Origin: Cereibacter sphaeroides 2.4.1
GTDB taxonomy: Bacteria > Pseudomonadota > Alphaproteobacteria > Rhodobacterales > Rhodobacteraceae
Length of the DNA: 32,000 bases
Reading direction: 5' to 3'
Assembly (NCBI RefSeq): GCF_000012905.2
Contig: NC_007493.2
Coordinates: 1,830,001 to 1,862,000, forward strand
This document shows positions 1 to 32,000 of this stretch, one piece after another (position 1 is the stretch's first letter; the number at the start of each line of letters is the position of its first letter). A program made the position numbers and the translations under genes. The notes below the pieces were generated by a model. The model did not search any database. It had not been told where the DNA came from and saw nothing but the letters and a program-made list of their open reading frames with translations.

Positions 1-192
1 CGCGGCCATGCCCCAGCGCAAGAGATCGACTTCCGCTTCCGCGCGCGGGACCTTGGCGCAGAAGACGGCGGCCGCTCCGTAGCAGAGCACGAAATGCACA
101 GCCCAGATCGTGGGGGCGAAGGTGATCTTCCAGAGGCTCGCGCGCTCCTCGGAGAATTCCTGCTCCTGCGAGATCTTCCGCTCGTCGCTCAT
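1..192 (-). CDS. 5' part of a small membrane-protein gene just downstream of the oxidase subunit I/III gene (runs off the window edge)
   Basis: ATG at 192-190 on the minus strand, 10 nt after the subunit I/III stop and preceded by a G-rich SD-like run. My translation is MSDERKISQEQEFSEERASLWKITFAPTIWAVHFVLCYGAAAVFC..., with a hydrophobic helix and GC-rich third positions. No family recognised. Confidence 0.35.
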   Translation of the reverse strand, partial: MSDERKISQEQEFSEERASLWKITFAPTIWAVHFVLCYGAAAVFCAKVPRAEAEVDLLRWGMAA

Positions 193-202
193 GCCGCCCC
201 CC

Positions 203-2776
203 TCAGCCCAGCACCCGCGGCGCACCCGCGATCATCGCCACCGTCACCAGCACGGTCAGCCCCAGGAAGTGCCAGAACAGGGCCGAGTTCCACAAAGGCG
301 CGTCGTAGCGTGGCGTGATCCGCCCGAAGATCAGGCCCGCCAGCCCGTAGAGCTGGAAGATCAGGCCCGCGATCAGGTGGGCGACGGTCCAGACCACGAG
401 GACCCACATGCTGGCCGGATAGACATGCTCCGTGGGCTCGAGGCCCGCCACATGGGGCGAGGCGATCAGCGCGGCCCCGGTCGCGAGCGTCAGGAGCGGC
501 GCTGCGGAGAGGCACAGCCGGGCAAGGCCCGTGCGGTGCCGGCGGTTCGCCTCGCGCGCGGCGAGCGTCAGCGCCCAGGAGGCCGCGCCCAGCGCCAGCG
601 CCGCGAGGGCCAGCGGTCCGTCCGCGTGCGCAGCGCCCGCGGGGGGATAGTCGGTGCCCGCCGTCCAGTAGAAGAAGACCCCGAACACCAGGCTCGCGAA
701 GGCCGTGCTGTCACCCAGCATCGTGATCCAGACGGCCCACCAGCCGACCGCCCCGGAGCCCGAGACATAGATCGGCAACCGGAGCCCAAGCCCCACGTCG
801 GCCATCTCCTTCTCGGGGATCTCGGCCGATCCGGTCCAGAGCCACCAGACCACCATGGCCACGGCCAGAACCGCGCTGACGATGGCAGGCCCGTACCAGG
901 CGAAGGTCGGGAAGATGAAGGCGCCGCCCGTGAAGACTGCCGCCCAGATCGTCTTCCAGGTCGGCCCCCCGATCCGCAGAAGCTGGAGCGGGCGGCCGTC
1001 GATCACCGAGGTCACCAGCGTCTCGCGCCGCCCCGCCTCGGCATCGGGCAGGTAGAAGCGGCCGGCATCCATCCGGTCCACGAGCTCCCGCTGCTGCCAG
1101 AGCGGATAGCGCGTGTCGATGTAGGGGATCGAGCGGACGCCCCAGGATTCGTCCTCGAGATCGTGGGTCCATTCGAGCGTGCCGGCTCCCCACGGGTTGC
1201 GCTCGGAGAGCTTCGCCCGCTTCGGGCGCAGGAGATCCCAGACGAAGACCGCGAAGCCGGCCGCCATCACGAAGGCGCCGACGGTCGAGACGAGGTTCAG
1301 CCAGTCCCAGCCGACATGGCCGGGATAGGTGAAGACGCGCCGGGGCATCCCCTTCAGCCCGGTCAGGTGCATGGGCAGGAAGGTCACGTTGAAGCCGGTG
1401 AAGAGCAGCCAGAAGGACCAGCGCCCCAGCCGCTCCGACAGGGTCTTCTTGGCGATGACGGGGTAGAAGTAATAGACGCCCGCGATGACCGGAAAGACCA
1501 TGCCGCCGAACAGCGTGTAATGGAGGTGGGCCACGATGAAATAGGTGTCGTGGACCTGCCAGTCGAAGGGCGCGATGGCCACCATGACGCCGGTGAGCCC
1601 GCCTGCGGTGAAGACCGCGAGACCGCCCGCGATCCAGAGCATCGGCAGGATCATCTTCACGCGGCCCACCATGAGGGTGGCCACGAAGGCGAAAAGCTGG
1701 ATGCCCGTGGGGATGACGACCGCCTCGGAGGCCGCCGAGAAGAAGCCGAGCGACAGGGCCGGCAGCCCGGTGGTGAACATGTGGTGCACCCAGAGGCCGA
1801 AGCTGATGAAGCCCGTCCCCACCGCCGAGAGCACGATCCAGGAGTAGCCCACGATCGGGGTGCGCGCCGCCGTGGGTACGATCATCGCGGCAAGGGCGAT
1901 CGAGGGCAGGAAGATGATGTAGACCTCGGGATGGCCGAAGATCCAGAACAGGTGCTGCCAGAGCAGCGGATCCCCGCCCCTTTCGGGATCGAAGAAGGGC
2001 CAGTCGAACCCGCGCTCCATCTCGAACAGGAGATCGCCCGCGATCAGCGGCGGGAAGGCAAAGAGGATCATGCCGCCCACGACCAGCACATACCAAGCGT
2101 AGAGCGGCATCAGATTGACGCGCATCCCCGGCGGGCGGCACTTCAACACGCCCACGATCAGCTCGACTGCGGCGGCGATCGAGGCCACCTCGATGAAGGA
2201 CAGGCCCAGAAGCCAGATGTCCGAGCCCAGCCCCTCGTCCTGCGTGGCGAGCGGCGGATACATGAACCAGCCCGAGCGAGGCGCCGCATCGAACAGGATC
2301 GAGCCCAGCACGAAGACGCCCCCGATCAGGAAGCACCAGTAGCCATAGGCCGACAGGCGCGGGAACGGCAGGTCCCGCGCGCCCAGAAGCGAGGGCAGCA
2401 GGATGATCGAGATCGCCTCGAACATCGGAACGGCGAAGAGGAACATCATCGCCGAGCCGTGCATCGTGAAGAACTGGTTGAACCGGTCGGCCGAGAGGAA
2501 GTCGTTGTGGGGCACGGCGAGCTGCACCCGCATCAGCAGCGCCAGCACGCCCGCGCAGAGCATGAAGGCGAGCGCCGTCAGGGCATACCAGACGCCCACC
2601 TCGGTGTTGTTCACCGCCGACCAGTAGCGCCAGCCTTTGGGTGTCGCCCAGACCCGGCGCAGCCGGTCGGCCTGCGCCTCGGCGACCTCGGTCGGCACCG
2701 GCTCGGCGAGCATGGCCTCGGTCGGCGGAAAGGGACCTTCGGGAACCGGCGCGTCGGTGTCGCGGACTTTTCTCAT
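203..2776 (-). CDS. haem-copper (cytochrome c) oxidase subunit I fused to a subunit III-like C-terminal domain (857 aa)
   Basis: In-frame ATG at 2776 (MRKVRDTD...) overlaps the stop of the upstream subunit II gene as ATGA. Subunit I motifs are present: WIFGHPEVYIIFLP, WVHHMFTTG, VAHLHYTLFGG. A roughly 300 aa multi-TM extension ends in a subunit III-like LFWHFLG motif. The upstream part of the 1196 aa track ORF overlaps subunit II out of frame and is not used. Confidence 0.9.
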   Translation of the reverse strand: MRKVRDTDAPVPEGPFPPTEAMLAEPVPTEVAEAQADRLRRVWATPKGWRYWSAVNNTEVGVWYALTALAFMLCAGVLALLMRVQLAVPHNDFLSADRFNQFFTMHGSAMMFLFAVPMFEAISIILLPSLLGARDLPFPRLSAYGYWCFLIGGVFVLGSILFDAAPRSGWFMYPPLATQDEGLGSDIWLLGLSFIEVASIAAAVELIVGVLKCRPPGMRVNLMPLYAWYVLVVGGMILFAFPPLIAGDLLFEMERGFDWPFFDPERGGDPLLWQHLFWIFGHPEVYIIFLPSIALAAMIVPTAARTPIVGYSWIVLSAVGTGFISFGLWVHHMFTTGLPALSLGFFSAASEAVVIPTGIQLFAFVATLMVGRVKMILPMLWIAGGLAVFTAGGLTGVMVAIAPFDWQVHDTYFIVAHLHYTLFGGMVFPVIAGVYYFYPVIAKKTLSERLGRWSFWLLFTGFNVTFLPMHLTGLKGMPRRVFTYPGHVGWDWLNLVSTVGAFVMAAGFAVFVWDLLRPKRAKLSERNPWGAGTLEWTHDLEDESWGVRSIPYIDTRYPLWQQRELVDRMDAGRFYLPDAEAGRRETLVTSVIDGRPLQLLRIGGPTWKTIWAAVFTGGAFIFPTFAWYGPAIVSAVLAVAMVVWWLWTGSAEIPEKEMADVGLGLRLPIYVSGSGAVGWWAVWITMLGDSTAFASLVFGVFFYWTAGTDYPPAGAAHADGPLALAALALGAASWALTLAAREANRRHRTGLARLCLSAAPLLTLATGAALIASPHVAGLEPTEHVYPASMWVLVVWTVAHLIAGLIFQLYGLAGLIFGRITPRYDAPLWNSALFWHFLGLTVLVTVAMIAGAPRVLG

Positions 2777-3747
2777 TCGAGCGCCTCCAGCCAGGCCGCC
2801 AGGGCCTCGAGTTCCGCCTTCGACAGATGGCCATAGGCGGGCATCCGCACGCCGGGCTTGAAGGCCTCCGCATGCGCGATCCAGGAGACCAGCGCCCCCC
2901 GCTCCATCGGCAGGATCCCTGCGGCGAGCGTCGTGCGGCTGCCGATGTGGGTGAGATCGGGGCCGACGACGCCCGCGGCCGGCGTGCCGCGGACTGCGTG
3001 GCAGGCGCCGCAGCCTTCCCGGAAGAAGATCGCTTGTCCCTCGCCCTCGGGGGCCCGTGCAGGGGCGGCCTCGGCCTCGAGCCAGCGGGCGAATTCGGCC
3101 TCCTCCAGCACGACGGCATTCATGGCCATCAGCGCGTGCGAGGCGCCGCAGAATTCGGCGCACTGGCCACGGTAGATGCCGGGCGTCACCGGCTCGAGCG
3201 ACATCCGGGTGGTCCGCCCGGGGATCATGTCGGTCTTGCCGCCGAGGCCCGGCACCCAGAAGGAATGGATCACGCGCCCGGCCAGCAGCTCGATCTCGGT
3301 GCGGCGGCCGGCGGGCATGCGCAGCTCGTTGGCCGAGACCACGGGCTCTTCGGAGCCCGGAGGGTAGTAGTCCACCCGCCACCAGAATTCCTCGCCAGTG
3401 ATGCGCACCCGCAGCCCGTCGCCGGGCGCGCGCTGGTCCGGCATGATCGACAGGCCCCACGACAGAAGGGACGTCAGCACTACGAGCGGCAGCACGATGC
3501 CGCCGCCGATGATGACCGCCTCGGCCAGCTTGCGCGACATGCGGCCGGGCCTGCGGCGGGTGACGTAGAGAAAGAGGCCGTTCAGAGACAGCCAGAGCAG
3601 GACGGCCCCCACCAGCATCACGGTGAAGAGGCGATTGATCTGCAGGGCATCCGCGCCGCCGGCCGAAAAGACCGACTGAGGTCCGCCGCATCCGGCCGAT
3701 ATCGTCAGGATGAGAAGGCCGAGGCCTGCCCGGTATCGCGCTCGCAT
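2773..3747 (-). CDS. cytochrome c oxidase subunit II with a C-terminal c-type cytochrome domain (caa3-type), probable lipoprotein
   Basis: CuA motif QCAEFCGASHALM, haem c motif CGACHAV near the C-terminus, and an N-terminal lipobox-like LTISAGC. Translationally coupled to subunit I. Confidence 0.9.
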   Translation of the reverse strand: MRARYRAGLGLLILTISAGCGGPQSVFSAGGADALQINRLFTVMLVGAVLLWLSLNGLFLYVTRRRPGRMSRKLAEAVIIGGGIVLPLVVLTSLLSWGLSIMPDQRAPGDGLRVRITGEEFWWRVDYYPPGSEEPVVSANELRMPAGRRTEIELLAGRVIHSFWVPGLGGKTDMIPGRTTRMSLEPVTPGIYRGQCAEFCGASHALMAMNAVVLEEAEFARWLEAEAAPARAPEGEGQAIFFREGCGACHAVRGTPAAGVVGPDLTHIGSRTTLAAGILPMERGALVSWIAHAEAFKPGVRMPAYGHLSKAELEALAAWLEALE

Positions 3748-4081
3748 TCCGCCCCTCGGTTTCCCCGGTGCCGCACCTCATGCGGGATCGCACGGCTCCA
3801 TCACGGGAACGTGTGGTGCCGTGACTTCGTTCCGAGGTCCCGCAGGGACTTTTTCAGCGAGGAGAGGTCCGGGGTCGCGGCCGCACGTCCAGGCCCTGAA
3901 AACTCTCGGACGGGCGGACGATGCACCCTTCCCCGCCAACTCGGAAGATCCGCCTCCGGCTCGGGACCGGACGCATCCCGCGATGGACGGCCACGTCGGC
4001 TTCGCCCATCCGGCGCCTGTCGAGGTGGGACCACAGAGCTTTGGAGGGAGGACCGCCGACGCAGACCCGGCTGGCGCGCCG

Positions 4082-4852
4082 TCAGCGAGCGACGGTCGGA
4101 AGCGGGCGGCCCTCGGCCCCCTCTGTTTCCGGCGAGGCCTCGATCATCCGACGGCGCCGCAGCCAGCGCGCAACGAGAAGGCAGCCGAGCGCCCAGGCAG
4201 AACCGGCGGTCCAGCCAGCCAGCACATCAGTCGGCCAGTGGACGCCCAGATAGACCCGGCTCGTGCCGACGGCCACCGTGACCAGTACGGCGAGGGTCAA
4301 GATATAGACCTTGACCCACAGGCGCGGTTGCGTGCGGGCCACGAGCGCCGCCAGCGTCAGGTAGGTGACGGCCGCCATCATCGCATGGCCCGACGGAAAG
4401 CTCGCCGTGTAAGTGATCGTCTCGTGCGGGACGAGGTCCGGCCTCGGCCTGTCGAAGAAGCGCTTGGCGGTGAAGCTCAGCGCCTGACCGCTGCCGGTGG
4501 CGATCAGGACGAACCACATGGTCCGCCAGCGGCCGGTGAGCCCGAGAAAGACCGCCACGGCCAGAGTGATGAAGGCGAGGATCCCCACGCCGCCCAGAGC
4601 GGTCACGTCGCGGGCGAGCTCCTCGAACCATGCGGGCCCCAGCGGATCGGAGGGATCGGCGGGGTTGCGCATGAGCAGGAGCAGCCACTCGTCGAAAGCA
4701 TGCGAGTCGCCCTCGACGATCTCATCGGCCAGCTGGGCGAAGGCCCAGCCAAGCGCCGAGATCGCGAGGAGGAACGCCACCGTCCAGCGCTCGCCCCATG
4801 TGCCGAGACGCAAGGCAAGTTTCGATAGGGAACGGAAGGAAGGTCGTGTCAT
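4082..4852 (-). CDS. PAP2-family (phosphatidic acid phosphatase type 2) membrane phosphatase
   Basis: All three PAP2 signature motifs are present: KRFFDRPRP, PSGH, SRVYLGVHWPTD. Multiple TM helices. Confidence 0.85.
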   Translation of the reverse strand: MTRPSFRSLSKLALRLGTWGERWTVAFLLAISALGWAFAQLADEIVEGDSHAFDEWLLLLMRNPADPSDPLGPAWFEELARDVTALGGVGILAFITLAVAVFLGLTGRWRTMWFVLIATGSGQALSFTAKRFFDRPRPDLVPHETITYTASFPSGHAMMAAVTYLTLAALVARTQPRLWVKVYILTLAVLVTVAVGTSRVYLGVHWPTDVLAGWTAGSAWALGCLLVARWLRRRRMIEASPETEGAEGRPLPTVAR

Positions 4853-5104
4853 GCCGCCTCGGGACTGCTGCGCATAGCGCTCGGGACAGCGCAGGGGCTG
4901 GATGATAGGGGCTGCGGCAGGGAGAGCAAGGCCGCGGCAAATCCCATTCCCGCGAGCGTCAGGGGGCAGGAAAGAGCCCGGCCCTCCCGAGACGGCGAGT
5001 GTCAGGATGCGGGCCAGCGCCCCGCCCCATCGCTTGGCGGTGCCCGAGAATCGGCACGAGATCAGACCCGCAGCCCGAAGCGCCGCATCCGGCCGCCCGA
5101 CGAA

Positions 5105-5587
5105 TCAGTGACGCAGCGTCGCGCCCAGGTTGCGAAGCTCGGCGAGCTGCGCTTCGGAGCTTTTGGCGATCCCGTCGGTCAGATCGTGAAGCCGCTGCAC
5201 ATGCTCGAGCGCGAACTGCGCTTCGGCATCGTCGAGCTCGCGGTCGTTGCGGCAGAAGAAGCCGAGCGTCCGCGCCGACGCTTCGCCGACCGAGACCACC
5301 AGCCCGTACCGCAGGCCATATTCCGCAGCCTTTTCCATGACTCCCTGCTCGTCCATGTCGCGAAGCTCGCTCCAGCGGCAGATCCCCGGATGTTCGAGAC
5401 CCCACCGCACCGTCGGATCGACGAAGATCATCGCCTTCTCCGCATAGAGGTTCACCCACTCCTGAGGGTAGGTCTGGTAGAGCAGAGTCGGATTGGCAAA
5501 GCGGATCCGGACCCCGATGGCGAAGTGCCAGTCGGAATGGGCGGCCACGGCGGAAAGTAGATCACGTACGCTCGGAACGTTCACCAT
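5105..5587 (-). CDS. autoinducer-binding-domain protein lacking the LuxR HTH DNA-binding domain (160 aa)
   Basis: LuxR-type ligand-domain pattern YPQEWVNLY...VDPTVRWG...CRWSEL...RTLGFF (Trp, Tyr, Asp-Pro, Trp, Gly positions). Clearly paralogous to the N-terminal domain of the divergent gene at 5674-6294. The ORF stops after SSEAQLAELRNLGATLRH, roughly the first helix of where the HTH domain would begin. Confidence 0.8.
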   Translation of the reverse strand: MVNVPSVRDLLSAVAAHSDWHFAIGVRIRFANPTLLYQTYPQEWVNLYAEKAMIFVDPTVRWGLEHPGICRWSELRDMDEQGVMEKAAEYGLRYGLVVSVGEASARTLGFFCRNDRELDDAEAQFALEHVQRLHDLTDGIAKSSEAQLAELRNLGATLRH

Positions 5588-5673
5588 GCTTTGTATCGGC
5601 CCGCAGGTTGTGTATCAGAAAGAGGCACGGCATCATGCCCCGCGACTGCTACTTTATGGTCTGTCGGATTACA

Positions 5674-6294
5674 ATGGAACAGCACAAGCTTATGCATCTG
5701 TCAGACATGAAGGAAGCATTCCTGCAGATCGCACAAGCGGGATTCTATGTGGCCCTCCGGCTCGGATTCTACTCCCCCGAAGACGAGTTGAACACCTTCC
5801 CGGAGCAGTTCGTCGAACTTTACACGGCTCGTGGCCTCGCCCTTCAGGACCCGCTGATGCGCTGGACCTTCACCAACCATGGCGCGCTGCGCTGGAGCGC
5901 AGTCGACCAGCCCGACCCGCTGGGGGTGATCGCACGCTACCGGCAGTATGGGATGCGCTACGGGGCCACGATATGTCTTGCGGGGCGCGGACCCGTGCCG
6001 AAGAAGAGCTTCGGCATCTTCGCCCGCGCCGACCGGGAGTTCAGCGACGCCGAGATCGTCGACCTGCGCGAGCTGCTGACCACGCTCCATGTCAACGAGC
6101 CGCAGTCGCTCACCGAAAGCCAGGTCGAAGTGCTGCGGATGCTGTCGACAGGCATGCGGTACAAGCAGATGGCCTATGCGCTGGGGATCTCGGAGAGCGC
6201 CGTCAAGGCCCGCCTGAAGGGCGCGGCCCAGCGGATGAACGCCAAGACCGCGGCCCAGGCCGCCTCGGTCGCCGCGAGTCGCGGCATCCTATAG
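5674..6294 (+). CDS. LuxR-family transcriptional regulator (autoinducer-binding domain plus HTH), second receptor paralog
   Basis: Ligand domain FPEQFVELY...QDPLMRW...LRWSAV and C-terminal LuxR HTH LTESQVEVLRMLSTGMRYKQMAYALGISESAVKARL. Start is uncertain (ATG at 5674, 5692 or 5707). The 5608 start in the track lies in the AT-richer divergent promoter region and is unlikely. Confidence 0.8.
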   Translation: MEQHKLMHLSDMKEAFLQIAQAGFYVALRLGFYSPEDELNTFPEQFVELYTARGLALQDPLMRWTFTNHGALRWSAVDQPDPLGVIARYRQYGMRYGATICLAGRGPVPKKSFGIFARADREFSDAEIVDLRELLTTLHVNEPQSLTESQVEVLRMLSTGMRYKQMAYALGISESAVKARLKGAAQRMNAKTAAQAASVAASRGIL

Positions 6295-6404
6295 CGCGGC
6301 AGCAATCCGCAGGTGTAGTGACGCAACGTCAGGCACGGCTCCCAAAGGTGTTTGGAACGTGCTAAATAAGCAGGACGGCTGCGCGGTGGCCGGGGGGAGC
6401 CGGC

Positions 6405-7106
6405 ATGGACATCATCGACCTCAGCACAGTTGCCACGGACGATGCGAGCTTCCTCGACTACATCGACCAGCTCTGCCAGAAGCTGGGCTTCGACTATGCC
6501 TCCTATGCGACAACGAGTCCGATGACGGGCGCGGTCCAGGGCTATGCCAACTATCCCGACAGCTGGAAGATGCACTACATGCGGCGCAACCTGCACCGCG
6601 TGGATCCCACCATCCACAAGTCGGCGCTGAGCATCGCCCCCGTGGACTGGAGCCGCTTCGAGCGCGACGAGCGTTTCCGGGCCGTGTTCTTTGCGGCCGA
6701 GGATTTCGGCATCACCCCTCAGGGGCTGACGGTGCCCGTCCGCGGCCCCTACGGCGACCGGGGCCTTCTGTCGGTGACGCGCAACTGCGCCCGCCCGGAA
6801 TGGGAGAAGCACAAGCGCGCCGTGATCGGCGAGCTGCAGGTTGCGGCCGTCCACCTGCACGATGCGGTCATGCGGTCGGACGTGATCTCACGCGCCCTGC
6901 GCCAGCCGAGGCTCTCCACGCGCGAGATCGAGGTCCTGCAATGGGCGGCGGCGGGCAAGTCGCAGACGGACATCGGCGACATCCTCGGCATCTCGCACCG
7001 CACGGTCGAGGTGCACCTGCGCTCGGCGCGCGAGAAGCTCGGCACCCTCTCGACGGTGCAGGCCGTGGGCCGTGCGATCGGGCTGGGTCTGGTCTATCCG
7101 AGGTGA
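6405..7106 (+). CDS. cerR: LuxR-family acyl-homoserine-lactone-responsive regulator
   Basis: Complete ligand-domain signature (YPDSWKMHY, VDPT, VDWSRF) and HTH LSTREIEVLQWAAAGKSQTDIGDILGISHRTVEVHL. GGGAG SD upstream. Lies immediately upstream of a LuxI-type synthase. The symbol comes from my recollection of the R. sphaeroides cer locus. Confidence 0.9.
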   Translation: MDIIDLSTVATDDASFLDYIDQLCQKLGFDYASYATTSPMTGAVQGYANYPDSWKMHYMRRNLHRVDPTIHKSALSIAPVDWSRFERDERFRAVFFAAEDFGITPQGLTVPVRGPYGDRGLLSVTRNCARPEWEKHKRAVIGELQVAAVHLHDAVMRSDVISRALRQPRLSTREIEVLQWAAAGKSQTDIGDILGISHRTVEVHLRSAREKLGTLSTVQAVGRAIGLGLVYPR

Positions 7107-7174
7107 GAGTGCTCCGCCGGAAGGCGTATGAGGCACTTTGAGCCCTATCCCTGCCCCAGAGGACCGAAATTCAA

Positions 7175-7267
7175 CCGGAAATTGCCAAAGGAAGCCTTCC
7201 GGCTACGGGATTCCCCTCATAGCCGAAACGGGTCGGGATGCGCAACTATAGCCGTATGTTACGCAAC
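7175..7267. promoter_or_regulatory. cerI upstream region with several dyad and direct-repeat elements (candidate lux-box-type operator)
   Basis: CCGGAA-N16-TTCCGG (7175-7202) encloses the perfect 11-bp palindrome GGAAGCCTTCC (7190-7200). An imperfect 24-bp dyad GGCTACGGGATTCCCCTCATAGCC lies at 7201-7224 (7 of 12 arm positions pair). CGCAAC occurs as a direct repeat at 7241 and 7262. None matches the canonical lux box closely. Confidence 0.2.
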
Positions 7268-7282
7268 CTTGGGGATTGAAGA

Positions 7283-7915
7283 ATGATCTTCATTATCGAC
7301 TCGCTCAACCTCCGCGAGCACGCAGACATCGTGAAGGACATGTTCCGGTTGCGCAAGCGCGTTTTTGCGGACCGTCTCGGCTGGGACGTTCAGATTTCGC
7401 AGGGCATGGAGCGCGACCGCTTCGACGACCTGGATCCGGCTCACGTCGTGAGCGTGGATGACGAGGGCCGCGTGGTCGGCTGCATGCGCCTGCTTCAGAC
7501 GACGGGCCCGCACATGCTCTCCGACGTGTTCAGCTCGATCCTGGACGGAGAGCCTCCGCTGCGCAGCGCAACTCTCTGGGAAGCCACGCGCTTCTGTGTC
7601 GACACCGACCGCCTGGTTTCGGGCCGCGCCCGCAATTCGATCGCCTATGTCACGAGCGAAGTGATGATCGGCGCCTTCGAATTCGCCATGTCGGCGGGTG
7701 TGACCGATGCGGTCGCCGTGATCGATCCGGTGATGGACCGCGTGCTGAAGCGGTCGGGCAATGCGCCGCAGGGCTATGTCGGCACGCCGAAGCCGATGGG
7801 CAAGGTGACGGCTCTGGCCGCGCTGATGGACTGCTCGGAAGAGCGTGTGAAGCGCATCCGCGATTTCGCCGGCATCTACCACGACGTGACGCAACCGCAG
7901 ACGGTCATCGCCTGA
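7283..7915 (+). CDS. cerI: acyl-homoserine-lactone synthase (LuxI family)
   Basis: LuxI-family pattern FRLRKRVFADRLGWDV...ERDRFDDLDP...GCMRLLQTTGPHML...WEATRFCVD. GGGGA SD 8 nt upstream. Confidence 0.93.
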   Translation: MIFIIDSLNLREHADIVKDMFRLRKRVFADRLGWDVQISQGMERDRFDDLDPAHVVSVDDEGRVVGCMRLLQTTGPHMLSDVFSSILDGEPPLRSATLWEATRFCVDTDRLVSGRARNSIAYVTSEVMIGAFEFAMSAGVTDAVAVIDPVMDRVLKRSGNAPQGYVGTPKPMGKVTALAALMDCSEERVKRIRDFAGIYHDVTQPQTVIA

Positions 7916-8029
7916 ACGGCGGCAGACATCCGCCGCAACCCGGATCTTCCCGGTTGCGGACCAGGTCTGACGCAGGCACTTCGGACTGGCGGCCGCACAT
8001 GGCCGCCCGCCGCCCCACGGAGGATCAGC

Positions 8030-8302
8030 ATGGCGCAGCCTGAGCCAGACCGGCAGAAGGTGACCGAACTCGCCGCCCGGCGCCCCCCGCGGGACGACCG
8101 GGGCGAGCACGGCTGGCTTGTGCCTCACCTGATCTCGCTCGTGGGCTATGCCGAGCGCCACGGGCTGACCGAGATCGAGGCAGCGCTCGCCGAGGCGGCC
8201 GAACGGATCGCGCCTGCGGTGCAATCCGAGGCTGCGGAGACGACCCCGGCCAGCGAGCGGCTGTTCTATCTCCGCCGCCCCTACCCCGAGAAGCGCGACT
8301 GA
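8030..8302 (+). CDS. small hypothetical protein (90 aa) downstream of cerI
   Basis: GGAGGA SD 5 nt before the ATG and strongly GC-biased third codon positions across the whole ORF. No family recognised. Confidence 0.55.
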   Translation: MAQPEPDRQKVTELAARRPPRDDRGEHGWLVPHLISLVGYAERHGLTEIEAALAEAAERIAPAVQSEAAETTPASERLFYLRRPYPEKRD

Positions 8303-8622
8303 GCCCGATGGGCCCGGCGCCTGACCCTTCCTGCCGTCGCGGCAGCCGCGACTCAGAGGCCTGACCGCGGTTCTTCCTCTGCCTGTCTGCACCGCAGCAT
8401 CAGCCACCGGGCGCGCGTTTTGAGGCGGCGTCCGAACCTCCGGGGCGTCTGGCGCGAGAAGGTGCGCTCATTTGCACACATCTTCGGCGAATCCGCGCTC
8501 ACGCCCCTGATGCGACGCTGCCTGCGCTTGCAAGTGCCTGCGGCACAACCATATTGCTGGACGATGCGAATCTTGGAATTGCGCTCTGCAAGCCATTGAA
8601 AAACGGACGTCGTCTCTCTGAT

Positions 8623-10245
8623 ATGCCCGCTCCTGCCGCCCCCTCCGCCCGCCTGAACCGGCGCCTGCTGCTCAGCGCGGCAAGTTCGTCGCTCGCCCTC
8701 GCTGCAAGCGGGCTCATGGGGCTGCCCCTCCGGGCTCAGGAGGCGCCTGCCGACGCGCCTCCGGCCTCTGTTCCGGTCGCTGCGCCGCAGCAGTTCAGCT
8801 ATGACTGGCTGACGGAAGAGATGCGGGTCGCGGCCACGCAGCCGCATGTCGAGCCCGAGAACCTGACGGGGTTCCTGGGCGAGCTGCAGTACGACGATTA
8901 CCGCTCGATCAACTTCCGCACCGACCGCTCCCGCTGGGCGGATACGGACAGCATGTTCCGGATCCAGGCCTTCCACCTCGGCTGGCTGTTCGGCGCTCCG
9001 GTCCGCCTCTATGACGTGACCGACGGCTATGTGCACGAGGTTCGCTTCTCGACCGACGATTTCGAATACCGCAACGAACTGTCCACCCGCGTGGCGGCCC
9101 ATGTGGACCTGCCCGGCGTGGCGGGCTTCCGGCTGAACTTCCCGCTGAACCGGCCGGACGTCTTCGACGAGCTCGTGGCCTTTCTCGGCGCGAGCTACTT
9201 CCGCGCGCTCGGCCGCGGCAACGGCTACGGCATCTCGGCCCGCGGGCTGGCCGTCAACACGGCCACCTCCGCGCCCGAGGAATTTCCCCGCTTCTCGCGC
9301 TTCTATCTCGAGCGCCCGCACGGCGGCGGCCTGTCGGCCGTCCTCTATGCCGCGATGGAGAGCCCGAGCGTCACCGGCGCCTACCGCTTCGTCATCACGC
9401 CCGGCATCGAGACGATGATCGAGGTGACGGCGCGTCTCTTCTTCCGCAGCGCTGTGACCCAGCTCGGCGTGGCACCGCTGACCTCGATGTTCCTCTTCAG
9501 CGAGAAGAACCGCGCCACCTACGACGATTTCCGCCCCAATGTGCACGACAGCGACGGCCTGGCCGTCCGGCGCCGCGACGGCGACATCCTCTGGCGGCCG
9601 CTGAACAACCCGCCGCGGCTCGCCAGCAGCTACTTCGGCGAGGAGAACCCGCAGGCCTTCGGCCTGCATCAGCGCAAGCGGTCCTTCGACGACTATCAGG
9701 ACGCCGAAGCCCATTACGAGCTGCGGCCCTCGGTCGATGTCGAGCCCATCGGCGACTGGGGCAAGGGGATGGTGCGGCTCGTCGAGATCCCGACCCGCTA
9801 CGAGACGAACGACAACATCGTGGCCTTCTGGGTGCCGGAAGGGCAGATCTCCGCCGGCGATGCGCGCGAATTCGCCTACCGCCTTCGGTGGGGGGCTCTG
9901 CCCATCGAAGAGCCGTCCGACATCGCCCACATCTGGGAGACGCGGGCCGGTCACGGCGGCGTTTCGGGGGTGGAGAATACGGGCGAGACCCGCAAGTTCG
10001 TCATTGATTTCAAGGGGGGTCTGTTGGGCGGACTTCCCGGGGACGCCGAGGTGGAAGCCATCACCTCCGTGCAGCACGGACAAATCGTCACGCAGACTCT
10101 TGAACGGCTGGACGGGATGGACATATGGCGTCTCGTTCTCGACGTGGCCGCAGCCGAGGGGGCCACGGTGGAACTGGCGGCGCACATCGCCGGTTATGGA
10201 CGGAAACTCTCGGAAACATGGCTCTATCAGTGGATGAAAGCCTGA
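8623..10245 (+). CDS. opgG: periplasmic glucan biosynthesis protein OpgG/MdoG
   Basis: Tat-like signal MPAPAAPSARLNRRLLLSAASSSLALAA. The body is typical of the MdoG family (FRIQAFHLGW, FLGASYFRA, YRFVITPG). The internal ATG at 8623 is preferred over the track start at 8554. Confidence 0.9.
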   Translation: MPAPAAPSARLNRRLLLSAASSSLALAASGLMGLPLRAQEAPADAPPASVPVAAPQQFSYDWLTEEMRVAATQPHVEPENLTGFLGELQYDDYRSINFRTDRSRWADTDSMFRIQAFHLGWLFGAPVRLYDVTDGYVHEVRFSTDDFEYRNELSTRVAAHVDLPGVAGFRLNFPLNRPDVFDELVAFLGASYFRALGRGNGYGISARGLAVNTATSAPEEFPRFSRFYLERPHGGGLSAVLYAAMESPSVTGAYRFVITPGIETMIEVTARLFFRSAVTQLGVAPLTSMFLFSEKNRATYDDFRPNVHDSDGLAVRRRDGDILWRPLNNPPRLASSYFGEENPQAFGLHQRKRSFDDYQDAEAHYELRPSVDVEPIGDWGKGMVRLVEIPTRYETNDNIVAFWVPEGQISAGDAREFAYRLRWGALPIEEPSDIAHIWETRAGHGGVSGVENTGETRKFVIDFKGGLLGGLPGDAEVEAITSVQHGQIVTQTLERLDGMDIWRLVLDVAAAEGATVELAAHIAGYGRKLSETWLYQWMKA

Positions 10246-10445
10246 TGTCGAATTCTGCCGACTCCTTGCAGACCGGCGCCCTCGAGGCGAGCTCGGTCGA
10301 AGATATCGCGGTTCTGGTGGACCGGATCGGCGCACCTCCGGCCGCGCCCTGCGCCATGCCCAAGCAGCAGCTTGAACCGGCCGCGACCGGCCTGTTCTCG
10401 ATGCTGCGGCTGTTCGGGGTGGGTGCCCCGAGGCCGGAGCACTGA
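10245..10445 (+). CDS. opgI: small ORF between opgG and opgH (66 aa)
   Basis: Its ATG overlaps the opgG stop (TGATG) and it ends 3 nt before the opgH ATG. The position matches the opgI ORF described for the R. sphaeroides opgGIH-opgC operon (recollection of the literature). Confidence 0.55.
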   Translation: MSNSADSLQTGALEASSVEDIAVLVDRIGAPPAAPCAMPKQQLEPAATGLFSMLRLFGVGAPRPEH

Positions 10446-10448
10446 GCC

Positions 10449-12236
10449 ATGCCCGCGGAGCGGCGCCGTCGCGCCGTCACGCTGGCCTCGCGTCTCGTTG
10501 CGGCGGCGATCAGCCTCACCGCGGCAGCCGGGGCCTTCTTTCTTTTTCTGCAGTTCGGCTCGACCGACGGGCTCGATTCGATGGACATCACGCGGAGCGT
10601 GCTGATCCTCGTCTCGACCTCGTGGCTCGGGTGGGGTGCCGCCCATGCGGTGCTCGGCCTCTTCTCGCGCCCGCAGCGGCCCGCGAACGTGTCGCCCGAC
10701 GCGCCGATCTCAACGCGCACGGTTATTCTCGTCCCCGTCTATAACGAGGATCCTGTAGCGACCTTCTCGCGCATCGCGGCGATGGACGCGTCTCTCGCCG
10801 CCACGCCCTGGCGCGACCTGTTCCATTTCGCGATCCTCTCTGACACTCGGGACGAGGCCATCGCCGCGCGCGAGCGGTTCTGGTTCCTGCGCCTTCTCCG
10901 CGAGCGCGATGCCGAGGGTCGCATCTTCTACCGCCGCCGCGCGGTGAACCGCGGCCGAAAGGCGGGCAATATCGAGGATTTCATCCAGAAGTCCGGCTCC
11001 GCCTATCCGTTCGCCGTGATCCTCGATGCCGACAGCCTGATGGAAGGCGAAACGCTGGTCGACATGGTGCGCCGGATGGAGGCCGAGCCGCGTCTCGGGC
11101 TGCTCCAGACGCTGCCGGTGGTGACGAAGGCGCGCGCGCGCTTCGGGCGGTCGATGCAGTTCTCGGCCGCGCTCCATGCGCCGGTCTTCGCGCGCGGGCT
11201 GGCGATGATGCAGGGCCGCACCGGCCCGTTCTGGGGCCACAATGCCATCGTGCGAGTACAGGCTTTCGCGGAAAGCTGCGGCCTGCCCGAGCTGTCGGGT
11301 CCGCCCCCCTTCGGCGGCCATGTCATGAGCCACGATTATGTCGAGGCGGCGCTCCTTGCACGCGCAGGCTGGATCGTCCGGTTCGATGACGACATCCGCG
11401 GCTCCTACGAAGAAGGCCCCGAAAATCTGGTGGACCATGCGAAGCGCGACCGGCGCTGGTGTCAGGGCAACCTCCAGCACGGGCGCATCCTGTTCGCTCC
11501 CGGCCTCTGCGGCTGGAACCGCTTCGTGTTCCTGCAGGGCATCATGGCCTATATCGCGCCGCTCTTCTGGCTGGGCTTCATCATGGCCTCGATCGCGGCG
11601 CCCTTCTTCGCCCCGCCGCTCGATTATTTCCCGGTGCCCTACTGGCCCTTCCCGGTCTTCCCCTCGGACGAGACCTGGAAAGCCATCGGCCTCGCCGTGG
11701 GCATCTTCGGCCTTCTGCTGCTGCCCAAGCTCATGATCGCCATCGAGGCCATCGTGACCGGCCGCGCGGCGGGCTTCGGCGGTGCCGGGCGCGTCCTCGT
11801 CTCGACGCTGGCCGAGCTTGTCTTCTCCAGCATCATCGCGCCGATCCTCATGGCCTTTCAGACCCGTTCGGTGCTGCAGGTGCTGCTCGGCCGCGATGGC
11901 GGCTGGCCCACCAACAATCGCGGCGACGGCAGCCTCTCCGTGGCGCAGGCCTGGTCGGCCAGCCATTGGATCGTGACCTGGGGCCTTATCGGCATCGGCG
12001 CCACCTATTACTTCGCTCCGGGCCTCGTGCCCTGGCTGCTTCCGGTGGCCCTTCCCATGATCTTCTCGCCGCTCGTGATCGCGGTCACCTCGAAGCGCAG
12101 CCGCTCGGCGCTCTTCACCATGCCGCTCGAAGTCGCGCCGACGCCGGTGCTTCTGGCGCATGACGCAATCCTCGCCGACTGGGAGCGCAGCCCCGCGCCC
12201 GAGGCTGTTCCGGCGCTGGCGGTGAGCCATGCCTGA
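10449..12236 (+). CDS. opgH: glucans biosynthesis glucosyltransferase H (GT2 family, membrane)
   Basis: GT2 motifs VILDADSLM and RDRRWCQGNLQH. N- and C-terminal TM segments. Confidence 0.95.
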   Translation: MPAERRRRAVTLASRLVAAAISLTAAAGAFFLFLQFGSTDGLDSMDITRSVLILVSTSWLGWGAAHAVLGLFSRPQRPANVSPDAPISTRTVILVPVYNEDPVATFSRIAAMDASLAATPWRDLFHFAILSDTRDEAIAARERFWFLRLLRERDAEGRIFYRRRAVNRGRKAGNIEDFIQKSGSAYPFAVILDADSLMEGETLVDMVRRMEAEPRLGLLQTLPVVTKARARFGRSMQFSAALHAPVFARGLAMMQGRTGPFWGHNAIVRVQAFAESCGLPELSGPPPFGGHVMSHDYVEAALLARAGWIVRFDDDIRGSYEEGPENLVDHAKRDRRWCQGNLQHGRILFAPGLCGWNRFVFLQGIMAYIAPLFWLGFIMASIAAPFFAPPLDYFPVPYWPFPVFPSDETWKAIGLAVGIFGLLLLPKLMIAIEAIVTGRAAGFGGAGRVLVSTLAELVFSSIIAPILMAFQTRSVLQVLLGRDGGWPTNNRGDGSLSVAQAWSASHWIVTWGLIGIGATYYFAPGLVPWLLPVALPMIFSPLVIAVTSKRSRSALFTMPLEVAPTPVLLAHDAILADWERSPAPEAVPALAVSHA

Positions 12237-13428
12237 CCATCCCCCCAGGGTCGCGGGACGCGACAAGCGGCTCGACTTCTTCCGCGGTCTGGCTCTGGTG
12301 ATGATCTTCATCAACCATGTGCCCGGAACGGTCTGGGAGAATTTCACCAGCCGCAATTTCGGCTTCTCGGACGCGGCCGAGGGCTTTGTGCTGATGTCGG
12401 GGATCGCGGCCGGCCTCGCCTATTCCAAGGGTTTCTGGACGCCGACCTGGGCCGCGGCCCGCAAGATCTGGCGCCGGGCCTGGACGCTCTATCTCGTCCA
12501 CCTCCTCACGACGTTCTGGGCCATCGCCATTTCGGCGGCCTTCGCGCTCTGGTTCGCGGCCCCGGATCTGCTGCACCAGAATCAGGTCTGGATCCTGTTC
12601 CAGAAGCCTCTGGGCTTCCTGATCGGCGTGCCCGCGCTGACCCACCAGCTCGGCTACACGAACATCCTGCCGCTCTATGCGACGCTGCTACTGGTCACAC
12701 CGGCCCTCATTCTGGCGGCGCTGCGGTTTCCGCGGACGCTTCTCGTCGGTTCGGTGCTGCTCTGGGCACTCACCGGCCAGTTCCGGCTGAACCTGCCGAA
12801 CTTCCCCAATCCGGGCGGCTGGTTCTTCAACCCGCTCGCCTGGCAGATCATCTTCGTCATGGGGTTGCTGACCGGCGTCGCCCTGAAGAAGGGCAAGCGA
12901 TTCGTGCCGATCCTGCCGTGGCTGCAGGCCCTGACGGCGGCCTATCTGCTGCTGGCGCTGATCTGGCTGAAGGTGCCTGTGGTCTACGACATGATGAACC
13001 ATTTCATGCGTGTCCTGAACCGGGATCTGGGCCTGCCCTTCTACATCACCGCCTTCGACAAGACCTTTGCCACCGTTCCGCGGCTTCTTCATGTGCTGGC
13101 GCTGGCCTACCTGCTCAGCACACTCGGCTGGGTGCGCCATCTGGCGGCCTCTGGCTGGGCCGAGCCCTTCGCCCTGCTCGGGCGGCACTCGCTGCAGGTC
13201 TTCGCCACCGGCACCATCCTCTGTTTCGCGCTGCAGGGGGTCAAGGATCTGACCGGAGACCAGTTCCTGTTCGACACGCTGCTGCTGGCCATGGGGCTTT
13301 CGGTGCAGTTCGGCGTGGCCTGGCTCGCGGACCGCTGGAAGGGAGAGGCGTCGGCCCGCCCCGCCCCGAAAGTCGCGCCGGCGGGGGCTGCGACGGCGCC
13401 CCAGACCGCTGCGCGCGGGACGGCCTGA
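12229..13428 (+). CDS. opgC: OpgC-family membrane acyl(succinyl)transferase
   Basis: N-terminal RLDFFRGLALVMIFINH motif and a polytopic membrane protein. 8-nt overlap with the opgH stop. Confidence 0.88.
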   Translation: MPDHPPRVAGRDKRLDFFRGLALVMIFINHVPGTVWENFTSRNFGFSDAAEGFVLMSGIAAGLAYSKGFWTPTWAAARKIWRRAWTLYLVHLLTTFWAIAISAAFALWFAAPDLLHQNQVWILFQKPLGFLIGVPALTHQLGYTNILPLYATLLLVTPALILAALRFPRTLLVGSVLLWALTGQFRLNLPNFPNPGGWFFNPLAWQIIFVMGLLTGVALKKGKRFVPILPWLQALTAAYLLLALIWLKVPVVYDMMNHFMRVLNRDLGLPFYITAFDKTFATVPRLLHVLALAYLLSTLGWVRHLAASGWAEPFALLGRHSLQVFATGTILCFALQGVKDLTGDQFLFDTLLLAMGLSVQFGVAWLADRWKGEASARPAPKVAPAGAATAPQTAARGTA

Positions 13429-13445
13429 AAGCTGCAAATTGCCTC

Positions 13446-13474
13446 TTGCAGCCTCCCGGCGGCTCCGCTAATAC
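13446..13474 (+). promoter_or_regulatory. candidate sigma70-type promoter for tRNA-Gly
   Basis: TTGCAG (13446-13451), 17 nt spacer, TAATAC (13469-13474), 14 nt before the mature tRNA 5' end. Confidence 0.35.
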
Positions 13475-13488
13475 CCGCCTCACGGAGC

Positions 13489-13563
13489 GCGGGCGTAGCT
13501 CAGGGGTAGAGCATTACCTTGCCAAGGTAAGGGTCGTGAGTTCGAATCTCATCGCCCGCTCCA
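13489..13563 (+). tRNA. tRNA-Gly (anticodon GCC)
   Basis: Hand-folded cloverleaf: acceptor GCGGGCG/CGCCCGC, D arm GCTC..GAGC, anticodon stem TTACC/GGTAA with loop TTGCCAA, T arm GTGAG TTCGAAT CTCAT, encoded CCA. Confidence 0.95.
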
Positions 13564-13570
13564 GAAGACC

Positions 13571-13604
13571 GAAGGGCACCCTCACGGGTGCCCTTCGTCG
13601 TTTG
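13571..13604 (+). terminator. rho-independent terminator after tRNA-Gly
   Basis: 11-bp perfect stem GAAGGGCACCC / GGGTGCCCTTC, loop TCAC, followed by GTCGTTTG. Confidence 0.7.
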
Positions 13605-13952
13605 CGGATCCGTGTCGATACTCGGCGCGTGGTTCGATCGCGACGTGGGCTTCCCGCTGCGACGCTCGGGCCTTCATGCGGATTTCCCGATCAACCCACC
13701 CGGCGCGGCACGCGGCTCTTCCCGGGGCAACACCGGCGCGCACAATAAGAACGCTCTCCCGATGCGGCATCGTCGGGCAGACCGACAGGACGAGGCGCGG
13801 CCGCTCCGGCGGAACGCGGGACCCGAGTGCCGCGCAGCCCTTGGGCCGAAGGTTCTGCCGCCGAAGCGCCGGGAGAAGCCCGCAGGGCTTGTGCCTCCCG
13901 CGCTGATAAGTTTTATCGTCCGCGAACGAGTTTGAGGCAGCGGGCATCCCGA

Positions 13953-15014
13953 ATGCGAGACGAACAGGCAACCGGGGCGGCGATCACCTTCGACCGGGTG
14001 GAGAAGTCCTTCGCGCAGAAGGGCGGTGCGCCGGTCATGGCGCTGTCGGACTGCACGCTGACGGTCGAGCCCGGTGCGATCACTGGCATCATCGGCCGCT
14101 CCGGCGCGGGCAAATCCACGCTCCTTCGCATGGTCAACGGGCTCGAGCGCCCGACCGGCGGCCGGGTGCTCGTGGGCGGGCGGGACGTGGGGGCCGCGGA
14201 CGGCGCCGAGCTGCGCGAGATCCGCCGCGAGGTCGGCATGATCTTCCAGCATTTCAACCTGCTCGCCTCGCGCACCGTCTTCGGCAATGTGGCGCTGCCC
14301 CTCGAGATTGCAGGCCGCCCCTCTTCCGAGATCCGGACCCGTGTGGCCGACCTGATCGCGCGGGTGGGTCTCGAAGCTCTGGCAGACCGCTACCCCGCCG
14401 AGCTCTCGGGTGGGCAGAAGCAGCGCGTCGGCATCGCGCGCGCCCTGGCCACCGGGCCGAAGGTGCTCCTGTCGGACGAGGCGACCTCGGCGCTCGATCC
14501 CGAGACGACGCAGACGGTGCTGCGCCTTCTCGCCGACATCAACCGTGACCTCGGCCTCACGATCCTGCTCATCACCCACGAGATGGGCGTCGTGCGCGAC
14601 ATCGCGACCCACATGGCGGTGATCGACGGCGGGCGCATCGTCGAGGCGGGCCCCACCTATGACATCTTCGTGCGCCCCGAGCATCCGACGACCCGTTCCT
14701 TCCTGTCGGGCGTGACCGGCGTGACGCTCCCCGCCTTCGTGGCGAGCCGCCTGCGCCCTGCCCCGCCCGAGGGTCCGTCGCAGGAGGTCATCCGCATCAC
14801 CTTCGCCGGACGCCACGCCACCGATCCGATGCTGGCGCGCCTGACGGGCGAACTCGGGATCGCGGTCAACATCCTTGCGGGCGCCATCGAGGAGATCGGG
14901 CCGCATCCGTTCGGAAACCTGCTCGTCTCGGTCGAGACGCCGCGCGGGGCCGAAGCGCGGGCCTATCTCGAACGCCATCAGCTGCTGACGGAGGTGCTGG
15001 GCTATGTGGGCTAA
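13953..15014 (+). CDS. metN: methionine ABC transporter ATP-binding protein
   Basis: Walker [10 protein letters not shown], signature [15 protein letters not shown], Walker [12 protein letters not shown], and a C-terminal NIL-like domain. The internal ATG at 13953 (MRDEQATG...) is preferred over the track start. Confidence 0.9.
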
Positions 15015-15678
15015 CCTGACCCCCCTCCTTCTCGAAGCCACGCTTCAGACGCTCTACATGGTCGCCGTATCGGGCGTGCTCGGCACCGCCTTCGGCCTGC
15101 CTCTGGGCGTTTTCCTCGCCACCTCGCAGCGCGGCGAGCTTCTGTCTGCGCCGCTCGTGAACAAGGTGCTGGGGCTCGTGGTGAATGCGACGCGCTCGGT
15201 GCCCTTCATCATCCTCGTCGTGGCGATCATCCCCTTCACCCGCGCGCTGGCCGGCACCTCGATCGGCACCACGGCCGCGATCGTGCCGCTGACGGTGGCG
15301 GCCATCCCCTTCATCGCCCGGCTGGTCGAGAATGCGATCCGCGAGGTCGACAGCGGGCTGATCGAGGCCGCCCGCGCCATGGGGGCCACGCCCTTCCAGA
15401 TCATCCGCAAGGTGCTGATCCCCGAGGCGCTGCCCGGGATCGCGCTAGGGCTTACGCTCGCGCTGGTCAGCCTCATCGGCTATTCCGCCATGGTGGGGGC
15501 CGTCGGCGGCGAGGGCCTGGGCGATCTCGGCATCCGCTACGGCTACCAGCGGTTCATGCCCGAGGTCATGGCGGCCGTGGTGGTGATCCTCGTCGTGCTC
15601 GTCCAGCTCGTCCAATCGGTCGGCGAGGGCATCGCCCGTGCCGTCGACCGGCGCGCGCCGCGCAACCGCGGCCGCTGA
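15004..15678 (+). CDS. metI: methionine ABC transporter permease
   Basis: EAA-loop motif [23 protein letters not shown], five TM segments, overlaps the metN stop. Confidence 0.9.
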
Positions 15679-15706
15679 TCCCTGCCTCCCACAGAAGGAA
15701 CATCTC

Positions 15707-16483
15707 ATGCTGCGCATGACCACCCTCGCCTCCGCGCTCGCCCTGATCGCCGGCGGCGCCCTCGCCGAAGAGATCAAGGTCGGTGTCTCGCCGGGCGAGC
15801 ACGCCGAGATCATGGAAGAGGTCGCCAAGATCGCAGCCCCCAAGGGGCTCGAGATCGACGTGATCGAATTCTCGGACTATGTGGTGCCGAACCAGGCGCT
15901 GGCCGATGGCGACATCCAGGCCAACTCCTTCCAGCACCAACCATATCTCGACAATCAGGTGAAGGACCGCGGCTTCGATCTGGTGCCGGTCGCAACCACG
16001 ATCACCACGCCGATGGGGCTCTATTCCTCGAAGATCGAGAGCCTCGACGACCTGCCCGAGGGCGCTCAGGTCGGCATCCCGAACGATCCCACCAACGGCG
16101 GGCGCGCGCTCCTCGTGCTGCAGGATCTGGGCCAGATCAAGCTGGCAGAGGGCACGGGCCTCACGCCCTCCGTTCTCGACGTGACGGAGAACCCGAAGGG
16201 CATCAAGTTTCAGGAACTCGATGCGGCGCAGCTTCCGCGCTCGCTGGCCGATCTCGACGCGGCGCTCATCAACACCAACTACGCGCTGGCCTCGGGGCTG
16301 AACCCCAAGACCGACGCGATCGCGACCGAGAAGGCCGACAGCCCCTACGTCAACATCATCGTGGTGCGGAACGGCGATCAGGAGCAGCCCTGGGTCAAGA
16401 CGCTGGTCGAGGCCTATCACTCGCCCGAGCTGAAGGCCTTCATCGACGAGAAATATCAGGGCTCGGTCATCACCTCCTGGTGA
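15707..16483 (+). CDS. metQ: MetQ/NlpA-family methionine-binding periplasmic protein
   Basis: Signal peptide MLRMTTLASALALIAGGALA and an NlpA-family body (FSDYVVPNQALADGDIQANSFQH). GAAGGAA SD before the ATG at 15707. Confidence 0.9.
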   Translation: MLRMTTLASALALIAGGALAEEIKVGVSPGEHAEIMEEVAKIAAPKGLEIDVIEFSDYVVPNQALADGDIQANSFQHQPYLDNQVKDRGFDLVPVATTITTPMGLYSSKIESLDDLPEGAQVGIPNDPTNGGRALLVLQDLGQIKLAEGTGLTPSVLDVTENPKGIKFQELDAAQLPRSLADLDAALINTNYALASGLNPKTDAIATEKADSPYVNIIVVRNGDQEQPWVKTLVEAYHSPELKAFIDEKYQGSVITSW

Positions 16484-16491
16484 CATTCGGC

Positions 16492-16521
16492 GGGCGGAGC
16501 CACACGCTCCGCCCCTTTTTT
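16492..16521 (+). terminator. rho-independent terminator after metQ
   Basis: Stem GGGCGGAGC / GCTCCGCCC, loop CACAC, then C plus a T6 run. Confidence 0.75.
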
Positions 16522-16718
16522 CCTCGGCCCCGAGCGGCCCACAGGTGACGCGACCGCTCGAGGCCCCAGGCGGCTTCCTGAAAGCCCGGTGGATCCCGCG
16601 CTTCCCCTGAGCCTTTCGACACCGCCACCGGCACCACAGACAGCCGGATCGGCCGATTTCGGAACCGGAAGGCCGGTTTCGGTGCTTTCCCTGTCGAACA
16701 CTCAATTGTGAGGCAGAC

Positions 16719-18209
16719 ATGGAACAGCCGAGGCTCGCCCCCCCGTCCCTGCCGCTTGCCCTCGTGCCGGTGGTTCTGACGCTCGCCCTTCTCGCCCTTC
16801 AGCTCTTCTATTTCGGCGATTTCACCCCGCATATACCGCTGGTCATCGGGCTCGCGATCACGGGGCTCGTGGGGGTGCTGCGCGGTCAGAAGTGGCTCGA
16901 CATCCGCGAGGGCGTCTTCCACGTCATCCATGTCTCGATGCCGTCGCTCTCCGTGCTGATCGTGGTCGGGATGATCATCGGCGTCTGGATCGCCTCGGGC
17001 ACGGTGCCGACGCTGATCTACTACGGGCTCACGCTGCTCAATCCGTCGATCTTCCTTGCGGCGGCCATGATCCTCTGCTCGGTCGTCTCGCTCTCGCTCG
17101 GCACCAGCTGGGGCACGGTCGGCACCGTGGGCCTCGCGCTGATGGGCATCGGGGCGGGTTTCGGGATCCCGCCCTACTGGACGGCAGGCGCCGTCGTCTC
17201 GGGCGCCTTCTTCGGTGACAAGATTTCGCCCCTGTCGGACACGACGAACCTCGCGCCTGCCGTGACCGGGGTGAACATCTTCGACCATATCCGCAACATG
17301 CTGCCCACGACGGTGCCGGCGATGCTGATCGCGCTCACGGCCTATCTGGTCGCGGGCTACGCGCTGATCGAGCCGCACGAGGCCTCCTTCGGCGCCATCG
17401 AGCGGATCACGCAGGAGCTCGACGCGCGGTTCGAGCTCGGCCTGATCCCGCTCCTGCCTGCCCTCGTCGTCGTCGTGCTCGCGCTGATGCGCCAGCCGCC
17501 GCTGCCGTCCCTGTTCGCGGGCGTGCTGGTGGGCGCGCTGATCGCCCTCTTCCTTCAAGGCGCAGGCCTCCACCAGGTCTTCACCTACGCGCAGTCGGGC
17601 TATGCCATCGAGACCGGCGTGGCCGAGATCGACACGCTGCTGAACTCGGGCGGCATCCAGTCGATGATGTGGACGATCTCGCTCATGCTGATCGCGCTCG
17701 GCTTCGGCGGCGCGCTGGAGCGCACCGGCTGCCTCGAGGCGATCATCACCGCGATCATCTCGCGGGTGAAGACCTTCGCCGCCGTCCAGAGTTCGGCCAT
17801 CGCCACCGCCTTCGCCACGAACATGGTCGCGGGCGACCCCTACATCTCCATCGCGCTGCCGGGGCGCATGTATTCGCCGCTCTACCGCGGCATGGGCTAT
17901 TCGACGCTGAACCTCAGCCGCGCCGTCGAGGAAGGCGGCACCCTGATGAGCCCGCTGATCCCCTGGAACGCGGGCGGCGCCTTCGTGATCTCGGCGCTGG
18001 GACTCGGGATCATGTCGGGCAACATCCAGAACCTCCTCTATATCCCCCTCGCCTTCGCCTGCTGGACGGCGCCCCTGATCGGCATCTTCTACGCCTTCAC
18101 CGGCCTCTTCTCGCCGCGGGCGACCGACGACGAGCGGGCGGGCTGGGAGAAGACGGACGAGGATGTGATGGATCTGGAGGATCATGCGCTCTCGGACAGC
18201 GGCGCGTGA
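16719..18209 (+). CDS. nhaC: Na+/H+ antiporter, NhaC family
   Basis: 496 aa polytopic membrane protein with NhaC-type motifs (SGTVPTLIYYG, LGTSWGTVGT, FFGDKISPLSDTTNLA). Confidence 0.88.
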   Translation: MEQPRLAPPSLPLALVPVVLTLALLALQLFYFGDFTPHIPLVIGLAITGLVGVLRGQKWLDIREGVFHVIHVSMPSLSVLIVVGMIIGVWIASGTVPTLIYYGLTLLNPSIFLAAAMILCSVVSLSLGTSWGTVGTVGLALMGIGAGFGIPPYWTAGAVVSGAFFGDKISPLSDTTNLAPAVTGVNIFDHIRNMLPTTVPAMLIALTAYLVAGYALIEPHEASFGAIERITQELDARFELGLIPLLPALVVVVLALMRQPPLPSLFAGVLVGALIALFLQGAGLHQVFTYAQSGYAIETGVAEIDTLLNSGGIQSMMWTISLMLIALGFGGALERTGCLEAIITAIISRVKTFAAVQSSAIATAFATNMVAGDPYISIALPGRMYSPLYRGMGYSTLNLSRAVEEGGTLMSPLIPWNAGGAFVISALGLGIMSGNIQNLLYIPLAFACWTAPLIGIFYAFTGLFSPRATDDERAGWEKTDEDVMDLEDHALSDSGA

Positions 18210-18269
18210 CGGCCGCCGTGAGGTGCCGAGCCGCCTCCCGGTCGGCCCGGCGCGCGAGCCGTCAGACTG

Positions 18270-18527
18270 CCCGGTGAGGGGGCCAGCGGCGAGGCCCACG
18301 AGGAAGGCCCAGGTCTCGGACGCCTGTGCCCCGAGTCCCAGCACGCGCGAGTAGGTGGCCTGATGGGCGCTGAGTTCGGGGAGGATGCGCAGGAAGACAT
18401 AGCCGGCAGCCACGCCCCCCGCCGCCGCAAGCCAGATGCTGCGGGGAAGGCGCCCCAGAGAACCGAGGCAGCCGATGAGGCCGATGCCTGCGACGAGAAA
18501 AGCGGCGATCAGGATCATGCGGATCAA
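18270..18527 (-). pseudogene. possible 5' remnant of a membrane-protein gene
   Basis: ATG at 18527. The first roughly 85 codons (MIRMILIAAFLVAGIGLIGCLG...FLRILPELSAHQ...WAFLVGLAAGPL) have host-like GC3 and two or three hydrophobic helices. The frame then runs, without a stop, antisense through the whole of nhaC, which cannot be real. Confidence 0.3.
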
Positions 18528-19008
18528 TCGCCCCGCCGGTCCGCCGGGCGATCAGCGCGAGGGAAAGCCAGTGACCTCGACCTTGACGGATCGGGCGGCG
18601 ATCCATCCAAGTTCTGGCGACTTGAGCCATCAGGCAGAACGGGAGGCGACATCCTCCGCGTGAGGGCGAAAGCCCCCGGCTCTTTCCCTGCCCCTACCCT
18701 CGAGCGCGCGGCCTACCGCCGCCGACATCGAACCTCCACGAAAGCGAAGGTCGGCACCGCACCCGACCTGAGGCCTGCACTCCCGGACGCGCTCTCTGAT
18801 GCCGCTTGAGGCAGCAACACGAATGAGCGGGCGCGGGCACCAGACGGTGGCGATGAACGCGACAGAGGCATGAGCGGCGCGGCAGAAGGCTCGCACACGG
18901 TCCGCAGATGAGTCGCAAACGGAGCGGACCCAAAGGGGGAAGGTCGGAACGGCTGCCGGAACTCGAACGGCTCCACCAGCTTTGCGGTTGAAAATGTCAG
19001 TGAAGTCA

Positions 19009-19056
19009 TGGAGGCGGGTACCGGAATCGAACCGGTCTTCACGGATTTGCAATCCG
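19009..19056. repeat. att-type direct repeat: exact copy of the 3' 48 nt of tRNA-Cys
   Basis: 19009-19056 matches 22076-22123 base for base (tggaggcgggtaccggaatcgaaccggtcttcacggatttgcaatccg). The flanks diverge on both sides. Confidence 0.9.
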
Positions 19057-19085
19057 GTTAATTCCATTGAAAATAAAGAGCCGAC

Positions 19086-19148
19086 CTGTAAACGCACCGC
19101 GTTTGTTCACGACGAACAATCAAGCACTTATGAGGCGTCTGTAAACGC
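19086..19148 (+). repeat. two direct copies of CTGTAAACGC in the distal arm (candidate arm-type recombinase or excisionase sites)
   Basis: CTGTAAACGC at 19086-19095 and 19139-19148. The same TGTAAACG core occurs twice more, in the same orientation, at 22009-22029 in the other arm. Confidence 0.4.
19103..19119. promoter_or_regulatory. perfect inverted repeat TTGTTC-N5-GAACAA between the two arm repeats (candidate operator)
   Basis: TTGTTCACGACGAACAA read directly at 19103-19119, upstream of the rightward island genes. Confidence 0.3.
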
Positions 19149-19332
19149 GGAAGTCGACCAATCCGCAAAGAAAAACCCCGACGCGCTGGCGGGCGCAGTC
19201 GGGGCGGATAGTGAGGGTGCCACCGGTCAGGAAGGCAATCCCGAGGCAGAATGCTACCCGAACCGTGGCCTTCGCGCAATTGCCCTCTATCGGGCTATCT
19301 GGGCCGCCCATCCGCACGACGCTGCCGACATC

Positions 19333-19617
19333 ATGACGGAAGAGTTGTTGCGTCTCTCGGCGGGCACCCCTCCCCATGACGTGTTCGGCCGGGTGCGCGA
19401 GGACGCCCGGTGGTGGGCCGCCGTCGCCTCTCCGGTCGAGCTGGTGGAGTACATGGCGGCCGCCATGCGCGCCATCCTCGGCGGGCGGACGGCGCTCTGC
19501 CTCGACCAGCGCAAGCGCCTGATGGTCGAGACGTGGCACTCCCTGCCCGACGCGGAGAAGCAAGCCTTCCTCGACCGCGTTGCCCCTCACGCGGAGGAGG
19601 GCCGCCGCCGTGGATGA
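19333..19617 (+). CDS. hypothetical island protein (94 aa from the first ATG)
   Basis: The track ORF 18982-19617 starts inside the tRNA fragment, so its 5' part is not credible. The first in-frame ATG/GTG/TTG after the repeat is at 19333. The stop overlaps the candidate GTG start of the primase ORF (GTGGATGA). Confidence 0.4.
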   Translation: MTEELLRLSAGTPPHDVFGRVREDARWWAAVASPVELVEYMAAAMRAILGGRTALCLDQRKRLMVETWHSLPDAEKQAFLDRVAPHAEEGRRRG

Positions 19618-21049
19618 TCCATTTGCCAGCCTCGAGCCTCTCGCCGTCGCGCCCTCTGGTCCGGAGGGGGTCCGCGCGCAGTTCGATCAAATGGAGGATA
19701 TCCCGCCGCCTCGGCCGCGCCAGCCGCCGCCTGCGCAGGAAGATCCTGTTGAGATCGAGGTGACTGAGGATGGCGTTGCCCGCGCCTTCACCGAAAAGTA
19801 CGGCGGCACTCTCCGCTTCGATCACGACGCGGGCCGGTGGTATCACTGGCAGGAAGACCATTGGCAAGCCGACACGACTTCGCGCGCCTTCGAATACTGC
19901 CGCCGCCTCGCCCGCCTCGCATCGGAGGGGGCGAAGCACTCGCTCCTCTCGACGGCACGCAAGGCATCGTTCGCGGGCGGCGTCGAGCGCTTGGCGCGGG
20001 CCGATCCGGCGCACGCGGTGACGCAGGAGGCATGGGATCGGGACCCGTGGCTCGTCGCCTGTCCGGGTGAGACGGTAGACCTGCGCACCGGGCGGAGCGC
20101 CGTGCCTCGCCCCGAGGACGGCATCACGCGCAGGGTGGCCGTAGCGCCCGCTGCGCAGGAGACGTGCCCGACGTGGTGGCAGTTCCTAGAGGATGCGACC
20201 GGCGCCGACTCGAGTGTCATGCGGTTCCTGCAGCAGTGGGCGGGCTACAGCCTGACCGGCATCACGCGGGAGCACACGCTGGTGTTTCTCTATGGCGACG
20301 GCGGCAACGGGAAGTCGGTGTTCATCAACACGCTGACCGGTCTCCTGGGCGACTACGCCGCCACGGCCGGCATGGAGACCTTCACAGCGTCGAAGAGCGA
20401 CCGGCACCCGACCGACCTTGCGATGTTGGCCGGCGCGCGTCTGGTGGCGGCATCGGAGACCGAGGAGGGCCGCGCGTGGGCCGAGAGCCGCATCAAGCAG
20501 ATGACCGGCGGGGACCGGATCACGGCCCGCTTCATGCGCCGGGACTTCTTCACATACACGCCGCAGTTCAAGCTGACGCTGGTGGGGAACCACCGCCCTG
20601 CCCTCGCGAACGTCAAACCGGTAGAGCCGTGGGCGCTCGTCGTGCCGGCCGAGCTGGAAACCGTGGCGCAGCAAGTTCTGGCCGAGATCGCCGCGGCGGC
20701 GGTTTCGGACGTGAACCCCTTCAGCGGGACGCTTGAGCTGATCGTTGAGCCGGGTCTCACCAGCGCCACCGGCTGGTACCTCATCGGCAATCCCGCCCTG
20801 CATGACGGCCTCGCCCATGCGTTCCTCGACGGTCAATCCGCGCCGCGGATCGAGACACGGGCGGGCTGGAACACCCTCGGGATGGAGTTCCGCCTCACCT
20901 GGGCCGTGGATGCCAAGTTCATCGGTACCGCGTCGTGGTTCCGCAATCCCGGCGCGTCCGGGTGTCCACGCTGTCGGCCGCGAAACGCGCAAAGGCAAGG
21001 GGTGGCACTTCTATGCCTGGCGCGGCGGTCCGAAGTTCTGGATCGATGA
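19580..21049 (+). CDS. P4-family primase / D5-like SF3 NTPase, truncated after motif C and fused in frame to an unrelated phage-like C-terminal segment
   Basis: D5_N-like region (WDRDPWLVACPGETVDLRTG), Walker A YGDGGNGKS, Walker B LVAASETEEG, motif C LTLVGNH. The expected arginine-finger region (RR..F) is absent after about 20610. The remaining roughly 145 aa (..NPFSGTLELIVEPGL..WYLIGNP..FLDGQSAPRIETRAGWNTLGMEFR..) look like a different protein. The start may be the GTG at 19610. Confidence 0.65.
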   Translation: MPLTRRRAAAVDDPFASLEPLAVAPSGPEGVRAQFDQMEDIPPPRPRQPPPAQEDPVEIEVTEDGVARAFTEKYGGTLRFDHDAGRWYHWQEDHWQADTTSRAFEYCRRLARLASEGAKHSLLSTARKASFAGGVERLARADPAHAVTQEAWDRDPWLVACPGETVDLRTGRSAVPRPEDGITRRVAVAPAAQETCPTWWQFLEDATGADSSVMRFLQQWAGYSLTGITREHTLVFLYGDGGNGKSVFINTLTGLLGDYAATAGMETFTASKSDRHPTDLAMLAGARLVAASETEEGRAWAESRIKQMTGGDRITARFMRRDFFTYTPQFKLTLVGNHRPALANVKPVEPWALVVPAELETVAQQVLAEIAAAAVSDVNPFSGTLELIVEPGLTSATGWYLIGNPALHDGLAHAFLDGQSAPRIETRAGWNTLGMEFRLTWAVDAKFIGTASWFRNPGASGCPRCRPRNAQRQGVALLCLARRSEVLDR

Positions 21050-22001
21050 GGCCCACTATCCAAGCAGCCGGGAGTTCCTCGCGGCTTACACCGAAGCGAC
21101 GGCGCTGCCTCGGGCGGCAGCCTACACGGTCCCGAATCTGGTGGACGACTTTCTTTCGAGCCCGGAAATGCCGAAGGGCGAACGGACCCGAACGGACTAC
21201 CGTCGGTGGGGTCTGCGGCTGGCTGAGGAGTTCAAAGACGACCCGGCCGAGATCTTCGAAGACCCCGGCTCGCGGGGAGAGGTGAACGAGTGGCGCAAGC
21301 AGTGGGCGCACTCACCGCGTCAGTATGACTATGCCGGGACCGTCGCCGCCGTGCTCCTGAACTGGGCGGTGGATCAAGGCAAGATCCGGCAGCATCACTG
21401 CCAGCGGCTCCGCAAGGTGTACGAGGTGGACCGCGCCGAGATTGTCTGGACGCCGGATCACCGCGAGGCAATCGAGGCCAAGGCCCCTGAATGGATCCGC
21501 CGCATTCTGACGGCTGCCTGCGAAACCGGCCTGCGCGTGGCTGACCTCACGAAGCTCGCGTGGAGCCACGTTGAGGCAACGCCGCATGGCCGTCGCATTC
21601 GGGTGAGGACCAGCAAGCGCAAGCGGGTGGCATACATTCCCGTCACCGAAGCGATGGGGAAGCTCCTGGACGCTACGCCGCGCGACCGGATGCTGATCCT
21701 CCTGAGCGAGCGGGGAAAGCCGCTGACGCCGCACCGCGCCTCGGAGGGGCTGCGCCAGTGGCGGGACAAGGCCGGGCTGACACCGGAGTCCCTGGGCTAC
21801 GATCTGCGCCTTCAGGACGCGCGCGGTACCGCTGCCACGCGGCTTCTGTCCGCGGGCCTCTCCCTCGCCGAGATCGCCGCTCACATGGGCTGGAGCATCC
21901 GACACGCCGCCGCAGTGATCGAGCACTACGCGCGCGTCTCGCCCGATGAAACCGACGCAATCTTGGTCAAGCTCGCGACCGCAAAAGGGTCCGCATCATG
22001 A
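20910..22001 (+). CDS. tyrosine recombinase / phage integrase
   Basis: Catalytic-domain pattern ..TGLRVADLTKLAW.. (Arg), ..LQDARGTAATRLL.. (second Arg), ..MGWSIRHAAAVIEHYAR.. (Tyr). Lies adjacent to the tRNA-Cys 3' end. The start is uncertain: 20910 is the nearest in-frame ATG, and the part of the track ORF upstream of it overlaps the previous ORF. Confidence 0.85.
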   Translation: MPSSSVPRRGSAIPARPGVHAVGRETRKGKGWHFYAWRGGPKFWIDEAHYPSSREFLAAYTEATALPRAAAYTVPNLVDDFLSSPEMPKGERTRTDYRRWGLRLAEEFKDDPAEIFEDPGSRGEVNEWRKQWAHSPRQYDYAGTVAAVLLNWAVDQGKIRQHHCQRLRKVYEVDRAEIVWTPDHREAIEAKAPEWIRRILTAACETGLRVADLTKLAWSHVEATPHGRRIRVRTSKRKRVAYIPVTEAMGKLLDATPRDRMLILLSERGKPLTPHRASEGLRQWRDKAGLTPESLGYDLRLQDARGTAATRLLSAGLSLAEIAAHMGWSIRHAAAVIEHYARVSPDETDAILVKLATAKGSAS

Positions 22002-22008
22002 ACGAGAT

Positions 22009-22029
22009 TGTAAACGCTCCTGTAAACGG
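22009..22029 (+). repeat. two further TGTAAACG copies in the integrase-proximal arm
   Basis: TGTAAACGC at 22009-22017 and TGTAAACGG at 22021-22029, 47 nt from the core repeat. Confidence 0.4.
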
Positions 22030-22075
22030 AGCAACCGAGGAGAAGGAGGATAGCTTGCAAGCCATTGAGAATGCT

Positions 22076-22149
22076 TGGAGGCGGGTACCGGAATCGAACC
22101 GGTCTTCACGGATTTGCAATCCGCTGCGTAACCTCTCCGCCAACCCGCC
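22076..22149 (-). tRNA. tRNA-Cys (anticodon GCA)
   Basis: Reverse complement is GGCGGGTTGGCGGAGAGGTTACGCAGCGGATTGCAAATCCGTGAAGACCGGTTCGATTCCGGTACCCGCCTCCA. Acceptor GGCGGGT/ACCCGCC, anticodon loop TTGCAAA, T arm ACCGG TTCGATT CCGGT, encoded CCA. Confidence 0.95.
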
Positions 22150-22161
22150 GGAGCCTTGGCC

Positions 22162-22190
22162 TCATTAGGTTTTCTCTCTGGCGCCGTCAA
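22162..22190 (-). promoter_or_regulatory. candidate sigma70-type promoter for tRNA-Cys
   Basis: On the minus strand: TTGACG (22190-22185), 17 nt spacer, TAATGA (22167-22162), 12 nt before the tRNA 5' end. Confidence 0.35.
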
Positions 22191-22261
22191 GGCGGTTTCT
22201 CGGTTCCGGCAGTGGTTCCGACATTCGCGCTTCGGTCACGAGTCGTTCCGAGCGTACCTGA

Positions 22262-22966
22262 TCAGCTGAATGTGTTCTGCGGGCCGGCTGAACGGATCCT
22301 TGGTAAAGCGCCGATATGGCCCCCTACTTCTACGCATCTCGTCCCCTCAGCTTGATGCTGCCGCCCATAGACATCTTGATACATCACGGCGCTATAGATG
22401 TAGATCGCTGCACGACCTTCCGATGCGTCCCGAAGGGCTCTCGCGTCGATGAACAGCTCAGAACACAGAATCTTTCCGCCCGAGCCGACCGCACCATCTC
22501 CCGCATCTTCTTCTCGTTCCGGCAAGTCGAAGCGAGGAACAGGGTCACCAACCGCCGTCACCCTGTGCTGAGCGCAAGGTATGGCTTTAACGGCAGGCGT
22601 GGAACCGGTGTTCAGCCAAGACTGAATGAGGGTTATCCCCTGCGTCCCTGGATTGCACTCAACCGGTCCAGGCACGAGATAGGCACGATTTGACATCAGG
22701 GTTGCCCGTGCGACCTCGGTAGCCTTCTCCGCTTCCCGAAACGTATCTCTTGCGATATCAAGGCTGCGCCTCGTGTAGAGCAGCGTGTAGGCCACTGTGC
22801 CAAGCGTGACAAGCCCGAGCCCCAGTGACCCAACCGCGGCCCAGAACATCGCCTTGGCCCAAAAAGCCATAGCCTCCTGCGCGGCGAGATCCCTCAACGC
22901 GATTTCTGCTGCATCTGCAGACCCGTTCGTGGCGAATAAGCGCGCCACGGCATCAAGAAATTCCAT
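22262..22966 (-). CDS. hypothetical single-pass membrane protein with atypical codon usage
   Basis: 234 aa ORF from the ATG at 22966 (the track start at 22969 is a GTG). One TM helix (FWAAVGSLGLGLVTLGTVAYTLLY). Many A/T-ending codons, unlike the neighbouring genes. No family recognised. Confidence 0.6.
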   Translation of the reverse strand: MEFLDAVARLFATNGSADAAEIALRDLAAQEAMAFWAKAMFWAAVGSLGLGLVTLGTVAYTLLYTRRSLDIARDTFREAEKATEVARATLMSNRAYLVPGPVECNPGTQGITLIQSWLNTGSTPAVKAIPCAQHRVTAVGDPVPRFDLPEREEDAGDGAVGSGGKILCSELFIDARALRDASEGRAAIYIYSAVMYQDVYGRQHQAEGTRCVEVGGHIGALPRIRSAGPQNTFS

Positions 22967-23526
22967 CACTACTCGTCCGCCATTGCAACTGCTCGGGAGA
23001 ACATAATCGGTGAAATTATGCTATGATGGAAGTAGCTTAAGCGTTCCCGTCGCAACGCAGACGACGCTTCCGTCTCAAGCTTGACGCGAGAGAGTGCACA
23101 GCCCCGCTACAAGCCGCACGCCGCATGAATACCGACAGAAGCGCTCTCCCCTCTGCTATAAGTTCCGCGCCCAACCAAGGCGGAACTTCCTCGGCGTTCT
23201 GCCGAAGGAAGCCTGCCCGCGACCGTCAATTCTCTGGCCAGTGCCAGCCCCGGCCATCCGTCCAGTAAAAGGTCGGCGCATGGATGCTCACGCCTTCCGC
23301 AGCCATGAACTGGCGCGAAGCCTCCTCCGGCGGCTCGAGCATGATCGCCGCGTCGGCAGTCAGGGCGCACCTCGAGCACCGCAACCGCCTCACAAGGTCG
23401 CCAGATAGGTGATCCGCGCGAGGTGGGCCTCGCGGTCGAAGTCCTGCTCGACGGCACTCTGAAGGTATCACCGCACGGTGGGATCAGCGCGGCGAATGCC
23501 TTCGATTTGGTCGACATGAGGCGCTG

Positions 23527-23870
23527 ATGAAGCGCGACCTTCCAGCCTATGTCTACGTCCGGAAGGGCGGTCTGCTGTACTTCGAGCGGCGCGGGCAGAA
23601 GTCCCAGCGGATCAAGTCCACGTTGGGCACGCCTGCCGTCGCACTCGAATACGTCAAGCTGCTGAACGGCGCGCTCACACCGGAGCCGACACGACGGAGC
23701 TTCCGTGCGCTGCTCAAGTCCTACCGGGCCGGCAACCGGTTCCGGAAGCTCGCACCCCGCACCTGCGACGACTATGACAAGGTCCTCGCATGGGGTGTCG
23801 AGAAGCTCGGCCACCTGCCTGCAGACAAAATGCAGAGGAAGGACGTGATCCGCGCCCGGGACGTGAAGGG
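23527..23870 (+). pseudogene. N-terminal fragment (about 115 aa) of a second, different phage-type integrase
   Basis: MKRDLPAYVYVRKGGLLYFERRG...RTCDDYDKVLAWGVEKLGHLPADKMQRKDVIRARD resembles integrase N-terminal and SAM-like domains. No catalytic domain follows. The frame then drifts through the rpsF promoter region. Confidence 0.55.
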
Positions 23871-24007
23871 AGCGCGGCCCTTAAGGGAAAGCAGTCGCGA
23901 GTTTCCGCGCGGGGCAAGGAACGGTCGGCCTTTGGAGCGCGGAGGACGGTCTGCCCTTGCGGGCCCTGTGCGGGCGTTCGAGCCGGCCCTCGCGCGGGCC
24001 TTCGCGC

Positions 24008-24035
24008 TTGCATCCGGCGCGAAGGCCGCTATAAG
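24008..24035 (+). promoter_or_regulatory. candidate sigma70-type promoter for rpsF-rpsR-rplI
   Basis: TTGCAT (24008-24013), 16 nt spacer, TATAAG (24030-24035), about 100 nt upstream of the rpsF ATG. Confidence 0.35.
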
Positions 24036-24138
24036 GCCCCATCCTTCCGCTCTCATGCGAACCGGCGCAGACTCTCGTGGACGGGCCGCGGAAGGATTGG
24101 CCCGACCTATGAAATGCGCCCGACAGATTGGAGCCCGC

Positions 24139-24537
24139 ATGTCTCTCTATGAGCATGTCTTCATCGCGCGTCAGGACCTGTCCAACGCGCAGGCCGAAGG
24201 CCTCATCGAACATTTCTCGACGGTCCTCGCGGACAACGGCGGCAAGGTCGTCGACCGCGAATACTGGGGCGTCAAGACGATGGCCTACAAGATCAACAAG
24301 AACCGCAAGGGCCACTATGCCTTCCTGAAGTCGGATGCCCCCTCGGCCGCCGTGCAGGAGATGGAACGCCTGATGCGGCTTCATGACGACGTGATGCGCG
24401 TGCTGACCATCAAGGTCGACAAGCATGCCGAAGGCCCCTCGATCCAGATGCAGAAGCGCGACGAGCGTGAGCGCGGCGACCGGGGCGACCGTTCCGACCG
24501 CGGCGATCGCGGCGACCGTGGCGGCTTCCGTCGCTGA
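24139..24537 (+). CDS. rpsF: 30S ribosomal protein S6
   Basis: [15 protein letters not shown]...GHYAFL... is typical of S6, with a charged DR-rich tail. GGAG SD upstream. Confidence 0.95.
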
Positions 24538-24557
24538 TCGAGCAGAGGAGAATTCCC

Positions 24558-24785
24558 ATGGCCAACAAACCCTTCTTCCGTCGCCGCAAGGTCTGCCCCT
24601 TCTCGGGCGACAATGCTCCCGCGATCGACTACAAGGACACCCGTCTTCTGCAGCGCTACATCTCCGAGCGCGGCAAGATCGTGCCCTCGCGCATCACCGC
24701 CGTCTCGGCTAAGAAGCAGCGTGAACTCGCGGCCGCCATCAAGCGCGCCCGTTTCCTCGCCCTGCTCCCCTACGCCGTGAAGTGA
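24558..24785 (+). CDS. rpsR: 30S ribosomal protein S18
   Basis: [33 protein letters not shown] is typical of S18. Confidence 0.95.
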
Positions 24786-24797
24786 GGAGCTGATCCC

Positions 24798-25367
24798 ATG
24801 CAAGTCATCCTTCTCCAGCGTGTAGCCAAGCTCGGCCAGATGGGCGAGGTCGTGAACGTCAAGGACGGTTACGCCCGCAACTTCCTGCTGCCGCAGGGCA
24901 AGGCGCTGCGCGCCAACGAGTCGAACATCAAGTCGTTCGAGGCCCGCAAGGCCCAGCTCGAAGCGCAGAACCTCGAGACCAAGAAAGAGGCCGCTGCCGT
25001 CGCCGAGAAACTCGACGGCCAGAGCTTCGTCGTGATCCGCTCGGCCTCCGACTCCGGCGCGCTCTACGGCTCGGTCACCACCCGTGACGCGGCCGAGGCG
25101 GCCACCGAAGCCGGCTTCACCGTCGGCCGTGGCCAGATCGTGCTCGACCGTCCGATCAAGGACCTGGGCCTGCACACCGTCACCGTGACGCTGCACCCGG
25201 AAGTCGTGGTCAAGATCACGCTGAACGTCGCGCGGTCGGTCGAGGAAGCCGAACTGCAGGCTTCGGGCAAGTCGATCCAGGAGCTCGCCGCCGAGGCGGA
25301 AGCCGCGGCCGACTTCGAGATCGCCGAGCTCTTCGACGAGATCGGCGCGGCTTCGCAAGAAGACTGA
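24798..25367 (+). CDS. rplI: 50S ribosomal protein L9
   Basis: [36 protein letters not shown] is typical of the L9 N-terminus. Confidence 0.95.
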
Positions 25368-25387
25368 ACGATCTTCACCGATCAGGG

Positions 25388-25417
25388 AAAAGCCGCGCCT
25401 CCGGGCGCGGCTTTTTT
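25388..25417 (+). terminator. rho-independent terminator after rplI
   Basis: AAAAGCCGCGCC TCCG GGCGCGGCTTTTTT. Confidence 0.8.
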
Positions 25418-25483
25418 CGTTGCGCCTTAAGGCCGCGGCCGCCCCGATCTTCCGACCGCCCGGCACCCTCGCCCGACCCGACA

Positions 25484-25670
25484 CTCGGAGAGGAGAAGGC
25501 CATTCTCGCCTGACCTGAGCCTCGGAAAAGAAAGCGTCTGCCTCGCCTAACCTGACCCCCCGGAAAAGAAACGCCGTCCTCGTCTGACCTGACCCTCGGA
25601 CAGAAAAGGGCCGTCCGCGCCGGAGCCGACCCTCGGAAAAGAAAAGGCCGCCCCCGAAGGAGCGGCCCCC
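25484..25670. repeat. five imperfect tandem copies of a 36-38 bp unit
   Basis: The CGGA anchors at 25486, 25523, 25561, 25597 and 25634 give periods of 37, 38, 36 and 37. The unit is roughly CTCGGAAAAGAAAgcGtCtgCCTCGCCTgACCTGAcC. The last copy merges with the tig terminator hairpin. Confidence 0.75.
25635..25667 (-). terminator. rho-independent terminator of tig
   Basis: Minus-strand RNA is GGCCGCUCC UUCG GGGGCGGCC followed by UUUUCUUUUCC. It is preceded by a second 8-bp hairpin, CCGTCGCC/GGCGACGG, at 25671-25689 directly after the tig stop. Confidence 0.65.
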
Positions 25671-25690
25671 CCGTCGCCATGGGCGACGGA

Positions 25691-27025
25691 TCACATCTCG
25701 TCGAGCGCCTCGATGGCCTTCTGGAGGTCGTCTTTGCCGACTTCCTTCTCGGTCACCGTCGCGCCTTCGAGGATCAGGTCCACGACCTTGTCCTCGAAGA
25801 TCGGCGCGCGGAGCTGCTGCTGGATCTGCGGGTTCTTCTGCACGAACTCGAAGTAGGCGCGCTCCTGACCCGGATACTGGCGGGCCTGAGCGAGGACCGC
25901 CTGGGTCATTTCGGCGTCGGTCACCGTCACCTCGGCCTTGCGGCCGATCTCGGCCAGCAGCAGCCCGAGGCGCACGCGACGTTCGGCCAGCGCCTTGTGC
26001 TCGTCGGTGGGTTCGATGTTGCCGTGGTTGTGGCCGTGCTCTTCCGGGTGCTCTTCGTGCCAGAGCTGGTGCGCAATCTGATGCGCCTCGGCCTCGACGA
26101 GTTTCGACGGCAGCTCGAAGCTCACCATCTGGTCGAGCTGGTCGAGCAGCGCCCGCTTCAGCACGGCGCGCGAGGCACCCTTGTATTCAGCCTCGAGCCG
26201 CTCGGAGATCTGGGACTTGAGAGCGGCCAGATCCTCGGCGCCGTATTTCTTGGCCAGCTCGTCGTCGAGCTCGGCGGCCTTCGGCGCCTTCACGGCCTTC
26301 ACGGTGCAGGCGAATTCGGCTTCCTTGCCCGCGAGATGCTTCGCGCCATATTCGGCCGGGAAGCTGACCTTCACCGTCACCTCGTCATCGACCTTCGTGC
26401 CGACGAGCTGCTCTTCGAAGCCCGGGATGAACGAGCCCGAGCCCAGCACCAGCGGGTAATCCTCGGCCGAGCCGCCCTCGAACAGTTCGCCGTCGACCGA
26501 GCCCTTGAAGTCGATCACGACCTGATCGCCGTCCTTGGCCTTCGAACCCTTGCGGCGGTCCTCGAAGTTCTGCGCCGACTCGGCGAGGTTCTTCAGGGCT
26601 TCCTCGATGGCGGCCTCATCGGCCTTCACCACCAGCCGCTCGAGCGAGACTTTCGAGGTCTCGATCTCGGGGATCTCCGGCAGGGCCTCGTATTTCATCT
26701 CGACGACGACGTCGGTGCCTTCCTTCCAGGTCTCGCCATCGACCATGCGCACTTCCGGCTGCATCGCCGGACGGTCGCCCGAGGTCTCGAGATGATCGCG
26801 CATGGCGCCGTCGATGGCGTCCTGCATCGCATCGCCGAGAAGACGCGGGCCGAACTGCTTTTTCAGCATGGCGAGCGGCACCTTGCCCTTGCGGAAGCCC
26901 TTCATCTCGATGTCGGGCTGCGCCTCGACGAGCTTTTCCTGGACCTTGGCGTCCAGTTCGGCAGCGGTCACCGTGATGGTGTACGCGCGCTTCAGACCTT
27001 CCTTTTGGGTCTCGGTGACCTGCAT
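25691..27025 (-). CDS. tig: trigger factor
   Basis: [19 protein letters not shown]... with an internal FKBP-type PPIase region. GGAGAG SD before the ATG at 27025. The track start at 27079 would overlap tRNA-Leu. Confidence 0.95.
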
Positions 27026-27049
27026 GTCTCTCCGTCCTCTTTGTTCCTC

Positions 27050-27134
27050 TGGTGCGGGTGAAGGGACTCGAACCCCCACGCCTTGCGGCGACAGGACCTA
27101 AACCTGTTGCGTCTACCAGTTCCGCCACACCCGC
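27050..27134 (-). tRNA. tRNA-Leu (anticodon TAG)
   Basis: Reverse complement is GCGGGTGTGGCGGAACTGGTAGACGCAACAGGTTTAGGTCCTGTCGCCGCAAGGCGTGGGGGTTCGAGTCCCTTCACCCGCACCA. Long variable arm, anticodon loop TTTAGGT. 85 nt including CCA. Confidence 0.95.
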
Positions 27135-27332
27135 CTTCGGGGCCGCGCGTGAGCACGCCCCGAAAATCCGCGCCCTTCTAGCAAAGGGACCGGTCCGATG
27201 CGAGAGGAAAAGCGCGGCTCCGGCAGAGGCGCCGCCCTGTCTTCGCCGCAATGTTTCTTCTCTCTGCCACAGAAATGAACCACCGCCGGTGATTCATCCT
27301 TGGGGCGAGCGAACCGCAGGAAAGGGCCGAAG

Positions 27333-27803
27333 ATGAGCGAGATCTCTCCGACCGGGCTCGGGCTTCGGCACAGCCTCTCCCTGACGGCCGGGACGCCGGT
27401 TCTGACCCTGGCCGGGATCCGGCCCGCCGAAGGCATCCGACCGGGCGACCGGCTGGTGGCGCGGAGCGGCGCGGTCGCGGTTCTGGCTGCCGAGATGACC
27501 ACCCTGCCCCAGACCGAGATGGTCGCCATCGGGGCGAGCACCCTCGCCCACGGCCAGCCGGACGAGACGCTTCTGGTTCCCGCCGACCAGCCGCTCCTGC
27601 TGCGGGGCGCCCGGGCGGAGCTGCTCTACGGGCAATCTCCCGTGGTCCTGCCCGCGCGGCGGCTCGTGGACGGGCAGCTCACGCGGCTTCTGCCGATGGA
27701 AGACGTCGATCTCGTCACGCTGACCTTCGCGGCCCCGGCGGCGATCTATGCGAGCGAACTCCATCCCGTGACCCGGCCCGAGCCGCTCGCCCTTGCCGTG
27801 TGA
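27333..27803 (+). CDS. Hint (Hedgehog/intein-like) domain protein
   Basis: AGTPVLTLAGIRPAEGIRPGDRLVARSGAV matches the pattern typical of Hint-domain proteins common in Rhodobacterales. AGGAAAGGG SD before the ATG at 27333. Confidence 0.65.
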   Translation: MSEISPTGLGLRHSLSLTAGTPVLTLAGIRPAEGIRPGDRLVARSGAVAVLAAEMTTLPQTEMVAIGASTLAHGQPDETLLVPADQPLLLRGARAELLYGQSPVVLPARRLVDGQLTRLLPMEDVDLVTLTFAAPAAIYASELHPVTRPEPLALAV

Positions 27804-27890
27804 TCGCCTACCCGAGGGGCATCCCGTGCGGGCACCGGCGCGGACTGCGGGCGGGAAGCTCATCCCAATGGTCGCGATGCCATTCCTGCC

Positions 27891-28723
27891 CTAGAGGCCG
27901 AGGGCGCGGAAGACAGCAGGCAGGGCCTCGGGCAGGTCCTCGGCGATCAGCCCCGGGCCGACGATGCGCGCTGCCTCGACATGGAGCCAGGCGCCCGCCT
28001 CGGCCGCCTCCTGCCCCCTGAGGCCCCGGCCGAGGAGGCCCGCGATCAGCCCGGCCAGCACATCCCCCGCCCCCGCCGTGGCAAGCCAGGGCGCGCCACG
28101 GGCGCCGGTGGCCGCGTGAACCGCAAGCCCCTCCGGCCCCGCCACCAGCGTCTTGGCCCCTTTCAGGAGGATCACCGCCCCCGTCTCCGCCGCGGCCGCC
28201 CGGACAGCCTCGGCGCGGGAGGCTTCGTCGTTGGGCGTCCCGGGAAAGAGACTGCGAAACTCGCCCATATGAGGCGTGAGCACACAGCCCGGATGCAGCC
28301 GTTGCCGCAGCCCCCTCTCGCGCGCGACGAGGGTTAGCGCATCGGCATCGAGAACCGTCGGCCGCCCGGCATCGAGCGCCACCGCCACGAGGTCGCGCTC
28401 GCGGTCGCTGAGGCCCAAGCCCGGCCCGAGACAGAGCGCGGAGAGACGCCGGTCGGCGAGCAGCCGCTCCAGATCCTCCGTCCCCTCCAGCGCCCGCAGC
28501 ATGACCGCATCGAGCCGCGCCGCATTCTCGGCCAGCGCCGCGGGTGGGCAGGCCAGTGTCACGAGCCCGGCCCCCACCCGCAGCGCCGCACGGGCCGCGA
28601 GCCGGCCGGCCCCGCCCTGCGCCGGCGGGCCGCCAAGGACCAGCACATGACCATGATCGTATTTGTGCTGCCCCTCGCGCTTCGCGATCCGCGCGGCATC
28701 GGGTGCCCCGATCTCGCGCAGCC

Positions 28724-28727
<4 letters not shown>
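27891..28727 (-). CDS. nnrD: ADP-dependent NAD(P)H-hydrate dehydratase (YjeF C-terminal-type domain) as a separate ORF
   Basis: HKYDHGHVLVLGG, TPHMGEF and GAGDVLAGLIAGLL motifs. The ATG at 28727 overlaps the stop of the upstream epimerase ORF (ATGA). Confidence 0.85.
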
Positions 28728-29914
<1,187 letters not shown>

Positions 29915-29995
29915 CCCCGGACCCGCAGACGACCATGACGGGCCGGCACGGCAGACCTGGCCCTCCGACATCGATCCTTCAGCAAAGGGAAGACA

Positions 29996-31405
29996 ATGAG
30001 CAAAGTAGCTGATGCTCTCAAACTGATGAAAGACGAGGAGGTCGAATATGTCGACATCCGCTTCACCGACCCGCGCGGCAAGCTCCAGCATGTGACGCTG
30101 GTGGCCGATCTCGTCGACGAGGACTTCTTCGAGGAAGGCTTCATGTTCGACGGCTCGTCCATCGCCGGCTGGAAGTCGATCGACCAGTCCGACATGAAGC
30201 TGATCCCGGATGCGGGCTCGGTCTACATCGACCCGTTCTATGCCGAGAAGACGCTCTGCGTGCATTGCAACGTCGTCGAGCCCGACACGGGCGAGGCCTA
30301 CAGCCGCGACCCGCGCGGCACGGCCGTCAAGGCCGAAGCCTACCTGAAGGCTTCGGGCATCGGTGACGTGGCCTATTTCGGGCCGGAAGCCGAATTCTTC
30401 ATCTTCGACGACGTGCGCTACTCGGTGACGCCGGCGAAGGTGGCCTACCAGATCGACGCCGATGCGGCGGCCTGGAACACCGACTCGGAATATGAGATGG
30501 GCAACCTCGCCCACCGCGCCGGCCACAAGGGCGGCTACTTCCCGGTGAACCCGATCGACGAGGCCCAGGACCTGCGCGGCGAGATGCTCTCGACCATGAA
30601 GCGCATGGGCATGAAGGTGGACAAGCACCACCACGAAGTGGCGACCTGCCAGCACGAACTCGGGCTGATCTTCGGCGGGCTGACCGAGCAGGCCGACAAC
30701 ATCCTGAAATACAAGTATGTCATCCACAACGTCGCGGCCGCCTACGGCAAGACCGTGACCTTCATGCCGAAGCCCATGAAGGGCGACAACGGCTCGGGGA
30801 TGCACGTCAACATGTCGATCTGGAAGGACGGCAAGCCGCTCTTCGCTGGCGACAAATATGCCGACCTGAGCCAGGAAGCCCTGTGGTTCATCGGCGGCAT
30901 CCTGAAGCACGCCAAGGCGCTGAACGCGCTGACGAACCCGGCCACCAACAGCTACAAGCGGCTGATCCCGGGCTTCGAGGCTCCGGTGCTGCGCGCCTAC
31001 TCGGCCCGCAACCGCTCGGGCTGCGTCCGTATTCCGTGGACCGAGTCGCCGAAGGCCAAGCGCGTCGAAGCCCGTTTCCCCGATCCGTCGGCGAACCCGT
31101 ATCTCGCCTTTGCGGCGCTGCTGATGGCCGGCCTCGACGGCATCAAGAACAAGATCGATCCGGGCCCGGCATCGGACAAGGACCTCTACGACCTGCCGCC
31201 GGAAGAACTGGCCGCCATCCCGACCGTCTGCGGCTCGCTCCGCGAGGCGCTGGAAGAGCTGGAGAAGGACCACGACTTCCTGCTCGCCGGCGACGTGTTC
31301 ACCAAGGACCAACTCGAGGGCTACATGGCGCTCAAGTGGGAAGAGGTCTATGCCTACGAGCACACGCCGCACCCGGTGGAATATCAGATGTACTACAGCT
31401 GCTGA
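29996..31405 (+). CDS. glnA: glutamine synthetase type I
   Basis: 469 aa with GSGMHVNMS, NPATNSYKRL and the adenylylation-site context KDLYDLPPEE. Confidence 0.97.
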   Translation: MSKVADALKLMKDEEVEYVDIRFTDPRGKLQHVTLVADLVDEDFFEEGFMFDGSSIAGWKSIDQSDMKLIPDAGSVYIDPFYAEKTLCVHCNVVEPDTGEAYSRDPRGTAVKAEAYLKASGIGDVAYFGPEAEFFIFDDVRYSVTPAKVAYQIDADAAAWNTDSEYEMGNLAHRAGHKGGYFPVNPIDEAQDLRGEMLSTMKRMGMKVDKHHHEVATCQHELGLIFGGLTEQADNILKYKYVIHNVAAAYGKTVTFMPKPMKGDNGSGMHVNMSIWKDGKPLFAGDKYADLSQEALWFIGGILKHAKALNALTNPATNSYKRLIPGFEAPVLRAYSARNRSGCVRIPWTESPKAKRVEARFPDPSANPYLAFAALLMAGLDGIKNKIDPGPASDKDLYDLPPEELAAIPTVCGSLREALEELEKDHDFLLAGDVFTKDQLEGYMALKWEEVYAYEHTPHPVEYQMYYSC

Positions 31406-31424
31406 TCCAGGCGGCGAGGGACAG

Positions 31425-31455
31425 GAAGGGCGCCTCCGGGCGCCCTTCTTCTTTG
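31425..31455 (+). terminator. rho-independent terminator after glnA
   Basis: GAAGGGCGCC TCCG GGCGCCCTTC followed by TTCTTTGG. Confidence 0.8.
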
Positions 31456-31597
31456 GCGTTCAGCAGGAAGATCGTGGGCGACCGGCGTCTGCCCGCTGGC
31501 TCCGAGCCGGTTTATCGCCCCGGAAGAAGCGGCCGCGTCAGAGCGCGCCGCTCGCGCGGCGCCAGCCTCCTCTCGCGGGCGGCAGCGGGGGAACCTC

Positions 31598-32000
31598 TCA
31601 GGACACCGCCTCGCATTCGGCTTCGAAATCGATCACGACCGTGGTCCCCTGGGCCGACACGGGCTGCTCGACGGTTCCGCCGAGCTGATCCACCATCGCC
31701 CGCATCAGGCGGCGTCCGAGGCCGGTGCCGCGCGTCTCGGCCAGAGGCGTCGAGCCGATCCCGTCGTCGGACACCGAGAGGCGGCCGCGGCCGGGCTCGG
31801 GCTCGGTCAGCGAGACGGTGAGGCTGCCTCCCGACCCGCAGGGCCAGGCATATTTCGCGGCATTGGTCACGAGCTCCGACACGACCACGCCGAGGCAGAC
31901 CGCCCGGTCGGCGCTGACCTGCACGGGCTCGGTCGAGACGTCGAGCTTCACGCCCGGAGGCAGCGTCGCGGTGAAATCCGCCAGCATGGTGCGCAGATAG
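31598..32000 (-). CDS. 3' part of a sensor histidine kinase gene (HWE/HisKA_2-type HATPase domain); the 5' end lies beyond the window
   Basis: N box ELVTNAAKYA, G1 DDGIG, G2 GTGLGRRL. The frame stays open upstream of the first Met to the window edge (..YLRTMLADF). Confidence 0.8.
   Translation of the reverse strand, partial: YLRTMLADFTATLPPGVKLDVSTEPVQVSADRAVCLGVVVSELVTNAAKYAWPCGSGGSLTVSLTEPEPGRGRLSVSDDGIGSTPLAETRGTGLGRRLMRAMVDQLGGTVEQPVSAQGTTVVIDFEAECEAVS

Follow-up and report, generated by a model that had tools for sequence, protein, structure and literature searches.

Gene Organization of the cer Locus

The cerN gene of Cereibacter sphaeroides 2.4.1 lies on the minus strand at positions 5105–5587 of the window, which is the whole 32,000-nucleotide stretch of contig NC_007493.2 analyzed here. 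It consists of an ATG start, 160 codons, and a stop, and its product carries a LuxR-type autoinducer-binding domain without a helix-turn-helix (HTH) domain. Across a divergent spacer of 86 bp (5588–5673) is cerM (5674–6294, plus strand), a full-length LuxR paralog that matches both Autoind_bind (46.4 bits) and GerE (40.5 bits) and is the published target of CerN. An alternative annotated start of cerM at 5635 would give a protein of 219 aa. The predicted open reading frames of CerM orthologs span 200–262 aa, mostly 203–206 aa, and the prevalence of the 203–206 aa length in other genera favors the start at 5674.

Two further quorum-sensing genes follow on the plus strand. The first, cerR (6405–7106), encodes a canonical LuxR-type receptor (Autoind_bind 128.9 bits, GerE 61.8 bits), and the second, cerI (7283–7915), encodes a LuxI-type AHL synthase (Autoind_synth 282.8 bits). 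Between them is orf2 (7128–7286, plus strand), a frame of 52 aa (Puskas 1997) that matches no Pfam family and is detected only in the closest Cereibacter relatives (loci L001–L003 of the genome scan described below); a role for it in motility was not found in the 2024 CerN study (PMC11655674). Directly 3′ of cerI is a second small frame on the plus strand, orf90 (8030–8302), with 90 aa and a GC3 of 0.86.

The spacer between cerN and cerM is a putative control region that is strongly conserved in Cereibacter. Its mean column identity is 87% in an alignment of six Cereibacter/Rhodobacter species, and one block, GATACACAACCT on the cerN strand, is invariant across the six. A palindrome, GGCATGATGCC, is likewise conserved, with perfect symmetry in three of the six species, and overlaps the alternative cerM start at 5635. 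Neither this spacer nor those between cerM and cerR and between cerR and cerI contains a sigma-70 consensus promoter, and an inverted-repeat scan of the three returned short palindromes only, the meaning of which is uncertain. The published CerM-site motif, TNT(N5)AAGACA(N2)T, has no exact match in the window. With two mismatches allowed there are 17 matches against 16.8 expected, none of them in the cerN–cerM spacer. Autoregulation of CerM through this motif is unsupported, given a spacer that lacks a match and a count for the window that sits at expectation.

On its other side, cerN is separated by a spacer of only ~150–250 nt from a downstream PAP2 phosphatase gene (4082–4852) whose start possibly lies further upstream. 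Past the PAP2 gene is a pair of caa3-type oxidase genes on the minus strand (203–3747). Subunit II of this oxidase is fused to a cytochrome c domain (2773–3747), and the COX1 protein of ~877 aa has a C-terminal extension of ~350 aa beyond the COX1 domain that is possibly a fused subunit III. Beyond cerI, the window contains opgGHC, a methionine-type ABC transporter, and a Na+/H+ antiporter. A small integrated element (19002–22149) is found at a tRNA-Cys gene (22076–22149, minus strand), where the copies of a 55-nt direct repeat (19002–19056 and 22069–22123) share 95% identity and reproduce the 3′ part of the tRNA. Encoded in the ~3 kb that they enclose are a D5_N/DUF5906 primase-helicase-like protein (19580–21049) and a tyrosine integrase (within 20745–22001).

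Domain Structure of CerN

The Pfam scan of CerN returns Autoind_bind (PF03472) over residues 32–130 with 65.7 bits and an E-value of 4.3e-18, well above the family gathering score of 23 bits, and neither GerE nor any other HTH family appears at E ≤ 1. The NCBIfam matches are weak and partial, covering the SdiA and TraR models in their ligand-binding halves only. The six pocket positions of LuxR proteins (W57, Y61, D70, P71, W85, and G113 in TraR numbering) are occupied in CerN by W44 and Y48 (QEWVNLY), D57 and P58 (VDPT), W72 (CRW), and G95. None of the six varies in an alignment of 30 sequences, and the pattern WYDPWG is found in 27 of 27 genomic CerN sequences. Since it has no GerE HTH (PF00196), CerN is not a canonical two-domain LuxR-family transcription factor.

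The tertiary structure of CerN was modeled with AF2 from the 30-sequence alignment, with a mean pLDDT of 92.6 and a pTM of 0.88. The model has a five-stranded sheet with flanking helices, a long helix at residues 120–136, and a terminal helix at residues 145–158. Its top Foldseek matches in the PDB are exclusively ligand-binding domains (LBDs) of the LuxR family, namely those of RhlR, SdiA, YenR, CepR2, QscR, TraR, LasR, and CviR, with a probability of 1.00 and TM scores of 0.55–0.70; for RhlR, SdiA, QscR, and TraR the scores are 0.6–0.7. A profile search of PDB sequences likewise finds RhlR at 2.6e-13. The predicted fold is that of the alpha/beta/alpha LuxR ligand domain.

The point at which CerN ends can be located by comparison with its paralog. 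In full-length CerM, the aligned counterpart of the final 18 residues of CerN, SSEAQLAELRNLGATLRH, is LTESQVEVLRMLSTGMRY, which forms the first ~19 positions of the CerM GerE match. Because LTESQVEVLRMLSTGMRY opens that match, the CerN chain stops once the first helix of the former DNA-binding domain is complete. The corresponding C-terminal helix motif, S-E-x-x-L-x-x-L-R, is discernible throughout the alignment of CerN homologs. Beyond the stop, a tblastn search of positions 4600–5300 with the HTH segments of CerM and CerR gave HTH-only matches that are all at E ≥ 0.5. The tblastn alignment of full-length CerM extends ~90 nt past the cerN stop with no recognizable HTH-like match there, and the three downstream reading frames have zero Pfam matches at E ≤ 10. 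What remains in CerN is the AHL pocket plus helix 1 of the ancestral DNA-binding domain, with no part of that domain after it.

A preliminary description of this DNA had read these features from the letters and a list of open reading frames. It recognized a 160-aa product with every hallmark residue of the LuxR pocket, on which the reading frame, Pfam, and the alignment agree. It also placed the stop about 18 residues into the HTH region and saw no remainder of an HTH downstream. The alignment to CerM bears out the former and the searches of the downstream DNA, with tblastn noise only, the latter.

Identity with the Published CerN

The protein is already known. It matches ABA79294.1 of R. sphaeroides 2.4.1 exactly, and the same sequence is present in records of ATCC 17029. 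In strain WS8N of C. sphaeroides, CerN (RSWS8N_05815) was described by Hernandez-Valle, Vega-Baray, Poggio, and Camarena (2024, MicrobiologyOpen 13:e70012; PMC11655674), who report that it adjoins CerM (RSWS8N_05820) and that both lie upstream of cerR–cerI. The GenBank protein of WS8N, EGJ21575.1, is a shorter and older gene model of 147 residues, of which 146 are identical to the window protein; the sole mismatch is the annotated start residue.

The published scores also correspond to those obtained here. HMMER gives 65.7 bits for CerN against 66.1 in Table 2 of PMC11655674, 46.4/40.5 against 47.5/42.9 for CerM, 128.9 against 128.1 for CerR, and 282.8 against 281.5 for CerI. CerN and CerM are 30% identical in our alignment and 31% in theirs (PMC11655674). 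The gene order, with cerN divergent from cerM and followed by cerR–cerI, is the same in both, and the published W57F substitution of CerM is present in the window CerM (PMC11655674). By the WS8N GenBank protein, the gene order, and the matching scores, the window protein is identified as CerN.

The published experiments were performed in strain WS8N/AM1, and the window holds the 2.4.1-type allele, with identical protein sequence. The gene, its partner, and its mechanism have been known since December 2024 (PMC11655674), so the preliminary description was out of date in calling the role untested. A literature search for later work on CerN found no subsequent paper, and CerN is absent from a 2026 review of LuxR protein–protein interactions (PMC13043044).

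Conservation of CerN and Its Neighbors

A homolog search among 5.8 billion proteins retrieved 40 CerN homologs with 34–98% identity. Nearly all are 150–165 aa in length (134–179 aa with fragments included), and PF03472 is present in all 40, one of which has an additional PF08282 match. In parallel, a scan of GTDB with one genome per species gave 34 loci (L001–L034), in each of which open reading frames were called and sorted by phmmer against the four window proteins. An HTH-less cerN is present in 26 of these loci and stops at the same point in 25; the exception, L026, has a shorter frame of 134 aa beside a contig end. The 26 belong to five Cereibacter species, Rhodobacter sp. NSM, seven Thioclava, Pseudorhodobacter, Albidovulum, Loktanella, Sulfitobacter, Marinosulfonomonas, HTCC2150, and several MAGs. 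The other eight loci (L027–L034) encode full-length GtaR-like receptors.

The neighborhood is conserved together with the gene. In all 26 loci cerN is divergent from a CerM-type full-length LuxR, a CerR-type gene is adjacent in 24, and a synthase is present in 22, normally in the order of the window. Pairwise Nei–Gojobori dN/dS values of cerN, for pairs with unsaturated dS, are 0.07–0.33, which indicates purifying selection. Judged from these genomes, the cassette cerN<>cerM–cerR–cerI is widespread in Rhodobacteraceae and old. The synteny analysis of PMC11655674 covered three other species only and did not find cerN/cerM conservation.

Some of the loci deviate from the usual arrangement. Thioclava sp. 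JE_KL1 and T. sediminum (L016 and L017) have a cerN–cerM pair at locus positions 4272–5471 and lack both cerR and cerI for 5 kb on either side, and such a synthase-less pair could respond to foreign AHLs. Two MAGs, one labeled Sedimenticola (L020) and one labeled Anaerolineaceae (L023), contribute short contigs with a complete cerN<>cerM–cerR–cerI cassette of the Rhodobacteraceae type. Mis-binning of the contigs, not a transfer to distant phyla, is the probable reason for these labels.

The small frame orf90 goes unmentioned in PMC11655674. In 11 loci from six genera (L001–L006, L008, L013, L014, L015, and L026), cerI is directly followed by an orf90 homolog, and in L014 the homolog accompanies a relocated cerI. 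The conserved core reads H-W-[LIV]-[VI]..L..[LIMV].Y.E......A.E.I.P, and AF2 predicts a helical hairpin at residues 23–68, with confidence in the core only (pLDDT ~90). No Pfam family matches orf90, the protein database search gave no functional lead and the annotation “hypothetical” only, and Foldseek found zero structural matches to the model in the PDB. The frame possibly belongs to the quorum-sensing cassette as a further part.

Divergence of CerN and CerM

CerM differs from CerN at one pocket position, where W57 is replaced by phenylalanine (EQFVELY). This substitution has been proposed as the basis of the dependence of CerM on CerN (PMC11655674). Among the CerM orthologs it is confined to the window and to C. 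johrii, Rhodobacter sp. NSM, C. azotoformans, and C. ovatus. The tryptophan is kept in 21 of 26 orthologs (WYDPWG), with one ortholog reading WYDPWS, which means that W57F cannot generally account for the CerN requirement. From these sequences, the proposal is unlikely to hold for the CerM family as a whole.

Whether CerN arose by an ancient duplication or by rapid divergence was left open by the authors (PMC11655674). The LBDs are at least 38% identical among CerN proteins, at least 37% among CerM proteins, and at most 35% between the two. An NJ tree was built with distances capped for saturated pairs and with 100 bootstraps. The CerM clade is recovered in 99 of 100 replicates, and CerN is separated from CerM and the GtaR-like sequences in 92 of 100. 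CerN monophyly appears in only 9 of 100, with the distant CerR outgroup attaching within the CerN group. The identities and the tree favor an ancient split into separate orthologous groups that are paired in at least 26 species-level genomes.

Role of CerN in Quorum Sensing

The function of CerN has been addressed by genetics and biochemistry in WS8N/AM1. Deletion of cerN or cerI abolishes Fla2 motility and CtrA, and deletion of cerM suppresses both phenotypes (PMC11655674). The cerN-deletion phenotype is complemented in trans (PMC11655674). In vitro, His-CerM is pulled down by GST-CerN only when AHL is present (PMC11655674). CerM occupies its DNA sites without AHL and is released by CerN together with AHL, as seen both by EMSA and with a lacZ reporter in E. 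coli, and CerN alone gives no DNA binding in EMSA (PMC11655674). The product of CerI is a long-chain AHL, and CerM represses ctrA and Fla2 flagellar motility indirectly (PMC11655674).

The best explanation of these data, to which we assign a probability of about 90%, is that CerN antagonizes CerM in an AHL-dependent manner and effectively serves as its sensor subunit. CerI supplies the long-chain AHL as ligand. CerM, which sits on DNA while AHL is absent, indirectly represses ctrA and Fla2 motility. Once AHL is available, CerN associates with the divergently encoded CerM, most plausibly as a heterodimer formed between the two LBDs. The CerN–AHL combination then takes CerM off the DNA and switches the regulon at high cell density. 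The preliminary description had suggested a dominant-negative action of the TrlR kind on the divergent paralog, and the AHL-dependent pull-down, the release from DNA, and the epistasis agree with it (PMC11655674).

Two observations qualify the model. AHL binding by CerN itself is suggested by the AHL requirement of the CerN–CerM interaction and of CerM release (PMC11655674). AHL alone also weakened CerM–DNA complexes in vitro (PMC11655674), and for this reason we infer rather than observe that CerN, not CerM, holds the AHL. In addition, the CerM protein level is lower in the cerN-deletion strain (PMC11655674), so CerN also has a stabilizing effect that goes beyond a simple antagonist. The term anti-activator, used in the preliminary description, is imprecise in that CerM binds DNA without AHL and CerN with AHL transmits the signal instead of braking it (PMC11655674).

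One alternative is a different target. CerN might also, or mainly, be a general dominant-negative factor acting on CerR, as the preliminary description thought plausible, or on other LuxR homologs such as GtaR, RSWS8N_15394, and RS15160. The four genes do co-occur, with cerR–cerI after cerM in 22–24 of 26 loci. However, genetic support is absent from the published results: among the double mutants swimming returns only in cerN cerM, and an in-frame cerR deletion has no motility or CtrA phenotype (PMC11655674). CerR is not the partner in the phenotypes tested. The two Thioclava genomes in which cerN–cerM stands alone, with neither cerR nor cerI in the 5 kb to either side, point to CerM as the obligate partner. 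A broader or different target seems improbable.

It was also suggested that CerN is a signal sink, which would merely sequester AHL and raise the threshold of CerR or CerM without contacting either. An intact and invariant pocket in a protein that has no output domain is what a sink would look like. Its loss, however, should give a stronger or earlier response to AHL; instead, deletion of cerN mimics deletion of cerI, abolishing the AHL response (PMC11655674). The suppression by the cerM deletion and the physical pull-down of CerM by CerN likewise speak against sequestration, as does AHL production, which is unchanged in the cerN deletion and shows CerN to be dispensable for AHL synthesis (PMC11655674). 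We hold this reading to be very unlikely.

The idea that cerN is decaying and functionless, left over from a full-length LuxR gene by a recent nonsense or frameshift mutation, can be dismissed as having next to no probability: the protein does end inside the GerE-homologous region, but the truncation point is kept to within a few residues in orthologs with identities down to 34–45% from at least six genera and many MAGs, the dN/dS values are low, no HTH relic lies downstream, and the phenotype of the deletion strain can be complemented in trans (PMC11655674). The preliminary description had itself argued against a simple recent frameshift, and the HTH-less orthologs in 26 species-level genomes speak equally against a strain-specific nonsense allele. 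The reading of CerN as an AHL-dependent antagonist of CerM is retained.

Comparison with Related Systems

The closest functional parallel is TrlR/TraS of the octopine-type Ti plasmids of Agrobacterium tumefaciens, which the authors of the CerN study also drew, noting differences (PMC11655674). TrlR/TraS and CerN are both LuxR LBDs without a DNA-binding domain, and both inhibit a full-length LuxR paralog through an AHL-dependent association in which DNA binding is lost (PMC11655674). Their origins differ, as TrlR arose recently as a frameshift copy and shares 88% identity with TraR (PMC11655674), whereas CerN is only 30% identical to CerM and forms an old orthologous group of its own. Their targets differ as well, since TraR depends on AHL for DNA binding and CerM binds without it (PMC11655674). 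TrlR dampens quorum sensing, while CerN is required for the quorum response (PMC11655674).

By sequence, the closest full-length relatives of the CerN LBD are in the clade of GtaR (Rhodobacter capsulatus) and LuxR1 (Dinoroseobacter shibae). The mean LBD identity of CerN is 38% to the GtaR-like proteins of L027–L034 and 29% to CerM, and CerN, CerM, and GtaR have been assigned to one orthogroup (PMC11655674). GtaR resembles CerM in acting on DNA without AHL (PMC11655674). The GtaR-like proteins retain GerE, in contrast to CerN, which has no DNA-binding domain, and have a synthase-like gene of their own after them. A more distant example cited by the authors is a bacterial enhancer-binding protein whose DNA binding is modulated by a paralog devoid of the DNA-binding domain (PMC11655674). 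This family is unrelated to CerN, and no small-molecule signal is involved.

Implications

That an inference about CerN drawn from sequence alone proved correct makes this locus a useful calibration point. For specialists, the comparative analysis adds evidence in favor of an ancient split of CerN and CerM, the limited distribution of W57F, and the conserved but unannotated orf90. The same action of the module would be expected outside C. sphaeroides. We see roughly even odds that Rhodobacteraceae have in CerN and CerM an old and widespread “split” AHL receptor, with an HTH-less sensor gating a ligand-independent DNA-binding protein and a small fifth component possibly included. Such a split-receptor module may usually travel as cerN<>cerM–cerR–cerI together with the small helical open reading frame.
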